DNA from: Myxococcales bacterium | Lineage (GTDB): Bacteria; Myxococcota_A; UBA9042 | DNA length: 64,000 bases | Assembly (NCBI GenBank): GCA_023954815.1 | Contig: JAGSHB010000002.1 | Coordinates: forward strand, 21,990-85,989 | Direction of reading: 5' to 3' | In this document: positions 1 to 64,000 of the stretch, piece after piece | Position numbering within the stretch: the first letter of the stretch is position 1 | Layout: every line of letters starts with the position of its first letter | Translations under genes and position numbers: made by a program | The notes under the pieces: model-generated | The model's database searches: none | Seen by the model: the letters and a program-made list of their open reading frames with translations, nothing else | Told to the model about the DNA's origin: nothing

Positions 1-754
1 ACGGTATGATGGCGGCGCAGATGCCTTGTCAGATGTCACCCTCCGCGTGCGTGAAGGCGAGTTCGTCTTTCTCACGGGGCGCAGCGGAGCGGGCAAGTCG
101 ACCCTGTTGCGGTTGCTCTTGGTCATGGAGCGCGTGACGGAAGGGCAAATCCTCATCGGAGGGCGCAACATCCACGTGCTGCGCGACGGCTCGGTTCCCT
201 ACTTGCGACGCAATATCGGCGTTATCTTTCAGGACTTCCGCCTCATCCCCAATCGCACCGTGTGGGACAATGTCGCCATCGGCATGCAGATTTTGGGGAT
301 GGGACGCAAAGAGACCGAGCGGCGGGTCGGCCAACTGCTCGAAGCGATCGGTTTGGAGCAGCGCAAACATGCCTTGCCCCGTGATCTATCCGGCGGTGAA
401 CAGCAGCGCGTTGCGATCGCCAGGGCGCTGGTCAACGAACCGGCGATTTTGTTGGCTGATGAGCCCACCGGCAACCTCGATCCGCAGTTGAGTCTGGAGA
501 TCATGGATCTGCTGCTCGAGATCAACCGGCGCGGCACGACGGTGCTGGTGGCGACACACAATACAGGGCTGATCGAACGGTATGGGATGCGGACATTGGA
601 GCTCGAAGCTGGCCGATTGCTCCACGATCACCCCCGCCGAGAAGGCCTGACCAACGAGCAGTCAAACTCCGCAACGTGGGATTTGGCGAGGACCACCGCC
701 ACAGAGGCCGCACAAGCGCCAAATGATGCATCCCCGACGGAGGTTTCGCCGTGA
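1..754 (+). CDS. ftsE: Cell-division ABC transporter ATP-binding protein FtsE (5' end cut by window edge)
   Basis: Frame open from window start. Walker A GRSGAGKST, ABC signature LSGGEQQRVAIARAL, Walker B LLADEPTGNLD. Stop TGA overlaps the GTG of the next gene (GTGA). Confidence 0.9.
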   Translation, partial: RYDGGADALSDVTLRVREGEFVFLTGRSGAGKSTLLRLLLVMERVTEGQILIGGRNIHVLRDGSVPYLRRNIGVIFQDFRLIPNRTVWDNVAIGMQILGMGRKETERRVGQLLEAIGLEQRKHALPRDLSGGEQQRVAIARALVNEPAILLADEPTGNLDPQLSLEIMDLLLEINRRGTTVLVATHNTGLIERYGMRTLELEAGRLLHDHPRREGLTNEQSNSATWDLARTTATEAAQAPNDASPTEVSP

Positions 755-1653
755 GCGCCTTTCTCCGCTTTGGCTACTTCCTGAAGCAGTCGATCCACCT
801 GACGCGGACGTCACCGTGGCTCACCGCTGTGAGTGTGCTGACCCTAGCTGTAAGCCTGTCACTCATCGGTCTGCTTGCGACGGTGCTCTTCGCTGCGAAT
901 GGTCTGATAGACGACCTAGGCGCGCGCCTGACGATCTCCGTCTATGTGGTCGATGGCACGCCCAAAGACCGGATGACCGAAATCGAGACGCGGCTGCGGG
1001 CGCATCCAGGTGTGAAAGCTGTTCGTGCGCTCAGCCGTGAGGCGGATAGGGAGCGTAACCGCAAGCTCTTGGATCCCGAATTGCTCGCAGGACTCGACGA
1101 AGAGGCGATTCCGGGCCAGCCGCTGTTGGAACTGGAACTGGACAGTGGTCTCGCCTCACGTGGCGATCTAGACACGCTGATGAAGTGGGCCGAAAAGACC
1201 CGCGACGTGGAATCGGTCGAAGACGTGGAGTTCGGCGCCGAGAAGTTGCGGCTCCTCTTTGCAGCGGTGGAGATCTTGCGAACGGTCGGCTTCGTTCTCG
1301 CCGCCGTGATGCTGGCCAGCGCGCTGTTTTTCGTCTTTTCGACCATTCGTCTCGGGGTTTTCAGCCGTCGGCAGGAAATCGAAGTGCTGGCCTTGATGGG
1401 TGCAACGCCTCGCTTTATTCGCGCGCCATTTCTACTGGAGGGCGCACTCCAGGGGCTGCTTGGCGCGTTGGTTGCGATGGTTTTTATTGGTTTATTACAT
1501 GCCGAACTTCAGGGGCTCGTGCGCGACATGTACCGCATCAACATGGAGAGCTCGCTCCTTCCGCCGACCATGGTGCTTTGGCTGCTCGTCGGCGGTCCCG
1601 TGCTCGGTCTCATGGCGAGCGGCGTGAGCGTCGGTCGCTACCTGCGGGTTTGA
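751..1653 (+). CDS. ftsX: Cell-division permease FtsX
   Basis: GTG start overlapping the ftsE stop. N-terminal TM segment, large periplasmic loop, three C-terminal TM helices typical of FtsX. Operon position after ftsE. Confidence 0.85.
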   Translation: MSAFLRFGYFLKQSIHLTRTSPWLTAVSVLTLAVSLSLIGLLATVLFAANGLIDDLGARLTISVYVVDGTPKDRMTEIETRLRAHPGVKAVRALSREADRERNRKLLDPELLAGLDEEAIPGQPLLELELDSGLASRGDLDTLMKWAEKTRDVESVEDVEFGAEKLRLLFAAVEILRTVGFVLAAVMLASALFFVFSTIRLGVFSRRQEIEVLALMGATPRFIRAPFLLEGALQGLLGALVAMVFIGLLHAELQGLVRDMYRINMESSLLPPTMVLWLLVGGPVLGLMASGVSVGRYLRV

Positions 1654-1657
1654 GACC

Positions 1658-2884
1658 GTGCGTGCTTGTCTACTCGCCGCGATGCTCGTCGTTCTGCCAA
1701 CCGGTGGAGCGTTTGCCGCCGCCCATGCCCCATTGCCCAAGCAGGCGACAGTAACGACCGCACATCACCCCCAAAAACCGGCGCCCCTACGCGTCGCCGG
1801 TCCCGACAAAGCGCCGCTGGCCCAACAGCAGCACCCCAACGCGCTGTCGCCTGCCGAGCGGGCCGATCTGCATGCTCGCTACCACAAAGTCCTCGCTGAA
1901 GAGCTGGGCCTGCTCCGTGCCCTCGATCGTCTCGATAGCGACGCGGTGCAGGCCAGCAAACGACTCGCGCGGCTGTCCCTGGAACGAGCCGACGCGACGG
2001 ACACCCTACGCACAGCAGAGACAGGGCGAGCGGCGGCCGAGAGAAGGCTAGCCGAGATGCGAAAGGCGGTGAGAGCCCGGCTGCGTGCCCTGCTGCGTTT
2101 GCGGCGGGTTCCGGCGTTACGCTTTGTGCTGTCTGCGCGCGATTTTGCCACCTCGGTGACGAAAGACCGGGTGCTCGGCAAGCTCGTCGAGGGAGACAGG
2201 GCACGTCTCGCGCGGTACCGGGCGCAGGTCAGCCGGGTGGCGGCGGTCACGCGCAAACGCGATGCGGACTTGGCGCGCCTCAACAAGCTCAATCGCGATG
2301 TGCACGATGAAAAGGCCAAGATTGAGCGCCAGCGCAACGACAAGCTGGCGCTGATCCGGCAGATCGAGGCGGATCCTATCTATAACGAGCGCGCCAGACG
2401 CGACATGGACGCGGCAGACCGGGAGATGGTCGAGAAGATCGAGACCCTCAAGCAGTGGCGCGCTCGGCGGTACACGTTCGGCCGTGTGAAAGGCAAACTG
2501 CTACCCCCCCTGACCCGCTACAGCGTGGAGATTCCTTTTGGGCCCCGCCGTCATCCCCGATTTGGCACGGTCACCTGGCATCGCGGCATCGATTTCCGCG
2601 TGCCAGCGAAGTCGAAAGCGCTGATTCGGGCTGTATTTTGGGGCCGTGTGGCCTATGTCGGCTGGCTGGTGGGGTATGGCACGACGATTATCGTCGACCA
2701 CGGCAAGGGTTGGCACACCGTCTACGCCCATGTCCGCGATGTGCAGGTGAAGCCCCACCAAGTCGTTCGTACGCGACAGGCGATCGCCACAGTAGGTGCC
2801 TCGGGTTCATTGAAGGGCCGCTACCTCTACTTCGAGATCAGAGAAAATGGCCGCGCGCAGAACCCAACTCGCTGGTTTCGGTAG
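1658..2884 (+). CDS. EnvC-like coiled-coil M23/LytM peptidase (murein hydrolase or activator)
   Basis: Starts 5 nt after ftsX. Signal peptide, long coiled-coil region, C-terminal LytM domain with HRGID (HxxxD) and HTVYAH (HxH) motifs retained. Confidence 0.8.
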   Translation: MRACLLAAMLVVLPTGGAFAAAHAPLPKQATVTTAHHPQKPAPLRVAGPDKAPLAQQQHPNALSPAERADLHARYHKVLAEELGLLRALDRLDSDAVQASKRLARLSLERADATDTLRTAETGRAAAERRLAEMRKAVRARLRALLRLRRVPALRFVLSARDFATSVTKDRVLGKLVEGDRARLARYRAQVSRVAAVTRKRDADLARLNKLNRDVHDEKAKIERQRNDKLALIRQIEADPIYNERARRDMDAADREMVEKIETLKQWRARRYTFGRVKGKLLPPLTRYSVEIPFGPRRHPRFGTVTWHRGIDFRVPAKSKALIRAVFWGRVAYVGWLVGYGTTIIVDHGKGWHTVYAHVRDVQVKPHQVVRTRQAIATVGASGSLKGRYLYFEIRENGRAQNPTRWFR

Positions 2885-3075
2885 GCGGATCGCCCTGAGG
2901 CGCGGCAGCCAACAAGCCACAACCCCCGTCATTTAGTGTTTGTTATAGGCCGTGATCCCCCGCTCTCAGCCCCCCCCGAATACACCGGCTTTCGTCCGGC
3001 CTCGATCCCGGCTATCCTCGCGCCGACCATCACCCTCGGCCCGTCCAATGACGGGCCAGCGCGAGGCGCGAACCG

Positions 3076-4770
3076 ATGCCGATCCCTGCCCACCCCACAC
3101 GCGTGCTGCTGCTTTGGCGCCAGACCGCGACCTGTCTCGCCGTAGTTGTCCTGTGCGCGCTGTCCGCACGTCAGGCGCAAGCGGCTCATCCCGTGCTCGA
3201 TCAGGCCAATGCCCTGATTGAAAATGAGCAGTTCCCAGACGCGTTCGGCAAAGTCGCGACGCTGCTGCCGACCTTGCCGCCCGGTGATGCGAACCTTTTT
3301 GCAGCCCATTTCACCATGGGCAAGATCCTCATGGGTCTCGGGCTGTACCAGTCGGCCCTGCGCAGCTTCGATGAAGTCGCTGTCGGCCCCGGTCACGCGC
3401 TGTACAACGTGAAAATGCGTGCCTACCTGGACATCCAGCACCACCTGCCCGGCAACTTGGCGACCGTCGAGCGGTTGAGCGAGGCGAAAGAGTCAGCCTT
3501 CAAGCGCGAAGATTTGCCTGAGATTCGCTACCTGCTTGGGCGCTACCACTTCGACGCCTCGGAGCACAAAAAAGCGCTGACGGACCTCAAGAAGGTGACT
3601 CCACAAGGCGGTGAGTTCTATCTCAAGTCCCGTATTTTAATGGGGATCACCTATGTCATCGGCAACTCAGCACGCCCCGCGCTGGAAGCCTTCAAGGATG
3701 TGCTGCGGTATGCCGATCGTGTGGGCCGGCCCGATTACTACGCGCCCTACGAGCAAAAAGCCCTGATGGCGCTCGGGCGGCTGTTCTTCTCGATCCGCAA
3801 GTACGAGACCGCCGGTCGCTACTACGATCGCGTTCGCGAAGGGACGACGCCGTGGCTCGATTCGCTGTTCGAGCTCGGCTGGACCTACTTTCACTTGCGG
3901 CGCCTCGACCGCGTGCTGGGGCAGCTGCACACGCTGAACTCGCCCTATTTCGAAGATCGCTACTACCCAGAGGCGCGGGTGCTCGAAGCCCTGATCTTGT
4001 TCCGGACCTGCCGTTTCCCAGAGACGCTGGTCGTGGTGCAGCGCTTCTTGCGCGACTACAAACCCCTGCGAAAGGAGCTCGATAACCAGCTCGGCGGCAG
4101 CCGGTCTGACGCAGAGTTCTACTGGTACTTGGCTTCGCTAGCGGCCGATAAAGAGGGGCTGAGTGTCGCGCTTCGGCGGATCTTCAACGCGGCGCTCAAC
4201 GACCACGAGCTGCAGCGGGTATTCACCCTCGTCGCAAAACTCGGCGCCGAGCAGGCCGGTCTGGCCAAACTCAAGCGCAATACGTCGGCGCCGAAAGCTG
4301 CGCAGCTGCTCGTCGACGATCTCGGCCGCGTGCGTAATGTGATGATCAGCGAAGCGGGGGCCATGGCGCGCCGCCGGCTGACCCAGGTGCGCTCGGAGCT
4401 GACGGAGATCATTCGCCAGGGCTTGCGCATTAAATACGAGACGCTCAAGGCACGCCGGAACTCGATCAACGACGAAGTGCGCGTGTCCATGGCCAAAACC
4501 GCCGCCGCCGCGAGCGAGCCACGCGCCAAAGACGATGAGCATGTCGTGTGGCCATTCGACGGCGGCTACTGGCGTGATGAGCTCGGTGGCTACACCTACG
4601 ATATTCGCTCTCGTTGCCAGAAAAAGCACTTCCCGCCGGGATGGAAGCCCAAGGCTGGCGCACCGAGAAAGGCCTCACCTAAGCCCGTAAAATCCGCAAA
4701 AAAGGCGGCAGCCTCGCCTGCCAGCGCCACATCCAAAGCCCCAGGTTCAAAGCCTGCGGGTGGTAAGTAG
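3076..4770 (+). CDS. Secreted TPR-like repeat protein with C-terminal Lys/Ala/Pro-rich tail
   Basis: ATG at 3076. Signal-peptide-like N-terminus (LAVVVLCALSARQAQA). Helical-repeat composition. C-terminal low-complexity KPKAGAPRKASPKPVKSAKKAA tail. Confidence 0.55.
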   Translation: MPIPAHPTRVLLLWRQTATCLAVVVLCALSARQAQAAHPVLDQANALIENEQFPDAFGKVATLLPTLPPGDANLFAAHFTMGKILMGLGLYQSALRSFDEVAVGPGHALYNVKMRAYLDIQHHLPGNLATVERLSEAKESAFKREDLPEIRYLLGRYHFDASEHKKALTDLKKVTPQGGEFYLKSRILMGITYVIGNSARPALEAFKDVLRYADRVGRPDYYAPYEQKALMALGRLFFSIRKYETAGRYYDRVREGTTPWLDSLFELGWTYFHLRRLDRVLGQLHTLNSPYFEDRYYPEARVLEALILFRTCRFPETLVVVQRFLRDYKPLRKELDNQLGGSRSDAEFYWYLASLAADKEGLSVALRRIFNAALNDHELQRVFTLVAKLGAEQAGLAKLKRNTSAPKAAQLLVDDLGRVRNVMISEAGAMARRRLTQVRSELTEIIRQGLRIKYETLKARRNSINDEVRVSMAKTAAAASEPRAKDDEHVVWPFDGGYWRDELGGYTYDIRSRCQKKHFPPGWKPKAGAPRKASPKPVKSAKKAAASPASATSKAPGSKPAGGK

Positions 4771-4780
4771 GAGGGCTGGC

Positions 4781-7700
4781 ATGAAGTCGAGTTGGCTACA
4801 ACACACCGCCCTAATGATCGCCGTCCTGCTGATGGCGTTTGCACCGCCTGCGTTTGCGAAAGGCAAGCGTCGAGCCAAGGGCAAAGCCTCTGGCGAGGTC
4901 ACCCTCTTCAGCCGTCCAGGGTCCAAAAAGGGCAAGAAGGGCAAGAAGGGCAAGGGCGCTGCCAAGCAAAAGAAGAAGAAGGTCGCTGCGGTGCCCAAGC
5001 GGGTGACTGCCGCGCGGGCAACGCGCGGAAAAGCGAGCGTCGAAGACATCGATGATGAGGTCGACATCCTCCGTGAGTTGTTGGAGATCGAGCGCGGCTC
5101 CCCCAGTGAGGCGGACACGCTGCTGGAGCTGTCCTACGTGCTCTGGGACCGCGCCGCCGCCTACGAGATGGAGGCCTACGACACCTACTACACGGTGGGT
5201 ATCGCCAAGGCGAAGAAGGCGGGCAACAAAGCCAAGGCCCACCGTCTGAAGATCGAGCAGCAGAACCTGCTGGAGCAGTCGCGCGGCACAAAGAATAAGG
5301 TCATCGACTACCTCAAACGGGTTGAGCGCCGCTTCCGTCGCTTTTCGAAACTCGACGAAGTGCTCTACGCGTTGGGCTTTCACCTCAATGAGATGAACCG
5401 CCACGGTGAAGCAGTCGACGCGTACATGCGCTTGGTTCGCAAGACGCCCAAGAGCGCCTACATCCCTGACGCGTACCTCGGTATTGGCAACTACTACTTT
5501 GGTAAGAACCAGGGTGGCGAGGCCATGAAGTGGTTTGAAAAGGTCAAGAAATTCCCACAGTCCGGTGCCTATGGCTGGGCGCTCTACTACGAGGCGTGGG
5601 TCCACTACAACCGCCAGAACTACCGCGGCGCAACGAAGGCTTTTGTGCGGGTGCTCGAGTACTCGGTCAAGGAGGCCAAGGGCCGTGTCAGCTTCTTGGC
5701 CGACGGCACCAAATACATGGTCCGCTCCTGGTCGGAGTATGGCGATCCTCGCCAGGCCGGTGCGTTCTTCAAACAGTCGGTTCCCGGCCAGGAAGAGCGC
5801 TTGCTCGACCAGTTGGCGCGCTACTACCTGTCGACCTCGCGCTACAAGGACTCAAACATCGTCCTGAACTCGCTCATCAAGCTGAAGTGGGAAGACAAGC
5901 AGGTAGTCGAATACCTCTTCATGGCGGTGGAAAACACCTACAAACAAAACGACCTGCCGGGCACCATCAGCGCCATCGAGCGGCTGAGTGAGGGCCTGCA
6001 CAAACACGGCACGAGCCACAAGCGCAGCGGTGATATCGCCATGCTGCTCGCCGAGATGGCGTCGAACTACCACGCCGAATCCGAGCGCACATTGGACAAC
6101 CAGGTGTTGGCCTACGCTGAGAAGATCTACCTCAGCTACCTGACCTTCTACCCCGACCACAAAGTCAGCTACGACATGCGTCACAACCACGCGTTGGCGC
6201 TCTTTCAGCTGGGACGCTGGGTGGAGTCAGCCAAAGAGTACGAAAAAGTCATCGAGGCCAAGGGTCCAACGGGTAAATACGCCGAGCCGAGCGCTCACCG
6301 GGCGCTGATTTGCTACCTCAAGACTGAGAAACTCAACGAAGAGACAGCAGCCAAAGACGACGACGAGATGTACAAGGCGAAGGCGATTCGTCCCGACAAA
6401 GAGAAGATTGTGCATGCCTGCGAACGCTACGTGGACATCGCTCAGCGTCAGAAGAAGAAGGAAGACGTGCCTGAGGCGCTGTTTGTGCTCGCTCGGATCT
6501 ACTACCAGCACAATCAGTTCGACAAATCAGGTGCCCGCTTCGCCAACTTCGTGACCAACTACCCCGATCACAAGCTGTCGCTCGATGCAGCGCGCCTCAT
6601 GCTCTCGAGTTTCAGCCTCGGTCAAGACGGCAACAACCTGATCAAGTGGACGGATATCCTCATCGCCAAGCCGCACTTCAACCAGGGTCGTCTGGGCGAG
6701 ATCTTGACTGCGATTAAGGAAAATGAGGACTACAACCGTTGCTTGTCGCTCAAAGATCAGCCAATGAAAGCGGCCAAGTGCCTGCTGAAATACGCCCGCG
6801 AGTACCCCAAGGGCAACATGGCGATTCGGGCGATGACCGGTGCCGCTGCCTTTTACCGGCGTGCGCGAAACCGCAACAAGGTTATCGAGATCTACAAGGC
6901 GATCGCCAAACGCTACTCGTCGGACGCGCGTGCGCCTGATGCCCTGTACGAAATCGGTGAGATTCACCGGGAGACTGCGCACTTCATCAAGGCGGCTGAG
7001 GCCTACGAGTACATGGCCGACACCTACCCGAAGGCCGATCTCTCGAAGGCGGCGCTGCAGCGTGCGGCGTTGATTCGTGATGGCTTGGGCCAGGACAAGA
7101 AGGTCATCGCCAACGCCTTCCGCGCGCTGAAGATGAAGAAAAAGCGCCTGAAGAAGGGCGAAGATCCCGATCCGGCCGACGCGATTGAAGCGGCTGAGGT
7201 GGCCTACCGCCTGACCGTGGTCTACCTGCGGAAGAAGCAGTGGCGGCAGGCGGTGATCTCGGCCAATGGCTTCGTGAAGAGCCGTACAGACCTGCCGCAG
7301 TACTTGCGTTTGGCAGCGCTGTCGAACATGGCCAACGCCTGGATGAACATCCGCCGCGGCGCGACGAAGGCGAAGAAGTACCTGGAAGAGGTGGAGGCGA
7401 TCGCCAACCAGCTCGCTGAAGAAGGCGAGTTCAAGAAGTTGCATCCGCTCGGCAAGGCGGCGATCGCCCAGGCGTTCTTCCTCCGTGGTGAGCTGCTGTA
7501 TCGCTCGATGTTACGCATCAAGATCAAGACCAAAAAGCTCAAAGATGCCGTAAAGTTGGCAACAGAGAAAGCCAAGCGTGCAGCCATGGCGGACAAGTAC
7601 TACCTCACCGTCGAAAAATCGAAGAATCCACGCTGGATCGCTGCAGCTGCCTCTCGGCGTGGTCGCGCTCAGCACGAGATCGGCAACAGCCTAGAGAATC

Positions 7701-8722
7701 TGCCGCCGCCGCGTGCCTTTAGAAAGCGCGAGGAGCTCGTCGAAGAGTGGCGGACCAAGATGACCGAGAAGGCCGAGCCCTATAAGACCAAGGCCATGGA
7801 GCTGTACCGCGCGGCACTCAAGCGCGCAGCAGAGCAGTTCGCGTTCGACACCTACTGGCAGCAGTCCATCGACAGCCTCAAGGAGCTCGACAACAAGTTC
7901 GCTGAAAAGGCGACCATGCCCGAGTTTACGGTCGGGATGAGCAAGGCGAAGTGGATGGGGCCCGAAAAGCCCAACGCTGCAATCCGTTCCCTGCGTTTGG
8001 CGCTCTTTGGGCGGACCCGCAAGACCGACATCATCGCGATTGAAAAGGCAGGCGGCGACCAGCAGGCCGGCAAGTTCGACGTGGCGGCGGCGTTCAAGAA
8101 GCTCGCGTTCGCGCACCACGCCCGCGGTCAAAATCGCCTCGCGGTGATGGTTGGCAACGCTGGCTTGTACGTGAAGCCAGCGCTCAAGAAGGACTCTGAG
8201 CTGCTCACCATGATGGCGCTGAGTCTGATCCGCATCGGGGACATCCAGAAGGGCATGCAGATGTTCAAGATGGCCGCCGACAACGATCCGACGGCGACGA
8301 CGCCGCTGCTGAACATGGTGTCGATTCAGATCAAGCGTCTCGACCTCGAGTCGGCGATCGCCCTGCTGCGCAAGGTGCTCAAGCGCGATCCTGGTCACTA
8401 CTGGGCCCAGGTCACCCTGCCGGTCGCGCTGCGCCGAATGGACGACGAAAAGGGTAAGGAAGGCGCCAACGCGACCGAAGCCCTCGCTATCTTAGACAAG
8501 CTCGCTGAGAACAATCCAAAGGGCCTTGAGGGCCATTACAACCGCTGTGTGATCGGCCAAGCGCTCCGTAACAAGGGCAAAAAGCAGGTCACGGAAGCAA
8601 AAGTGGCGTGCGAGGCGGCGCTGAAGGTTGCGACTGGTGCCGGTCCTGGTGGCGCAGCGAAGGCCAAAGAGCTGGCTAAGCGCGTGCAGGGGCTCAAGGA
8701 TGCGCTGGAGTTCATGGAATAA
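4781..8722 (+). CDS. Very large secreted TPR-repeat protein (about 1313 aa) with N-terminal Lys-rich segment
   Basis: ATG at 4781 preceded by GGAGGG. Signal peptide, then KGKKGKKGKG...KKKK segment. Many TPR-like Y/W/A-rich helical repeats. Long uninterrupted ORF. Confidence 0.6.
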   Translation: MKSSWLQHTALMIAVLLMAFAPPAFAKGKRRAKGKASGEVTLFSRPGSKKGKKGKKGKGAAKQKKKKVAAVPKRVTAARATRGKASVEDIDDEVDILRELLEIERGSPSEADTLLELSYVLWDRAAAYEMEAYDTYYTVGIAKAKKAGNKAKAHRLKIEQQNLLEQSRGTKNKVIDYLKRVERRFRRFSKLDEVLYALGFHLNEMNRHGEAVDAYMRLVRKTPKSAYIPDAYLGIGNYYFGKNQGGEAMKWFEKVKKFPQSGAYGWALYYEAWVHYNRQNYRGATKAFVRVLEYSVKEAKGRVSFLADGTKYMVRSWSEYGDPRQAGAFFKQSVPGQEERLLDQLARYYLSTSRYKDSNIVLNSLIKLKWEDKQVVEYLFMAVENTYKQNDLPGTISAIERLSEGLHKHGTSHKRSGDIAMLLAEMASNYHAESERTLDNQVLAYAEKIYLSYLTFYPDHKVSYDMRHNHALALFQLGRWVESAKEYEKVIEAKGPTGKYAEPSAHRALICYLKTEKLNEETAAKDDDEMYKAKAIRPDKEKIVHACERYVDIAQRQKKKEDVPEALFVLARIYYQHNQFDKSGARFANFVTNYPDHKLSLDAARLMLSSFSLGQDGNNLIKWTDILIAKPHFNQGRLGEILTAIKENEDYNRCLSLKDQPMKAAKCLLKYAREYPKGNMAIRAMTGAAAFYRRARNRNKVIEIYKAIAKRYSSDARAPDALYEIGEIHRETAHFIKAAEAYEYMADTYPKADLSKAALQRAALIRDGLGQDKKVIANAFRALKMKKKRLKKGEDPDPADAIEAAEVAYRLTVVYLRKKQWRQAVISANGFVKSRTDLPQYLRLAALSNMANAWMNIRRGATKAKKYLEEVEAIANQLAEEGEFKKLHPLGKAAIAQAFFLRGELLYRSMLRIKIKTKKLKDAVKLATEKAKRAAMADKYYLTVEKSKNPRWIAAAASRRGRAQHEIGNSLENLPPPRAFRKREELVEEWRTKMTEKAEPYKTKAMELYRAALKRAAEQFAFDTYWQQSIDSLKELDNKFAEKATMPEFTVGMSKAKWMGPEKPNAAIRSLRLALFGRTRKTDIIAIEKAGGDQQAGKFDVAAAFKKLAFAHHARGQNRLAVMVGNAGLYVKPALKKDSELLTMMALSLIRIGDIQKGMQMFKMAADNDPTATTPLLNMVSIQIKRLDLESAIALLRKVLKRDPGHYWAQVTLPVALRRMDDEKGKEGANATEALAILDKLAENNPKGLEGHYNRCVIGQALRNKGKKQVTEAKVACEAALKVATGAGPGGAAKAKELAKRVQGLKDALEFME

Positions 8723-8801
8723 TCTCCATCGCTTGAAAGTTACCCGAGCTACCCTCAGTTGTGGTCCTGTCCTGTTGAGATCGCCCTCCCGGAGTTCACC
8801 T

Positions 8802-9851
8802 ATGTTCGCCCGTGTGTTGCTTGCGCTCGTCCTTTGTGTCGGTTGCAGCAAACCCATCCAAGCGCCCAAACCGCAGCCACCACCATCGGTGAAAAAGGAA
8901 GAGGCGCCGGCGCCGGTCAAGAAAGCGGCGGTCAAGGCCCCGGTGAAGCTACCGCCGGGTATCGCGCCGGCGGTGGGCGCTGTGGCGACGGTCAACGGCA
9001 AGGACATCCCTGCGGCGAAGTTCAATACGGACCTGTCGCGGTTGGTCGGGACGGGCGTGCGGGTGCCCAAGGATCGGCTCAAGCACATCGCGCGCAATAT
9101 CCTCAGCCGCCTCATCGAGCAGGAGCTTCGTCGGCAGGCCATCGCGACCGAACGCATCGTGCTGACCGAGCCAGAGTTCGAGGAGGCGTACAAGAAATAC
9201 ACCTCGCGTTATGTCGACAGTGAAGGCCGCTTTGATGAGGTGCAGTTCCGGACCACGCTCAAGCGCAACAACATGAGCCTCACCGAACTCAAAGCCCAGA
9301 TCAGACGCGAGCGCTTGGCCCGAAAGCTGATCGAAAAACTAGGCAATGTCAGCGTCACCGATGCGGAAATGCGGGCGTTTTACGACAATAACAACTCGTC
9401 TTGGGTCGAGGATGAGTCGCGAGACGTGCGTACGATCTTGAGTCGCTGCCCACCGCGCGCCAATGCGGAAAAGGCTGCCGCGTGCAAGAAGAGGGCTGTC
9501 GAGATCTACAGCGCACTCAACGCGGGCGGAGACTTTGAGCAGATCGCTGAACGCTTCGGAAACGTGCCGCCCAGGGCGCCAATGCACCTGACCCGATCAA
9601 GCAGGGATGTCGCGCTGGCCCGTGCTGCTTTTTCGTTGAAGGTTGGCGAGGTGCATAAGCCCATCAAGACCCGGTGGGGCTGGTTTGTGATCCGCCTCAT
9701 CGAGAAAAATAAGGCGCGGGTGCGGGCCTTTGAAGAGGTCGAGGATGACATCAAGACCCGCCTGACGGAGCGTAAGTACTACCTTGAGGGGCTGCGGACC
9801 GTTCGCACCCTGCGCGGCAAGGCCACCATCGTCACGCGGCTGCCATTTTAG
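8802..9851 (+). CDS. Parvulin-type peptidyl-prolyl isomerase lipoprotein (PrsA/SurA-like)
   Basis: ATG at 8802 with GGAG 7 nt upstream. Lipoprotein signal (LCVGCS). SurA-like N-domain. PpiC/parvulin domain (..GDFEQIAERF.., WGWFVIRL). Confidence 0.7.
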   Translation: MFARVLLALVLCVGCSKPIQAPKPQPPPSVKKEEAPAPVKKAAVKAPVKLPPGIAPAVGAVATVNGKDIPAAKFNTDLSRLVGTGVRVPKDRLKHIARNILSRLIEQELRRQAIATERIVLTEPEFEEAYKKYTSRYVDSEGRFDEVQFRTTLKRNNMSLTELKAQIRRERLARKLIEKLGNVSVTDAEMRAFYDNNNSSWVEDESRDVRTILSRCPPRANAEKAAACKKRAVEIYSALNAGGDFEQIAERFGNVPPRAPMHLTRSSRDVALARAAFSLKVGEVHKPIKTRWGWFVIRLIEKNKARVRAFEEVEDDIKTRLTERKYYLEGLRTVRTLRGKATIVTRLPF

Positions 9852-9867
9852 ACCGGCCCTATCGCCC

Positions 9868-10218
9868 TCAATCAGCATGCAATCGCAGCTCGACGCGGCC
9901 GCCTTGCAGTTCCTCGGCGGGCGGGGCTATCGCGGCGAAGTCGATTTCTAGGACGTCGTCTGACCACTGTGCGGTCGCCTTTTGTGCCGGACCGAACACC
10001 AGCCTGCGACCGCTGCGAAGCACCACCTCTCCCGTGAGCAACAGCGGCATTTGCAGACCGCCACGCCCCTCGTCGGCCTTCGCCGTGAGCATCCGACGTA
10101 GGGCCGCTCTGTGCAGCGACGTTTGCAGGAGGCGGCCCTCATCAATGCGCTGCAAGGGCGCGATGGCGAGCGGATAGGGGCGGGCTTGCGGCGCGAGTAC
10201 GATCGTCATGAGCGGCAC
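9868..10218 (-). CDS. Hypothetical small protein (116 aa)
   Basis: ORF only. No recognisable motif. GTG at 10218 or ATG at 10209. Confidence 0.3.
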   Translation of the reverse strand: MPLMTIVLAPQARPYPLAIAPLQRIDEGRLLQTSLHRAALRRMLTAKADEGRGGLQMPLLLTGEVVLRSGRRLVFGPAQKATAQWSDDVLEIDFAAIAPPAEELQGGRVELRLHAD

Positions 10219-10319
10219 GCTAGCACCCCAATCTCCCCACGCAAATTGACGAGATCAGGGCCGATGCGCTACACCCGCGCGCACCTAGGATCTCGCGCGA
10301 CCATCTTCCCGCGCCCCCA

Positions 10320-11969
10320 ATGGAGAGCTTCATGCGTCGACTCGTGGCGAGTGTCTTGCTGTTGAACCTGCTATTTGCTGGCCCTGTTATGGCGACGGCG
10401 CCAGCTGCACAGCCCGCTGCTGCGGCAGCCAAAGGCGAGGCAGATTCCAGCAAAAAGGCTGAAAAACCAGCCGATAAGGTCGCAGCCAGTGACGCGGCAA
10501 AGACCGACGGGGACGTCCACGCAGAAAATGCGAAGTCCCTAGAAAAGACGATTGACGGCGCCTTTGGCGGGATTGTCGGTGTGCTCGCGACGGTGATGTT
10601 CTGGGAGATTCCGGGGCTCAAGATGCCCTTCGTGGTCGCTTGGTTAGCCTTTGGCGCGGTGTTTTTCACCCTGCGCATGACCTTCGTGAATATCCGCATG
10701 TTCACCCACGCCATCTCCGTGGTGCGCGGTCGCTTTGATGACCCCAATGAGCCCGGTGAGGTCAGCCACTTTCAGGCCCTGAGTTCAGCGCTGTCGGCCA
10801 CCGTCGGCCTGGGCAATATCGCCGGTGTGGCCGTCGCCGTCATGGCGGGCGGTCCAGGCGCGGTGTTCTGGATGGTCTGTGCCGCGGCCTTCGGCATGAC
10901 CAGCAAGTTCACCGAATGCACCCTCGGCGTGAAATACCGGATCACCGACGCCAACGGCGCGGTCAGTGGCGGTCCCATGCAGTACCTGTCCGCCGGTCTG
11001 CAGGAGCTGGGGCTCGGCCCCATCGGCAAGGTCCTCGCCGGTCTCTTCGCCATCCTGTGCATCGGCGGCAGCTTCGGCGGCGGCAACATGTTTCAGGTCG
11101 GCCAGAGCTACGGTGCCATCAGCGAGGTGCTGCCCTTTGAGCTGAGCAAGTCGGTCTACGGCCTCACCATGGCGGCGCTGGTCGGCGTGGTCATCATCGG
11201 TGGTATCCAGTCCATCGCGCGGGTCGCAGAGAAGATCGTGCCAGCCATGGTCAGCATCTACGTGATCGCGGCGCTGTTTGTGCTCATCAGCCACGCAGGC
11301 GACGTGCCCAGCGCCTTTGGCCGCATCGTCGGCGAGGCCTTCAACCCGAAAGCCGGATTCGGTGGCCTGCTCGGCGTGCTGGTACAGGGTGTTCGGCGGG
11401 CAGCGTTTTCCAATGAGGCAGGTGTCGGCTCGGCGTCGATCGCCCACGCGGCCGCCAAGACCGATGAGCCGGTGCGCGAAGGCATCGTCGCCCTCCTCGA
11501 ACCCTTCATCGACACCATCTTGGTCTGCACCATGACCGGCCTGGTGATCGTCATCACAGGCGTCGCCGAAGATCCCGCCAACGCCCAGCTCGTCGCCGAC
11601 AAATCCGGTGCAGCCCTGACCGCGGTGGCCTTTGGCTCGGTCATCTCGTGGTTTCCCAAGGTGCTCGCCATCTGCGTCTTGCTCTTCGCCTACTCGACGA
11701 TGATCTCGTGGAGCTACTACGGCGAGCGCTGCTTCACCTACCTCTTCGGCGCCAAGAGCTCGCTGACCTACAAGATCATGTTCCTCATCATGGTCTACGT
11801 CGGCGCGGTCAGCTCGATGAGCAACGCGCTCGACTTCTCAGACCTCATGATCCTCGGCATGGCCTTCCCGAATATTATCGGGCTGCTGGCCCTGAGCGGC
11901 AAGGTCAAGAAGGACCTCGACCACTACGTCGCCAAACTCAAGGCGGGCGAGTTCAAGACCTTCAAGTAG
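10320..11969 (+). CDS. Alanine/glycine:cation symporter (AGCS family) with N-terminal signal peptide and low-complexity extension
   Basis: Multi-TM AGCS hallmarks (FWEIPGL, LGNIAGVAVA, FSNEAGVGSASIAHAAAKT). About 70-aa Ala/Lys/Asp-rich N-terminal extension preceded by a hydrophobic signal. Confidence 0.85.
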   Translation: MESFMRRLVASVLLLNLLFAGPVMATAPAAQPAAAAAKGEADSSKKAEKPADKVAASDAAKTDGDVHAENAKSLEKTIDGAFGGIVGVLATVMFWEIPGLKMPFVVAWLAFGAVFFTLRMTFVNIRMFTHAISVVRGRFDDPNEPGEVSHFQALSSALSATVGLGNIAGVAVAVMAGGPGAVFWMVCAAAFGMTSKFTECTLGVKYRITDANGAVSGGPMQYLSAGLQELGLGPIGKVLAGLFAILCIGGSFGGGNMFQVGQSYGAISEVLPFELSKSVYGLTMAALVGVVIIGGIQSIARVAEKIVPAMVSIYVIAALFVLISHAGDVPSAFGRIVGEAFNPKAGFGGLLGVLVQGVRRAAFSNEAGVGSASIAHAAAKTDEPVREGIVALLEPFIDTILVCTMTGLVIVITGVAEDPANAQLVADKSGAALTAVAFGSVISWFPKVLAICVLLFAYSTMISWSYYGERCFTYLFGAKSSLTYKIMFLIMVYVGAVSSMSNALDFSDLMILGMAFPNIIGLLALSGKVKKDLDHYVAKLKAGEFKTFK

Positions 11970-12043
11970 CGCTGAACCCTTGGTTTTTCGGGTTATTTGC
12001 TGAACTACGGCTGTTGTTTCGACCGCCCAGCGCTATCCACTCG

Positions 12044-13219
12044 CTAGCGGCCGATGGTGGCGCCGCGGGGCTGGGTTGCCGCCGCCTGTAGCCAATCCGA
12101 CGACGCCCGGGGCCGCAAGAACGTGCGCACATTCGCCCGCACGTGCTCGACGCTGCTCATGCCCACCAGGGCGCTCGTCACCGCTGAACGGGCAAATTGC
12201 AGCGCGGTATGAGCGGGCAAGCGGGCTTCGTTGCCGGGCAGTACACCGCTCCCATCGGGCAAGGTCCGCGAGGTCGCGAGCTTCTTGGCCAAGCGCCCCT
12301 GATGCAGCGAGCCGCTGGTAAAGCTCACCAAACCGAGCTCGCGGGCAGCCTCCAAGACCGTCAACTCCTCGTCACCGCGCCGGTGCACACGCTGATTTTT
12401 CAGGGTCAGGGCTTCCGGTAGATGCAGACTCAACGGCACCTGGATCGCCTTGAAGCGATGCCCCCTACCTGCGACATCCTCGGCGCACTGCACCAACTCA
12501 GCCAGCGAGAGGTAGTCCTTGTCCTTCTTCGCAGCGCGCAATCCCGGCCAGGTCGCCACGCCATAGACGCGAATCTTGCCCTCATCTGCGGCGGTCTCCA
12601 GGGCGGCAAATGCGCGCCGCACCCGATCCAAGAAGGTCTCGCGATCGACCTCTTGCAGCTGGCTCTCAGGGTTGTGCAAAAAGTAGACGTCGATGGTCTC
12701 TAGGCCCAGGTTTTCAAGGCTTTGGCGCAAAGTCTCCGTGATGTAACGCGGCGCCATACAGTGACAGCCGCAGTTCAACTCGCCTTCATCAGCTAGGCCG
12801 CGATCGATGGTCTGCGCCCGGAACCAAGCGTCGGGGTCCATCGGCGGCATGTCACCGAGGGGCACGAAGCCGGCTTTGGATGCGACCAACACTTCACTGC
12901 GAAAGATCTCGCCCATGTCGATCAGCTGGCGCAACGCCGCGCCCACCGCACGCTCAGAGCGCTGGCAGCGGTAGTTCGACGCCGTGTCGATGACGTTGAT
13001 GCCCTGGCGCACCGCCTCGACGATCGCCTCGATGTAGCGCGCGTCCGTAGTGTCATCGGGCCGGCCCAGATAGGTGCCAATGCCCAGGCTCGATAGGTGC
13101 AGCTGCCCAGCGACCGACGAATAGGCATCAGCCGCCTTGCCGCCCTGGTGGCGTTCAACAAAGCGACGTGTGCCTGCCTCGGTCGCCCAAGGCCGTTTGG
13201 AGATGAGCTCGCTGACCAC
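12044..13219 (-). CDS. Aldo/keto reductase family oxidoreductase
   Basis: AKR motifs (LGIGTYLG, DTASNYR, catalytic K/H/Y spacing). The long ORF reaches a TTG that overlaps the rpe stop. I prefer the GTG at 13219, which has GAGG upstream. Confidence 0.7.
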   Translation of the reverse strand: MVSELISKRPWATEAGTRRFVERHQGGKAADAYSSVAGQLHLSSLGIGTYLGRPDDTTDARYIEAIVEAVRQGINVIDTASNYRCQRSERAVGAALRQLIDMGEIFRSEVLVASKAGFVPLGDMPPMDPDAWFRAQTIDRGLADEGELNCGCHCMAPRYITETLRQSLENLGLETIDVYFLHNPESQLQEVDRETFLDRVRRAFAALETAADEGKIRVYGVATWPGLRAAKKDKDYLSLAELVQCAEDVAGRGHRFKAIQVPLSLHLPEALTLKNQRVHRRGDEELTVLEAARELGLVSFTSGSLHQGRLAKKLATSRTLPDGSGVLPGNEARLPAHTALQFARSAVTSALVGMSSVEHVRANVRTFLRPRASSDWLQAAATQPRGATIGR

Positions 13220-13347
13220 CGGGATTCCTCGTCTGATTTGGGGCGCTGTGCGTGTGGACACGCTGTGTGGACAATAGATGTGGACGCTGCGCTGTGATGG
13301 TGCCTGCCCATCGTCCGAAGTCAACGAAGCAGGGCAACGGGCCTTCG

Positions 13348-14010
13348 TCAACCCGCGGCCATGCGAAGACCTGTGATCGCGCTGGCATAATCATCGGTAC
13401 CGAAGACCGCGCTGCCCGCGACAAACCAATCCACGCCGGCCTGCCTCGCCGCAGCGATGGTGCTCGGTTTGATGCCACCGTCGACCTGGATCTTGAGGTC
13501 GGGATTGTGCGCCTGCCGCCACGCATCGATAGCGCGCACCTTGTCGAGCACCGCAGGGATGAACGACTGACCGCCGAACCCAGGGTTGACGCTCATCACC
13601 AGCACAAAATCGAGCTCAGGCAAGATCGGTTCCAGCAGAGAAAAGGCGGTGTGAGGGTTGAGTGCGACGCCCTTTTCCATGCCTAGCGCGCCGATCCGCT
13701 GCACGGTGCGATGCAGGTGAGCACACGCCTCCAGGTGCACGCTGATCTTTTGCGCGCCCGCCTCGGCGAAATCATCGAGCAGGCTGTCGGGGTCGGTCAC
13801 CATGAGATGACAATCGAGCGCCAGATCGGTGGCCTTCGCCAAGGAGCGAACGATCGGCGGCCCCAAGGTCAGGTTCGGAACGAAGTGGCCGTCCATCACG
13901 TCGATGTGCAAAAAATCAGCGCCAGCGGCCCCAACCGCCGCGGCTTCATCGGCTAATCGCGCAAAATCAGCGGATAGAATCGATGGGCAAATCTCGATCG
14001 CAGAGCTCAT
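13348..14010 (-). CDS. rpe: Ribulose-phosphate 3-epimerase
   Basis: PSILSADF, HIDVMDGHFVPN and VMSVNPGFGGQ motifs. Full-length match to Rpe. Confidence 0.9.
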   Translation of the reverse strand: MSSAIEICPSILSADFARLADEAAAVGAAGADFLHIDVMDGHFVPNLTLGPPIVRSLAKATDLALDCHLMVTDPDSLLDDFAEAGAQKISVHLEACAHLHRTVQRIGALGMEKGVALNPHTAFSLLEPILPELDFVLVMSVNPGFGGQSFIPAVLDKVRAIDAWRQAHNPDLKIQVDGGIKPSTIAAARQAGVDWFVAGSAVFGTDDYASAITGLRMAAG

Positions 14011-14046
14011 CGCTCACCTCCCGGCCCTGTGCGGTGGGCGCAGTTT

Positions 14047-14658
14047 TTACGGATTGGCGGCGTTAGGCGTGGGCTTGTCGAAGGTCTTGGTGATGTCGCT
14101 GCCATCGGGGGTGCGACCCCAGCTCTTGCCCTCTGGAGCGTCCCCGTCTTTCCAGTCAGCCATGTCCTGCAACGCGCCGTCCGCCGAAAACAAGCTCACT
14201 GCCTCAGAAGCGCCCAGGCCCTTTTCGATGGTCGGCGAACCCGCGCCGTCCTTGTTGAAATAGATCACCAAGAAGCCCTTGGCCGGAATGCTGATGCCCG
14301 GCGGCAGTGGGATGGCTTCGGCAAAAGGCTTGCTCTTGCTGTCGATCACGCGCCAGCCGGTCATGTCCACTTTGGCATCGGTGGTGTTGTAGAGCTCGAT
14401 CCAATCTGAGCCGGTGGGGTTGAACTGGCTATCGGGCACGGCTTTGACCACGACCTCGTTGACCACGACGCTCGGGTTGGTAGTCGCACCGGTATCCGAT
14501 CCGCCGCTATCGGAGACCGCGCCATCGGTGGTTGTGCCATCGGTGGTTGTGCCATCGGCGCCATCGACACCGCCAGTCTCTGTGCTGCACCCAGACAGAC
14601 CGAATACGAGAAAAGTCGCGCAGGCACAGGCGGCCAACGATCGGACAAACAAGGACAT
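14047..14658 (-). CDS. Lamin-tail-domain (LTD) lipoprotein
   Basis: ATG at 14658 (MSLFVRS). Lipobox LSGC. Thr/Asp/Gly-rich linker. LTD signature VVNEV..SDWIELYNTTD..GW. Confidence 0.75.
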   Translation of the reverse strand: MSLFVRSLAACACATFLVFGLSGCSTETGGVDGADGTTTDGTTTDGAVSDSGGSDTGATTNPSVVVNEVVVKAVPDSQFNPTGSDWIELYNTTDAKVDMTGWRVIDSKSKPFAEAIPLPPGISIPAKGFLVIYFNKDGAGSPTIEKGLGASEAVSLFSADGALQDMADWKDGDAPEGKSWGRTPDGSDITKTFDKPTPNAANP

Positions 14659-14713
14659 GACGACTCCGAAGGCGGGCTCAGGGGCCCGGCACAAGACCAA
14701 GACTAGACCAAGA

Positions 14714-15478
14714 CTAGGTTTGAGGCGGCGCGGCAGTGGTTGGGGTAGGCGCGTCGGGGTTATCGACGGCGTCGTCCCCAGACTCGGTCTCTTCGTGGTT
14801 GATGAACAGGGAAAAATACTGCCGCGGCAAGACATCGAACTGCAGCGTCTGCACAAAGCCGGCGCCGCGTGTCTCGGCGATGATCGTGTCCAGGCTCAGG
14901 CGCTCCTCAACGGGCGGGCCTTTGATCTGAGCGTCCGGCTTGAAATCGATGATCACCAGACGACCGGTAGGCTTCATCCGCTCACGCATCGCCTGGAGCA
15001 TCTCGACCGGCTGCTCGAGCTCGGGGTAGGTGTTGAGCAGCAACATGCGATCGAACAGCGTCGTCAGCGGCAAATCGCCCGCTTGGCCCACAACAATCGT
15101 CACATTGCGCAGTTTGAGCTTCGAAACACGACGTTTGAGCAGGGCCACCAGCTTCAGATCGGTCTCGACCGCGAGCACCCGGCCCTTGGCGCCAACCGCC
15201 TTGGACAGATACGGCACCATGTAGCCCGCGCCGGCACCGATGTCGGCGACGACCATCCCGGGCAATAGCCCCATCTTTTGCACGATGAGGTCAGGCTTCT
15301 GCCACTTGGCGCGATCGGCTTCAGTCACCGTCTTCAGGCGGGTCACGCTGGGGGTGCGCTTATGGCCGCGACGGCCGCCACAACCGACCAACGTCAAGGA
15401 CAACGCCAGGGTCATCAGCAGCAAAATCGCCGTGATAGGCCGTGCGGTGGAGCGAAATGGGGTGTCCGTGCGGTGCAT
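14714..15478 (-). CDS. Class I SAM-dependent methyltransferase with N-terminal membrane/lipoprotein-like signal
   Basis: ATG at 15478. Hydrophobic segment ending LVGCGG. Motif I VADIGAGAGY, then acidic post-I and motif II/III spacing. Confidence 0.7.
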   Translation of the reverse strand: MHRTDTPFRSTARPITAILLLMTLALSLTLVGCGGRRGHKRTPSVTRLKTVTEADRAKWQKPDLIVQKMGLLPGMVVADIGAGAGYMVPYLSKAVGAKGRVLAVETDLKLVALLKRRVSKLKLRNVTIVVGQAGDLPLTTLFDRMLLLNTYPELEQPVEMLQAMRERMKPTGRLVIIDFKPDAQIKGPPVEERLSLDTIIAETRGAGFVQTLQFDVLPRQYFSLFINHEETESGDDAVDNPDAPTPTTAAPPQT

Positions 15479-15701
15479 GGCCGATCCTCTCTGCATTTCA
15501 GCCGCGGAGCATGCCCGAGGCAGGGGAGATGGGGCAAGCCGCCCGTCCCTGTCGCGCACGCAAACGCGTCAACTTGCACATTGATTCACCCTGGAGACCC
15601 CACTTTTCGATCTGAGATCGACCACAAGGTTGCGCCATCACGCCTGGACTGGCAGAAATCGCCGACGCGACAATGTCTTCGCGGTGATCTGTGAGCCAGC
15701 C

Positions 15702-16514
15702 ATGACCGATAGCCAGCCCAAGCGTCCAAACCCGATTCGCCGGCTCTACGAGTGGGTCCTCGGCTGGGCCGACACGCCTTATGGTGTGCTAGCGATGGTC
15801 CTCGTGAGCTTTGGCGACTCGTCCTGCTTTCCCCTGCCGCCCGATCCGCTGCTGATGGCGCTGGTCTTGGGAAATCGCAAGAAAGCCTGGAAGTTCGCGG
15901 CCTACTGCACCGTGGCTTCCGTCGCTGGCGCGGCCCTGGGGTACGTCATCGGCAGCAGCTTCTGGCACGCGGCGGAGTCGGTCTTCATCCCGACGTTGTT
16001 CAAGTGCCACCACTTCCTCGAGGTGGGTAATCGCTACGCTGACAACGCCTTCTTGGCCGTCTTCACCGCCGCTTTTACGCCGATTCCATTCAAGGTCTTC
16101 ACGATCAGCGCCGGCGTCTACAGCGACTTGGTTGACTTCGGCACGCTCATCGGCGCATCGGTCGTCGGTCGCGGCGCGCGCTTCTTCCTCGTCGCTGGAT
16201 TGTTGTTCTTCTTTGGACCGCCCATGCGTCGCTTCATCGAAAAGCACCTCGAGTGGCTGACCCTGACGTTCACCGTCCTGCTCGTTGGCGGCATCGTGAT
16301 CATCAAGGGGGCGGGACCGCACACCAGCCGGGACGGGCTCTGCGCCCAGGGCAAAGTCCTCTCGAAGACCCACTGCGCCTGTGTGTCCAGTGATGAAAAT
16401 GAGGTTGACCGGCCGTCGCTGCGCGCGCCATCCGCCTCATCGAAGGTCCCGCCAGGAACCACCCTGCCGGAGACGCCAAAAGTAGCGCCGACCCCTAAGC
16501 CCACCGAAAAGTAA
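15702..16514 (+). CDS. YqaA/DedA-like (SNARE-associated/VTT-type) membrane protein with unstructured C-terminal tail
   Basis: ATG at 15702. 4-5 TM helices with conserved FGDS..P.P and FTP.PFK motifs. Ser/Pro/Lys tail. Confidence 0.6.
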   Translation: MTDSQPKRPNPIRRLYEWVLGWADTPYGVLAMVLVSFGDSSCFPLPPDPLLMALVLGNRKKAWKFAAYCTVASVAGAALGYVIGSSFWHAAESVFIPTLFKCHHFLEVGNRYADNAFLAVFTAAFTPIPFKVFTISAGVYSDLVDFGTLIGASVVGRGARFFLVAGLLFFFGPPMRRFIEKHLEWLTLTFTVLLVGGIVIIKGAGPHTSRDGLCAQGKVLSKTHCACVSSDENEVDRPSLRAPSASSKVPPGTTLPETPKVAPTPKPTEK

Positions 16515-16543
16515 CGGCGGCAGCGCGACCTGCGGCGGGCGCC

Positions 16544-18961
16544 TTGACCGACCTACCGGCGGCGCCGACGCTGGGGACCATGAGCGCTGACGCCCTAGCC
16601 CCAAGCCCTAGCCCCTTACAGCTGCCTGCAAAGCCGGCGTTGGCCGTGGCTTTTGTCTACCTGCGCGCCCAAGCCGGTGACGACTTCTTCGCGGACGTGC
16701 CCTTTCTGTGGTCTGCCGGGGAGCTGCGCCAAGACGGCATGCGTGCGGAGGTCTTCGAGGTGCGCTACGAGCGCGACGCGCCCGCCTACAATGCGCTGCT
16801 CGATGACGACCTGATGGCGCGTTTGCAGTCGAACGGCTACGGCTTGGTGGTGCTGCAATCGTGCTGGCGGCCCGGTTTTATCGAGCGATTGCGCGGTTTG
16901 GGCTTGCTAATTTGCGAGACAGCTCCGGCAAGTGTGCGTGAGGGAGAACGGGTCGATTTCGCGATTCGGCACTTCACACGGGACCGCCAACCCTTGCGGC
17001 AGCTGTGCGCGCGCCTGCAGGCCGGAGACGACCTGACCGGCATCGCCAATCTGTCGGTGCGGCAACAGGACAGCATGATGGCCGTGGGTTCTGAACGCCC
17101 CGTACCGCCAACGCCAGCGGCGCGCCTGCCCTTTTGTCCGCTGCCAGAGACGACCCTCATCGGAAAAAAACTCGATCTACGGGGAGAGCAGCCACCCGTC
17201 CGCCGGACCCTCGACACCAACGACGGCTGCCCCTTTGCCAAGGTGGTGGACGACAACCCAGCCTTCGACGGCGTCGACCTGTCTCACGAAGCCGTGACCC
17301 ACGCGGGCTGCAGTTTTTGCTTCATGGGCGGCGACTACAAAGCCCTGCCGTGGCGGGAGACGGTGGAGATTCACCTCGATCAGATCGAGGTCTGGCAACG
17401 CACCGGGCTCGACGAGGTCGTGCTGCGCGATCAGCACGCCATCCGCTATTTGCCCTATCTATTCGAGCGGGCGGCGGAGCGGAAGCTGCCCCCATTTGGC
17501 GTGCTCGTGCCTGGGCGCGGCGATGCGATCTTGCGCTACGGTGAGACCCTGAAGGCTGCGGCGGAGGCGGCGTCCCAGACAGCTGGCATGTGGTTTTCGC
17601 TCTATCTCATCGGCTTTGAATCGTTCAGCGAAGCGCAGCTGCAGCGGTTCAATAAGGGCGTCGTGCCAGAGCAATATGGCAAAGCGCTGCAGGAGCTGCG
17701 GGCCTTGCACAGCGCCCATCCAGACGCGTTTCGGCTGTACGCCTACGGCTCGAGCTCGTTTATTTTGTGGGAGCCGTGGGCGACCTTGGACGACCTGCGG
17801 GCCAACGTGCGCTTCATCGATGAACACGCGGTCATGCGCCTGTCGAGCGGCTTTGCCAGCACCCGACTGCGGCTCTATCCGAATCTACCGCTGTATTGGA
17901 AAGCGAAGGCCGACGGACTCTTGACCACAGGGCCGGCAGCTGACGATCGCGGCGCGGCGCAGACCGGCTATGCGGCCGAGGCGGGCTGGCGATACGCAGA
18001 TGGGCGCGTCGCGGCGGTGGAGGAGTTGGTCAGACGCCTGCTGCAGCACACCCGCCCGACCGCAGGCGTGGACGTGGTGGGTGCGGCGACCGCCTGGGCG
18101 ACGGCGCGATGGCCAGCTGCGTTGCCCCCACAAGATGCGGCAGCGCTGGCTGAGACCGCGTCAGCGCTCGCAGCAGCTGTGACTGAGGCCGCGGACGGAT
18201 GGCGTGTCTTGCGGCAGCGCTGGCGGCCGAATCAGTCAAAGGCGCGGCCGCCGGAGGCGACCGGTTCGTGGCAAGCGCAGGCCGACGCCCGGCAACAACA
18301 GCGGCGGCGGCGGGCGAAGGGGACGGCGGATCGAGCCGAGCGCGTGCTGCGCCTCGGCGCGGCCTGCAATAACCAGTGTCGCACGTGCATCGGCCACCGC
18401 GATCACTTCGAGACGGACTCGCAGCGCATGCAGCATTTGGCCCGGAAATCCGGTGAAAAAGGCGAGCGCGTGACGTTTGCGGGCCGAGAGCCGACGCTCC
18501 TCCGGGGGCTGCTCCCGCTCATCAGAGAGGCCATCGAAGCCGGCGCGAACGGAGCGGAGCTGGTGACCAATGGCCGCGCCCTATCGGTGCCCAAGGCGGC
18601 CCGGCGGCTGGCCAGAGCGGGCGTCTCGAGCCTCATCATCAAGCGCCACCGCGCGGCGGACGCCGACGAGGATGCCTACGTGCAGGCACCCGGCGCGGCA
18701 GAGCAGGCGACGGCAGGCATGGCGGCGGCCAAGGAGGCGGGGATCGCGTTTCGGGTGCTGCTCATCCCCACAACCGAAGCCCCGCAAGAACTCAGCGAGA
18801 TGGTGCGCTGGGCCCATAAGCAGGGCGCCCGCGGCGTCCAGGTGGAGGTTCGCATCGCGGAGGTCGCGCTCGGTGCCTGCGCCCAGTGGGCAGCGGCTAT
18901 CGATGAGGCAGTCAGCGTCGCTGCAGCTCTCGGGCTGGAGCTGACGGTGGCGGGCGACTAG
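16544..18961 (+). CDS. Large radical-SAM-like protein (805 aa): degenerate B12-rSAM-like module plus C-terminal canonical radical SAM domain
   Basis: C-terminal CNNQCRTC (Cx3Cx2C) followed by a glycine-rich SAM region. N-terminal about 550 aa Rossmann-like plus TIM-barrel-like module carrying only GCSFCF. Confidence 0.55.
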   Translation: MTDLPAAPTLGTMSADALAPSPSPLQLPAKPALAVAFVYLRAQAGDDFFADVPFLWSAGELRQDGMRAEVFEVRYERDAPAYNALLDDDLMARLQSNGYGLVVLQSCWRPGFIERLRGLGLLICETAPASVREGERVDFAIRHFTRDRQPLRQLCARLQAGDDLTGIANLSVRQQDSMMAVGSERPVPPTPAARLPFCPLPETTLIGKKLDLRGEQPPVRRTLDTNDGCPFAKVVDDNPAFDGVDLSHEAVTHAGCSFCFMGGDYKALPWRETVEIHLDQIEVWQRTGLDEVVLRDQHAIRYLPYLFERAAERKLPPFGVLVPGRGDAILRYGETLKAAAEAASQTAGMWFSLYLIGFESFSEAQLQRFNKGVVPEQYGKALQELRALHSAHPDAFRLYAYGSSSFILWEPWATLDDLRANVRFIDEHAVMRLSSGFASTRLRLYPNLPLYWKAKADGLLTTGPAADDRGAAQTGYAAEAGWRYADGRVAAVEELVRRLLQHTRPTAGVDVVGAATAWATARWPAALPPQDAAALAETASALAAAVTEAADGWRVLRQRWRPNQSKARPPEATGSWQAQADARQQQRRRRAKGTADRAERVLRLGAACNNQCRTCIGHRDHFETDSQRMQHLARKSGEKGERVTFAGREPTLLRGLLPLIREAIEAGANGAELVTNGRALSVPKAARRLARAGVSSLIIKRHRAADADEDAYVQAPGAAEQATAGMAAAKEAGIAFRVLLIPTTEAPQELSEMVRWAHKQGARGVQVEVRIAEVALGACAQWAAAIDEAVSVAAALGLELTVAGD

Positions 18962-19030
18962 TACTGCCAGTGGAGCCAGTGCAACCCTGCGCAGCCAGTA
19001 GAGCCAGTACAGCCAGTGCAATCGGTACAG

Positions 19031-19570
19031 CTACGCGGCATTTTTGGCGGCACGAGAGGCCTGGAGCCAGCCCCAAGCCAGCAGTACGACCCCCACAACC
19101 AGCCAGGCATCCGCGATATTGAAGGTCGGCCAGCTGCCGCCCCAGGGGTAGTTCACTTTCACAAAATCGACCACGCCGGTGCCGCCGCCTGGCGCCTGGC
19201 GCATGACGCGATCGTAGCCATTGCCGACAGCGCCCGCCGCTAAAAGGCCGAAAGCACCGGCTTCGAGCTGTGTCGTTGGGTTTGTCCACACGGTCCACGC
19301 GAGGCCAACCACCACAGCCAGGGCGCCAATGCCCAAGATCAGCCGCATGGACTCTCCGAGATCAAAGACTGCACTGAACGCCGTGCCGCGGTTGTAGCTC
19401 AAGGCCATCTCCAACCAGGGCTCTGCGACCATGATCGCTTGGTTGGGCAAGTCGGTCAGGGCGTCGACGGCCCAGGCCTTGCTGCCCAGATCCAGCACAG
19501 CGCCCACGACAGTCAGCGCGGCGAACCAGATGAAGGCTTGGCGAGAGGGCGACTCGGAAGCGTCTGACAT
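19031..19570 (-). CDS. lspA: Lipoprotein signal peptidase II
   Basis: ATG at 19570. 4 TM helices. LspA motifs (SYNRGTAF, FNIAD). Confidence 0.85.
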   Translation of the reverse strand: MSDASESPSRQAFIWFAALTVVGAVLDLGSKAWAVDALTDLPNQAIMVAEPWLEMALSYNRGTAFSAVFDLGESMRLILGIGALAVVVGLAWTVWTNPTTQLEAGAFGLLAAGAVGNGYDRVMRQAPGGGTGVVDFVKVNYPWGGSWPTFNIADAWLVVGVVLLAWGWLQASRAAKNAA

Positions 19571-19657
19571 GATACCTGTCCTCTGCGCAGGATGCGCGTG
19601 ATAGCCGCCCAGGCCGGCGGGCGCCGCAGTGTGGCGCGACACTGCCGAGGAGGCAAC

Positions 19658-20317
19658 GTGCAGCTCGCCGACCGTCGACTCTGGCTCTGGGCAGCGGCCT
19701 TGCCTGCCGGCGCGCCGGTCGCGCTGTTGATCGACCGATGGATGAGCCGCCGGGCGCGCCAGCAGACCTTTGCTGCCGCAATCGACGTGCCTCAAGCCCA
19801 CGCCGCGCTGGTGCTGGGGGCGCGGGTCGGCGATCCCGAAGCTCCGCTGCCGTGCTTGGTCGATCGCCTGACAGCCGGTCTGGAGCTCTGGCAGCAGGGT
19901 CGCGTTTCCGTCATCGCGGTCAGCGGTGACGACGGTCAGTTGCGCCAGGATGAGGTCACGCCGATGGCGCGCTGGCTGCGGGCGAACGGGGTTCCCGCAG
20001 ACCACATCCTCGTCGACGGCGGAGCCTACCGCACGCTCGACAGCGTGGTCCGAGCCCGCCATCGCCTGGAGCTACAAAGCGTCGTGCTGTGTACCCAAGC
20101 CGACCATCTGCCGCGCGCGCTGTATCTCGCGAGCGCCGTCGGCCTGCCAGCTACGGGATTGGTCGCCGATCGCCGGGTCTACAAGGACTGGCTGCGCTCT
20201 CGCGTCTACGAAACCGCGTCACGCGCCATGGCAGTGGCCGACGTCAGGTTGCGCGGGGAACTCGCTCGCCAAAGACAGCGCGCATCGGCAGCCCGAGACG
20301 ACGTTGAGCAAAGCTGA
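19658..20317 (+). CDS. SanA/YdcF-family (DUF218) protein
   Basis: GTG at 19658 with GGAGG 5 nt upstream. N-terminal TM helix. DUF218 core (VIAVSGDDG...ILVDGGAYRTLDS). Confidence 0.6.
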   Translation: MQLADRRLWLWAAALPAGAPVALLIDRWMSRRARQQTFAAAIDVPQAHAALVLGARVGDPEAPLPCLVDRLTAGLELWQQGRVSVIAVSGDDGQLRQDEVTPMARWLRANGVPADHILVDGGAYRTLDSVVRARHRLELQSVVLCTQADHLPRALYLASAVGLPATGLVADRRVYKDWLRSRVYETASRAMAVADVRLRGELARQRQRASAARDDVEQS

Positions 20318-20333
20318 TCGCCAGCTTTCACCC

Positions 20334-20711
20334 CTAGTTTTCGGGCTCTTTGAGCAGAGGCTGCAACTCATCTGCCTCGATCAACGCGCGCAGATCACTC
20401 GCGCCCCCGACCAAAACGCCGCCCACGAAGACCATCGGGAAGGTCGGCCAACCCGTCCACATCTTGAGCGCGTTACGACGACGCCACTGGTTGAGGTACG
20501 AGCCATACTCCAGATAGACGTGGTCGACCCCCGCCTTGTTCAGCAAGAGGCGCGCCTTGATCGGATTGGGGTTCTGTTTCATGCCGACGACCACGACCTG
20601 ATTGGCTGCGACGGCCGACCGGACCTCGTCAACGATGTCGGAGTGACGACTGCCGATCTTGTGGCGGACTGCGGGATGGACTCTGTCTTCGGGTAAAATA
20701 TGACGTTGCAT
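20334..20711 (-). CDS. Glutaredoxin-fold protein lacking the active-site cysteine(s)
   Basis: ATG at 20711. The C-terminal half aligns to Grx (WPTFPMVFVGGVLVGGASDL). The CPYC/CGFS position reads GMKQNPNPIKA. Confidence 0.5.
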   Translation of the reverse strand: MQRHILPEDRVHPAVRHKIGSRHSDIVDEVRSAVAANQVVVVGMKQNPNPIKARLLLNKAGVDHVYLEYGSYLNQWRRRNALKMWTGWPTFPMVFVGGVLVGGASDLRALIEADELQPLLKEPEN

Positions 20712-20890
20712 CGGGCGGCTCCAGGATGAGGTGGGACCAAGAAAAGTCGGCAAACGCCGATGCGCAAGCAATTTTAGTGAGGTGCGCCCTCGCCCCTAGC
20801 GCGCGCGCAGGGACCGACTATGCTGCTAGGCCTCTGCGCGACACGAGCTTGGCCAACCGGCCACATTTTCCCCCGCGCTGACGAGGCTTG

Positions 20891-23503
20891 ATGAACGCTG
20901 CAACCCCCGTGAACGAAACGACCCTCTCCAAATTGCCAAACGGGCTCACGCTCATCACCCAACCCGTTCATGCAGCGCCCGTCGTGGCTTTCCAGGTGTG
21001 GATTCACGCTGGCGGGTTCGATGAACTGGACGGGGAGCGAGGCTTGGCTCACCTGCACGAGCACATGCTGTTCAAGGGCACACCGACACGCGGGGTGGGT
21101 GAAGTGGCGGCAGCTGTGGAGGCTGCCGGCGGTCATATCAACGCGTGGACCAGTCACGATCAGACCGTCTACCACGTGGTGATGCCGGCCCATGCCTGGA
21201 AGACCGGCTTGGATGTGCTGAGTGATGCGGTCTGCCACAGCCTATTTGATGCCGACGAGTTGAGCCGAGAGATCGAGGTGGTGGTCGAGGAGATCAAGCG
21301 CGCCGAAGACAGCCCAGGCCGGGTCGCGTGGCGGCAGATGTTTGGTCAGATCTTCACAGGACACCCCTATTCTCTACCGGTTTTGGGCACGATCGACTCG
21401 GTGCGCTCGATGACATCGGAGCGGATGAAGGCCTTCTGGGGCAAGCATTACGTGGCCAAGAATACGACCGTGGTCGCCGCTGGTGATCTCGATCCAGCCG
21501 AAGTCGCCCGCGAGGTCGAAGCGCGCTTTTCGGATTACGGTCTGTCGAGTGCCCAAGAAAAGCCGGCTTCCGCGCCGCCCAAACCCGAGCCCCTAGCAAC
21601 AATCACCCCCTCACAATTCAGCGAGACCCGAGCCATGGTGGCCTTTCCCGGTCCCGATCTCAGTCACGAAGACGTGGCGCCGCTCGATGTTTTTGCCCTG
21701 GTGCTCGGCCAAGGCGAGAGCTCTCGACTCTCGCGCTCCGTGCGCCGCGACTTGCAGCTTGCCAACGATATCAGCGCGTCTTGCTACACGCCGAGGTACG
21801 CCGGGGTGTTTTCGTTGGGGATGCTGACGGATGCCGAGCGAGTCGAAGCAGCCTTTGATGCGGGTCTGGCGGAACTTCAGCGCGCCCTGACGTTCGGTAT
21901 CACCGCCGAGGAGCTCGAAAAGGCGAAGAATCTCATCTTGGCCGAGGCGACCTACAAGCGTGAGACCGTGCAAGGCCTCGCCAACTCTGTGGGGTATTTC
22001 GCTGTGGCTTGTGGCGATCCCGCAGCTGAGCAGCGCTACTTCGATGCCGTGGCCAAGGTGACCTGCGAAGACGTACTCCGCGTCGCCCGGGCTTGGCTGA
22101 CGCCCGATCATGCACAAGTGGTCGTCCTGCTCGGCAAGGACGCAGAAGACGGCCCGACGCTACCCGAGCCCGCTGCGTGGCTCGCCAAGGTGACGGCGGC
22201 CGTGACTCAGATCGATCCAGCGGTCAGCGCGGGAACCCATGGCGGCTCCGAAGATATCGTCGATGGCATCGAGCGAATCGAGCTGCCCTCCGGAGATATC
22301 TTGCTGGTGCGTGCCGATGGCGGCGATGTGCCGGTGATGAGCTTGCGCGTCGCCGCGCTGGCCGGTCTGCGCACGGAGACGGCAGCCAATAGCGGACACG
22401 GTCGCATGCTGGCGGAGCTGCTCACGGCGGGCACATCACGGCGTACGAGCGAGGCGATTTCCCAGGCGGCGGAGTCCATGGCGTCCGATATTTCGGGCTT
22501 TTCGGGGCGAAATAGCATCGGCCTGACCATGCACAGCCTCACCCGCAACGGCGACGCGACGCTGGATCTGTTATTCGACTGCGTCAACAACGCGACGCTG
22601 CCGCAGTCCGAGATTGAGATCGTGCGCAAAGCCCAGCTTCAGGACATTCACCACGCCAGTGATGCGCCTGCCCGCACCGCATTCCGCGGGGCGCTAGAGG
22701 CCTTGTACGGCGATCATCCCTACGCGCTGGATTCACTGGGCACCGCCGAGAGCGTCACAGCCTTGGACCGCGACACCTTGCGGGGTCTGCTGAAAGGTCG
22801 GCTCGCCGGCGGCCAACCCGGGAGTCCTAGGCTTGTCTGGGCGGCTGCCGGTGATGTGAATGCGGCCGAGCTCGCCGCCAAGATCGCTGCGGCCAGTCCG
22901 TCCAGCGATGGCGCCTTGCCAGTGCCGGTCTCTCGGGATGCGTCGTTTCCGACCGAGCGCATCGAAGTGCGTCACGAGGCCGACAAGGCGCAGGCCCACG
23001 TTGTGCTGGCGTTCCCTGGTACCCGCCTCGATCACCCCGATCGCTTTCCGTTGGCCATCTTGTCGACGGTGCTGAGCGGTCAGGCCGGTCGCCTCTTCTT
23101 GCAGCTGCGTGACAAACAGTCGCTCGCCTACACCGTAAGCAGCATGAGCGCCGAGGGGCTCGATGCGGGACACTTTGCCTTTTACATCGGCACCTCACCC
23201 GACAAGGTCGACACCGCCCTTAGCGGGCTCTACGGCGAGATCGACAAGGTGCTGCAAACCCAGATCACCGCCGACGAGCTCGACCGTGCCAAGCAGCTGC
23301 TGTCGGGCGGTCACGCCATTGGCCTGCAGCGCTCAGGCGCGCGTGCGGCGACGATCGGCTTCAACGAGCTCTACGGCCTGCCGCGCGGTGCCTGGAGCGC
23401 CTGGTTGAGCCAGATGATGGCGGTCACCGCGGCAGACGTGCAGGCGGCGGCGCGGCGCTACCTCACGGTCGGTCAGCATGTCGAAGCTGTGCTCAAGCCG
23501 TAG
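20891..23503 (+). CDS. Two-module M16 (pitrilysin/insulinase) family zinc peptidase
   Basis: HxxEH-type motif region (LAHLHEHMLFKGT). Two M16 active/inactive domain pairs. 870 aa. Confidence 0.8.
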   Translation: MNAATPVNETTLSKLPNGLTLITQPVHAAPVVAFQVWIHAGGFDELDGERGLAHLHEHMLFKGTPTRGVGEVAAAVEAAGGHINAWTSHDQTVYHVVMPAHAWKTGLDVLSDAVCHSLFDADELSREIEVVVEEIKRAEDSPGRVAWRQMFGQIFTGHPYSLPVLGTIDSVRSMTSERMKAFWGKHYVAKNTTVVAAGDLDPAEVAREVEARFSDYGLSSAQEKPASAPPKPEPLATITPSQFSETRAMVAFPGPDLSHEDVAPLDVFALVLGQGESSRLSRSVRRDLQLANDISASCYTPRYAGVFSLGMLTDAERVEAAFDAGLAELQRALTFGITAEELEKAKNLILAEATYKRETVQGLANSVGYFAVACGDPAAEQRYFDAVAKVTCEDVLRVARAWLTPDHAQVVVLLGKDAEDGPTLPEPAAWLAKVTAAVTQIDPAVSAGTHGGSEDIVDGIERIELPSGDILLVRADGGDVPVMSLRVAALAGLRTETAANSGHGRMLAELLTAGTSRRTSEAISQAAESMASDISGFSGRNSIGLTMHSLTRNGDATLDLLFDCVNNATLPQSEIEIVRKAQLQDIHHASDAPARTAFRGALEALYGDHPYALDSLGTAESVTALDRDTLRGLLKGRLAGGQPGSPRLVWAAAGDVNAAELAAKIAAASPSSDGALPVPVSRDASFPTERIEVRHEADKAQAHVVLAFPGTRLDHPDRFPLAILSTVLSGQAGRLFLQLRDKQSLAYTVSSMSAEGLDAGHFAFYIGTSPDKVDTALSGLYGEIDKVLQTQITADELDRAKQLLSGGHAIGLQRSGARAATIGFNELYGLPRGAWSAWLSQMMAVTAADVQAAARRYLTVGQHVEAVLKP

Positions 23504-23596
23504 CTACTCTTGAGCCGTAAATGCGCGAAAGACCTGATTTCGTGGGTAATAACTGCGCAAAACGGCTGCATAAATACCGACGACGCTACAATCCAA

Positions 23597-23627
23597 AGCG
23601 GCTGAGGCCTTGTTGGCCCCAGCCGCG
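23597..23627. terminator. GC-rich hairpin between convergent genes (M16 peptidase and propeller-CCP)
   Basis: GCGGCTGAGGCC-ttgtt-GGCCCCAGCCGC: a 12-bp stem with one mismatch. No clear U-tract. Confidence 0.3.
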
Positions 23628-23652
23628 CTGGATCATGTGTGCCGCGAAGGAA

Positions 23653-25860
23653 CTACAGGGTCTTTAGGTAGGCGACCAGGTCATCGAGTTGCGCCTCGGA
23701 CAGGTGGTCGGTGTGGCCCATGGTCTTCGCCGTCATCTTGAGCGCCTCTTTGAGTGTACGTGCCCGGCCGTTGTGGAAGTACGGCGCTGTATGCCAAACG
23801 CCACGTAAGCTGGGCGTATCGTAGGGCAGCGGCACGTCCGTCCACTTCACGGCGACCTTGCTCTCATTGGCGATGCGCTGCGCCACCAAGAGCCGTTCGG
23901 CGGTGTCTGCGATCCCGACGTCAAAGCTCTTCGCGTTGGTGCCTGTCCCATTGGTGTGACACGTCGCGCAGGCCACCTTTGGATCGAAAAACAGCTTCTT
24001 GCCCCGGGTCGCGGCCGCCGACAGCTGCTGCGACTGACGGTTCGGATTGGGCGGTGGCACCAGTCCCTGGGTCAAGAACGCCTCCAGCGCCGCGAGGTCA
24101 TCAGCCTTCAACCCCTTGCCGCCCATACGCTCGATGGTCTTGCCCATGTTGTTCTTCAGGGCATGTTCTGTGCCCTTCCAGTTAAATGGCGCCGTCCCCA
24201 GCAAGCGACCGGCGAGGGCTGGCGTCTGCCTTGGCTCCCCGTCGACAAACCAGACCTTCTTGTCCTCGTCGCCCTCAAAGTGACAGCTCGCACACGCGAA
24301 GCGGCTCGCCTCGGAGATGCCCTGGTTGGGGGTGTGGTGGAAGATGCGGCGCCCCTTGCGCAACAGTGGCGGCAGGGGATCGATGCCGTATGCCGCTTGG
24401 GTGGACACGAAAGTCAGCATCGGCGCTTTCAGGCGTTTGCTTGAACTAAAGGCCTGACTAGGCGTCGTAACCGCACGAGCGATCAGCGGGGCGACATCGA
24501 CCCGGCTAACCGTGAAGTCGTGGCCGTTGAGTACATAGGCCGTCTTGCCGTCGGCGCTCAGCGCCAAGCCACGGGGGCCCTGACCGACGTTGATCGCAGC
24601 CAGAGGCGCGGTGATCGGATCTTTCACGGCCGTGTTCAGCGCGAGCACGTTGTCGGTACCCGTCGCCACCAAGAAGGCCACACTCACCGACGGATGATGA
24701 ACCAAGTCGACAGGCTGATCGAAACGACTGAGGAAATCGCGGTGGGTCTCTGGATCACGCACCGGCGACGAGCCTCCGAAGTGTTTCACCTGACCCAAAC
24801 TCGCCACGCGCGGCGTCACGCTCACCTGCATCGGACGCTGCGGAATCTGCGAGCAAGCGCTCGAGCCTCCGTAACCACCGGACGACGCTTTCTGTACGTT
24901 GGTCTGTGCAACACCCCGGTTTTGCAGAGTGTGACCGACGAGGTAGCCGCCGCCTGGCGTGCCCGCAAGAGCCACCGAACGACTCGCACGATCCGTCTGA
25001 GGCTCCGTGCTCGCGCCCTGATTGACCGTGCCCTTGGACATGAAGGCGCCCGGCTCAGTCGGGTTGTGACTGCGCAGCATGCGCAGCTGAGAAGGACCGG
25101 TTTTCGGCGTGCCTTTATTCAAATCACTCAGCTTGATCTCAGAGACGCGACCCCACTCGTGGCTCACGGCGAGGTGCGGGCTGATGCTGTCGGTGCCCGT
25201 CACCACCAAGACGCGGCGAGGACGCGGCGCCGTCTTGACCGATAGCAGCTGCGTGCCCGTGTCCGTCCGCAGGGCCAACACCCGATCTTCCCCCGAAAGT
25301 GCGACCCAGAGACGACTCTCATCGGCGCTGAGCGCAAGACCGACCGGCGCAACGCCCACGGGCCACGTCTGGGCCGTTTTCGCACCCTTGGCGATCTTGG
25401 CGACCACGCCGGCGTGCCGCAGCGACACGAACGCAGTGCCATCCGCAGTCACAGTCACCAACTCAGGGCGACCTGCCAAAGCGATGGTGCGCTTGGTCTT
25501 GAGCGTCTCGCCGTCGAGTACGACCAACTTGTCGTTGTCTCTATCGACCGCAAACACCTCGCCCTGGTGAAAAGCGATGGCATGACCGGTCTGGCGCGCT
25601 GGCGTCGGCAGCGTCTCCGCTCCGAGCACAATCGGTGCCGGCATGGGCATCTTTCCCAGTCCAGGCGGTAGCGCATCAGTCGGCAACCCCTTGAATTTGA
25701 GTGGCTCGCACGCCGGAGCGCCAGGTGTCGGCATCGGCATCGGCTCGACGACGCTGGGCTCCTCAATGGTGCAGCCCGCAGGCGAGAGCAAGAGCAACGC
25801 CGCAGCCCAAAGGGGCGAACGCTGCAGGCGGGTAAACAGGGCGGGGTGAGTCACATTCAT
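23653..25860 (-). CDS. Lipoprotein with N-terminal beta-propeller fused to C-terminal di-haem cytochrome c peroxidase (CCP/MauG family) domain
   Basis: Signal peptide. Repeated propeller blades (LALSADG..Y-type). Two CxxCH (CASCH, CATCH). CCP signatures GTAPFNWKG and PSLRGVWHTAPYFHNG. Confidence 0.8.
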   Translation of the reverse strand: MNVTHPALFTRLQRSPLWAAALLLLSPAGCTIEEPSVVEPMPMPTPGAPACEPLKFKGLPTDALPPGLGKMPMPAPIVLGAETLPTPARQTGHAIAFHQGEVFAVDRDNDKLVVLDGETLKTKRTIALAGRPELVTVTADGTAFVSLRHAGVVAKIAKGAKTAQTWPVGVAPVGLALSADESRLWVALSGEDRVLALRTDTGTQLLSVKTAPRPRRVLVVTGTDSISPHLAVSHEWGRVSEIKLSDLNKGTPKTGPSQLRMLRSHNPTEPGAFMSKGTVNQGASTEPQTDRASRSVALAGTPGGGYLVGHTLQNRGVAQTNVQKASSGGYGGSSACSQIPQRPMQVSVTPRVASLGQVKHFGGSSPVRDPETHRDFLSRFDQPVDLVHHPSVSVAFLVATGTDNVLALNTAVKDPITAPLAAINVGQGPRGLALSADGKTAYVLNGHDFTVSRVDVAPLIARAVTTPSQAFSSSKRLKAPMLTFVSTQAAYGIDPLPPLLRKGRRIFHHTPNQGISEASRFACASCHFEGDEDKKVWFVDGEPRQTPALAGRLLGTAPFNWKGTEHALKNNMGKTIERMGGKGLKADDLAALEAFLTQGLVPPPNPNRQSQQLSAAATRGKKLFFDPKVACATCHTNGTGTNAKSFDVGIADTAERLLVAQRIANESKVAVKWTDVPLPYDTPSLRGVWHTAPYFHNGRARTLKEALKMTAKTMGHTDHLSEAQLDDLVAYLKTL

Positions 25861-25949
25861 AAGGTGTTCTCCTGAGGGTCTCCCTCAGATGAAAGCAAGG
25901 TCCATGCCACGACGCCAGCGTCTTATCCTACTATACCGGGATCACTCCT

Positions 25950-26042
25950 GTTTATTTCATCGTATTGGATAAGTTTTGGCAGCGACCTCCCCCAAAGCGA
26001 CCACACCTGTCCCGCTCGTGTGTTGTACACGATGAAATAATA
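25950..26042. promoter_or_regulatory. AT-rich island with inverted repeats in divergent promoter region
   Basis: TTATTTCATCGT (about 25952) and ACGATGAAATAA (about 26029) form a 12-nt perfect inverted repeat about 60 bp apart. A flanking CTTATCC/GGATAAG inverted repeat. Local GC far below the window average. Confidence 0.35.
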
Positions 26043-26122
26043 CACATATATGTTGAAAAAATACCCACGCTGTTGAGCTGGTTCAGTTGACGGAAGTGTG
26101 TGGGAGCACGCACGCTACGGCC

Positions 26123-27106
26123 ATGAAAAGACGACTCCGAGCCGTGCCGTGGGCCACGGCAATCCTGCTGCCCTTGACCCTCCTCACCTCCTGCGAACCC
26201 AATCGCGAGGCGCCGACGCTGTCTTGTAAGAGTTCAGCGCAGTGTCCCGCCGGGGGAACGCATTTCTGCAATCTGGCGACGAACACCTGCGAGAGCTGCG
26301 CTGGCGGTGGCTGTGCTGTGTCAGATGCGGGTAGCGACGCGGTCGTGGCAGACACGGGCGGCACAGATGCGGGCAGCACAGATGCGGTCTCGGCTGACAC
26401 ATCTACGGCCGACGCCAGCGCGACAGATGCGGCGGCGACAGATAGCATTTCTGCGGATGTGACGGGCTCCGATGCGCTGGCGCCGGACGCGCCTGACGCA
26501 TTGGCAGACGCTGTGTCCAGCGACACCATTGCGACAGACATTGCCGATAGTGATGCGGATGCGAGCAACGATACGGATGCCGGCGGCGACACAGATGTTG
26601 CGGCGGCTGATGGCGCAAGCGCGTGCGGTCACCCGGCGCAATGTGTCGGCGCGGCGATGCCAAGCTGGAAGCTGACCGATGTTCAGCCGAAAAGTCCGAA
26701 ATTCAAGACGGTCTACGGCCTATCCGGCTTTGTCGGCAAGGTGACGGTGGTCGCGTTATTAGCAGGCTGGTGAAGCTTCTGCGTTTCCCAGGCTGGGAAA
26801 CTAAACGACCTCAAAAAAGAACTCGATACCCTCAACAAGTCCGTTCATTTTGCCGCAGTCAACGCCATTAGCGCCGACTCTCCTGCCGACCAAGCGTCTC
26901 TCACTGGCGTGGCTACATTCCCGATTTTCCAGGATGTGACCGCAGTCAAAGCGTGGGAGAGCACGGGCGGCAACAAGGACGACATCTACATCTACGACAG
27001 CAAGGGCAAGCTCGCCCACTACCTGCCAGTCATCGGATCCGTCGATACCGACCTATCCGCCGGCGGCTATGCAGCGCTGAAGAAGCTCATTTTGGCGACG
27101 AAGTAG
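26123..27106 (+). CDS. Candidate selenoprotein: lipoprotein with low-complexity linker and TlpA/redoxin-like thioredoxin-fold domain, in-frame TGA (26771..26773) read as Sec in a UxxC motif
   Basis: ORFs 26087..26773 and 26909..27106 share the same frame, with no ATG/GTG/TTG and no stop between them. The TGA replaces the first Cys of the GKVTVVALLAGW-[TGA]-SFC motif. The downstream sequence completes the Trx fold (TFPIFQD...DDIYIYDSKGKL). ATG at 26123, lipobox LLTSC. Confidence 0.6.
26783..26801 (+). other. SECIS-like hairpin downstream of the in-frame TGA
   Basis: gUUUCCCA-GGC-UGGGAAAc: an 8-bp stem with a GGC loop that begins 10 nt after the UGA. The apical G lies about 20 nt from the UGA, within the bSECIS range. 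Confidence 0.4.
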
Positions 27107-28232
27107 GCTTATCTACCTTCTTCTTCCCGCCGCCGATGAGCCTCTTGCTTAGGTTATCGTAAAATATTGCGACGTTATTGGCGCGCAGCAGATCGATTGC
27201 GCGAATCTGCACGTCGCGAATCCGCACCCCCGTTAAAATGCCCTGCGCGATGTCCGCCCGGACTTTGGGATCGGTGAGCTTGCCATCCAGGGCGGGCTCG
27301 ATGCGATCGAGGCGCACGATGTGCCAGCCGTGAGGCGTGCGAATGGGCTCGCCGATGGTCCCCGGCTTGATCTTGGCGACGCCGAGCACATAGGACTCGA
27401 GCATCAGATCGTAGTCGCCCTGCTGATCGTAGGGCTTGGAGTCATCGTAGAAGTAGCTGATGTCGTTGCAGGTCACGGACGGAAACTCGCCGGTCATGTT
27501 GCGAACGCGCCCACACATGTGCTCCGGCGTCTTCGGTGGATTGGCCGTGAGCTTGCCGTAAAGCTCGTAGGCCATCGGCTGCAACTTGGTGATACAGGCC
27601 TGCGCGGTGGGGTCGATCTTGCAGCGACGCCAGTCTCCCTGGCAGCAGAGCAGCTGCGCATCGGTGACCCACCACCCCTTGGCGTGGGAATACCGCACCC
27701 GGATCGGGCTGCGTCGCCAGGCACGATCGATGTCCGCCGCCTTGACCTGCTTGGCGGTGTATTTCTCCTCAAATTCGATGCGCAACAGTCGCCGAACCAA
27801 GGCGCGTTTGTAGGGGCGAATCAGCCACCTCGCCCACAGTCCGTCTTTCTGGGCCTTCTGAGCGAGCACTTCGGCCCGAACCAGCGCATGGACAACATCC
27901 CGATTGCTGATGTGAGCAGGATAGGCGGAGCGCACCCGATCAAAATCAGCTCGAGTCACCGCTACACCGGCAACACAGGCGAGTTGATCTGGCGCTGGAA
28001 CGCCTATTTTACAAGACTTTCGCGCCCAGGGCGCTGCTGGGGAGATCCCTGTACTGGGCAGCTGCCAATGCCGACCCGCGACGGGTCCAGTTGTGTCAGG
28101 TGCCACCTCACAGCCCCCGATCAATGCCAGACAGGCTCCCAAGACCAACACAACCGCCCGCCCGATGGGATGGGTGGGCGCGCGCGTGCTGCGGTCAATT
28201 GGGGCGGTTCGGTACGGCGACTTGTTAGCCAT
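27087..28232 (-). CDS. Parvulin-type PPIase putative lipoprotein
   Basis: ATG at 28232. Signal with LIGGC. PpiC-like motif TPHGWHIVRL. Lys-rich C-terminal tail. 3' end overlaps the selenoprotein candidate 3' end by 20 nt, convergently. Confidence 0.65.
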   Translation of the reverse strand: MANKSPYRTAPIDRSTRAPTHPIGRAVVLVLGACLALIGGCEVAPDTTGPVAGRHWQLPSTGISPAAPWARKSCKIGVPAPDQLACVAGVAVTRADFDRVRSAYPAHISNRDVVHALVRAEVLAQKAQKDGLWARWLIRPYKRALVRRLLRIEFEEKYTAKQVKAADIDRAWRRSPIRVRYSHAKGWWVTDAQLLCCQGDWRRCKIDPTAQACITKLQPMAYELYGKLTANPPKTPEHMCGRVRNMTGEFPSVTCNDISYFYDDSKPYDQQGDYDLMLESYVLGVAKIKPGTIGEPIRTPHGWHIVRLDRIEPALDGKLTDPKVRADIAQGILTGVRIRDVQIRAIDLLRANNVAIFYDNLSKRLIGGGKKKVDKPTSSPK

Positions 28233-28233
28233 G

Positions 28234-28431
28234 TCACTCCTCTTTGCCCGGAAGTGCAACGCCTTGTGCGCCCGCAGTCAACTCCACAGCAGCACGCGCT
28301 GTCACCCAGGCCATAGCCAAACCAAGACCAGCGCCAAGGGGATCGCCAGCGTCCAGTGCACGGAGCCCAAAGCCGATGGGTACGCAGGAAAGGACGGCAA
28401 GGATGAGGCCGACGATCTTCATGCTGTTCAT
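28234..28431 (-). CDS. Small hydrophobic protein (65 aa), translationally coupled
   Basis: ATG at 28431 overlaps the upstream stop (ATGA). Two predicted TM segments. Stop lies 1 nt before the PPIase start. Confidence 0.4.
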   Translation of the reverse strand: MNSMKIVGLILAVLSCVPIGFGLRALDAGDPLGAGLGLAMAWVTARAAVELTAGAQGVALPGKEE

Positions 28432-29120
28432 GACCACCACCTCCAAAAGACAGCCAGCGCAACCAACGCACCGCCGCGAACGAGCCACCACGCCGGCCGC
28501 GGATACCGAACCGCCGATTTGCCAAGCCCAATGCTGTAGACCGCGACCCAGCAGACCGCAACCGCCGCGACTCGCCGAGTTCGATCTGGACCACCGAACC
28601 ATGCGCCGAGTAGCCAAACGGCGCCGATACCAGGCAGCAACCAGCCACCGTCGGCGCGCAAGAGCGAGCGCAACCTCTCATTGGCAGTGGCGCGTTTGCC
28701 GCGTTCCGCATCGACCGTCGCTGCGATAAACGTCAGGAGGAGCCCTGCAACCGCCAACCCCTGGAGCGGACTGGTCACCCGAGGGCCGAGCAGCTCCGGG
28801 CAAGCCACGAGCGGCGGAATCAAACTACCGAGCCCAGTGACCAACAGCGTGCGGGCCTGCGCCAGCGCCGCAGACAAGGTCGTCAGCAGCAACGGCAAGC
28901 CCACTAGCACCATACAAACCGGGCGCGTCAGCCGTTGGCCGGGATAGAGCCAGAGATAGGGAACCGCTACGGTCACAGCCCACAGCGCCCACGCCCACAC
29001 GAGCGGACGCAGCAAGCGGCGCACCGAACGCACGCGGCGACGAGTCGTGTCGCCGATAGACTTGAGCGCATTGTGACGGACCGGCACCATGGGCGCCATG
29101 ATAGCGGTGGATGCAACCAT
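28428..29120 (-). CDS. Trp-rich polytopic membrane protein (start uncertain)
   Basis: Hydrophobic helix periodicity is on the minus strand only. Candidate ATG at 29120, with other ATG/GTG starts possible up to 29270. Confidence 0.4.
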   Translation of the reverse strand: MVASTAIMAPMVPVRHNALKSIGDTTRRRVRSVRRLLRPLVWAWALWAVTVAVPYLWLYPGQRLTRPVCMVLVGLPLLLTTLSAALAQARTLLVTGLGSLIPPLVACPELLGPRVTSPLQGLAVAGLLLTFIAATVDAERGKRATANERLRSLLRADGGWLLPGIGAVWLLGAWFGGPDRTRRVAAVAVCWVAVYSIGLGKSAVRYPRPAWWLVRGGALVALAVFWRWWS

Positions 29121-29889
29121 GACCAGTAGTCGTATCGGAGAGACTGGCTCAAGTTGGGTTCGGCCACGGCACAGGTGGGCGCAAGTCAGCTCCGCTGCGA
29201 CGCTGCTAGTCGTTTGTTCCCTCGTTGCCTGCCCCGCCTTGGGTCGTGACATGACTGGGAAAGGCGGCATCGGCCTGCTCCAGTCCAGTCACCCCCAGAT
29301 GAACCTGCTGCCCACCCTAACCTTTCGCTATTGGGGCGCCCGCTCCTGCTGGGAGGCGTTGGTCGGTTTTGGCCTCTTGCGCGATCGCGATACGACGGCT
29401 GTGCTCCTGAAGACGGCCCCGGATGAAGAAGTCCTCATGGCCGATAGCGCGGTGCCGAGCGAAGGGGTCCAGAGCGCAACGCAGCTCTTTCTCGATACGA
29501 CCCGGATCTATTTCGGACTGGGCTTCCACAAAATCGTGGTCAATACGCCGCGGCTCACCGTCACACTGGGTGCCCGCGGCATCGCGCAATATTCGACGAC
29601 GGAGCGCAAGAAGCGGCAACAAGGCGAATCCGATGCCGGCACCGTGATCAGCGCGCTCGCGCTTTTGGGGGAGTTCCCGCTGCAAGCTGAGTTCTTTCTC
29701 TCCGACCACAGCAGTATCGTCGCCATGGTCGCGCTCACGGCCTCCGTCGCGAGCAGTTTCCAGGCCACCAGCAACCAAGACAGCGGCCTCGCAGAGTTGC
29801 TAGGAACGACCGCGACGGGTAGAGGTGGCGTCGCGCTGCAACTCGGCGGCCGCTATTCAGGCGGACTCGGTTTCACCTACTACTTCTGA
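29119..29889 (+). CDS. Putative outer-membrane beta-barrel protein
   Basis: Signal peptide (…LLVVCSLVACPALG). Alternating amphipathic strands. C-terminal ...GFTYYF aromatic terminus. Start ambiguous (29089 vs 29119). Confidence 0.45.
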   Translation: MTSSRIGETGSSWVRPRHRWAQVSSAATLLVVCSLVACPALGRDMTGKGGIGLLQSSHPQMNLLPTLTFRYWGARSCWEALVGFGLLRDRDTTAVLLKTAPDEEVLMADSAVPSEGVQSATQLFLDTTRIYFGLGFHKIVVNTPRLTVTLGARGIAQYSTTERKKRQQGESDAGTVISALALLGEFPLQAEFFLSDHSSIVAMVALTASVASSFQATSNQDSGLAELLGTTATGRGGVALQLGGRYSGGLGFTYYF

Positions 29890-29956
29890 ACATGCAGCCA
29901 CCGTCACACCCGCTGGTGATGTGTATGGCCGGCCCCAACACCCAGGATCACAGCAG

Positions 29957-30418
29957 ATGGATGTCGCGCTCGTTGAGCCAGAAATTCCCGGAAATACAGG
30001 GGCAATTGGGCGTGTCTGTGTGGGCACCGGCACCGGGCTACACCTAGTCGGGCAGCTCGGATTTGATATTTCCGATCGAGCCGTCAAGCGCGCGGGACTG
30101 GACTACTGGCCCAACGTCGACCTACACGTGCACCCCGATATGGGCGACTGGGAAGCGCAGATGAAAGACCGCCGTATTTGGCTGTTTTCAACCCGTGGGC
30201 AACGCAGATACGACGAGGTGAGCTTCCAGAAGGACGATGTGCTGGTTTTTGGCCGTGAGAGTCGTGGACTGCCGCAGGATTTTGTCGATCGCCACGCCGA
30301 CAGAGTCCTCACCCTGCCAATGAACGGGATGATTCGTAGTTTGAACCTAGCCAATGTCGTCACGGCGGTCGTTTTTGAGGCGTTGCGCCAACAGGGCTTT
30401 CCACACGTGGACCGGTAG
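29957..30418 (+). CDS. trmL: SpoU/TrmL-type tRNA (cytidine/uridine-2'-O)-methyltransferase
   Basis: ATG at 29957. SPOUT motifs EPEIPGNTGAIGR, LVFGRESRGLP and SLNLANVVTAVVFEALRQ. Confidence 0.8.
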   Translation: MDVALVEPEIPGNTGAIGRVCVGTGTGLHLVGQLGFDISDRAVKRAGLDYWPNVDLHVHPDMGDWEAQMKDRRIWLFSTRGQRRYDEVSFQKDDVLVFGRESRGLPQDFVDRHADRVLTLPMNGMIRSLNLANVVTAVVFEALRQQGFPHVDR

Positions 30419-30421
30419 CCG

Positions 30422-31750
30422 TCACACCAGCCCAGCAGGACTGCCGAGCACGCCGTCGGGATCCCATGTCCGCGACAGGCCGGTCAGCAGCACTTTGCTC
30501 CCAGGGCCCATGCGCTCCCGAGCGATGTTGCGCAGCGCGCCACCCAACCCCACAGGAACAGCGCCAGCGTCGAGCAAGTGACGTACGCCCGTGACGAGGG
30601 GATGTCGCTCACTCCCCGGACCACGAAAGCGATAGCGAATCCGCACATAATCCGCGCCAAAAGCCCAGCTTCTCAGGACTTTGGGGCCCTCTGCTGATGC
30701 CTGAAGCGCGTCGGACACGTCGAGCACCTTGAGCGCGTCCGGCCAGCTGCACCGCACCTCAAAAGTCGCACCGGTGACCTTCGAGGCCTCTGGCCATTGG
30801 CCTGGTTCATGGCCGAGACGCACGCGGCGAGCTTCGCTTTCCCACGGACCCATGCGGACGCGGTGACGGCTGAAAGCGGCGCTGGCGAGCTCCGTTACGG
30901 CGGCGAGATCGGCTTCGCCCCGCCAGGTCGCGGCACGGACCGCGACACGACCACGACTGCCCTCGTCGACCAGTACGGTATCCACGGCGCGCTTGGTAAT
31001 CGCCAAGCGGGCGGCGCTCATCACACTCAACACCCGCTTCCTATCCGTCTTGCCGGTGCGCACGCTCCACGCCACCCACGGCGCTGGATGCAACCGCAGT
31101 GTAACCTCGCAGAGCACAGCCAGTCGGCCAGCAGCGCCCAGCAGCAAGCCCGCAGGATCAGGCAAGCCCTCACTGCGCCACGGCACAGAAGTCAAAAGCG
31201 CGGCATGACCCACGCTGACCTGCCGGCCGTTGCCCGCGACCACATTCGCACTCACCACATCAGAGAGCAGAGACGCGTCACCGAGACCGATCTCACCGGA
31301 GACGCCTGCGCCGAGTAGGGCGCCGATCGTCTCATCGCCGAGCAGCGCGGGAACGCCCCGGAGACAGAGCCTCGCTTGGCGCGCAGCGCGGTCCACCGCA
31401 TGTACAGCGACACCGGCGCCGACCGTGACGACCCTGCGGCTGATGTCGATCGCCGGTGGTCTATCCAGCCCGCGCGCATCAACGACCACGACACCCGCGA
31501 GATCGCTGGGCTCAACCGCGGGCAGACCACTACGAACCACAACGGCGAGATGGCGAGCGCGGGCGATCTTCAGGAGAACGCGCACTTGTTCAGCAGAAGA
31601 GGGACGAACCACGGCGACGGGATCTTGATCGTCAGGCAATCCACAACGCTCACGGGCAGGCGCACCGATCCAAACGCGGTCGGCACCGACGCGGTCGATC
31701 AAGTCCCCGCGCGCGGCGTTGGTAGCTGCGACAGCCCGACGATCCCTCAT
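30422..31750 (-). CDS. FAD-binding (PCMH-type) FAD-linked oxidoreductase
   Basis: ATG at 31750. FAD-binding domain pattern (VVRPSSAEQV..., GAGV..GE). Confidence 0.6.
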   Translation of the reverse strand: MRDRRAVAATNAARGDLIDRVGADRVWIGAPARERCGLPDDQDPVAVVRPSSAEQVRVLLKIARARHLAVVVRSGLPAVEPSDLAGVVVVDARGLDRPPAIDISRRVVTVGAGVAVHAVDRAARQARLCLRGVPALLGDETIGALLGAGVSGEIGLGDASLLSDVVSANVVAGNGRQVSVGHAALLTSVPWRSEGLPDPAGLLLGAAGRLAVLCEVTLRLHPAPWVAWSVRTGKTDRKRVLSVMSAARLAITKRAVDTVLVDEGSRGRVAVRAATWRGEADLAAVTELASAAFSRHRVRMGPWESEARRVRLGHEPGQWPEASKVTGATFEVRCSWPDALKVLDVSDALQASAEGPKVLRSWAFGADYVRIRYRFRGPGSERHPLVTGVRHLLDAGAVPVGLGGALRNIARERMGPGSKVLLTGLSRTWDPDGVLGSPAGLV

Positions 31751-31835
31751 GAGCGCAACATAGCAGCGCAGCGCCGATGAAAAAAGGCACACTGCGCTGG
31801 GCGCCTGTAACCACCTTTCAGCATGCAGCCCCCCC

Positions 31836-32834
31836 TCACCTGTAAACCCTTGAGACGACGTTGAGCAGCACGTTGCTGAGGGTGTGATTGACCGCCGGCG
31901 CGATCACGGACCGACTGCGCTCGGTGAGCCAGGCGAACAGCAGACCCGGGAAGAAGACCAACAGGCGGTGCGCCGAGGGCACGGCGACAAGGTGAATGAG
32001 CGCAAACAGCGCCGCGCTCAGCACGTGGGCGCTGCCAAACGGCACGCCGAGCAATCGACGACGTGCAGGCAGGGCGACGCGAAGCCGGCCGAGAACCCAA
32101 CCACGAAAGAAGATCTCTTCGGGCAGCGCGATCACCAAAAACTGACTCGCGAGCAGCCAAAATAGCCACAACCGACTTCGACGCAGATCCAATGTGGGCG
32201 CATCTTGCGCAGCGCCATCACCGGCAGCGATGACGACGCCACTGGGCAACGCACGCCCATCTGGCCGGGTCAGCTTCATGTGGCGCGCTTGAGCCTCTGA
32301 TACGAGCAGTCGCCTCGTCGGCCGAAGTTCGAATCGCTCCGCTCCCGCGCGCACCACAATCGTCGCGGCTGTGCGGTTGTCGATAGCGAGCTTGTGCCCC
32401 TCCTCAGACAGGGAGACGTGGCCAGCCAGCAAGGGACTTGTGCGCTGATAGGCCTGACCAAAAGACAGCACGCCGGGGCCGGCAAATCGGGTCTGCTGAA
32501 GAACACGCGTGGCCAGTATGTCGTAGCCGAGGATAAAGGGCAGCGCGATGATCGCGGTTGCAGCGAGCCCGAGCAACAGCGATGGGACCAAAGGCACTTG
32601 GCCGATGCCGAGCGGATCTCCCTCGAACGGACGGAAATGAGCCAACAGCAGCGGTAGCCCAATAAACACACCGGCCACTGCGGCACCTGCCCAGGGCGCA
32701 AAGACTGGCAGGACGCGGCTCAGTGCTTCGATGATGGCGAGACCCGCACCGGCCGCGCAGGTCCCCAGCACAACTTCAATGACGGCGTGGCGTGGCGACG
32801 GCGAATGGGCGCTGGCTTCAGGCACTTTCGGCAT
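31836..32834 (-). CDS. CPBP-family (CAAX) intramembrane metalloprotease
   Basis: EEIFFRGWVLGRL and FALIHL motifs. Multiple TM helices. ATG at 32834, though longer alternative starts exist. Confidence 0.6.
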   Translation of the reverse strand: MPKVPEASAHSPSPRHAVIEVVLGTCAAGAGLAIIEALSRVLPVFAPWAGAAVAGVFIGLPLLLAHFRPFEGDPLGIGQVPLVPSLLLGLAATAIIALPFILGYDILATRVLQQTRFAGPGVLSFGQAYQRTSPLLAGHVSLSEEGHKLAIDNRTAATIVVRAGAERFELRPTRRLLVSEAQARHMKLTRPDGRALPSGVVIAAGDGAAQDAPTLDLRRSRLWLFWLLASQFLVIALPEEIFFRGWVLGRLRVALPARRRLLGVPFGSAHVLSAALFALIHLVAVPSAHRLLVFFPGLLFAWLTERSRSVIAPAVNHTLSNVLLNVVSRVYR

Positions 32835-34611
32835 GAGCCGCAACGAGGAAGTTGTTGTAGGCGCCCTTGTTCTGACCCTCAGAGACGCGCTCGATATGCA
32901 ATACGAAGACCTGACCACTGTCACGCCTGTCGGGCACGCGCAGCAGCTTGCCATTGAGGAAGATCGTCACCCAGCTACCCTCAACCTGGACGGGGAAGTT
33001 CACCATCAGCCGTTGATCGAGCTGCGGCACCACATCGAGCGTGTGAATTTGCAGCGCTAGCGGCGCAGCGGTGACCACTGTACCGGGCACAAAGCGGCCA
33101 TCGAGCTCGTAGGTCACTGGCAGCTGCACTTCAACCGTGGCGTTTTCAGGCAGTGCCGGCGAGGACGAGACGCCCGTCAAGATCGGACCACCAATGGTCG
33201 AGTTCTGGCCTCCACGAGCGAAGATCATCGAGTGTTCCTGCTCGCCAGACTCCGCATTGAACGCGGTGCTCAGCCCACCGGAATCTCTGCGACGACCATT
33301 GGAAGCCACCCGCATCTTCTCGCGCTCAACCTCGCGCTCCTGACGACGTTTCTCCCGTGCTTGCTCCTCCAGCTTGTGATACTTCGCGGCGACTTTGCGG
33401 GCGCCGGTCGCGAAGGGATCGTCCTGGACAATCACCTGAGAGTTCCGCCGTCCAGAGGTCCGCGGTTGCCCGCCAGATTCATAGGAGGACCACGACGACG
33501 CGGTGGATTTGCGCCGATTGCTCTGCGATGTGGGCTGGGAAAACGGAGAGATGATGCGCGATGTCTCGGGCTTTTTTCCTGCAAACACACGACTTTCTTC
33601 CGGCTGACGAAGATCAAAGGAAGACTCAGTGCTGACTGGTGTTCGCTCATCGACGGCGTCGAGGTCCACTTCTGGTTCGCCGGCGATCGCCACCTGTGGC
33701 TTCACTGCAAAGACCGGCATGGCAGAGGAGCTCGCCGCGGAAGCGCTGGGCGGCTGAAACACACCACTGTCGAGCGCGGCTTGCGACGGCCGCGCGACGG
33801 TAAATGGATTGCTCTGCACAGCGCTCATACGCCTGGCCGCTGTCGGCGTCTGCGCGGTGATCGTGGCCGGGTTGGGTCGGGTTGCGGAACCACGGCGATG
33901 GGGAGGCGGCTGCACAGATGGGGGCGTTGGCGACCCTGCAGCCGGCGTACTGGGCGCCTTCGCTGCAAAGGCGGGCTTATCCGACGTACTGAAGCGACGC
34001 TCTTTGGGACGTTGGGCAGCGCCAATCGTCGGATTGACGGGCTCTCCGGTCGACTCACGAGACAGCTGCTCTGGCGGCCTCACACGACTGCCGCGACGCT
34101 GCCGAGGCATGGCATCTTGAATCGGATTTTCAGGGCGCCCTGTGAGACGTGAGCCAGAACCAGCGGACGACGCGCGTGAGCTCATCGCCGACTCAAGCTC
34201 AATGGGCTCGCCCGACTCGGGAAAGAGGAAGGTAACGGCCCCCACGCGCGGCAGATGTTCTGGAGCGATGCCTGGAACGCGTAAAACAGTGCGCAACACG
34301 TGATAGACCGGCTGACCGCCCGCATCGCTGTGAGCCGATAGAAACCGAACCGCGAAACCCGGCTGCCGACCGCCGCCGATCTCATTGACGCGGACGACCT
34401 CGGCAACGACAAGAACAGGCGGAATCTTGAGCCCAGTCGGTCGAACAGCGATCTCGAGTTGCGTCCCCACGGGCGGACTGTTGCGCGCGGCAAAGAATGC
34501 TCCGGTAGCTGAGATGTCGGTCGTGACGCAACTGAGCTCTGCTTCGCCAAAATGCACTTTGAACGACAGCATCGCCATGCGGCGCGGATAGATGCGGCGA
34601 TCGTGGAACAT
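32818..34611 (-). CDS. PilZ-domain protein with long Ser/Pro/Ala-rich disordered region and distinct C-terminal domain
   Basis: ATG at 34611 with AGGAG upstream. PilZ motifs RIYPR (RxxxR) and DISATG (DxSxxG). Confidence 0.7.
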   Translation of the reverse strand: MFHDRRIYPRRMAMLSFKVHFGEAELSCVTTDISATGAFFAARNSPPVGTQLEIAVRPTGLKIPPVLVVAEVVRVNEIGGGRQPGFAVRFLSAHSDAGGQPVYHVLRTVLRVPGIAPEHLPRVGAVTFLFPESGEPIELESAMSSRASSAGSGSRLTGRPENPIQDAMPRQRRGSRVRPPEQLSRESTGEPVNPTIGAAQRPKERRFSTSDKPAFAAKAPSTPAAGSPTPPSVQPPPHRRGSATRPNPATITAQTPTAARRMSAVQSNPFTVARPSQAALDSGVFQPPSASAASSSAMPVFAVKPQVAIAGEPEVDLDAVDERTPVSTESSFDLRQPEESRVFAGKKPETSRIISPFSQPTSQSNRRKSTASSWSSYESGGQPRTSGRRNSQVIVQDDPFATGARKVAAKYHKLEEQAREKRRQEREVEREKMRVASNGRRRDSGGLSTAFNAESGEQEHSMIFARGGQNSTIGGPILTGVSSSPALPENATVEVQLPVTYELDGRFVPGTVVTAAPLALQIHTLDVVPQLDQRLMVNFPVQVEGSWVTIFLNGKLLRVPDRRDSGQVFVLHIERVSEGQNKGAYNNFLVAAHAESA

Positions 34612-34768
34612 CCGGCTCCTTGGTGCACTGGTCACCCTATGCTACCGCCCAGCGGCCCGCCGCAAAAGCCCATGGCTCAGTCCACCGATATAGACCGCAG
34701 CACGCCAGGACTGGGAGGTCCTGATCGCACCGTGTCTACCGTCGCGTGCGTGCGGGGCCAATAGCTAT

Positions 34769-35926
34769 CTACGCAGACTGCGGCCGCTCGAAGAGACCTG
34801 CCGCACCCATGCCACCACCGACGCACATGGTCACCATGCCGTAGCGGCCGCCGGTCCGTTTCAGGCTGTGCAGGACGGTAGCGGTCAGCTTGGCGCCTGT
34901 GGCTCCGAGCGGATGTCCCAATGCAATCGCGCCGCCGTAAGGATTGACCTTGGCTGTGTCGAGGCCCAGCTCCCGAATGACAGCCAGCGACTGGGCTGCG
35001 AACGCCTCGTTGAGCTCGATGTGGTCGATCTCGTCGAGGCTCACGCCGGTTCTTTCCAGCAGTTTCGGGATGGCCGCGACCGGACCAATACCCATGATCT
35101 CCGGCGCGACACCAGCGGCCACAAATCCGCGGTAAATGCCCAAAATCTCGGCTCCTAGCTCGTTGGCCTTGGCCTCGCTCATGACCACGACAGCTGCCGC
35201 GCCGTCGGTCAGTGGGCTGGCGTTGCCAGCCGTCACCGTGCCGCCGCGCTGCTGAAAGACCGGCCGTAATTTGCCGAGGCCTTCGACTGTGGTGCCGGGC
35301 CGGGGCAGCTCGTCCGCATCGAGGGCACCCATGGGGGTATCCACCGGCACGATCTCGTCGGAGAAGACGTCTTCCGCCAAGGCCTTCGCAGCCCGATTCT
35401 GGCTCTCCACGGCGAAGGCGTCCTGATCGGCGCGGCTGACATCGTACTTGGCAGCCACGCGTTCGGCGGTATGCCCCATCGGCATGTACACCTCGGGCCA
35501 CTCAGTGATGAACTGCGGGTGCGGAGCCAACTTGAAACCCGTCATGGGCACGGAGCTCATGGATTCGACACCACCGGCGACGAGAATGTCGGCGCCGCCT
35601 GCGATGATGCGTTCCGCCGCCTGAGCGATGGTCTGCAACCCGCTGCTGCAGAAGCGATTGACGGTGACGCCAGGCACATCCACCCCGAGACCGGCGCGCA
35701 GCGCGGCGATCCGAGCGAGGTTCATGCCCTGGGGGCCTTCGGGCATGGCGCAACCCAAGATGACGTCTTCCACGTCTTCGGGCTTGAGTCCCGCTACCTG
35801 CTCGACAGCGGCGCGGATGCTGATGGCGGCGAGATCTTCCGGCCGCACTTTGGCGAGCGTGCCTTTAAGGCCCCGGCCACATGGGGTGCGAACAGCCGAG
35901 ACAATGACAGCGTTACGAGTAGTCAT
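34769..35926 (-). CDS. fadA: Acetyl-CoA C-acyltransferase (3-ketoacyl-CoA thiolase)
   Basis: ATG at 35926 with AGGAGA RBS. Thiolase motifs (NRFCSSGL, C-terminal GGGMG). Confidence 0.9.
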
Positions 35927-35984
35927 GATCGTTCTCCTAACAAAGAGGGTTCGCGGCGTGGTTGTGTCCGCCGCAATGGGCGGA

Positions 35985-38378
35985 TTAGTTACGCAGCGGC
36001 TTGCCGGTCTTGAGCATGTGCATGATGCGCGCCTGGGTCTTCTCCAAGCCGCATAGGTGCAGGAAGCCCTCACGCTCGATGTCGAGCAGCTGCTGCTCGG
36101 TGACCTTGCCACCCTTTTCGCCGCCGCAGAGCACGCGCGCGATTTGGTGTCCGAGGATGCAATCGTGCTCCGATGCCATGGCGCTCCACTTGAACGCGTT
36201 GAGCGCCATGTCGAAGGCGGCGATGCCGTCGGCACCGGGTAGGTTGAGCACGGGTGCATCCGGCGCCCGGTAGTTGTTGGCGACGAGCTGCAGGGCGACC
36301 CGCTTGGCGTCGCCGATGCGAGCGTCTGAGTCGATGGACCAGCTATCCACATCCCGCAAAAAGCCCATCTCAGCCATCTGGCCAGCGCCGGTCGCAACCT
36401 TTGCCAGCGCCATGGTCTCAAAGCTCTTTTGCAGGAAAGGCACGACGTCCGTTTTGACGCCGCCGGGGATGGCCTGCGCCGCACGAACGGTCATCTCCTT
36501 GGTGCCACCGGCGCCCGGGATCAGCCCCACACCGACCTCGACGAGGCCCATGTAGGTCTCGGCGGCGGCCTGCATGCGACTGGAATGAATGGCCACCTCG
36601 CAGCCGCCACCTAAGGTCATGCCGTGGGGCGCGCTGACCACAGGGCGAGACGAGTACTTCAGCGCGTGGGTGAACTGCTGGAACGTGTTGACCGCCGCCT
36701 CGAGCTCTTTCCACTTGCCGGCCTGGATCAGCCCGCCGATGAACATGAGGTTAGCGCCAACAGAGAAGTTCTTGCCGTCGTTGCCGATGACCAGCGCGTC
36801 GTAGTCGCCGGTGGAGATCAGCTCTAGCGCCTCGGTGCCCATCTGCACGATGTCGCCGTCGAGTGAGTTGGACTTGGTGGTAAAGCGCAGGCAAGCGACG
36901 CCATCGCCCAAGTTGAGCAGCTGTGCGCCCTTGTTGGATGCGATGATGTTGCCGTCGTTGGCGAGCACATCCGACAGGTGAATCCCGGGCAGCGCGGGCA
37001 GCGCCTCAGGCTGTAGCTCAGCGTTCAATCCTGTCTTTGCGCCCGGTTTTCCGGCGTAGAAGCTGGTTTTGCCGGCGGCGAGCATGTCACTGACCAGCTT
37101 GGGCACAGCGCGTCCCTCGGCCGTGAGACGATCAGCGACGTTCTGCACGCCGATGGCGTCCCAGATCTCGAAAGGTCCCAAGTCCCAGTTAAAACCCCAA
37201 CGCACACCGCGGTCGATGCTCACGACGTCGTCTGCGATTTCGCCCATGCGGTTGGCCGCGTAGACCAAAGAGGCCGACGTGACCTTCCACGCGAACTGAC
37301 CCACGCGGTCATCCGCAGCCACCACACCGGCGATGCGCTTGGCGACGTCTGCTGTCTTCTTAGCCTGACCCAAGCTCTCTGTACGCAACTTCTCCCGGGC
37401 GACGTAATCCCCCGAGGCAGCGTCGAACACCAAGATGTCGCGGCCGACCTTCTTGTAAAAACCTGCGCCAGCCTTGCGGCCGGTCGCGCCGGCTTCGATG
37501 AGCTTCGCGACGGGCTCCGGCAGGACGAAGACATCGCGCTCTTCGTCGTCAGCCAGATTGTCGTAGCAGTTCTTGGCGACGTGGCCGAAGGTGTCGAGCC
37601 CGACGACGTCGGCGGTCTTGAAGATCGCGGAGGAGGGCCGACCCATGGCCGGCCCCATGATCGTGTCGATCTCGTCGATGCGGTAGCCGTCTGTCAGCCA
37701 GACCTGCAGGGCCTTCATCATGCCGTGCACGCCGATGCGGTTGGCGATGAAGTTGATGGTGTCCTTGGCGTAGACCACACCCTTGCCGAGATCGCGCTCG
37801 CAGAAGCTGTGCATCTTTGCCGTGACGGCGGGGGCGGTGTCATTGCCGGGCACGATCTCGAGCAACTTCATGTAGCGCACGGGATTGAAGAAGTGGGTCA
37901 CCAGGAAATGGCTGCGGAACGCGTCGCTGCGGCCCTCGACCATGGATGCCAACGGGATACCCGAGGTGTTCGAGGAGACGATGGTGTGGTCACCGCGAAC
38001 CGCGTCGAGCTTGGCGAAGACCGACTGCTTGATGTCGAGGCGCTCGATAACCGCCTCGACGATCCAGTCACATGAGCCGAGGTCAGCGAGATCATCGTCC
38101 AAGTTGCCTACGGAGATACGGCGCAGATCTGCAGTCTTTTGGAAGGGAGACGGCTTTTGTTTGCGCATCTTCTTCACGGCGCCAGCGGCGATGGCGTTCC
38201 GCCGCACGCGCACGTGATCGAAGGCGGCATCCAACTCACCCACGGCCGCGGGAGCGTCACGCGGGACGATGTCGACGAGCAGCACGTCCACACCAGCCGA
38301 GGCCAAGTGGGCGGCAATGCCAGAGCCCATCACACCAGCGCCAATCACACCGACACGCTCGATACGCTTGTTGGTCAT
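35985..38378 (-). CDS. Bifunctional 3-hydroxyacyl-CoA dehydrogenase / enoyl-CoA hydratase (HCDH N-terminal, ECH C-terminal; FadN-like)
   Basis: N-terminal Rossmann motif [14 protein letters not shown]-terminal crotonase fold. Lies immediately upstream of the thiolase. Confidence 0.85.
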
Positions 38379-38636
38379 CTACTTACCTCTCTCGCGTTGT
38401 AGGGCGGCGGGGCCAAGGCCGAGCCGCGGTCATTTGGAGCGCATCGAAGCGCTACGGGGGCGGTCACGCACCACCCAAAGCGGCTGCCTCTCGGGCAACG
38501 GCGCGGGCAAGCTAGCGCGGACGGTGGGGACCGGCAAGGACGCCCACACAGGACGGCACATGTGACACGGTCCGGTGTCGGAAGACTCGCCCATCAGAAT
38601 CACGTCTGACCGATGATCGCGTTGTCCGTTGTGCGC

Positions 38637-40565
38637 TCAGCCCTTCGCCGAACGGTCCCGCACCCGCTCCCACATCCACAAGTTGGTGCCGAGGGCTGCA
38701 AAGTGGACGACACCGCTGATGATGAACGCCTGCTCGTGATTCACGGCGGCCAACGCCGCACCGACTGCATAAAGCGTCGCTGGCAAGATCAGATAACGCC
38801 AACCCACGGCAGCGATGGCGCCCATCCCCATGAAGAACACGATCAGTTCAGCCGGTTGCACGTGGGCAGGAGGCAGCCCTCCCATCCAGGCGAAGAGGCG
38901 GATGGCAAAGAGCGACACGGTCGAGAGCCCAGCGATATGAAAAAACCGCTGATTGAGCCCCATCCTGCGAATATGCCGGTGGCGGACCACCGCGTAGAGC
39001 ATCACCAGCGCCAGAAATATCCCGGCCACAAGCGCGTGACGACCGCCAGTGAGGGTGCCCTGCACCTGCCAGTAGTGCGTGAGCGCAGACAGCCCCGGCC
39101 AGATGAGCATCAGCGCGAACGTGAACCAACGTCGCTGCAACGTGCCGACCCGCAGATCATGCCGCTGCCCCAGCGCTCCTAGGCGAGCGAGCCCGGCTTG
39201 GTCTTCACTTTGCTGGACCCGACTCGCGGCGAGATCTGCGGAGAGCGTTGGCGCGGGCGCTGGCAACTCTTCGAGCAACAAACCGGCCTGCCCGAGCTCA
39301 CCTGCCGCCATGCTACGCCGAATCATCAGCTCCAAGACGGACTGCAAACCGCGGCTGGCACGCCAATTTTCCGGCCAAATATCAAGTGCTTGCTGAAATC
39401 CGAACTTTGCCCGCACAAAACGCTTGTGCACCCCGAGCGGATCAATGACCGCCGACGTGGGATTGTCCTCCGCTGGCGGCGTCGCCATCAGGATGGCGGT
39501 GTCCTTCAAGGCGCGTTCCGTAATCTCAATCGAGGTGCGGTGCAGCAAATAGGCGGCGACGGCGTCCCGCAGGTGAGCCACGTCTGGAAACCGGTCTTCT
39601 GGGTTCCTGGCCATGGCGATGCGGCAAATCTCGGCCAAGGGCGCGGGTACGTCGGCCGGGAGGACCGGGGGCTTGCTCTCGTGCGCTGAAAACAGCGACG
39701 CGTGGACGTGTTCAGCCTCATGAGGCGCAGCGCCGGTCAGGAGTTCGAATGTGATACCGCCAAGGAGATAGACGTCGGTTCGCGGGCCGATATTGGCCCC
39801 GTCAGCGGCGACCTGTTCGGGCGCCATGTAGGCAGGTGTGCCTGCGATGTGGGTGCAGTCCTTGGCCAACGGAAATCGCCCTTGATGAGCGGCATCCGTG
39901 CTGACTGCGATGCCCCAGTCGACGACCAAAACCTCACCAAAGTGACCCAGCATCACGTTCTCGGGCTTGAGATCACGATGGACGATGCCCCGACTGTGGG
40001 CGAATCGCACGGCATCGCAGACCGCCATGAGCACACGCAGCTGCGTTTCCAGCCATTCACCGGCACGCAGTTCTGGAGCACGGCGCAAAGCAGCTTCCCA
40101 CGAGCGGCCTTCGATGCGCTTCATCACCAGCAGGGGTAGGTGGGCCTCATCCCGCGCCAGATCATAGACGGGGACGATGTTGGGATGCTCCAGCGCACCG
40201 GTAATCAGCGCCTCACGCAGCAATTGGGCGTGCGCGTTGGGGCGCTCCGCATCAGAACGAACGCGTTTGACAGCCACATCTCGAGCCATGGAGGCCTGGC
40301 GGCCCAAGTGCACAATCCCCATCCCGCCGCGACCGAGGACACTACCGAGCACCACAGCAGGGCCGGGCCCATCGTTGCTAGGGGATGGCTCGGTCTCACC
40401 GGGCGGATTGGCCGTTGCGAAAGCGAGCGTAACGGCGTCATCGTCCGCGGGCGCGTGCACCGTTCCATGGACCGTCGCACCCTGCGCGGCGAGCTGGATG
40501 GACGCACGACGCACCACATCGGGATCTGTGCGCTGGGCGGATGCTGGATCGATCGAAGCGCTCAT
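38637..40565 (-). CDS. Ser/Thr protein kinase with C-terminal polytopic membrane domain
   Basis: GRGGMG glycine loop, VAVK, HRDLKPENVML and DWG motifs. 5-6 C-terminal TM helices. ATG at 40565. Confidence 0.8.
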   Translation of the reverse strand: MSASIDPASAQRTDPDVVRRASIQLAAQGATVHGTVHAPADDDAVTLAFATANPPGETEPSPSNDGPGPAVVLGSVLGRGGMGIVHLGRQASMARDVAVKRVRSDAERPNAHAQLLREALITGALEHPNIVPVYDLARDEAHLPLLVMKRIEGRSWEAALRRAPELRAGEWLETQLRVLMAVCDAVRFAHSRGIVHRDLKPENVMLGHFGEVLVVDWGIAVSTDAAHQGRFPLAKDCTHIAGTPAYMAPEQVAADGANIGPRTDVYLLGGITFELLTGAAPHEAEHVHASLFSAHESKPPVLPADVPAPLAEICRIAMARNPEDRFPDVAHLRDAVAAYLLHRTSIEITERALKDTAILMATPPAEDNPTSAVIDPLGVHKRFVRAKFGFQQALDIWPENWRASRGLQSVLELMIRRSMAAGELGQAGLLLEELPAPAPTLSADLAASRVQQSEDQAGLARLGALGQRHDLRVGTLQRRWFTFALMLIWPGLSALTHYWQVQGTLTGGRHALVAGIFLALVMLYAVVRHRHIRRMGLNQRFFHIAGLSTVSLFAIRLFAWMGGLPPAHVQPAELIVFFMGMGAIAAVGWRYLILPATLYAVGAALAAVNHEQAFIISGVVHFAALGTNLWMWERVRDRSAKG

Positions 40566-40639
40566 GGAGCGGCAGGATGACTCGCAACTGCCCACGCGTC
40601 ACCCTTTGGGTCATGAGCCAGCGACTGAGTAGGGGCCAC

Positions 40640-42436
40640 CTAGCTCCGGTCCACCGGGGCCACATCAGGGCCCGAAAGATGGGAAGCAGCTTGATTGAGA
40701 AGCGCCGAGGCAGCCGCGATCGAGGCAGCCTGGCGCCCCTGGGTCTGCCGCAGTTGCTCTAGCTCCGCTTCAAGCGCAGCCACGCGACTCTCCGCCACCG
40801 AAGCACGCTCCTGCGCGGCCTGGCTCGCCTCGACTGCCGCGCTAAGCTTGGCTCGCTGTTGTGCGGCCTGAACCTCGGCAGCGGCCAACGCTTTGTCCTG
40901 AGAGCCGATGGTCTCAAGTTGCGCGGCGACGGCCGTCTCAGCTGAGCGTTTGGCAGCCGAGACCTCATCGAGCTTGGTCTGCAAGTCGTTCTGACCTCCG
41001 CCAGCCGTCAGGGTCTTGATCCGCTCGGTCAGCTCCTCGTTTTCTTGCTCAAGCCGGCCAATCTCGGTCGTCGCGGCCTGGAGCGTACCCAACATCTTGG
41101 TGAGCTCAGACAGGTTCTCAGCCATAAATTGCGAACTGGACTGATTGCGTTCCTTGCGGGGCGGGATCGGCTCAGCTGTGGGCGTCGACGCGACCTGTTT
41201 CGCATCCGAATTCGCAGCCTTGGCCTCTGCTTCCGGAGTCGACTTGGGCGATGTCTCCTCCGCCTTTTCGGCTGGTTTCTCAGCCTTTTTGCTGACCTGG
41301 AGAGGCTCTTGTTCAGCCTGCGGCTCCGACGCCGCATCGCTATCTACAGCTTCGACAACCTCATCGGCGGACAGGTCCTCGACAACCTCATCGGCGGACA
41401 GGTCCTCGACAACCTCATCGGCGGACAAGTCCTCGACAACCTCATCGGCGGACAGGTCCTCGACAACCTCATCGGCGGACAGGTCCTCGACAACCTCGTC
41501 GGCAGACAAATCTTCGATGACCTCGTCGGCGATCAGATCCTCGATGAGCTCATCGGCGGACACGTCTTCGATCAACTCATCGGCAGACAACTCCTCAAGC
41601 TCGTCGGACATAACCAACTCTTCAAGCTCTTGAGGCGCGATCTCCTCCAGCTCCTCGATGTCATCAAGCTCCAGGTCTTCGACGATCACTTCGGCCACAT
41701 CGCTCAAGTCGACAACTTCTTCTGCCGCGATCTCTTCGATGAGCCCAGCGGAAACGCCGTCAAGATCAGTCTCCGTCTCGCCATCGAACGGTCCTATCTC
41801 GACGTCGATCTCTTCGATGAGATCACCGTCAATTGTCGTGTCGTCATCCAAGGCGGCGTCAATCTCCGCCAAATCGAGCATCTGGGTGGCCGATTCTCCG
41901 TCGTCGGCGCCGTCATCGTCGACCATCTCGATGTCTTCGAGGTCGATCAGCTCCAAGGGCTCTTCCGCGGCAGCCACGGCAGCACTCGATACATCGCCCG
42001 TCATCGGAGACAAGGCCTCCATGGGCAACTCTTCGAGCAGATCACTGACCACACCCAGCCCGCTGTCGACACGCGCGAGGGTCGCCTCGATGGTCTTTTT
42101 AAGCTCACGACTCGCCTTGCTCTGCATGATGTAGGCGTCGGCGGTGTGCTGCCCGCCGCTGTGACGCTGCACATCCGAACGCTGATCATCGCGATAGACG
42201 ACCACGAGGCCCACACCGAGACGGGCCTTGTCCCGCCGAAGCGTGCCTACCATGGCGAGGCTGCGGCGCATGGTCGGGCCGAAGACCAACAGCTGTACGG
42301 GCTGCTGCTCCATCCGTCGCATGGCTTGTTCCATCGAGCGCAAGACGGCGAGGTCCATATCTGCGGGCAGGGCGGCGCGCAGGTGGCGTTCGACCATTTT
42401 GGTGCCGCCGATCAAGAGGGCGTGGCGCTTGGACAT
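40640..42436 (-). CDS. FrzS/AglZ-like protein: N-terminal pseudo-receiver, acidic tandem-repeat region, C-terminal coiled coil
   Basis: ATG at 42436 with GAGGAG RBS. REC-like fold lacking the acidic pocket and phospho-Asp (LLIGGTK, LLVFGP). LSADEVVED tandem repeats. Ala/Gln/Glu-rich heptads at the C-terminus. Confidence 0.6.
   Translation of the reverse strand: MSKRHALLIGGTKMVERHLRAALPADMDLAVLRSMEQAMRRMEQQPVQLLVFGPTMRRSLAMVGTLRRDKARLGVGLVVVYRDDQRSDVQRHSGGQHTADAYIMQSKASRELKKTIEATLARVDSGLGVVSDLLEELPMEALSPMTGDVSSAAVAAAEEPLELIDLEDIEMVDDDGADDGESATQMLDLAEIDAALDDDTTIDGDLIEEIDVEIGPFDGETETDLDGVSAGLIEEIAAEEVVDLSDVAEVIVEDLELDDIEELEEIAPQELEELVMSDELEELSADELIEDVSADELIEDLIADEVIEDLSADEVVEDLSADEVVEDLSADEVVEDLSADEVVEDLSADEVVEDLSADEVVEAVDSDAASEPQAEQEPLQVSKKAEKPAEKAEETSPKSTPEAEAKAANSDAKQVASTPTAEPIPPRKERNQSSSQFMAENLSELTKMLGTLQAATTEIGRLEQENEELTERIKTLTAGGGQNDLQTKLDEVSAAKRSAETAVAAQLETIGSQDKALAAAEVQAAQQRAKLSAAVEASQAAQERASVAESRVAALEAELEQLRQTQGRQAASIAAASALLNQAASHLSGPDVAPVDRS
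41353..41600. repeat. About 9 tandem copies of a 27-bp repeat (CTCATCGGCGGACAGGTCCTCGACAAC and variants) inside the FrzS-like CDS
   Basis: Direct tandem repeats readable in the sequence. Each unit encodes (L/I)SADE(V/L)(V/I)ED. Confidence 0.7.
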
Positions 42437-42622
42437 CAACAAACTCCTCGGGCGCTGGGCAGTATTTGCAGCGCGCGGGTGAAAGATAGGGGCGTCAGTC
42501 TCCCGCGCGCCCCTTGGGGGGTCAAGGGCATCACAAGCCACCTTGAAAAAGCACAAGCCCGCCCTTAGCCTGCGCCGCTCGCGCGCGGGGACGACGCCGC
42601 TGCGCCCACCAGGACAGCCATC

Positions 42623-44176
42623 ATGCTCGAGACCATCACCAAAGGCTTTAGAGCCGCACGCCACCGCCTCCAGGGCTACCGCGAGATCGACGAAGACACC
42701 CTCGATGAGGTGCTGGTCGACATTCGACAGAGTCTGTTGGAGGCCGATGTTGAGTTTGGTGTCGTCAAACACTTCATCGGTCACGTGAAGGAAAAGGCGC
42801 TCGGCGAGGTCGTTCAGCTCAAGGCGAAGACCGAAGAGGGCGATACCGTCCGCGTCAGCCCGCAAGATCACTTCATCAAGATCTGCCACGACGAGCTCGA
42901 AGCGCTCATGGGCCCCGTCGATACGGGCCTGGATCTGAAAAAGAAGGGCATCTCGACCATCATGATGGTGGGTCTGCAGGGCTCTGGTAAGACGACGACC
43001 GCCGCCAAGCTCGCCAAGCTCTACATGGATCAGGGCATGCGCCCGATGTTGGTCGCAGGCGATATCTACCGCCCAGCCGCCATCGATCAGCTCAAGGTGC
43101 TCGGCGCCAGCTTGGACATTCCGGTGTTCTCCGTCGCTGGGATGAAGCCGCCGCAGCTGTGCGCAGAAGGCTACCAGTGGGCGCGCAAGAACGGCCGCAA
43201 TCTGGTTATTTTCGATACCGCTGGCCGATTGACCATCGACGCCCAGCTCATGGACGAGCTCAGCGAGATTCGTCGCCTACAGCCGCCGGACAACACCCTG
43301 CTCGTCATCGACTCGATGATCGGTCAGGACTCGGTGAAGACCGCCAAGGCCTTCAACGAGCAGGTCGGCATCGACGGCGTTGTCCTGACCAAGCTCGACG
43401 GTGATGCCCGAGGTGGTGCGGCGATCAGCGTCAAGATGGTCACCGGCGCGCCGATCAAATACATCGGTATGGGCGAAGGCCTCGACAAGCTGGAAGAGTT
43501 CCGGCCCGAGGGCATGGCCAGCCGCATCCTCGGTATGGGCGACATCGTCGGCCTGATGAGTGACTTCGAGAAGGTCATCGACGAGGACAAGGCCGAAAAA
43601 GACGCGCAGAAGATGCTGTCGGGCGATTTTTCGCTGACAGACTTCATGGACCAGATCAAGACGCTCAAGAAGATGGGCTCTCTCCGCGACGTGATGGAGA
43701 AACTGCCCTTCTTCGCCGACGCCATGGCCGACGGTGCGTCGTTTGACGACAAGGAGCTGATGCGCATCGAGGCCATCATCCAGTCGATGACTAAGAAAGA
43801 GCGCAACCACCCGGAGCTGATCGATCTGAGCCGTGCCAAGCGGATCGCCAAGGGTTGTGGTCGCAAGGCCGCGGACGTGCAGGATCTGCTCAAGCGCTAC
43901 GACGTGATGCGCCAGATGATGAGCCGGATCGGTCAGAGCCCGGGCCTGCTGAGCAAGCTGCCGGGCTTTTCGCAGATGGGGCAGCTCGCCCGCATGAAGA
44001 ACATGGACGTCGGGGACTTCTTCGACGAGCTCGACACCATGCCCAGCCCTGAGCACAGCGGCGCCGCGCCGGCCTACTACGAAGATCGCCGGGTGTTCGA
44101 TCGCAAGAAGCGCAAGACGAAGAACAAGTCAGCTAAGAAGGCGCGCGCGAAGAACCGGAAGAAAAGGAAGAAGTAG
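42623..44176 (+). CDS. ffh: Signal recognition particle protein Ffh with Lys/Arg-rich C-terminal tail
   Basis: N, G and M domains. GLQGSGKTTTAAKLA, DTAGR and TKLDGDARGG motifs. Met-rich M-domain. KKRKTKNKSAKKARAKNRKKRKK tail. Confidence 0.95.
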   Translation: MLETITKGFRAARHRLQGYREIDEDTLDEVLVDIRQSLLEADVEFGVVKHFIGHVKEKALGEVVQLKAKTEEGDTVRVSPQDHFIKICHDELEALMGPVDTGLDLKKKGISTIMMVGLQGSGKTTTAAKLAKLYMDQGMRPMLVAGDIYRPAAIDQLKVLGASLDIPVFSVAGMKPPQLCAEGYQWARKNGRNLVIFDTAGRLTIDAQLMDELSEIRRLQPPDNTLLVIDSMIGQDSVKTAKAFNEQVGIDGVVLTKLDGDARGGAAISVKMVTGAPIKYIGMGEGLDKLEEFRPEGMASRILGMGDIVGLMSDFEKVIDEDKAEKDAQKMLSGDFSLTDFMDQIKTLKKMGSLRDVMEKLPFFADAMADGASFDDKELMRIEAIIQSMTKKERNHPELIDLSRAKRIAKGCGRKAADVQDLLKRYDVMRQMMSRIGQSPGLLSKLPGFSQMGQLARMKNMDVGDFFDELDTMPSPEHSGAAPAYYEDRRVFDRKKRKTKNKSAKKARAKNRKKRKK

Positions 44177-44224
44177 CAGGGCAGGGAGCCAAGCTGGCTC
44201 AATATCCGAGATAACCCCGACAAA

Positions 44225-44845
44225 TCAGCCGATTAGCGCTTGAACGACCTTCAACGGCAGCGCGACATCGCCTGCGATTCGTACGCCTTTGGCCTTCAAT
44301 ACGGCCTTGGGCGCGATGCGATTGACGACCCACTCAATCGGCTCGTCGGCGTCGATGGTCAGTGTGGTGGTCGCGGTTTCGTAGTCGGGCGCGCCTGAAC
44401 CAAACGTGACGACGTAGCGGTAGGTGTCAGAAAACCCACGATCGTGCACATCAATGGCGATGCTGCCCGTCAGATGAGCGCAACTCAGGGCGCGGGCTGG
44501 GTCCAAAGGGAGTCGGCTCAAATCTGGGATCTGCCGCGCCTTGCCGAGCCGGGCCATCAGGGTCAGGCCACGCTCGCGCAGGGCGCCGCCGACGATTTCG
44601 CGCAAGTGCCGCTTGTGAAACGCCACCTGACAGATGGCGTTCGGAGCCGCTCCAGGGGTGACTTGGGTGTGGCCGTCGACCAGCTGCAGCGCCCAAACGC
44701 CACCGCCAGACCCCAAGATGTGCACGTTGACCGGCTGGTCCACGGTCACGGGCGGCAGCGGGACAGGTAGGGCCTCGATGACCTCTTCAAACAACTTCTT
44801 GGGGGCAAGCGTCCGCTTCAACGTCCAAAATTGTTCCGCGTTCAT
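44225..44845 (-). CDS. SCP2 (sterol-carrier-like) domain protein
   Basis: ATG at 44845. C-terminal ...VLKAKGVRIAGDVALPLKVVQAL typical of SCP2. Confidence 0.5.
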   Translation of the reverse strand: MNAEQFWTLKRTLAPKKLFEEVIEALPVPLPPVTVDQPVNVHILGSGGGVWALQLVDGHTQVTPGAAPNAICQVAFHKRHLREIVGGALRERGLTLMARLGKARQIPDLSRLPLDPARALSCAHLTGSIAIDVHDRGFSDTYRYVVTFGSGAPDYETATTTLTIDADEPIEWVVNRIAPKAVLKAKGVRIAGDVALPLKVVQALIG

Positions 44846-44899
44846 CTTGTTGCCTCATCGGTGATGCGCGGCCGACGCGCGTAAGCCATGACGCTGCCC

Positions 44900-46219
44900 C
44901 TAGAACACAACCGGGCCGGTGCTGGGCTTCGGCTTCGGTCTCGGCTTCGGTCTCGGCTTCGGCTTCGGTCTCGGCTTCGGCTTCGGCTTCACCAAGCCCG
45001 CATCAACAGGGCCCGTGTCCGGCGTTCCTGTATCTGGCGTTCCCGTGTCCGCTGTCCCTGTGTCCGGCGTCCCCGTGTCCGGCGTTCCTGTGTCTTCTGG
45101 ACCGCTGTCGACCTCACCGGTGTCGGTCTCGCCAGCGTCCTCGGCCAGGGCTCCTGCCACGACATCCGCGCTCCCTGCCGGAGCCGGACCCGGATCTCCG
45201 CCGGCGAGCGCGAAATAAGCACCGACGCCACCGGCGACCAGAATGAGGGCGATCATGCCGAACATCAGGCCGATATTGCCCTTCGACTTGGCCTCTTCCT
45301 CTGCCTCACGGGCGTCGATGGTCGCCTCTGCCGCGAGGTCCGCCTGCGCCGCGGCGTGCTTGCGTGCGGCCTCCGCCTGGGCCGCTTTCTGCTCAGCCAA
45401 TTCCTGGGCGCGCTCGGCTTCACGACGCTCATTTTCCAGGCGCCGCTTCTCTTCCTGCAGTTCTTTGCTGGCCTGTACGTTGGCGGTCTTGCTCGCCAAT
45501 AGCTCCTTGAGCAGCTCGGACTGTTCGGTCCCAAGCGCCATAGTGGAGCGGTCATCGATGACGTTGGCGGCGCGCAGGCCCGCCGCGAGGGCGCTCGCAT
45601 CAGGGTGGCGGTCACCCGGACGTTTCTTCAGTGCTTTTTGAATCTGAACTTCGACCGCGGGCAGAATTTCCGCGTCCGCAGCGACCTGTCTCGCCGCAGG
45701 TACCGCGAACTTCCCGTGACGATTGCGCACTTCTGCCGGTGATGCCCCAACAAAGGGCGCACGGCCGGTAAACATCTCGAACCCGATGCAGCCCAGTGCG
45801 TAGACGTCTTCCCGCTGCGGAGACCGTTTGCGCACCTTCAACAGGCCACTGATCTCAGGCGACTCGTAGAGCACGTCGTAGCCCGGATCAGCCGTGACCG
45901 CGTCCGGCCGAAGCAAACGAAGTTCTCCGTGGGCGTCCGGCACGAGCCGAACATGGCGAGGAGTGAGGCGGCCCGCGCCTTGATCGACCTTGTGGAGCTC
46001 GGCCACGGAGTCACAGAGGTTTGCCAGCAGCGCGACCAAGCTATCCGAATCGAGCTCAGCGGCGTCGATCACTTGTGCCAAAGTGATCCCCGGCAGCGCT
46101 GTCGACGCGCCAGACTGATCTCCGCTTTCAGGCAACGACGTCTGATTCATGCGGTCTGCGGCGGGATCGGACGCGGGTGCAGGAGGAGCAGCCGTGTCTT
46201 GGTAGGACATGGTTCCCAT
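44900..46219 (-). CDS. Pseudokinase-like membrane protein (kinase C-lobe only), coiled coil, TM helix, TGTPD and KPKPRP repeats
   Basis: ATG at 46219. SPE..DVYALGCIGFEMFTGRAPF resembles kinase subdomains VIII-IX. No GxGxxG, VAIK or HRD present. Confidence 0.5.
   Translation of the reverse strand: MGTMSYQDTAAPPAPASDPAADRMNQTSLPESGDQSGASTALPGITLAQVIDAAELDSDSLVALLANLCDSVAELHKVDQGAGRLTPRHVRLVPDAHGELRLLRPDAVTADPGYDVLYESPEISGLLKVRKRSPQREDVYALGCIGFEMFTGRAPFVGASPAEVRNRHGKFAVPAARQVAADAEILPAVEVQIQKALKKRPGDRHPDASALAAGLRAANVIDDRSTMALGTEQSELLKELLASKTANVQASKELQEEKRRLENERREAERAQELAEQKAAQAEAARKHAAAQADLAAEATIDAREAEEEAKSKGNIGLMFGMIALILVAGGVGAYFALAGGDPGPAPAGSADVVAGALAEDAGETDTGEVDSGPEDTGTPDTGTPDTGTADTGTPDTGTPDTGPVDAGLVKPKPKPRPKPKPRPKPRPKPKPSTGPVVF
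44919..45110. repeat. Coding short tandem repeats (6/12-nt CGGCTTCGGTCT units, then 15-nt GGCGTTCCTGTGTCC units)
   Basis: Visible in the sequence. They encode (KP/RP)n and (TGTPD)n at the C-terminus of the pseudokinase-like protein. Confidence 0.6.
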
Positions 46220-46528
46220 GTGCCGATGGGAAGGCGTCTCAAGCTTTGCGTCGTGCGCAGCGCCGACGACGGCCTCGGTCTTGTCGCTCTTGCTCCGAAG
46301 CCGCGACGGCAATCGTGCGCGACCACCGGGGGGCGGCCTCGGCGCGATCGCGGTCTTTCTGCGCTGATCTTTCTTTGGTGGGTCGGCCACGAAAACAACC
46401 TAGTGGGATTCGGAGGTGCCTCAGTATGGGCAGGGGGCGCAGCCCTGACAATATTTGCGACTCACTTCGTCGCGAACGATGCGGGACGTAAATGCACCGC
46501 AATCGCACGCCACGCAGGATGCTCGCGG

Positions 46529-48910
46529 CTAGCGGGCGGCGGCTGCGATCAGGTTGGGCGTACAGCGACCGACGACAAAGTAGGCGCTCTCATTGTTGAT
46601 CAGCTCCACGTTCCAGTCCTTGATCTTCGCCCAGCCCTCTGCCTTTTGGCCCGATAGCTTGCTGCTGGCGCGGTTGAGCTTGCCGCGAAACCCATGCGTG
46701 CGGCCCCGCTCCATCAGCACATAAAAGGCCCGCCCCTTGTTGAACTCCCGCAGATAGGGTTCGAACTGTTTGGCCTCTTTGGTGATCGGTCTAATCTCGT
46801 TATTCGAGTAGAAGGTCTCACCGCGCCAGGTGATGAGCCAGGAGACGATGTCTTCCTTGCAGACCCGCTTGTGCTCGCTGCCAAAGAACGACACCAGCCC
46901 ATCGAATCCGGCTTTTTCGATCCAAGGCGTGTATGCCTCCTCGACGGCCTGTGGGTTCGGATGCAGGTTGCAGTCTTCGTAGTAGGACTCAAAGAGGTAC
47001 TTCTGAGACCACGACGGCGAGAGCATCGGCATGTAGTAGTTGAGCGCCCAGAACGCCATCAGCGCCGCGCTCACGGTCATCAGCGCAAGCCCTGCCTTAC
47101 GCGCACGCGCAAACAGCAAGCCGACCACGCCGAGCCCCGTCAGCCCGCCAATGAAGGGCACAAAAGTCTCAAATCGCAGCCAGGAGATCGACAGCAGGTG
47201 GGCCGTAAACCCTCCCACGTGTTTGGCAAATTGGGTGTCTCGCCAGTGCAAGATGGGGTTGGCGTCACTGCGCCACGACAGCTGTCCATCCCAGTCCAGC
47301 GGAAGGTTCTGCGGCAGAGGCCGGTCGTACTTGTAGGTGAAGAGGTTGCGGAGGTGTTGCACGTCGCCGAGCAGGTTGATCACCAAGCCCACACCGAAGC
47401 CCAAGGCGAGCAGCACCTGCACGCGGCGCAGGGTTGCGGGTTGAAAGCGTAAATCGGCCAAATACAAGCCGACTAGCGCCGTCAACGCTGGAACTGCGGG
47501 CAAAATGTAGTGATGGAACTTCGTCGACGAGGCCGTGAAGAGGGCAAAAGCGACGACAAACCAACACAGTAAAAAGGTGCGATAGGCGAACGCGCGCGGG
47601 CTGAGGGCCTCCGCATCCGGGGCCATGTCCACAGCCGGTAATGCGCCGTTTTTGGGACGCAACCGGGCGTAAGCGACCAGCGCAATAGGCGCGAAAATCG
47701 TCCAAGGAAAGAGGCCGAACCCGAGCCACTTGATGAAGTGCTCAAAGGTGCCCTGATCGATTTGGTGCACGCCCGAGCCGACACGATTGAAGTGATCGTG
47801 AACGAAGAAGCGGTTGTAGTACGCCATGCCATGACGACAGAACATCGCCACGTACCAGGGCAGCACCGTCACGAAAAACAGCGGTAATCCACGCAGTAGC
47901 TCGACTTTGGACAGGGTCCGCCACTGGCTGGTGACGAGCAGCCAGATAAACAAGATGGCGCCGGGCAACATGAAGCCCAGCAGGCCTTTTGCGTAGGTCG
48001 CCTGGGCGGCCATCATGTAAAAACAGAGCCAGTAGCCGGTTCTGAGGGTGCGATCCTTGAAGGCGTCGTCCCAGCCGCCGCCGCGCCGCTTAAAGATGGG
48101 CCACAGCACGCTGGCGAGCACAGCCAGACCGATCGGCGCGTAGATCAGCACATGGTAGATGCCGTTGAGCTGGATGATACGCGCCCAGGCCGCCGCACCG
48201 GATTGCCCTGCGCTGGCGTTAGCGTCGACCAAATCGGTCGCGATGATCGACCACTGTGGGATGAGGTTCGCCAGGACAAACCCAACAAAGAGCCCCACAC
48301 GCATGAGGAACTTGCGGTCTGTCAGCGCCTCGCGTTTGGAAAAGAAGGCCAGGGCGGAAAAGCACAGCGCGATGGTGAGCGTCGCCACAAAAGGCATGTC
48401 CGTCTGGGCTTGGCGGCTGACCATATAGATAAAGGGCGAGAGCCCCATGACCGCGGTCACCAACATCGCCCGGCGCAGATCCAGGATGCGTTCGACCGTG
48501 AGTAGGGTCATCGACACGGCCGATGCCCCGATGATCGCCATGGGCAGACGGAAGGCCCAATCGGAGAGCCCGATCAGCTTTACGAAGGAGGCCTCGGACC
48601 AGAAGATCCAGATGGGCTTGCTGTAAAACCAGTTGCCGCCGCGTGGCTCGGTGCCGATCTGTGTCTTGTAGCCCCACCACGGATTGACCCAGTCGTAGCT
48701 CTCGACCATGCCGCGGGTAACTTCGCCGTAGTGGACTTCCCAGGGATCCCACAGGCCAAACGAGCCGCAGTTGAAGATGTAGAGCGCGTACACACCCAAA
48801 ATCGTGCCCCAGCGCAGCCAGAAATCGCGCTTGCCTGGCGAAAATAGCGGGATGTGTGCCGGATCAGCAGTGAGCGGAACAGACAGTCGCAGCGGCTGGA
48901 CGGGCATCAT
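46529..48910 (-). CDS. GT-C fold glycosyltransferase, GT39/PMT (protein O-mannosyltransferase)/ArnT-like, 793 aa
   Basis: More than 10 TM helices. The DPWEVHYGEVTRGM loop resembles the PMT DE..H[FY]G motif. Large C-terminal soluble domain. Confidence 0.5.
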   Translation of the reverse strand: MMPVQPLRLSVPLTADPAHIPLFSPGKRDFWLRWGTILGVYALYIFNCGSFGLWDPWEVHYGEVTRGMVESYDWVNPWWGYKTQIGTEPRGGNWFYSKPIWIFWSEASFVKLIGLSDWAFRLPMAIIGASAVSMTLLTVERILDLRRAMLVTAVMGLSPFIYMVSRQAQTDMPFVATLTIALCFSALAFFSKREALTDRKFLMRVGLFVGFVLANLIPQWSIIATDLVDANASAGQSGAAAWARIIQLNGIYHVLIYAPIGLAVLASVLWPIFKRRGGGWDDAFKDRTLRTGYWLCFYMMAAQATYAKGLLGFMLPGAILFIWLLVTSQWRTLSKVELLRGLPLFFVTVLPWYVAMFCRHGMAYYNRFFVHDHFNRVGSGVHQIDQGTFEHFIKWLGFGLFPWTIFAPIALVAYARLRPKNGALPAVDMAPDAEALSPRAFAYRTFLLCWFVVAFALFTASSTKFHHYILPAVPALTALVGLYLADLRFQPATLRRVQVLLALGFGVGLVINLLGDVQHLRNLFTYKYDRPLPQNLPLDWDGQLSWRSDANPILHWRDTQFAKHVGGFTAHLLSISWLRFETFVPFIGGLTGLGVVGLLFARARKAGLALMTVSAALMAFWALNYYMPMLSPSWSQKYLFESYYEDCNLHPNPQAVEEAYTPWIEKAGFDGLVSFFGSEHKRVCKEDIVSWLITWRGETFYSNNEIRPITKEAKQFEPYLREFNKGRAFYVLMERGRTHGFRGKLNRASSKLSGQKAEGWAKIKDWNVELINNESAYFVVGRCTPNLIAAAAR

Positions 48911-49683
48911 TGGGCCAGGGGTTCGGGAAGACAGGGGTTATTGGCCCAGAGCGCGCGGGACCACAAGGGCCTAGCTCGTCCAAAGGGGCCGCGGTGTGAT
49001 ACCATCGCGACAAGACAAGTCAATGCAGCGCCAATCGAAGGCGATAGTTGAAAACCGGCGCCGGCCCCAAAAACGGCGACCGCAGCCTCTCGCGTCATCC
49101 TCCCCCAAGGCGGACGCAATCGACTGCGGTCAAAACTTGAGACGTGACCTGATCCCCATTAGGTCCCATCTCCGCAAGCAACCCGTATGTACGTAGACAA
49201 CAGGTGAGCCCAACTATCGCCGGACTCGTGGGGTACAATTGCACAGGCCGTGCCAAGTCGGACTGTGATCATGTGATCATGATTTTGCCTGGATCTTGGG
49301 GGATCTGGCCGATTTTGCCCAAACCTCGCAACGACCGATTCCGACATGGATGTCGTAAACAGCGCAAACTTTGCGTGCTTGCCTGGTCTGAACTCTGTAA
49401 CTGTTAGATATTACTTGGATGTAGCTTGTGACGATCTTGGTCGCTCTTGACCGAGATGCGTCACAGGTGGCAGTCGCCCAATCGATCGACGAGAATATCA
49501 GTAGCCAGATCCAGCAAAAAAGAAGCGATGGGCTTGCTCATTGTAGGAAAAAAGACCGAATTGCCGCCCGATCAGCGCAAATGGAGCGATCTCGCCTAGA
49601 GCTCACCGGCCGTCCTGCGCGCCTGGTAGCGGTGAGCCGCGATAGTCATGCGGGGGCGCTCATAGCCCCCAATAGAAAAAAAG

Positions 49684-49730
49684 TAGGAGAGAGATGCGAT
49701 AGTCATGTAATGACGCATCTCTGTCCTACC
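49684..49730 (-). terminator. Rho-independent terminator of the downstream OMP gene
   Basis: 16-bp inverted repeat GTAGGAGAGAGATGCG / CGCATCTCTGTCCTAC (one mismatch) with a 15-nt loop. It overlaps the TAG stop and is followed by TTTTTTT on the minus strand. Confidence 0.5.
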
Positions 49731-50406
49731 TAGTCCAGCCGAGGCCGACACGGGCGCGGAGGTAGGTGGCGGTGCCAGGACGCGACGACTGGCTGTAAAT
49801 ATCGAAGCCAGTATCGAAACGGGCGAGCAGAAAGAGGCTCTCCGTCACGCGGAGTTCTGCGCCCAATTGAACCACTAGGGGCGTGTGAACAAGCATCTCG
49901 GGTGCAGCGAAGAACCCAATCGCCGCCTCGATACCAACGATAAAACGCAACGACGGCAACAAGAGCTTGTCGGCGACGAGACTGCCAGCAAATGGCGTGA
50001 TGAGCAGGCTTTGAGTCCCCGCGCTGGTGGTCGGTGGGTGGTCATCGGCGAATAGATGCAAGCTCACTTCGGGTGTGCCGACCACAGCGATGGTCCACCC
50101 CTGCCACTCGGCAAACTTCATCCGGAACGCTGCTCCGAGGGTCAGTCCGCCCCCGCCGACGCGTGCGCCTCGCCCGTATTGAAAGCTTGCCCTTGGGGTG
50201 ACGTCGGCCAGAGAGCTCAGGCCGTACACAGCGCCCACTTCGACGTCGGGAAAGCCGGCGGTGGCGTAGAGCGCTGTCGCATCTTCCGCGACGGTTCGCG
50301 CACCAAAAAAACTCATGTCGTCGACCCAACTGTCGCTCGCAGATGACTGCGCAAGGCTCGGGAGCGCGATGGTCATCACAGCAAGGAAAGCGAGCAGGCG
50401 GTGCAT
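49726..50406 (-). CDS. Putative outer-membrane beta-barrel protein
   Basis: ATG at 50406. Signal peptide ALPSLAQS. Alternating beta-strand pattern with aromatic-rich girdles. Confidence 0.45.
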   Translation of the reverse strand: MHRLLAFLAVMTIALPSLAQSSASDSWVDDMSFFGARTVAEDATALYATAGFPDVEVGAVYGLSSLADVTPRASFQYGRGARVGGGGLTLGAAFRMKFAEWQGWTIAVVGTPEVSLHLFADDHPPTTSAGTQSLLITPFAGSLVADKLLLPSLRFIVGIEAAIGFFAAPEMLVHTPLVVQLGAELRVTESLFLLARFDTGFDIYSQSSRPGTATYLRARVGLGWTR

Positions 50407-50514
50407 GGATCCTCCGGGGCCTCTCCTGGCGCGCTGGGTGGGGCGACGCTGCGGCGACGAGGCGCAAATGGGCCAGTCGTGATGCTGCGCCCCATCGGCG
50501 GGCTGTCAAGAAAG

Positions 50515-51801
50515 CTATGCGGCCGAAACATGAGCGCTTTCGGAGCGTAACTGCTTGACGTAGCGGAAGAAGGTGCTTCTGGGCAGCCCGCTGGCCCGAT
50601 GCGCAGCTGCCACCGTTGAACAACTTTGCAGCAGATCGGCGACCAACTCCCGCCGTTGAGGCAGCGCGGGCCCACGGGCCGGCTTGCCAATGGCACGGCA
50701 GAGATCACTCAAAGAAGGTGGGGCTCCGCCGGTCCGCATATTGATGCGACGGCCCACGTTCTTCAGTTCGCGGACATTTCCTGGCCAGCGGTGCTGACGC
50801 AGCACCTCGCCGGCGCCGCTGGGGAGATGCGTTCCGATAAACCCCTCGAGCAGCGGCACCAAATCAGCGGTCCGCGATCGAAGCGGCGGCAGGGTGACCT
50901 CAGCGACCGCCAAACGATGCAGCAAATCCAAGCGAAAGCGACCCGCTCGCACGGCCTTGGCGAGATCTCTGTGTGTAGCCGCCACCACCCGTACATCGAC
51001 TCTTCGCATGTCGCCGCCGACCACCTGCACCTCTCCTGTCTCCAAGACTCGGAGCAGCGCGGCCTGCGCTGGCGGACTGAGTTCGCCGACCTCGTCCAGA
51101 AACAACGTGCCGCCGCTCGCTCTAGAAAACGCCCCCTCCCGATTGTCGACGCTGCCGGTGTACGCGCCGCGCCGCGAGCCAAACAGCTCCGCTTCCAGCA
51201 GACCTGGTGGAAGGGCTGCACAGTTGAGCGCGACAAATGGGCGGTCCGCCCGGGGCGAGACGTCGTGGGCCAAGCGACTCGCCAACTCTTTGCCGGCGCC
51301 GGTCTCGCCGCGAATGAGCAAGGGAGCCTCACTCTCGCCCGCGATGGCGAGCTCAGCGAAGGCCTGCCATAGGTTGGGACAAGACGACCGCATCTGCCCC
51401 GCTTGCAACCACGGCCTGCCGCCATCGCTCCCTTCACCGCGCAAGATCAGGATGGGCACGCCAGCGAGCCGCAGCACGGTACCGACATCAACCCGTGCCG
51501 TTGCCCCGACACGTTTGCCGCCCAAGACAAGCCCGGCCCCGGTGAGATCGCGCACGCGCACCTGGCCACCCAACCACTCAAACCGCCCCTGCTGAGAGGC
51601 GAGTCGCGGCAGCTGTACGTCGGCAGATGGGCCCGAGCCAACGATGACGGGATCGCCGAGCGAGTGGCGACGCCAGCTGTGAGCGGTGGGCACCAAAATC
51701 CAAGGGACTGCGTCACCTTCAACAGCTGAAAGCGCGCTGCCGACCGATGAAATCGCCCGTTTGGTGGCAGATCGGCTTGTCTCATTACGCTGCCGATGCA
51801 T
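50515..51801 (-). CDS. Sigma-54-dependent transcriptional activator with N-terminal FHA-like domain
   Basis: ATG at 51801. AAA+ sigma-54 interaction domain (GETGAGKELASR, GAFS-like, ESELFG). C-terminal Fis-type HTH. Confidence 0.8.
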   Translation of the reverse strand: MHRQRNETSRSATKRAISSVGSALSAVEGDAVPWILVPTAHSWRRHSLGDPVIVGSGPSADVQLPRLASQQGRFEWLGGQVRVRDLTGAGLVLGGKRVGATARVDVGTVLRLAGVPILILRGEGSDGGRPWLQAGQMRSSCPNLWQAFAELAIAGESEAPLLIRGETGAGKELASRLAHDVSPRADRPFVALNCAALPPGLLEAELFGSRRGAYTGSVDNREGAFSRASGGTLFLDEVGELSPPAQAALLRVLETGEVQVVGGDMRRVDVRVVAATHRDLAKAVRAGRFRLDLLHRLAVAEVTLPPLRSRTADLVPLLEGFIGTHLPSGAGEVLRQHRWPGNVRELKNVGRRINMRTGGAPPSLSDLCRAIGKPARGPALPQRRELVADLLQSCSTVAAAHRASGLPRSTFFRYVKQLRSESAHVSAA

Positions 51802-52121
51802 CACGCCACCTCCTGAAGGGCGACGGTCCACGCGCGATCGGTCGCAGGCAGCAGAGGCAGCGCGGTCAAGAGCGCCTGACCCTGGGCGGGAAGGCCGCCG
51901 GCCGTTACAGCCAGCGCGACTTGATAGAGCCACCACTGCGCTGATGCACCCAACTCCTCACTGACACGGCGCCACGCCTCAGGATGATCAGCAATCGCCT
52001 CCTGCAACCCAGCGACACAGCGGAGTTCCCCGTCGAGTTCCAACAAGGTAAGTCGCTGTTTCAACATCCGTAGTCTAGCGTTTGCCTGCACGATCACTTG
52101 CGCCATCTGTAGCTCCGTCAT
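51801..52121 (-). CDS. Small hypothetical protein (106 aa), translationally coupled upstream of the sigma-54 activator
   Basis: ATG at 52121 with GGAGG RBS. Its stop overlaps the activator start. Confidence 0.4.
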   Translation of the reverse strand: MTELQMAQVIVQANARLRMLKQRLTLLELDGELRCVAGLQEAIADHPEAWRRVSEELGASAQWWLYQVALAVTAGGLPAQGQALLTALPLLPATDRAWTVALQEVA

Positions 52122-52329
52122 GTCTCGACCTCCACGCCTCTCGCCTTCTATGACGCTGGCCGAGACGAAAATCGTCGGTTGAAGACGAAAAAAACTTCGC
52201 GAGCGCCGCTATCGAGACGACAATTACAGGCGTGACGGCCCTCTCTTGGCGCCAAAATCGACCGATAGCGCTCGGCTCTCACGCACGGACCAATGTGATC
52301 CTGCTCCCCATTATGCCGCCCGAAGCGCA

Positions 52330-52975
52330 CATGGAGATGTTCATGGCTACCCGCCCCTCGCAGCCTCATTTTTCGATGTTCCGTGAGTTCTCAGTCGCTG
52401 ATCTGATGACCCTGGGCAACGCAGCCTGTGGCACCACCGCGATCTTTCTGTGTCTGCAGTATTTGGCAGAAGACCAGCGCGGCTGGCTCTGGGTGGCGTT
52501 CGCCTTGCTGCCATCTGCGTTCATTTTGGATGCGCTGGACGGCTGGGTAGCGCGCAAACTGCGCCGAGGCTCCCGGCTCGGTGCTGACTTGGACTCCTTG
52601 GCAGATATCGTCTCCTTTGGCATCGCTCCGGTGGTCTTGGCCTATACGCTGGGCGCGCGTGGCGGCTGGGATGTGGCCGCGCTGGTCATCTTTGTCTGTT
52701 GCGGCATCAGTCGGTTGGCGCGTTTCAACGTCACCGCGGACGAATTGGCCGACCAGGTCTCCGGCAAGGTGAAATACTTCGAAGGCACACCGATTCCGAC
52801 GTCGCTGTTGCTGGTGGGCGTGCTCGCCGCGGCCTTTTACCAGGACGCGGTTCACGCAGACCTCTGGGGTGGGCGGCTCCAGCTGGGACCTTTCCGTTGG
52901 CACCCGATCACCGGGCTGTATTTGCTCAACGGACTGACCATGATCTCGGCGACCTTGCGCATCCCGAAGCCCTAG
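52330..52975 (+). CDS. CDP-alcohol phosphatidyltransferase (phosphatidylserine synthase-like)
   Basis: DALDGWVARKLRRGSRLGADLDSLAD matches the D(x2)DG(x2)AR...G(x3)D(x3)D motif. Multi-TM. Start uncertain (52232-52342). Confidence 0.7.
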
Positions 52976-53055
52976 CGGCGGCCTTTGAGTGCGACGTTAC
53001 CTCTTGCCGATCAAACTGGTAGGCTCCGCCCCCAATCTGAGATGAGGAGCACGCC

Positions 53056-56000
53056 GTGGCGCGTAGGACACGCAATAAACGCAATAAGAACAGCCCTGTT
53101 GATCCGGCGCCTGAGACCGGAGCCGACGCTGCGAACGCCGCGCCGGCGAAGGCGGCACCAGGCGGCAAGAAGGCCGCTCGGCGGGCCAGGGCCGCAGCTC
53201 GAGCAGCCGCACGCGCAGAACAGCCCAAGTCTCAGCGCCCGGTTGTACCCACCCCGCCGGCTCAGCAAGCAGATTCGGATCTCGTCGATGACTTGCCAGC
53301 GGTGGCAGTGGGGCTGATCTGTGCGATCTTGCCGGCGGTCGTCCGCCCGGGCTTGCGCGACCTCTACCAACTCCCGAAGACGCTGACGCCGACGACAGGC
53401 GCAGCGTGGATGCTCGCCGCCATCGCGCTCATGGCGCTCATGGGCAGAAAGCTGAGGCTGCCGAAAACCCCCATGACGTGGCCACTGGTGGGCCTGGTCA
53501 TCTCGTTTGCTATCGGTGTGGCCACCGCACCGACTGAAACCGGCGGCGTGTTGTCGATTTTCGCCAAGATGGACGCCTACCGTTGGGGTGCTGCGGCGCT
53601 GATCGGTGTGGGCACACTGGCGACGGTGCGCACGCCGCGGCAGTTGATGTACGTCGTCGGTGGGATGTTGGTCGGCGGCTTTCAGGTCGCGATCTACGGC
53701 ATCGCCCAGCATCACCACATAGACGGGCTGTTGCCTGCTGAGGCGAGTCGCTGGGTGGGTATCAACAAGCCCGGTTCGACCTTCGGCAACCGCAACATGG
53801 CGGCACAAGCGATTGTGAGCGTCATGCCCGCTGGCTATGTGCTGGTTGCCATGGCCCTACGGTGGTGGCGTCGCGGTCGTGGGAGCCTCGCTTTGGCCAT
53901 CGGGGCGAGCGCCAATATCATCCTCTTTGTGCTCTTGTACTACTTGCGTCTCAGCGTGACCCGCTCGGCTTGGGGCGGCGCGTTATTGGGCGTGATTGTC
54001 GCAGGATCGGTCTTTGCCGTCGGGCGGCTTTTGGGCCGGAAAAACAACGTCGAAAGCGCCGACGCGGCTGTTTCCGAGTCCAAGGGGCGCAGGTCGGCCA
54101 TCCCGCTGGCCGTGGGCCTTCTCTTGAGCGGCGCCTTGGCGATTGTCCTAGCGTCGAGCGCCCTGAGCGACAAGGGTTTTTCCGCTCGCTTTGACAAGGG
54201 TGTCGGCGATCAGAAGCGCCGCATGGGCATCACCGAATTGGTCGCGACGGTTGGCGATTTCGACAAGCCGCACTGGTCGATGCGTTTCATGATGTGGGCG
54301 AGCACCTGGGAAGCGATCAAGGCGCGGCCCACAGGCGGCGGCGCAGGCAACTGGCGGGTGCTCTTTCCGCAGTACGTGACCCAGCGACAGGCCAACGATC
54401 ACTTCTCGATCAGCAAGCAGCCGACGCGAGCGCACAATGACTTCTTGCAATTTTGGAGTGAATTCGGCCTTCAGGGCTTTGTCAGCCTGATGGCGCTGCT
54501 GTTGGTTGTGGCCTGGATGAGCATCAAGACGGTCGCCATTCAAACCCCAGCGAAGATGCGGGAACACGAGGATGTCGCCTGGATGGCGCTAGCCTCGGTC
54601 ACCTCGCTCGCCGGTATTGTGGCCATCTGCGGAGATGCGCTGCTGAGCTTTCCGTTCCAATTGCCCGCACCGACGTTCCTGTTCTTTGTCCATGTTGGTG
54701 TGATCGGTGCCGCGTGGGTTTTTGCAACGGAGCGACAGGCCAAGGCCGCAGGCAATGACGAGGACGGGCAAGCCCGACCGGCACCATTTGCTGCGCCGCG
54801 CCCGGTGGTGGGACCGGCTCGTATCGCGCTCGCTGCCAGCGCCGTCGCGGCTGTGGGGTTTGTTCACTGGGAAAACCCGCGACTACTCGATGCTGAGCGG
54901 GGCTTCACGCAGGCGCGTGCAAAGCAAAAACGGGGCCGACCGGCTGCCGGTCTCATCGAGATCAAAAAGGCGATCGCGCTCAACCCGGATGACTTCCAAA
55001 ATCACTTCATCGAAGCGCTGTGCCACAACAGTCTGCGAGATGCACCCAAGAGCGTGGAGGCCATTCAGCGCAGCTTGAAGCTCTATCCAAACCTGCTCAA
55101 CGCATGGGTCAATTTGGCGATGTTCGCGCGAAAAGCCGGGCAAACCGATGTGATGGAACATGCGCTCAAGACGGCGCTGACGCTTAAGCCGGACGAGGTC
55201 TACGCGCTCAACGTGAAGTCGCGCTATCTGATGCGGAAGGGCAAGCACGCCGAGGCGGCCAAACTGCTGCGGCCCTTTGTGGACCGTCATAAGGGCAATC
55301 GCAGCTTCCTCGCCAACGCCGAACGTGCCTTCAAGCGCCAAAAGGACTGGCTGATGATCGCGGCTGTTCATACCCATCAGGTCAACAACGTCAAAGCCCG
55401 ACGGCTGCGGCCTCGGCAGCGCAATTACAAGCGCCTCCGGGCTGCGGATGCCAAGCGTGTGAAGACCGGTCGACTCAAGGGCTGGGCGAAGGTTGGCGAT
55501 AGCTGGGTGCGCGCCAAGCGGTGGGACAAAGCCGAGCCCGCCTATGCCTTGGCGGCTGCGCTCGCGGGCTACGGTCGCAGCGATCTCAAACGCAAGTACG
55601 CCCTATCATTGGTGAACAATCACAAGTGGAAGAAAGCGACCCACGAGGTGGACGTCACCTTGGATCTATCCAAGAGCGAGGCCGATCCACTGCTCGATGG
55701 GCTGGAGGCGTTCCGCTCCACACTGAAGACCGACGCGGACAAGAAGCGGGTAGACAAAATCATGCAGCGAGTCGAGGAGTGGGCAGGAGATGCCGTCAAG
55801 TCGCGGCGGGCACGCGTAGCCCTCGACGATGACAAAGTAATCGCTGGCTTCCTCAAGAAATACGAAGTATTGACTGCAGCTGGCAAACATCCCGAGGCGC
55901 TGAAGTGGCTCGAAAAAGCGGCGGGTCGGGGCAAAGAGCGCCGGGCGGACGTCAAGCGGGCCTTTGCGGTGGGGCTGGCCCAGGGCGGGCAGTGGGAACG

Positions 56001-56148
56001 CTCCCTACATGAAGCCAAAGAGGCTGTGCGCATCGATTGGCACGAGCGTGAGCGCATCATCTCTGGCGTTGAGAAGCTGCGGAAGATGGTCGACAAGTAC
56101 GCAAAGAAGAAGCTCGATGAACTCATCGCCAAGGTGAGGTTGCTCTGA
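53056..56148 (+). CDS. O-antigen ligase/polymerase (Wzy_C) family membrane domain fused to large C-terminal TPR region (1030 aa)
   Basis: GTG at 53056 with GAGGAG RBS. More than 10 TM helices. AHNDFLQFWSEFGLQG ligase motif. TPR-like repeats at the C-terminus. Confidence 0.65.
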   Translation: MARRTRNKRNKNSPVDPAPETGADAANAAPAKAAPGGKKAARRARAAARAAARAEQPKSQRPVVPTPPAQQADSDLVDDLPAVAVGLICAILPAVVRPGLRDLYQLPKTLTPTTGAAWMLAAIALMALMGRKLRLPKTPMTWPLVGLVISFAIGVATAPTETGGVLSIFAKMDAYRWGAAALIGVGTLATVRTPRQLMYVVGGMLVGGFQVAIYGIAQHHHIDGLLPAEASRWVGINKPGSTFGNRNMAAQAIVSVMPAGYVLVAMALRWWRRGRGSLALAIGASANIILFVLLYYLRLSVTRSAWGGALLGVIVAGSVFAVGRLLGRKNNVESADAAVSESKGRRSAIPLAVGLLLSGALAIVLASSALSDKGFSARFDKGVGDQKRRMGITELVATVGDFDKPHWSMRFMMWASTWEAIKARPTGGGAGNWRVLFPQYVTQRQANDHFSISKQPTRAHNDFLQFWSEFGLQGFVSLMALLLVVAWMSIKTVAIQTPAKMREHEDVAWMALASVTSLAGIVAICGDALLSFPFQLPAPTFLFFVHVGVIGAAWVFATERQAKAAGNDEDGQARPAPFAAPRPVVGPARIALAASAVAAVGFVHWENPRLLDAERGFTQARAKQKRGRPAAGLIEIKKAIALNPDDFQNHFIEALCHNSLRDAPKSVEAIQRSLKLYPNLLNAWVNLAMFARKAGQTDVMEHALKTALTLKPDEVYALNVKSRYLMRKGKHAEAAKLLRPFVDRHKGNRSFLANAERAFKRQKDWLMIAAVHTHQVNNVKARRLRPRQRNYKRLRAADAKRVKTGRLKGWAKVGDSWVRAKRWDKAEPAYALAAALAGYGRSDLKRKYALSLVNNHKWKKATHEVDVTLDLSKSEADPLLDGLEAFRSTLKTDADKKRVDKIMQRVEEWAGDAVKSRRARVALDDDKVIAGFLKKYEVLTAAGKHPEALKWLEKAAGRGKERRADVKRAFAVGLAQGGQWERSLHEAKEAVRIDWHERERIISGVEKLRKMVDKYAKKKLDELIAKVRLL

Positions 56149-56171
56149 GCGCCGTACAACAACCAACGGAT

Positions 56172-57155
56172 GTGCCAGCAGCGTCAACCGCGGTGCTCGA
56201 GGTTAGTGAGGCTGATGCCGGCATGCGTCTCGACGCGTTCTTGTCGAAGGCTGTCCCGAGTTTATCGCGAGCGCGGGCGTCTTGGCACTTGCGCGGCGGC
56301 CATGTATCGCTGTCTGACCCGGGCGGCAAATTGAAGCCGTCTCACCGCGTTCGAGCCGGATTTTCGGTGTCGATCACCGTGCAAGCGCGTCCCGAGCCGT
56401 CATCTGCACCGGAAGACTTGCCGCTCGACATCCGCTTTGAAGACGACGATTTACTCATTGTTCACAAGCCAGCTGGAATGGTGGTGCATCCCGCGCCAGG
56501 CCATCCCTCTGGCACGCTGATCAACGCGCTGCTCCACCACGTGCCGATCCTGCAGCAGATGGGCGGCGACGAAATCCGTCCTGGATTGGTACACCGGATC
56601 GACAAGGATACGTCAGGGCTGTTGGTGGTCAGCAAGAACGCCGAGGTCATGGTGGCGCTACAAAAACGGTTCGCCACCCACGATATCGAGCGATCCTACT
56701 TGGCGGTCTGCCTGGGTCGCTTGCGCGAAGATCGCCTGACCATCGAAACCTTGCACGGCCGCCATCCGCGTGATCGCAAGCGGTATTCAGGCCGTGTGGA
56801 GCAAGGTCGTCGGGCGGTGACCCACGTCGAAGTGATCGCCAGGTCAGCGCTTTGCAGCCTAGTGCGCTGTACCCTAGAGACCGGTCGAACTCACCAGATT
56901 CGCATGCATCTCGCTGAACGGGGACACCCCATCGCTGGCGACAAGCTCTATGGCGGGGTGCGCAATCATTCGAAGACGCCGCTGACCAGACCCGAAATTG
57001 CCGCCCTCCGGCGGCTCAATCGGCAGGCTTTACATGCGGCAGCGTTGGGCTTTGTGCATCCGGTCAGTGGCGAGACGATGTCTTTTGATGACCCGTTGCC
57101 AGGCGACCTGCGCCAGCTGGTCGAGCGTCTCTTCGGGTCGGATGTGACAATATGA
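56172..57155 (+). CDS. rluD: RluD/RluA-family 23S rRNA pseudouridine synthase
   Basis: S4 domain (RLDAFL). Catalytic HRIDKDTSGLLVV motif. Confidence 0.85.
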   Translation: MPAASTAVLEVSEADAGMRLDAFLSKAVPSLSRARASWHLRGGHVSLSDPGGKLKPSHRVRAGFSVSITVQARPEPSSAPEDLPLDIRFEDDDLLIVHKPAGMVVHPAPGHPSGTLINALLHHVPILQQMGGDEIRPGLVHRIDKDTSGLLVVSKNAEVMVALQKRFATHDIERSYLAVCLGRLREDRLTIETLHGRHPRDRKRYSGRVEQGRRAVTHVEVIARSALCSLVRCTLETGRTHQIRMHLAERGHPIAGDKLYGGVRNHSKTPLTRPEIAALRRLNRQALHAAALGFVHPVSGETMSFDDPLPGDLRQLVERLFGSDVTI

Positions 57156-57183
57156 CGGTCGCTACCGGCGCCCGGCGCTAGAT

Positions 57184-58179
57184 CTACGAGAGCGACGCCA
57201 AGACATCCTCAAAGCCAGCGAAGTCGGAAGCGGACCACTGGGCTGCTGAGAGCACCACGGCGCTACCGTTGCCGTCGTTGCCTGGCATGACCAACTGCAC
57301 ACGAACCGGAAAACAGTGGGCCTCGCCCCGCGCATCCTTACCGACCAGATCGACCCGACCGGAGAGCTTCACCTTCTGATCCAGCGACGCCAACACGACA
57401 CGGCTAGAGCGATCAACCTCAACAGCGCTACGCCGAAGTGCATAACCGGCCAAGGTGAGCTGGCCACCGGGGACTGCCTGCGCGTCGGCAAGGTCTGCGC
57501 CAGCGGCCTTTGGCGACGGCCACGCACCTCCGAAATCCAGGACCGGCGGGGAGGATTCGCCCCCAGCGCTTCCCTCAAAGATCGCGTTTTCTTCGGGCGA
57601 CATCGAGACAGTCGGCGAGTGGCGATGACTGGCCTGCGGGGCAATGTCGCTTGCCGCTGGAGCGGGGTCGATCGATGGCGCACCCGAGGCCGAAGACTGC
57701 AACTGCGCGATCGCCTGACGAAGCAAACGCTCTCGGGCAGTCAGGCGCACCTCCGCGCGCACAAACGCCTGCTCGAAAGCCTGCAGCTCCTTTTCTCGAT
57801 CCTTGAGCTGAGCGGCGCGGCGTTCGAGCACCTCTGAGCGGGTCGCAATCATCGCCACGCGACCGAGCATTAAGGTCTCAGACCGACGAACATAACGCTC
57901 CAGGTCAGCCTCTTGGGTCGCAGCACCACCCCCGAGGCCATGGAGGGCGTCGTCCGCGTCGACCACAGCCCGCGCAGCCCAGGAGGCCAACTTGGCGACC
58001 TGGCCATCAATCCATTCACCACGGGCCGATAGCGCTGAACCCAACGCGGCGACGTGCGCCTCCTGGCCACGCAGCTGCGCCTCCGCCAAGGCCATGTCGA
58101 TCTCCCGACTAGCCAGCAATTCTTCGCTGTTTTTGAGAAATTGCGGCTCGGGTTTGGTGGATTTTGCAGCGTCCTGCAC
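57184..58179 (-). CDS. Hypothetical coiled-coil protein
   Basis: ORF with heptad-rich N-terminal half. No recognisable catalytic motif. Confidence 0.4.
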   Translation of the reverse strand: MQDAAKSTKPEPQFLKNSEELLASREIDMALAEAQLRGQEAHVAALGSALSARGEWIDGQVAKLASWAARAVVDADDALHGLGGGAATQEADLERYVRRSETLMLGRVAMIATRSEVLERRAAQLKDREKELQAFEQAFVRAEVRLTARERLLRQAIAQLQSSASGAPSIDPAPAASDIAPQASHRHSPTVSMSPEENAIFEGSAGGESSPPVLDFGGAWPSPKAAGADLADAQAVPGGQLTLAGYALRRSAVEVDRSSRVVLASLDQKVKLSGRVDLVGKDARGEAHCFPVRVQLVMPGNDGNGSAVVLSAAQWSASDFAGFEDVLASLS

Positions 58180-58195
58180 AACGACCCTCCCGAAC

Positions 58196-60460
58196 TCAGC
58201 GGTTCATTTGCGCGATCCGTTGCCGCCGAACCCGCAACTCTTCGCTGTTTGGATGACGCTTGGCCAGTTCATCTACCAGCGCTACGGCCGACTCATAGAA
58301 ACCGCGTTCGATAAAGAAATCGAGGGTCTTCAGATCGTTGCTGACCCCGCGAGCTCGGGCCGGCTGCTCGTGGCCACCAAACCGGGCGCGCGTCAGACGT
58401 GGCCGCGGCAGGCTGTTGCTGCGCCGCTTTGCGGTGAGCGTAGTCCGGTGTGGCGCTGGGGCTGCCGGCTGCTGAGATGGCGCCGGCTTGGGCGCTTCGC
58501 CATTGTCGAGCGCCTTGAGCTGGTCCAACAAGCCTGGATCAAAGACGGTCGCCTCAGCGCCGCCGTCAAATCCAATTTCACTGTCGAAATCGCGTGCTGC
58601 TGCATGCAACTCCGATGGCGTCGGCGGCGCCACTTTGGCTGGCTCTGGGTTGGTCCTCGACGCCGCCGGTAGGCCGGTGCCGCTGGCATCTGGGGGAACC
58701 GCCAACATCTCTGTCGCATCCGAGGCCTGTGACGCAAAACGATTGCGCGCACCTGAGATCCGTGCATTGGACAGGCGCCCTCTCCGACCAGCGATATCCG
58801 GCCCCGTCGCTGTGAGACGGGCGCGGGCAACCGGAGCCTTGCGAACCACGGGCCGCGCAGGCGCGGGCTGTGCGGCAACCACTTGGCGAGACACAGTCGA
58901 TCGGGGCTGTACACGCTGTGCCGGCGCTGGCTGCGCAGCGACCACCTGCCGAGATGGAGACGCCTTTGGCTGCACACGAGCGGCGGGCGGCGGAGCCTTG
59001 CCGCGCTTCACGTTTGCGCGAGATGGCCGGCTCGAAGGCTGTGCTGCGGCGGGTCTTGGCGCTTGGCGAACGGCAGGGCGCGGGGACGACTGCGGGCGGG
59101 CAGCTTCCTTCGCCGCCGATTTGCGCAACGTCGGCCGCGGAGCCGCGGGCTGACGAACAGCCGGACGGGGGGCAGAAGCCTGACGTTTGTCAGGGCGTTG
59201 TGCTGGACGCGCAGCAGGCTGCCGACCTGATGGCCGTGAGGAGCCGGACGGACGAACAGCCGGACGAGGGGCAGAAACTTGGCGTTTGGCAGGCCTCGCT
59301 GCGGGAACCGCAGGTTCATCAATGCTGATGACGTCCAGAAGCATCGTCTCGTCTTCTTCCTCGGCGTCTGGTTCGGCCGAAAAGGCATCGTCGGGAAGGG
59401 CCGGAGCGTCGTCAATCGCCTCAGCCGGCAGCTCGGGAGCCGCGCTCTCGGCCATCAGTTCATCGATAAAGTCGCCGCCAAAGCCGATCTCACCGTCTTC
59501 ATCGATGTCCTCAACGGGCATCTTGGGTATCTCGTGTTGCTCCAACTCGATGACGGTCTCGGGCGCAACTGCCGGCGCTAGTGCACCCATGGCGGCCTTG
59601 GCTTCTTCGTCATCTGGATCGAGGCCGTACAAGCGCTCCAACGCGCGTTCAGCTTCGGCCATCAGGCCACCGCGGCGGTAGCGGCGGACCAAACGGCGCG
59701 TCAGGGTCGCAGCGCGATCACGAACACCCAAGTACTCCAGCGTCTCGACGATCAACTCGAGCAACTCGGCGTCGTTCGGCTCGCGTTCATAGCAGACAAT
59801 CAGCTTTGACAGCGCCGCTCCATACTTGGCGGACCTCACATAGTGCAGTGCCAAATCATGAGCTAGCGTCACATTCGCGGGGTTGTGGAAGACGGCGCGT
59901 TCAGCGACTTGCTCCCAATCGGCCGTTGCGCCCTGCTCCAACAAGTGCTCAGCCAAACGGGCAAACACCACGGCCGCCTGTTTGTTGCGACCGGCCCGGC
60001 TCAAGGACTCGGCCAGCATCAAGTTGGCGTGCAAATTGCCCGGATCGAGCCGTGTAACGCCGCTGAGCGCATCGAGCATCGCGCTCAGATTGCCTGCTTG
60101 TTTGTAGAGCTCGTAGGCCTCGCGGTACTCCCGAGCAGCATCTTCGATCATCCGCAGACTGGCGAACACCTCGCCGTATGCCATCCGTACGTCGGGTCGT
60201 GCTGGCTGCAGTTTGACCGCTTGGCGGAGCACCGCGACGGCTTTGATTGGAACACCGCGACGTGTGTAGACCGAAGCCACGCGCAAGAGCTCACCAACGG
60301 AGTCCTCGACCCGCTCGTCCTCCTGCAGCAATTCGACCATCGTCAGGCGCGCTTTGACGTCGTGCGGATCTTCCTTGATCACCGCCATGGTGTTGGAGAA
60401 CATGCGCTTACGCTCAGCCCGACCGCGCTTCTTGCGCGGCCGCTGCGTCACTTGGCTCAT
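58196..60460 (-). CDS. TPR-repeat protein with central Pro/Arg/Ala-rich repetitive region
   Basis: ATG at 60460 (a GTG at 60481 is also possible). N-terminal TPR helices. PRPAVRQ-type repeats. C-terminal TPR-like helix pair. Confidence 0.5.
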   Translation of the reverse strand: MSQVTQRPRKKRGRAERKRMFSNTMAVIKEDPHDVKARLTMVELLQEDERVEDSVGELLRVASVYTRRGVPIKAVAVLRQAVKLQPARPDVRMAYGEVFASLRMIEDAAREYREAYELYKQAGNLSAMLDALSGVTRLDPGNLHANLMLAESLSRAGRNKQAAVVFARLAEHLLEQGATADWEQVAERAVFHNPANVTLAHDLALHYVRSAKYGAALSKLIVCYEREPNDAELLELIVETLEYLGVRDRAATLTRRLVRRYRRGGLMAEAERALERLYGLDPDDEEAKAAMGALAPAVAPETVIELEQHEIPKMPVEDIDEDGEIGFGGDFIDELMAESAAPELPAEAIDDAPALPDDAFSAEPDAEEEDETMLLDVISIDEPAVPAARPAKRQVSAPRPAVRPSGSSRPSGRQPAARPAQRPDKRQASAPRPAVRQPAAPRPTLRKSAAKEAARPQSSPRPAVRQAPRPAAAQPSSRPSRANVKRGKAPPPAARVQPKASPSRQVVAAQPAPAQRVQPRSTVSRQVVAAQPAPARPVVRKAPVARARLTATGPDIAGRRGRLSNARISGARNRFASQASDATEMLAVPPDASGTGLPAASRTNPEPAKVAPPTPSELHAAARDFDSEIGFDGGAEATVFDPGLLDQLKALDNGEAPKPAPSQQPAAPAPHRTTLTAKRRSNSLPRPRLTRARFGGHEQPARARGVSNDLKTLDFFIERGFYESAVALVDELAKRHPNSEELRVRRQRIAQMNR

Positions 60461-60553
60461 CTGTGAGGGGGGATTACTCACCGACCTTCCTCATGGGGCG
60501 TGGGCCCCGGTCCTCCATCCTACACGGCAAACGCCATCGGATCGACGCCCTGA

Positions 60554-61114
60554 CTAATCCTTCACGCGCTCAACGTAACCACCGGTGCGCGTATCGATCT
60601 TCAAGCGGTCGGTCTCTTTGATGTACAGCGGAACTTGCAACTCGTAGCCCGTCACGATGGTCACGGGCTTGGTGGCTCCGGTAGCCGTGTTGCCTGCCAC
60701 GCCGGGCTGGCACTCGGTGATCTCAGCGATGATGAAGTTCGGCAGCTCGATCGCGACCGGCCGCTGGTTGTACATCAGCACGCTGACCTCAGCCTGCTCG
60801 ACGAGGTAGTTCTTGTCGGTGCCGACGACGCCCGCATCGATTGCGAATGTCTCGTACGTCTTTGTGTCCATGAAATTGTACTCGCCGTCGTAGTACAAGA
60901 ACGTGGTGCTGATATCCTCGCAATCCGGCGCGCCAACCTTGTCGCCCGAACGGAAGGTGCGATCGATGACCTGGCTCGTGAGCAGGTTCTTGATGCGCGT
61001 GCGCACAAATGCGCCGCCCTTGCCCGGTTTCACGTGCTGGAATTCAACGATGGACCAGAGGTTGCCGTCGATCTCGATCTTGAGGCCTTTTCGAAATTGC
61101 GTTGTGTCGTACAT
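60554..61114 (-). CDS. efp: Elongation factor P
   Basis: Full-length EF-P with KPGKGGAF loop (the conserved Lys of the modification loop). Confidence 0.95.
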   Translation of the reverse strand: MYDTTQFRKGLKIEIDGNLWSIVEFQHVKPGKGGAFVRTRIKNLLTSQVIDRTFRSGDKVGAPDCEDISTTFLYYDGEYNFMDTKTYETFAIDAGVVGTDKNYLVEQAEVSVLMYNQRPVAIELPNFIIAEITECQPGVAGNTATGATKPVTIVTGYELQVPLYIKETDRLKIDTRTGGYVERVKD

Positions 61115-61152
61115 GTCTCTCCGGCGCTACGGCGCGGTGGGGTCGGGCTGAG

Positions 61153-61605
61153 TTAGGTGCCAAAGGTGCCAACGAGGGCACGGAGGGCCAAGAGGTATCC
61201 TTGCGCGCCGAGACCGACAATGCGGCCTGCGACGATGTCTGCGATCAAGGAGCGGTGACGAAACTGCTCGCGGGCGTAGACGTTGCTCAGATGCACTTCG
61301 ATGACCGGTCTGTCAGCGGCGATCAAAGCGTCACGGATAGCGACGCTGGTGTGAGTATACCCACCGGGATTGAGGATGAAAGCGTCGACGTCAGCAGCAG
61401 CGCCAGCGGCGATTCGATCGATGAGGCCACCTTCATGATTGGACTGAAAGTACGTCACATCAATGACTTGTGTAGGGGTGCTCAAGCCGCGGGCGAGGTC
61501 GGTCAGCGAGGCCTCAATGTCGGCGAGCGTCGTCGTACCGTAGATCTCGGGCTGCCGCGTGCCGAGGAGGTTGAGATTTGGGCCGTTGATGACATCGATG
61601 CGCAT
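61153..61605 (-). CDS. aroQ: Type II 3-dehydroquinate dehydratase
   Basis: ATG at 61605. [14 protein letters not shown] and SNVYARE motifs. Confidence 0.9.
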
Positions 61606-61637
61606 GGCTGGCGTTCTAGCGCGATCCGGGCCAACAG

Positions 61638-63347
61638 TCACCCCACACGGCGTCGAAGCGACACGGTCAGCCAACCGAGCGCGATCAGCACCAGCATTCG
61701 AGCGGGCGTACCCGGTGGCAGCGCACCATGATGGGCCGTCACTTGGCACAACCCATCGTCGACCGGGGGACAACCGCCCTGGGTCCACGCCTGACGATAG
61801 GCGCGACAGACGCCGGCGATATCGTCTGGGTGCAGATCGATCTTTGAGGTCTCCCCCGCAGGAGCGCCGCCAAACATCGTCGCGTGGCCGTCCAGGCTGT
61901 GATCGAGACCGAGTAGATGGCCAATTTCGTGGGTCAGCGTGTTGTCGAGGTTGTATTCGGCCAGCTTGCAGGACTCCGCACAGAAGATTTTGTCCTGAAT
62001 GTTGAGTTGAATGTCGGCATCCGCAATTTCACCGGTCAGTTGGTTGGCAGCGACGACCGTGGTCGCGATCACCGCTGAGCCATGGACCCAGTTCTTGCCG
62101 ATGAACGAGAGCTGACTGCCGTTGGGCACCCACTTGCACGTGGTGTTGTCGGGACCAGGTGTCGACCCGTCTGCGCAGTCGAGCGGCAAGCGTTCAGGGG
62201 TGAGTCCCACAAACTTGAAGCTGAGACCCAGAGGATGGCTACCGCAGGCCACCGGTTCACAGGCGATCGAGCGCGGGTCATGACAGAGGTCACACTGCAC
62301 ACTGCTCCATGTCTGAAAGGACCGTGCTGCCGCTGCGATGATGGCCTCATCGTCAATGCCCTGACCGGACAAACCGAACTTCTCAATGCTGTAAGGGACC
62401 TCGCCTGCATACCAACGCTGATGGGCCCCTGAATCGGACCGCGCAAAGACAAAAGCGGAAGCGTCCGTGACCGCTAGGAGCGGCAAATAGAGGGCAACCA
62501 GAGCAAAAGGAGCGAGCCGCCGGAGGGCACGCGTGCCGGCCTTGGCGAGCGAAGATGGTGCAATCATGCCGATAAACCGGCGATGAAAGCCCAACATCAG
62601 CATGACGGCGAGCATGCACCACAGGGTTGCGGATCGCGACGATGGGGTCACCGCAGCGGAACAACCGTGACTGGGATTCCCGGGGTGCGCAGGCTCATTG
62701 TACAGCGCACAGATTCCAGCACGATCATCTTGGTGTAGGGCAGTCATCACCTCACCAGGGTAGCGCATCTCCGTCATCAATGCCGCCGGGTCGGTGCTAT
62801 GACCCAGCCCAAAAACGTGGCCCCACTCGTGCGCCAGGGCCGTCCGAAGATGAACCTCGGCACCCGCACATGCTTTCTCGGTGCGGCAATATACTTGGCT
62901 CACACCGTTGAAGTGCATCGAAAAACCCGAGACTAGCCCACTGCCACTGTTATGGACCAAGGCGGTGAATGCGATGACGTCACTGCCGAGAGGCCACGCG
63001 TCTGGCGCTGATATCGTACGGATATTCACCGCTGTGGATGACATTTCGACGGCGCCGGGCAGCGACGACTTGCAAGCCACAGCCAGCCAGGGCTGCACCG
63101 CGTCTCGGGAGACGGAACTCAGCTTGGAAGACTCAGCCCGCCAGTGAATCTCTGCACCATGGGGCCAGTGCAGCGGTTCAGCCGTCGCTTCTGTACGCGC
63201 GAAGGTGTACGCCCAGCCAGGATCGACCATGAGTTGAAAAGCGCATAAAACCGTTAGAAATATAGGAATGTAGCGCCAACTGCACAGCGAGTGGGACAAC
63301 TGGAGAGGACGTACGAACCACGAAACTGGGGCAGCTAGGGACTTCAT
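61638..63347 (-). CDS. Tandem-duplicated metzincin (matrixin-like) zinc metalloprotease
   Basis: Two HExxHxxGxxH sites ([11 protein letters not shown] and [11 protein letters not shown]). Each is preceded by a signal-like hydrophobic stretch and followed by a hydrophobic segment. Single uninterrupted frame. Confidence 0.6.
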
Positions 63348-63580
63348 CGGCCGGCAGCATAGCGAAAGATGGCCGCGTCTGCGGATGGCCGGTTGTCAGC
63401 GCAACGACTGGGGCTCTTCCAAGGGCGCAGTCAGGCCCTGGGCGGTATCGACCCCGCAGGGTGATGCGGCCGGAGGTGGCGCTCGAGAGCGCAGTGAGCA
63501 TGTGTCATTGACCGTGCGTCTTTGACCCCTGTCGTATGGAGCGCTTGCAGACGCAGCCAAAGCGAGCCAGCCTGCGGGCC

Positions 63581-64000
63581 ATGAACGCTCCCCGCATCGC
63601 AATTTTTGATTCAGGCGTCGGCGGTCTCACCGTCGCGAGTGCGGTACATGCGCGGCTGCCCGGCGCGAATCTTCGCTACCTCGGGGACACAGCGCGGCTG
63701 CCCTACGGCACCAAGAGCGCCCACACTGTGACGCGCTATGCCGTACAAGCAGCGGAGGCGTTACTGTCCGATGGCGCGCAGGTCGACGCCCTCGTCGTTG
63801 CCTGTAATACAGCGTCATCCTGTGCCCTTCCGATGCTCAAGGAGCGCTACGACTTTCCAGTTTTGGGGGTCATTGGCCCCGGCGCTCGGCGGGCGGTAGC
63901 GGCGAGTACAAGCGGTCATATCGGCGTGATTGGCACCGAGCGCACGGTGCAATCCGGCGCTTACGAGCAAGCGATTGCCGCGCTCAGTCCAGATGCTGTC
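63581..64000 (+). CDS. murI: Glutamate racemase (3' end beyond window)
   Basis: ATG at 63581. [24 protein letters not shown] and ACNTAS motifs. No stop before the window end, so it is absent from the ORF track. Confidence 0.8.

What the first reader, a model, noticed from the sequence alone, without database searches (positions are those of the whole stretch)
23653..25860. Beta-propeller fused to di-haem cytochrome c peroxidase, paired with the Sec-redoxin and a parvulin operon (candidate periplasmic peroxide/disulfide module)
The 735-aa lipoprotein has a multi-blade propeller N-terminal region. It carries a complete CCP/MauG-family C-terminal domain: CASCH and CATCH haem sites, GTAPFNWKG, and PSLRGVWHTAPYFHNG. 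Its divergent neighbour is the candidate selenoprotein redoxin. A convergent operon follows, encoding a polytopic membrane protein, a small membrane protein and a parvulin lipoprotein. Together these form a plausible periplasmic oxidative-stress and folding unit. The propeller-CCP fusion itself is an unusual architecture. It could be a MauG-like protein modifier rather than a simple peroxidase.
Basis: partly seen in the sequence, partly recalled or inferred. Interest (0 to 1): 0.6.

Follow-up and report, generated by a model that had tools for sequence, protein, structure and literature searches.

The report
Propeller–di-haem lipoprotein, hydrazine-synthase-βγ-like, stand-alone
The gene is real and encodes an exported lipoprotein with a seven-bladed propeller fused to a two-haem domain. 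This fusion is a common, still uncharacterised bacterial architecture, and it is not functionally tied to the neighbouring selenoprotein or parvulin genes.

Summary
It has a lipoprotein signal (Cys30), a seven-bladed YVTN propeller (about residues 90-460) and a C-terminal di-haem domain of the CCP/MauG superfamily.

- **Closest solved relatives.** These are the gamma and beta subunits of anammox hydrazine synthase, which are fused in Scalindua. Classical peroxidases and MauG score lower. It is not hydrazine synthase: Trp replaces gammaHis144, Gly replaces gammaCys165, there is no alpha-subunit gene in 64 kb, and it scores 71 bits against a cut-off of 1250.
- **The architecture is common.** At least 486 species-representative genomes encode a relative, and 5674 library proteins match at E<=1e-30. 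A 2025 paper already describes such fused homologues.
- **The proposed module is not supported.** The redoxin, parvulin and membrane genes adjoin the gene only in the 71% relative, plus the redoxin alone on the truncated 65% contig, and there the surrounding housekeeping genes are collinear too. Eight orthologues at 33-46% identity and 80 genome loci lack them.
- **Transcription.** The gene looks monocistronic, with its own conserved sigma-54 promoter and a terminator hairpin.
- **Likely function.** A periplasmic small-oxidant reductase, with peroxide favoured. Substrate untested.

Verdict: new member of a known, uncharacterised kind. Interest is low to moderate.

The parts
23653..25860 (-). 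Gene for the 735-aa propeller-di-haem lipoprotein (P0001)
   Evidence: ORF. It is a 100% match to an NCBI MAG protein, and there are full-length homologues.
25771..25860 (-). Signal peptide with lipobox (residues 1-30; lipidated Cys30 in LLSPAG-C)
   Evidence: Read directly from the sequence. A Cys is conserved at this column in the family alignment, consensus 'GC'. Export and lipidation are inferred, not shown.
24481..25593 (-). Seven-bladed YVTN-type beta-propeller (about residues 90-460). Blade 5 carries large insertions that hold invariant Tyr330 (SGGYG) and the nearly invariant His310 and RFDQP..HHP motif.
   Evidence: TIGR02276 scores above its cut-off. The profile matches 1l0q at E 9e-46 and HZS-beta at 74 bits. 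The AF2 strand pattern supports the fold, and the Foldseek top hit is 5c2v_B (E 3e-14, TMt 0.71).
24046..24378 (-). First haem domain (about residues 495-605). It holds CASCH 523-527 (nt 24280-24294), the RQTP motif (Gln545 at the bCCP Ca-ligand position), Trp561, Asn571, Thr575 and Arg578. This is the predicted catalytic haem.
   Evidence: HMMER alignments to Pa CCP 1eb7 and to HZS-gamma 5c2v_C.
23656..24045 (-). Second haem domain (residues 606-735). It holds CATCH 631-635 (nt 23956-23970), the TPSLRG..TAPYFHNG motif and Met714. This is the predicted electron-entry haem.
   Evidence: Pfam Cytochrom_C, RoxA-like_Cyt-c and CCP_MauG score above their cut-offs on residues 615-735. It aligns to the C-terminal domains of bCCPs and to HZS-gamma. 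Met714 is conserved in 62 of 63 members.
25894..25909 (-). Sigma-54 (-24/-12) promoter-like element TGGCATGGACCTTGCT, 33 nt upstream of the ATG
   Evidence: It is the only exact match to TGGCAY-N5-TTGCW in the window, against 0.16 expected. It is conserved 34-43 nt upstream of the ATG in L001 and L004.
23598..23626 (-). Terminator-like hairpin 27 nt after the stop codon (12-bp stem, 10 G-C pairs)
   Evidence: This is a consensus scan only, and the number of sites found in the region did not exceed shuffles.
26123..27106 (+). Divergent neighbour: a candidate selenoprotein thioredoxin-fold lipoprotein (W-U-S-F-C, TGA at 26771-26773, hairpin at 26783-26801). It is adjacent but not shown to be functionally linked.
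   Evidence: Translation. NCBIfam redoxin_TUGYCR scores 66 bits, below its cut-off of 100. The TGA and the hairpin are conserved in L001. It is absent from the other 88 loci that carry a relative of the di-haem gene.
27087..29270 (-). Three-gene string convergent with the redoxin: polytopic membrane protein (28428..about 29087), small membrane protein (28234..about 28431) and parvulin-like lipoprotein (27087..28232). It is adjacent but not shown to be linked.
   Evidence: ORFs. The PPIC-type hits are weak and below their cut-offs. The string is conserved only in L001-L003.

Best explanation
The gene encodes a stand-alone, lipid-anchored periplasmic oxidoreductase. [quoted passage not shown]

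**Shown by sequence and tools:**
- A lipoprotein signal.
- A seven-bladed YVTN propeller.
- Two c-type haem sites in two cytochrome-c-like domains.
- A conserved Trp (561) at the position of the electron-relay Trp of bacterial peroxidases.
- Residues matching the peroxidase Ca2+ site.
- A conserved Met (714) near the second haem.
- No counterpart of the His71 loop that blocks the catalytic haem in resting peroxidases.

**Inferred mechanism:**
- A periplasmic c-type cytochrome delivers electrons to the C-terminal His/Met haem.
- The electrons pass via Trp561 to an open, five-coordinate N-terminal haem.
- There a small oxidant is reduced in a pocket lined by Asn571, Thr575 and Arg578.
- The pocket is probably capped by conserved propeller loops carrying Tyr330 and His310, much as the beta propeller packs on gamma in hydrazine synthase.

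Hydrogen peroxide is the most likely substrate. NO or hydroxylamine is the main alternative. Expression is from its own sigma-54 promoter, so it depends on an unidentified enhancer-binding activator. It is not co-transcribed with the neighbouring genes.
For: **Family identity**
- The family profile matches HZS-gamma 5c2v_C at 121 bits (E 4.6e-34). The best bCCP scores 67 bits and MauG 30 bits.
- The di-haem part alone aligns end to end with HZS-gamma.
- The best NCBIfam model is hydrazine_BC, the fused beta-gamma subunit, collinear over residues 420-735.
- The Foldseek top hit for the propeller is HZS-beta 5c2v_B.

**CCP-type cofactor environment**
- R544-Q545-T546-P547 align with Pa CCP R78-N79-S80-P81, Trp561 with Trp94 and Asn571 with Gln104. 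The His71 segment is an insertion absent from the family.
- T/S691-x-P693 and H696 align with T256, P258 and H261.
- Conservation in 63 diverse members: Trp561 62/63, Arg578 62/63, Met714 62/63, Tyr330 63/63, His310 61/63.

**Stand-alone status**
- Neighbours vary across 8 orthologue loci and 80 genome loci.
- The sigma-54 element is unique in the window and conserved in close relatives. There is a terminator-like hairpin after the stop codon.

**Commonness**
-, and PMC12758564.
Against: - No activity has been measured for any member of this family, so the substrate is a guess.
- The catalytic Glu114 of bCCP/MauG has no conserved counterpart (position 577 is variable). Gln104 is replaced by Asn and Pro108 by Thr.
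- The N-terminal haem domain alone is only marginally similar to anything solved: 23 bits to HZS-gamma and 20 bits to Pa CCP.
- HMMER places the bCCP Met ligand 3-4 residues upstream of Met714, so His/Met ligation is inferred, not shown.
- The AF2 model has no haems. Contact between the propeller loops and the haem pocket is therefore untested.
- The closest solved relative binds NO, not peroxide (PMC12607021).
- No electron donor gene was identified nearby.
Confidence: 0.55

Rival explanations
1. N-oxide chemistry like hydrazine synthase gamma. The first haem would bind NO (or hydroxylamine or nitrite) and reduce it, making the protein a periplasmic NO-detoxifying or N-cycle enzyme rather than a peroxidase.
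For: HZS-gamma is the closest solved relative of the di-haem module. The R-[MV]-x-G motif is shared, with Arg578 aligning to gammaArg163. Haem gammaI binds NO (PMC12607021). A distal Arg, possibly with Tyr and His from the propeller, would resemble N-oxide-reducing haem sites; this last point rests on my own knowledge of NrfA and is not tested.
Against: The HZS-specific residues are absent: Trp for gammaHis144, Gly for gammaCys165, and gammaAsp168 lies in an insertion missing here. The second haem appears to be Met-ligated, implying high potential, unlike the bis-His haem gammaII at -330 mV. There is no alpha-subunit homologue in the window or in any Myxococcota-family locus. No N-cycle genes were seen among about 30 window ORFs scanned.
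Confidence: 0.2
2. MauG/MbnH/BthA-like protein or peptide modifier. The di-haem unit would form a high-valent species and oxidise a macromolecular substrate docked on the propeller.
For: It belongs to the same superfamily. Trp561 occupies the position of MauG's Trp93 relay (my knowledge of MauG; the bCCP alignment is). The first haem lacks the His71 loop, so it may be constitutively open as in MauG. The large propeller with invariant surface-loop residues could be a docking platform.
Against: Met714 is conserved (62/63) where MauG-type enzymes need a Tyr ligand to stabilise bis-Fe(IV) (the ligand identity in MauG is from my knowledge). TTQ_mauG scores 27.6 against 443.85 and MbnH 34.5 against 362.85, and MauG structures score only about 30 bits. 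No conserved neighbouring substrate gene was found in 92 loci.
Confidence: 0.12
3. The di-haem protein, the Sec-redoxin and the parvulin operon would form one co-regulated periplasmic peroxide/disulfide/folding unit, with the redoxin reducing the haem protein or its substrates.
For: All are predicted exported or lipoproteins, and they are adjacent in the window. The full arrangement is kept in the 71% relative (L001-L003). The divergent redoxin is also seen on the truncated contig of the 65% relative, L004. The divergent pair shares an intergenic region of about 260 bp that could hold an activator site.
Against: In L001-L004 the neighbouring housekeeping genes (M16 peptidase, glutaredoxin-like ORF, LspA, and in L001-L003 also SpoU methylase and FAD_binding_4) are collinear too. 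The adjacency therefore reflects recent common ancestry rather than selection. None of 8 orthologue loci at 33-46% identity and none of 80 genome loci has a redoxin, parvulin or the membrane genes nearby. Only the di-haem gene has a sigma-54 element. The units are divergent or convergent, not an operon. bCCP-type enzymes take electrons from cytochromes or cupredoxins, not thiols (established knowledge).
Confidence: 0.08
4. A non-catalytic electron-transfer or surface-scaffold lipoprotein: a propeller used for binding, with two haems acting only as a wire.
For: The catalytic Glu of bCCPs is not conserved. YVTN propellers are common in surface and S-layer proteins (1l0q).
Against: The predicted distal pocket is strongly conserved (Asn571, Thr575, Arg578), as are Tyr330 and His310, across members that share about 30% identity overall. 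The His71-type sixth ligand is absent.
Confidence: 0.05

Closest known systems
Hydrazine synthase beta and gamma subunits (Kuenenia 5c2v_B/C; fused beta-gamma in Scalindua; NCBIfam NF052342/NF052341)
   Same: Both have an N-terminal seven-bladed propeller followed collinearly by a two-haem CCP-like module. HZS gives the best sequence match of the di-haem part (121 bits; end-to-end alignment) and the best structural match of the propeller. The R-x-x-G motif after the relay position is shared.
   Different: It scores 71 bits against a cut-off of 1250. Trp replaces gammaHis144, Gly replaces gammaCys165, and gammaAsp168 is missing. A conserved Met replaces the bis-His arrangement at haem II. There is no alpha-subunit gene. 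It is a lipoprotein of a Myxococcota MAG, not an anammoxosome enzyme.
Fused beta-gamma homologues of hydrazine synthase outside anammox bacteria (Hagglund et al. 2025, PMC12758564)
   Same: Same fused architecture, the same two canonical haem motifs, and Trp rather than His at gammaHis144. These are the kind of protein this gene belongs to.
   Different: The paper's clades I-III sit beside an HZS_alpha homologue, an FG-GAP/CRTAC1 protein and ABC substrate-binding proteins. I recovered that cluster in about 20 Acidobacteriota and Flavobacteriaceae loci. The Myxococcota subfamily, including this gene, has none of these partners and no extra N-terminal haems.
Bacterial di-haem cytochrome c peroxidases (Pseudomonas aeruginosa CCP 1eb7, Nitrosomonas europaea 1iqc, Shewanella CcpA 3o5c)
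   Same: Two cytochrome-c-like domains are present. The relay Trp, the Ca-site positions, the PYFH(D/N)G motif and a Met near the second haem are all found.
   Different: There is an extra 400-residue propeller and a lipid anchor. The His71 loop is absent, Gln104 becomes Asn and Pro108 becomes Thr. No conserved Glu114 is present, and Arg578 is conserved instead. NCBIfam CytoC_perox scores 36 against a cut-off of 150.
MauG / MbnH / BthA di-haem oxidants
   Same: Same superfamily fold and relay Trp. The first haem is probably open.
   Different: There is no Tyr ligand signature, no partner substrate gene, and model scores are far below their cut-offs.

Membership tests
Bacterial di-haem cytochrome c peroxidase (bCCP) | Two CxxCH haem sites in two cytochrome-c-like domains | tested here: met
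   CASCH 523-527 and CATCH 631-635. Five of the six Cys/His positions are invariant and Cys634 is >=90% conserved in 63 members.
Bacterial di-haem cytochrome c peroxidase (bCCP) | Passes the curated family models | tested here: inconclusive
   Pfam CCP_MauG scores 36.3 bits against a cut-off of 25.6, but the match lies on the second haem domain only (residues 619-714). NCBIfam CytoC_perox scores 36 against 150, so that model is not met.
Bacterial di-haem cytochrome c peroxidase (bCCP) | Relay Trp between the haems (Pa Trp94) and Ca2+-site residues (Asn79, Thr256, Pro258) | tested here: met
   Trp561 aligns with Trp94 and Gln545 with Asn79. T/S691 and Pro693 align with Thr256 and Pro258. Conservation is 62/63, 63/63 and 63/63. 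The Asn-to-Gln change is conservative.
Bacterial di-haem cytochrome c peroxidase (bCCP) | Catalytic distal Gln104 and Glu114 at the peroxidatic haem | tested here: not met
   Asn571 sits at the Gln104 position. No conserved acidic residue occurs in residues 572-583: position 577 is variable and Arg578 is conserved in 62/63.
Bacterial di-haem cytochrome c peroxidase (bCCP) | Met axial ligand of the electron-transfer haem (Pa Met275) | tested here: inconclusive
   Met714 is conserved in 62/63, but HMMER aligns the bCCP Met 3-4 residues upstream of it. Ligation cannot be seen without a haem-bound structure.
Bacterial di-haem cytochrome c peroxidase (bCCP) | H2O2 reduction with a cytochrome c or cupredoxin donor | not testable with these tools
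   Needs an enzyme assay.
MauG / MbnH-type di-haem oxidants | Tyr axial ligand on the six-coordinate haem, and passing the family model | tested here: not met
   A conserved Met, and no conserved Tyr, lies in the ligand segment 700-720. TTQ_mauG scores 27.6 against 443.85 and MbnH 34.5 against 362.85.
MauG / MbnH-type di-haem oxidants | Adjacent gene for the protein or peptide substrate or partner (mauA/B, mbnP) | tested here: not met
   No recurrent neighbour was found in the Myxococcota-family loci.
Hydrazine synthase beta-gamma | Propeller followed by a di-haem module, collinear | tested here: met
   hydrazine_BC aligns residues 420-735 to model positions 339-690 of 690. 5c2v_C and 5c2v_B are the top solved matches.
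Hydrazine synthase beta-gamma | Curated model cut-off (NF052342 1250 bits; NF052341 625 bits) | tested here: not met
   70.7 and 63.9 bits.
Hydrazine synthase beta-gamma | gammaHis144, the third thioether Cys165, distal Asp168 and a bis-His haem gammaII | tested here: not met
   Trp561, Gly580, a deletion at Asp168, and Met714 without the adjacent His. The residue roles are taken from PMC12758564 and PMC12607021.
Hydrazine synthase beta-gamma | Co-located alpha-subunit gene (HZS_alpha domain) | tested here: not met
   tblastn with an HZS_alpha-domain neighbour from L082 (Pfam-confirmed) finds nothing in the 64-kb window or in the Myxococcota loci.
Uncharacterised fused propeller-di-haem family (non-anammox beta-gamma homologues, PMC12758564) | Fused architecture with two canonical haem motifs and Trp at the gammaHis144 position | tested here: met
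.
Uncharacterised fused propeller-di-haem family (non-anammox beta-gamma homologues, PMC12758564) | Clade I-III gene cluster: alpha homologue, FG-GAP/CRTAC1 protein and substrate-binding proteins | tested here: not met
   The cluster is present in about 20 Acidobacteriota and Flavobacteriaceae loci. It is absent here and in all Myxococcota-family loci. This gene therefore belongs to the partner-less part of the family.

The most novel reading that the evidence does not exclude
The Myxococcota-centred subfamily has more than 100 clusters at 50% identity that match the profile end to end. It could be a self-sufficient enzyme without an alpha subunit, in which an invariant Tyr330 and a near-invariant His310 on propeller insertion loops reach over a c-type haem. 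Together with Arg578 they would form a composite active site unlike that of peroxidases, MauG or hydrazine synthase. Such a site might perform O-O or N-O chemistry of a new kind. The subfamily might also represent the ancestral stand-alone state from which the beta-gamma half of hydrazine synthase was recruited.
Probability: 0.15. Interest if true: 0.6.

Novelty: new member of a known kind. Interest (0 to 1): 0.3.

Why it matters
As it stands, this corrects an over-reading. The gene is a routine member of a large, already noticed but biochemically untouched family, and the attractive redox/folding module is an accident of gene order in one lineage.

The family itself is worth an experiment. 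It is the nearest non-anammox relative of the beta-gamma half of hydrazine synthase. It is abundant in soil and aquatic Myxococcota, Acidobacteriota, Chloroflexota and others, and nobody knows its substrate. The partner-less, lipoprotein form found here is the simplest version to express and assay. Its conserved Tyr330, His310 and Arg578 give clear mutagenesis targets.

Tried and rejected
- **Redoxin side of the synteny.** A metagenome scan with the redoxin domain found no confirmed relatives.
- **First haem domain alone against the PDB.** Only marginal hits came back (<=23 bits). The alignment stops at Asn571/Gln104, so the Glu114 equivalence rests on column conservation only.
- **Shared operator in the divergent intergenic region.** An alignment of the window, L001 and L004 shows patchy conservation apart from the sigma-54 element. 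No sigma-70-like promoter was found.
- **tRNA and Rfam scans of the window.** Neither found anything, so there is no tRNA-Sec and no annotated SECIS family.
- **Rejected: hydrazine synthase or an overlooked anammox gene.** The key residues, the alpha subunit and the model scores all fail.
- **Rejected: cd1-type nitrite reductase.** cd1 structures appear among the Foldseek hits only as generic propellers, and no d1-haem genes were seen.
- **Activator not assigned.** A sigma-54 enhancer-binding protein lies 25 kb away (50515-51936). Nothing links it to this promoter, so I did not assign it.
Full report
**Observation**

The minus-strand ORF at 23653..25860 encodes 735 residues from an ATG. It is identical to a deposited protein named 'MAG: c-type cytochrome [Myxococcales bacterium]' (P0001). 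The N-terminus ends in LLSPAG-C30. A Cys at that column recurs in nearly all relatives, so a lipoprotein is a fair inference.

The neighbours are also as described:
- A divergent ORF (26087/26123..27106, +) has a single in-frame TGA at 26771-26773 within W-U-S-F-C. It gives a sub-threshold match to the NCBIfam 'TUGYCR' seleno-redoxin model (66 bits against 100).
- Three minus-strand genes lie convergent to that ORF: a polytopic membrane protein, a small membrane protein and a parvulin-like lipoprotein. The PPIase hits of the last are below Pfam cut-offs.

**What the protein is**

Single-sequence Pfam recognises only the last 120 residues: Cytochrom_C, RoxA-like_Cyt-c, and CCP_MauG at 36 bits. 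[quoted passage not shown] The YVTN repeat model scores above its cut-off.

A profile of 18 family members gives these scores against all PDB sequences:
- YVTN propeller 1l0q: E 9e-46.
- Hydrazine synthase gamma 5c2v_C: 121 bits, E 4.6e-34.
- Hydrazine synthase beta 5c2v_B: 74 bits.
- Best classical di-haem peroxidase: 67 bits.
- MauG: about 30 bits.

The di-haem part alone aligns end to end only with HZS-gamma. Peroxidases align well only over the second haem domain. An AlphaFold model built from the family alignment has pLDDT 75.9 and pTM 0.79. It shows about 28 strands between residues 95 and 455, consistent with seven four-stranded blades, with large insertions in the fifth blade. Its best Foldseek match in the PDB is HZS-beta (E 3e-14, target TM 0.71). 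This is only narrowly ahead of generic YVTN and WD propellers.

**Residue-level comparison**

HMMER aligns R544-Q545-T546-P547 with R78-N79-S80-P81 of Pseudomonas CCP, where Asn79 is the Ca2+ ligand. It aligns Trp561 with the relay Trp94 and Asn571 with the distal Gln104. The segment carrying His71, the ligand that blocks the peroxidatic haem in resting enzymes, is an insertion that this family lacks. In the second domain, T/S691-x-P693 and H696 match Thr256, Pro258 and His261.

Conservation across 63 diverse full-length members (27-45% identical to the query) is as follows:
- Both CxxCH motifs: essentially invariant (Cys634 >=90%, the other five positions invariant).
- Gln545, Thr546 and Tyr330: invariant.
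- Trp561, Arg578 and Met714: 62/63.
- His310: 61/63.
- Thr575: 59/63.
- Asn571: 56/63.

Position 577 is the only acidic candidate for the catalytic Glu114, and it is variable.

Against HZS-gamma, Arg578 aligns with Arg163 and Gly580 with Cys165, the unique third thioether. Trp561 aligns with His144, and Asp168 falls in an insertion absent here. Met714 aligns with the Met of 'DMHG' but lacks the following His. The residue roles come from PMC12758564 and PMC12607021.

The module therefore has the cofactor environment of a peroxidase: a relay Trp, a Ca site, a probable His/Met haem and an open first haem. Its distal pocket resembles neither peroxidases nor hydrazine synthase.

**How common it is**

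It is not.
- The word-indexed search returned dozens of proteins with the same propeller-plus-CCP domain lists. They come from Pirellulales, Elusimicrobia, Anaerolineae and Polyangium, and are usually named 'YVTN family beta-propeller protein' or 'c-type cytochrome'.
They fall in Myxococcota, Chloroflexota, Acidobacteriota, Verrucomicrobiota, Burkholderiales, Flavobacteriaceae and even a Heyndrickxia.
- An exhaustive profile search of 1.84 billion representatives found 5674 proteins at E<=1e-30. More than 100 clusters at 50% identity match the profile end to end.
- Hagglund et al. 2025 already reported more than 100 RefSeq hits to a fused beta-gamma query. They noted that these homologues carry Trp instead of gammaHis144.

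**Is there a module?**

I tested this from the side of the di-haem gene.
- In the 71% relative (L001-L003) the redoxin (again split by a TGA), the parvulin-like gene and the membrane genes are present. On the 65% relative (L004) only the redoxin was found, because the contig ends just beyond it.
- The surrounding housekeeping genes are collinear in these loci as well: M16 peptidase, a glutaredoxin-like ORF and LspA in all four, plus SpoU methylase and an FAD-binding oxidase in L001-L003.
- A sulfatase has been inserted next to the di-haem gene in both relatives, together with a Cu-monooxygenase-like gene in L004. This is genome collinearity, not selected linkage.
- In eight orthologues at 33-46% identity the neighbours differ completely and are mutually inconsistent.
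- A tblastn of eleven window neighbours against all 92 collected loci found the redoxin, parvulin and membrane genes nowhere else.
- An unbiased clustering of neighbouring ORFs found one recurrent cluster, in about 20 Acidobacteriota and Flavobacteriaceae loci. It comprises an HZS_alpha-domain protein, an FG-GAP/ASPIC protein, a periplasmic binding protein, a Reg_prop protein and RidA. This matches the published clades. It is absent from the window and from all Myxococcota-family loci.

**Transcription**

The only exact match in 64 kb to the sigma-54 consensus TGGCAY-N5-TTGCW lies at 25909..25894 (-), 33 nt upstream of the ATG. The expected number of matches is 0.16. Equivalent elements sit 43 and 34 nt upstream in L001 and L004, and 141 nt upstream in L012. 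None was found in six other orthologue loci. A 12-bp GC-rich hairpin follows the stop codon.

The gene therefore looks monocistronic and activator-dependent. The redoxin is divergent and has no such element, and the parvulin string is convergent with the redoxin. A sigma-54 activator gene lies 25 kb away, but nothing ties it to this promoter.

**Mechanism**

I commit to the following, with the steps marked.
- **Shown:** an export and lipid-anchor signal, a propeller, two haem c sites, and the conserved residues listed above.
- **Inferred from homology to bCCPs:** electrons enter at the C-terminal His/Met haem from a periplasmic cytochrome and cross via Trp561. They reduce a small oxidant at an open N-terminal haem.
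- **Inferred from the HZS beta-gamma arrangement and from conservation:** the propeller packs on the haem module, and its conserved insertion loops (SGGY330G, His310, RFDQP..HHP) help to form or gate the pocket.

Peroxide is the most economical substrate, and NO or hydroxylamine is the main alternative. A MauG-type role is unlikely because the Tyr ligand and any partner gene are missing.

**Verdict**

The gene is a new member of a known, uncharacterised kind. It is mildly interesting as a simple, partner-less representative of the family nearest to hydrazine synthase beta-gamma. It is not an unusual architecture and not part of a demonstrable module.

Noticed in passing
window 25894-25909 (-): A perfect sigma-54 -24/-12 element, TGGCATGGACCTTGCT, lies 33 nt upstream of the di-haem gene. 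It is the only such match in the window and is conserved in L001 and L004 (also L012). It implies control by an enhancer-binding protein.
   Followed up: partly
window 26771-26801 (+); L001 about 6960-7030 (-): The in-frame TGA of the redoxin is followed 9 nt later by an 8-bp hairpin (GUUUCCCA-GGC-UGGGAAAC). Both the TGA and the hairpin are conserved in the 71% relative, consistent with a bacterial SECIS. Folding energy alone is not significant (z = -1.4). No tRNA-Sec or sel genes were seen in the window.
   Followed up: partly
window 26300-26620 (+); L001 about 7250-7560 (-): The redoxin carries a long Asp/Ala/Thr/Ser-rich low-complexity linker between its Cys-rich N-terminal lipoprotein segment and the thioredoxin fold. 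In L001 it is a near-perfect tandem 'ADTAT' repeat.
   Followed up: no
window 20334-20771 (-): This glutaredoxin-fold ORF has a weak PF00462 hit recorded for its L004 homologue. It reads GMKQNPNPIKA where an active-site CxxC or CGFS motif would be expected, so it may be a Cys-less Grx-like protein. It is conserved next to LspA in relatives.
   Followed up: no
L001 10254-12194; L004 2971-6287: In the two closest relatives, a sulfatase gene is inserted between the di-haem gene and the M16 peptidase gene. L004 also has a PHM-like Cu2_monooxygen gene there. The window has neither. This is a local indel hotspot.
   Followed up: no
L037, L039, L042, L046, L048, L052, L057, L068-L072, L077, L080, L082, L083, L087, L092: About 20 Acidobacteriota and Flavobacteriaceae loci carry a conserved cluster around their propeller-di-haem gene. 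It comprises an HZS_alpha-domain protein, an FG-GAP/ASPIC protein, a Peripla_BP_6 binding protein, a Reg_prop propeller protein and RidA. This matches and slightly extends (Reg_prop, RidA) the cluster reported in PMC12758564.
   Followed up: partly
window 27087-27106: The 3' ends of the redoxin gene (+) and the parvulin-like gene (-) overlap by 20 bp. Convergent transcription would collide there.
   Followed up: no
window 50515-51936 (-): A sigma-54 enhancer-binding protein (Sigma54_activat, E 4e-55) lies 25 kb from the sigma-54 promoter. No link between them has been established.
   Followed up: no
window 29089-29889 (+): This 266-aa ORF ends in ...GFTYYF, an outer-membrane beta-barrel-like C-terminus. 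It is divergent from the membrane-protein/parvulin string, starts immediately beside it, and is conserved in L001. No family hit was found.
   Followed up: no

What the first reader, a model, noticed from the sequence alone, without database searches (positions are those of the whole stretch)
26771..26805. SECIS-like hairpin 10 nt downstream of the in-frame UGA
The mRNA immediately after the UGA reads AGCUUCUGCG-UUUCCCA-GGC-UGGGAAA-C. It forms an 8-bp stem closed by G-C with a GGC apical loop. The loop G lies about 20 nt from the UGA. Bacterial SECIS elements are stem-loops starting about 11 nt after the UGA, with a conserved G in the apical loop 16-37 nt downstream. This hairpin fits those constraints. 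It also lies inside the coding region, as bacterial SECIS elements do.
Basis: partly seen in the sequence, partly recalled or inferred. Interest (0 to 1): 0.7.

Follow-up and report, generated by a model that had tools for sequence, protein, structure and literature searches.

The report
Genuine bacterial SECIS hairpin, thioredoxin-fold selenoprotein
The hairpin is a real selenocysteine-insertion signal inside a gene for an exported thioredoxin-like redox protein that public annotation cut short at the UGA; it is an ordinary example of a well-known mechanism, though the protein is a bacterial relative of the redox domain of animal selenoprotein P.

Summary
Observation confirmed. An 8-bp hairpin (26783-26801, loop GGC 26791-26793, -9.2 kcal/mol) starts 9 nt after the in-frame TGA at 26771-26773.

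On its own it is weak evidence. About 13% of random positions or TGA triplets in this 63% G+C window are followed by a hairpin that meets the bacterial SECIS rules.

The comparative evidence is decisive:
- 29 distinct orthologous sequences keep TGA at this codon, and almost all have a hairpin at the same distance. Four of them (the L005/L020 and L026/L027 clades) have only a weak or interrupted stem.
- 13 homologues with Cys (TGY) at this codon share no conserved hairpin.
- The stem covaries: 5 of 8 pairs carry double changes, with a covariation score of 0.284 against 0.085 for shuffles (0 of 500 shuffles reach it).
- Synonymous sites are frozen only inside the hairpin (Gln CAG 25/25, Gly GGG 19/20, Ala GCU 19/25).
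- Every apical loop carries GG.

The gene (26123-27106) encodes a lipoprotein-type signal, a linker and a thioredoxin-fold domain with a W-U-S-F-C motif. GenBank holds it truncated at 216 aa. Its best Pfam match is SelP_N, and a profile of the family retrieves fish selenoprotein P.

SelB binding and the Sec machinery of this genome could not be tested. Verdict: a true bSECIS, a new member of a known kind, of modest interest.

The parts
26123..27106 (+). Complete selenoprotein gene: 327 codons with UGA read as Sec at codon 217, ending in a TAG stop. GenBank holds only the first 216 aa (hypothetical protein KC502_00710, Myxococcales bacterium MAG).
   Evidence: Translation. P0001 is identical to the N-terminal 216 aa. 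The sequence downstream of the TGA is conserved at protein level in more than 40 loci.
26123..26194 (+). Lipoprotein-type signal peptide MKRRLRAVPWATAILLPLTLLTSC, with the lipobox ending at Cys24. It is followed by a Cys-rich stretch and an Asp/Ala/Thr/Ser-rich low-complexity linker (about 26195-26640).
   Evidence: Read directly from the translation. The signal-peptide assignment is an inference from sequence pattern, not a tool prediction.
26645..27103 (+). Thioredoxin-fold (TlpA/redoxin/SelP_N-like) domain that spans the UGA.
   Evidence: Pfam SelP_N 2.1e-13 (residues 180-301), AhpC-TSA, Thioredoxin and Redoxin. NCBIfam NF053656 'TUGYCR motif thioredoxin fold (seleno)protein' at 66 bits, below its cut-off of 100.
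26771..26773 (+). Sec codon UGA, the first residue of the U-S-F-C redox motif (26771-26782).
   Evidence: It aligns with TGC/TGT (Cys) in 13 distinct homologues and with TGA in 29 distinct orthologous sequences. It aligns with the first Cys of WCGHC/WCGPC in PDB thioredoxin folds.
26774..26782 (+). 9-nt spacer between the UGA and the base of the hairpin. The spacer is 12 nt when measured to the conserved 5-bp core.
   Evidence: The core is defined.
26783..26801 (+). SECIS hairpin: 5' arm 26783-26790, apical loop GGC 26791-26793, 3' arm 26794-26801. The universally conserved core is 26786-26798 (UCCCA-GGC-UGGGA).
   Evidence: -9.2 kcal/mol. Covariation. RNAalifold consensus. Synonymous-site freezing.

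Best explanation
The hairpin is a bacterial selenocysteine insertion sequence (bSECIS) lying inside the coding region of a thioredoxin-fold selenoprotein gene.

Proposed mechanism:
1. When the ribosome brings UGA 26771-26773 into the A site, the mRNA up to roughly 11-13 nt downstream is inside the ribosome.
2. The upper stem-loop (core 26786-26798, with loop GGC closed by A-U) stands at the mRNA entrance.
3. There it is bound by the C-terminal winged-helix domain of the elongation factor SelB, which carries GTP and Sec-tRNA(Sec).
4. Tethering SelB next to the A site lets Sec-tRNA(Sec) outcompete release factor 2. Selenocysteine is inserted as the nucleophilic first residue of a U-x-x-C redox motif, and translation continues for 110 more codons.

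The product is an exported, probably lipid-anchored, TlpA/ResA-like thiol:disulfide (selenol) oxidoreductase.

Shown here:
- the hairpin and its position;
- its conservation and covariation, and its restriction to UGA-containing orthologues;
- the Sec/Cys alignment;
- the thioredoxin-fold context.

Inferred from established knowledge of bacterial Sec decoding:
- SelB binding;
- the geometry on the ribosome;
- actual Sec insertion.
For: 1. The UGA pairs with Cys. 29 distinct sequences have TGA and 13 have TGC/TGT at the same codon of a conserved W-[U/C]-x-[FY]-C motif, with protein conservation continuing after the TGA.

2. The hairpin tracks the UGA. The best local hairpin has a median of -10.7 kcal/mol in 27 Sec sequences against -5.2 in 13 Cys sequences (Mann-Whitney p = 4e-6). 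The Cys forms have no common structure.

3. The stem covaries. On 20 distinct sequences, 79% of cells are paired, 5 of 8 pairs have changes on both sides, and pair 16-28 shows UA, GC, UG and GU. The covariation score is 0.284 against 0.085 +/- 0.025 for shuffles (0/500), and all slid registers score lower. RNAalifold independently returns the 5-bp core with the GGC loop. One example: Lys AAA/AAG at column 30 follows U/C at column 14 in close relatives.

4. Synonymous sites are constrained only in the hairpin. Gln is CAG 25/25, Gly is GGG 19/20, and Ala is GCU 19/25. The other six Ala codons are GCC, and all six lie in the clade whose hairpin is shifted. Other conserved Gly, Pro and Leu codons in the same genes have a top third-base frequency of 0.33-0.5.

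5. In six sequences the sequence differs but a hairpin is kept a few nt further 3'. Their loops are GGU, A-GGA-U, GGUCU and CGGGA, at -14 to -18.6 kcal/mol.

6. All published bSECIS criteria are met: a loop of 3-9 nt, a stem of 4-16 bp, G in the first two loop positions followed by G or U, 16-37 nt from UGA to loop, and MFE of -7.5 kcal/mol or lower (for the criteria; for the values).

7. TGA is an ordinary stop in 14 of 38 long ORFs of the window, so the genome has not reassigned UGA.
Against: - No selA, selB, selD or tRNA-Sec lies in the 64-kb window or in the fetched orthologous loci. The Sec-decoding trait of this genome is therefore not shown.
- No Rfam family matches.
- In a single sequence the pattern is common: about 13% of random positions pass.
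- A synonymous-codon shuffle of the first 15 codons lowers stability only moderately (mean z = -0.92; 7 of 27 sequences at 0.05 or below).
- A strict filter on the 52-nt MFE passes only 15 of 27 Sec sequences, because alternative folds compete.
- Two clades (L005/L020 and L026/L027) have a weak or interrupted stem.
- Part of the Q-A motif is also conserved in Cys forms, so it is partly a protein-level constraint.
Confidence: 0.9

Rival explanations
1. The hairpin is a by-product of protein-level conservation of the helix that follows the CxxC motif (…C-x-S-Q-A-G-K-L…), together with codon bias. It has no RNA function, and the UGA is decoded or tolerated in some other way.
For: Gln, and often Ala, at these positions are also conserved in Cys-containing homologues. 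bSECIS-like hairpins are frequent by chance in this G+C-rich DNA. The synonymous-shuffle z-scores are modest.
Against: Third-codon positions are frozen only inside the hairpin, including GCU, a codon whose fixation fits the A20-U24 pair. The non-conserved residues flanking Q-A-G covary so as to keep base pairs. Clades with a different peptide (Q-A-S-R/G) keep a shifted hairpin. Cys forms with Q-A have no hairpin.
Confidence: 0.04
2. The TGA is a true stop. The locus is a split gene or pseudogene, or two genes, and the hairpin serves translational coupling, pausing or mRNA stability for a downstream ORF.
For: Gene callers annotate it this way: N-terminal fragments end at …GW, and separate ORFs of about 100 aa start at an ATG 10-13 codons after the TGA in many orthologues.
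Against: The split would cut a thioredoxin fold in the middle of its CxxC motif. The TGA position is conserved across sequences only 40-50% identical, with no frameshifts or extra stops. The window gene has no ATG in the corresponding region (sequence KLNDLKKEL). Cys homologues are single full-length proteins. No U-tract follows the hairpin.
Confidence: 0.03
3. The hairpin stimulates SelB-independent read-through of UGA, for example near-cognate Trp or Cys insertion, rather than Sec insertion.
For: The Sec machinery was not found in the sequence available. Downstream structures can stimulate stop-codon read-through in other systems (established knowledge).
Against: The UGA sits exactly at the catalytic Cys position of a redox motif, the hallmark of Sec/Cys pairs. 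The loops all carry the G[G/U] signature and the spacing of SelB-dependent elements. Homologues include vertebrate selenoprotein P, and the nearest NCBIfam model is curated as a (seleno)protein.
Confidence: 0.03

Closest known systems
Bacterial SECIS (bSECIS) consensus of Zhang & Gladyshev 2005, as summarised in PMC13188914. The prototype is E. coli fdhF/fdnG.
   Same: It is a stem-loop inside the ORF immediately 3' of the Sec-UGA. It has a small apical loop with G followed by G or U, 17 nt between the UGA and the loop, an 8-bp stem, and an energy below -7.5 kcal/mol. The conserved upper stem starts about 11-12 nt after the UGA, similar to the 11-nt spacing of the minimal fdhF element (the fdhF figure is from my own knowledge).
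   Different: It has no sequence resemblance to the E. coli elements. The loop is a GGC triloop (or an AGGCU pentaloop if the A-U pair opens). There is no conserved bulged U like U17 of fdhF (my own knowledge). No Rfam model matches.
NCBIfam NF053656, 'TUGYCR motif thioredoxin fold (seleno)protein'
   Same: There is full-length homology of the thioredoxin-fold domain (profile positions 1-145 of 146) with Sec/Cys at the first position of the redox motif.
   Different: The window protein and ten orthologues score 51-73 bits against a curated cut-off of 100. The motif here is [GAS]-W-U-[SG]-[FY]-C-x-[SA]-Q-A-G, not T-U-G-Y-C-R. This makes it a sister clade, not a member.
UxxC selenoproteins of the TlpA/redoxin/Prx-like type from marine metagenomes: Prx-like thiol:disulfide oxidoreductase, thiol-disulfide isomerase-like protein and redoxin family protein (PMC1088965, PMC2398784, catalogue in PMC13188914)
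   Same: They share the UxxC motif in a TlpA-like fold, a marine metagenome distribution, and coexisting Cys homologues. JGI names the Cys homologues 'thiol-disulfide isomerase/thioredoxin'.
   Different: I could not obtain the catalogued example sequences, so identity with any of these named families is untested. The best Pfam match here is SelP_N, not PF00578, PF08534 or cd02966.
N-terminal redox domain of animal selenoprotein P (Pfam SelP_N, PF04592)
   Same: It is the best Pfam hit (50.6 bits against a gathering score of 23.2). A family profile retrieves Tetraodon selenoprotein P at E = 2.6e-10 in a database of 5.8 billion sequences. The pairwise match is 31% identity at E = 5e-18, and hhalign gives 98.9% probability. 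Both have a UxxC motif at the same place in the fold (PMC2397514).
   Different: The bacterial protein has no His-rich or Sec-rich C-terminal domain. It has a single Sec, decoded through an in-ORF hairpin instead of 3'-UTR SECIS elements. It also has a lipoprotein signal and a low-complexity linker.

Membership tests
Bacterial SECIS element | In-frame UGA at a position where homologues have Cys, with coding conservation continuing downstream | tested here: met
   29 distinct TGA sequences and 13 distinct TGY sequences at the same codon, with conserved KDD[FI][YF]IYD and other motifs downstream.
Bacterial SECIS element | Stem-loop immediately downstream of the UGA, inside the ORF, with a 3-9 nt apical loop and a 4-16 bp upper stem | tested here: met
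   8-bp stem 26783-26790/26794-26801 and 3-nt loop. Criteria taken from PMC13188914.
Bacterial SECIS element | G in one of the first two apical-loop positions, usually followed by G or U | tested here: met
   The loop is GGC in the window. Orthologue loops are GGC, GGU, A-GGA-U, GGUCU and CGGGA.
Bacterial SECIS element | [quoted passage not shown] | tested here: met
   17 nt in the window and in the main clade, and 20-25 nt in the shifted clade.
Bacterial SECIS element | Free energy of -7.5 kcal/mol or lower | tested here: met
   -9.2 kcal/mol for the hairpin alone and -13.9 for 26771-26830.
Bacterial SECIS element | Structure conserved through compensatory change in Sec orthologues and absent in Cys orthologues | tested here: met
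   for covariation and synonymous constraint. for the Sec/Cys contrast.
Bacterial SECIS element | Bound by SelB; the genome encodes selA, selB, selD and tRNA-Sec | not testable with these tools
   None of these genes is in the window or in the fetched loci.
NCBIfam NF053656 (TUGYCR thioredoxin-fold (seleno)protein) | Score at or above the curated cut-off of 100 bits | tested here: not met
   66 bits for the window protein and 51-73 bits for ten orthologues.
Pfam SelP_N (PF04592) | Score at or above the gathering threshold of 23.2 bits | tested here: met
   50.6 bits, E = 2.1e-13, profile positions 10-125 of 234. Precomputed PF04592 hits are recorded on most homologues.
Thioredoxin-fold CxxC/UxxC oxidoreductase | Redox motif W-C/U-x-x-C in register with known thioredoxin folds | tested here: met
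   The U position aligns with the first Cys of WCGHC (PDI A4) and WCGPC (thioredoxin). Pfam Thioredoxin and AhpC-TSA also match. No 3D model was made.

The most novel reading that the evidence does not exclude
This clade may be the prokaryotic counterpart of the N-terminal redox domain of animal selenoprotein P, with selenocysteine at the homologous UxxC position. If so, SelenoP-N would be a selenoprotein family shared by bacteria and animals, and Sec at this site may predate, or have been exchanged with, the metazoan protein. The 2026 catalogue I read does not list it among the shared families. In the bacterial genes, the codons for the Q-A-G motif that follows the redox centre double as the SECIS core.
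Probability: 0.25. Interest if true: 0.6.

Novelty: new member of a known kind. Interest (0 to 1): 0.35.

Why it matters
- **Annotation.** It corrects a gene. A 216-aa 'hypothetical protein' is really a 327-aa exported selenoprotein. Roughly a third of the top 150 family representatives in public protein sets appear to be the same kind of fragment (my estimate from their lengths and start positions).
- **A clean SECIS example.** The family shows RNA-level selection visible as covariation and frozen synonymous sites. It also has a natural experiment: a second clade rebuilt the hairpin a few nucleotides further 3'. This is useful for training or benchmarking SECIS predictors.
- **Origin of SelenoP.** The homology to the selenoprotein P N-terminal domain offers a tractable bacterial model for the still poorly understood redox function of that domain, and a lead on its origin.

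None of this changes the understanding of the mechanism.

Tried and rejected
- **Rfam.** A gathering-threshold scan of the whole window and an E-value scan of 26740-26860 found no SECIS family, only a chance lncRNA hit.
- **Exhaustive protein search.** It was rerun with the C-terminal part only.
- **Synonymous-codon shuffle of total MFE.** This was only moderately informative. It was replaced by per-site synonymous conservation.
- **MFE-based bSECIS filter.** It showed that the rule set is permissive (13% background) and misses 12 of 27 true cases, so it cannot carry the argument on its own.
- **Other in-frame TGA candidates in the window.** The scan by GC3 gave only out-of-frame artefacts, with nothing convincing.
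- **Sec machinery.** I looked for it among 46 window ORFs and in the fetched loci and found none.
- **Alternative hairpin 26763-26795.** This hairpin contains the UGA. I rejected it as functional because the upstream CAGGCUGG copy is not conserved in orthologues and would be inside the ribosome during decoding.
- **Genome-wide UGA reassignment.** Rejected, because 14 of 38 ORFs end in TGA.
- **Literature.** The 2019 SelenoP evolution paper could not be retrieved. Searches for 'TUGYCR' and PF04592/SelP_N found nothing relevant.

Full report
**1. What is in the sequence**

The + strand reads …GCA GGC TGG TGA AGC TTC TGC GTT TCC CAG GCT GGG AAA CTA….

- TGA occupies 26771-26773.
- After a 9-nt spacer, GUUUCCCA (26783-26790) pairs perfectly with UGGGAAAC (26794-26801) around a GGC loop (26791-26793).
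- RNAfold of 26771-26830 gives this hairpin as MFE and centroid: -13.9 kcal/mol, z = -2.1, with 6 of 200 shuffles folding as well. The hairpin alone is -9.2 kcal/mol.
- In a 121-nt context a competing fold appears, because CAGGCUGG occurs twice (26763-26770 and 26789-26796). That segment as a whole is no more stable than shuffles.
- The upstream copy is not conserved in orthologues and would lie inside the ribosome when the UGA is decoded.

**2. How special is it on its own?**

Not very. I coded the published bSECIS rules: loop of 3-9 nt, G in the first two loop positions, at least 4 bp, 16-37 nt spacing, and -7.5 kcal/mol or lower (PMC13188914). I then applied them to the MFE fold of the 52 nt after a site.

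- 13.1% of 20,000 random positions and 12.8% of the 1,909 TGA triplets of this 63% G+C window pass.
- About 9% pass at -9.2 kcal/mol or lower.

**3. The gene**

Reading through the TGA gives a 327-codon ORF, 26123-27106, ending in TAG. It contains:

- a lipoprotein-type signal (…LLTSC);
- a Cys-rich stretch and an Asp/Ala/Thr-rich linker;
- a thioredoxin-fold domain.

The domain matches Pfam SelP_N (2.1e-13), AhpC-TSA, Thioredoxin and Redoxin. The UGA is the first residue of W-U-S-F-C and aligns with the first Cys of WCGHC/WCGPC in solved thioredoxin folds. GenBank holds only the first 216 residues, as 'hypothetical protein KC502_00710, Myxococcales bacterium'. TGA is a normal stop for 14 of 38 long ORFs in the window, so the code is standard.

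**4. Orthologues**

I fetched DNA for more than 50 loci by protein identity look-ups and by protein-pattern scans of genome and metagenome collections.

- 29 distinct sequences carry TGA at this codon. They come from Myxococcota, 'Deltaproteobacteria' and unclassified marine MAGs.
- 13 distinct sequences carry TGC or TGT. They come from Verrucomicrobiota, Bdellovibrionales and others.
- An exhaustive profile search found 351 cluster representatives. Many are fragments of about 100 aa that begin 10-13 codons after the UGA position, which means they are mis-called selenoprotein genes.

**5. The hairpin follows the UGA**

- Twenty distinct Sec sequences keep the core …CCCA-GGC-UGGG… at exactly the same distance, flanked by variable paired positions.
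- Six others (L007, L019, L023, L032, L045, L047) have a different sequence. They still have a strong hairpin (-14 to -18.6 kcal/mol) a few nt further 3', with loops GGU, A-GGA-U, GGUCU or CGGGA.
- The Cys forms share no structure.
- The best local hairpin has a median of -10.7 kcal/mol in Sec sequences against -5.2 in Cys sequences (Mann-Whitney p = 4e-6).
- These sequences are not phylogenetically independent, and several Cys forms come from A+T-richer genomes, so this test is only supportive.

**6. Covariation**

I used the codon-anchored, ungapped alignment A4 and the structure 13-20/24-31.

- 79.4% of cells are standard pairs, against 66.5% for shuffles.
- 5 of 8 pairs carry changes on both sides.
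- The covariation score is 0.284 against 0.085 +/- 0.025 (0 of 500 shuffles reach it). Every slid register scores lower.
- Pair 16-28 is UA, GC, UG or GU in 18 of 20 sequences.
- Pairs 14-30 and 15-29 each show four or five pair types.
- Pair 18-26 flips from C-G to G-C in L034.
- RNAalifold independently predicts the 5-bp core (16-20/24-28) with the GGC loop.
- In close relatives, the synonymous Lys codon AAA or AAG (column 30) follows U or C at column 14: Val/Ile xUU against Ala/Thr xCU.

**7. Synonymous-site constraint**

- Among 25 Sec genes, Gln+6 is CAG 25/25 and Gly+8 is GGG 19/20.
- Ala+7 is GCU 19/25. The six GCC cases are exactly the shifted-hairpin clade.
- Conserved Gly, Pro, Leu and Val codons elsewhere in the same genes have a top third-base frequency of 0.33-0.55.

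Q, and often A, are also conserved in Cys forms, so part of the motif is a protein constraint. The codon choice, the Gly, and the covarying flanks are not. A cruder test was only moderately supportive: a synonymous shuffle of 15 codons scored by total MFE gave mean z = -0.92.

**8. Mechanism**

This part is inferred from the established model of bacterial Sec decoding. With the UGA in the A site, the conserved upper stem-loop begins 10-12 nt downstream, at the mRNA entrance. SelB·GTP·Sec-tRNA(Sec) binds the G-G-containing apical loop and delivers Sec in competition with RF2. No selA, selB, selD or tRNA-Sec lies in the window or in the fetched loci. This step therefore remains untested.

**9. 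Relation to what is known**

- All structural criteria of the bSECIS consensus are met.
- No Rfam model matches.
- The protein belongs to the broad, well-catalogued class of UxxC thioredoxin-fold bacterial selenoproteins from marine metagenomes (PMC1088965; PMC13188914).
- Its nearest curated model is NCBIfam NF053656, 'TUGYCR motif thioredoxin fold (seleno)protein'. The window protein and ten orthologues fall below that model's cut-off (51-73 bits against 100). They form a sister clade with the motif W-U-[SG]-[FY]-C-x-[SA]-Q-A-G.
- The family is clearly homologous to the N-terminal domain of animal selenoprotein P:
  - It passes the Pfam SelP_N gathering threshold.
  - A profile of 11 members retrieves Tetraodon selenoprotein P at E = 2.6e-10.
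  - The pairwise match is 31% identity at E = 5e-18, and hhalign gives 98.9%.
- Lobanov et al. 2008 (PMC2397514) related SelP-N only distantly to TlpA/ResA.
- The 2026 review does not list SelenoP among the families shared by prokaryotes and eukaryotes.
- I could not check the 2019 SelenoP evolution paper.

**10. Context**

- The window is syntenic with L050-L053: peptidase M16, a divergent 735-745-aa RoxA/CCP-like cytochrome c protein, the selenoprotein gene, SpoU methylase, an FAD-binding protein and a PilZ protein.
- In L003, L007 and L054-L056, a cytochrome c plus rhodanese gene or gene pair lies immediately downstream of the selenoprotein gene.
- Other loci have unrelated neighbours.
- This recurrent but not universal link to c-type cytochromes fits a TlpA/ResA-like extracytoplasmic reductase. 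It does not establish that function.

**11. Verdict**

The finding is right. This is a genuine bacterial SECIS in an unannotated selenoprotein gene (confidence about 0.9). It is a new member of a known kind. Its interest is modest, and is raised somewhat by the selenoprotein P homology and by the unusually clean comparative signal.

Noticed in passing
window 26645-27103 (protein domain); P0200: The thioredoxin-fold domain is a clear homologue of the N-terminal domain of animal selenoprotein P, with Sec at the same UxxC position. Its best Pfam hit is SelP_N. A family profile retrieves Tetraodon SelenoP at E = 2.6e-10, and hhalign gives 98.9%. The held literature I searched does not describe bacterial Sec-containing SelP_N homologues.
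   Followed up: partly
window 23656-25860 (-); L050-L053 2717-5008 (-); L003 1771-2940; L007 6333-7457; L054-L056 6279-7345: There is a recurrent neighbourhood with c-type cytochrome genes. The window and its syntenic relatives have a divergent 735-745-aa RoxA/CCP_MauG-like cytochrome c protein. Three other lineages have a cytochrome c (cbb3-type domain) plus rhodanese gene or gene pair directly downstream. This hints at a TlpA/ResA-like role, but the link is absent in other loci.
   Followed up: partly
window 26763-26770 and 26789-26796: The octamer CAGGCTGG occurs twice. This allows an alternative hairpin, 26763-26795, that buries the UGA in a stem and is the MFE in a 121-nt context. The upstream copy is not conserved in orthologues, so it is probably incidental.
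   Followed up: yes
L007, L019, L023, L032, L045, L047 (first 54 nt after the TGA): A second clade of Sec orthologues lacks the CCCA-GGC-UGGG core. It has a stronger hairpin 3-8 nt further 3', with loops GGU, AGGAU, GGUCU or CGGGA. This looks like a natural case of SECIS turnover within one gene family.
   Followed up: partly
P0001, P0003, P0004, P0002 and many of P0005-P0212: Public gene calls split these genes into an N-terminal fragment ending …GW and a C-terminal ORF of about 85-105 aa starting at an ATG 10-13 codons after the UGA. By my estimate from the lengths and start positions, roughly a third of the 150 best cluster representatives look like such fragments, so the misannotation is widespread.
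   Followed up: partly
L023 and L047 (C-terminal about 110 residues of the selenoprotein); P0182, P0207: Some orthologues carry a C-terminal extension with repeated D-x-N-x-D-G-x-x-D-like segments. Two related database proteins have a precomputed Pfam Dockerin_1 (PF00404) hit. This suggests that some family members are anchored to or assembled on a cell-surface scaffold.
   Followed up: no
window 26195-26640: The region begins with a Cys-rich stretch (CKSSAQCPAGGTHFCNLATNTCESCAGGGC). A long Asp/Ala/Thr/Ser-rich low-complexity linker follows. It lies between the lipobox and the redox domain. Its length and sequence vary strongly between orthologues (P0001, P0003, P0004).
   Followed up: no
window 27087-27106: The 3' end of the selenoprotein gene (TAG at 27104-27106) overlaps by about 20 nt the 3' end of a convergent 390-aa ORF (27087-28259, -). 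That ORF has no Pfam match, and its position is conserved in the syntenic loci L050-L053.
   Followed up: no
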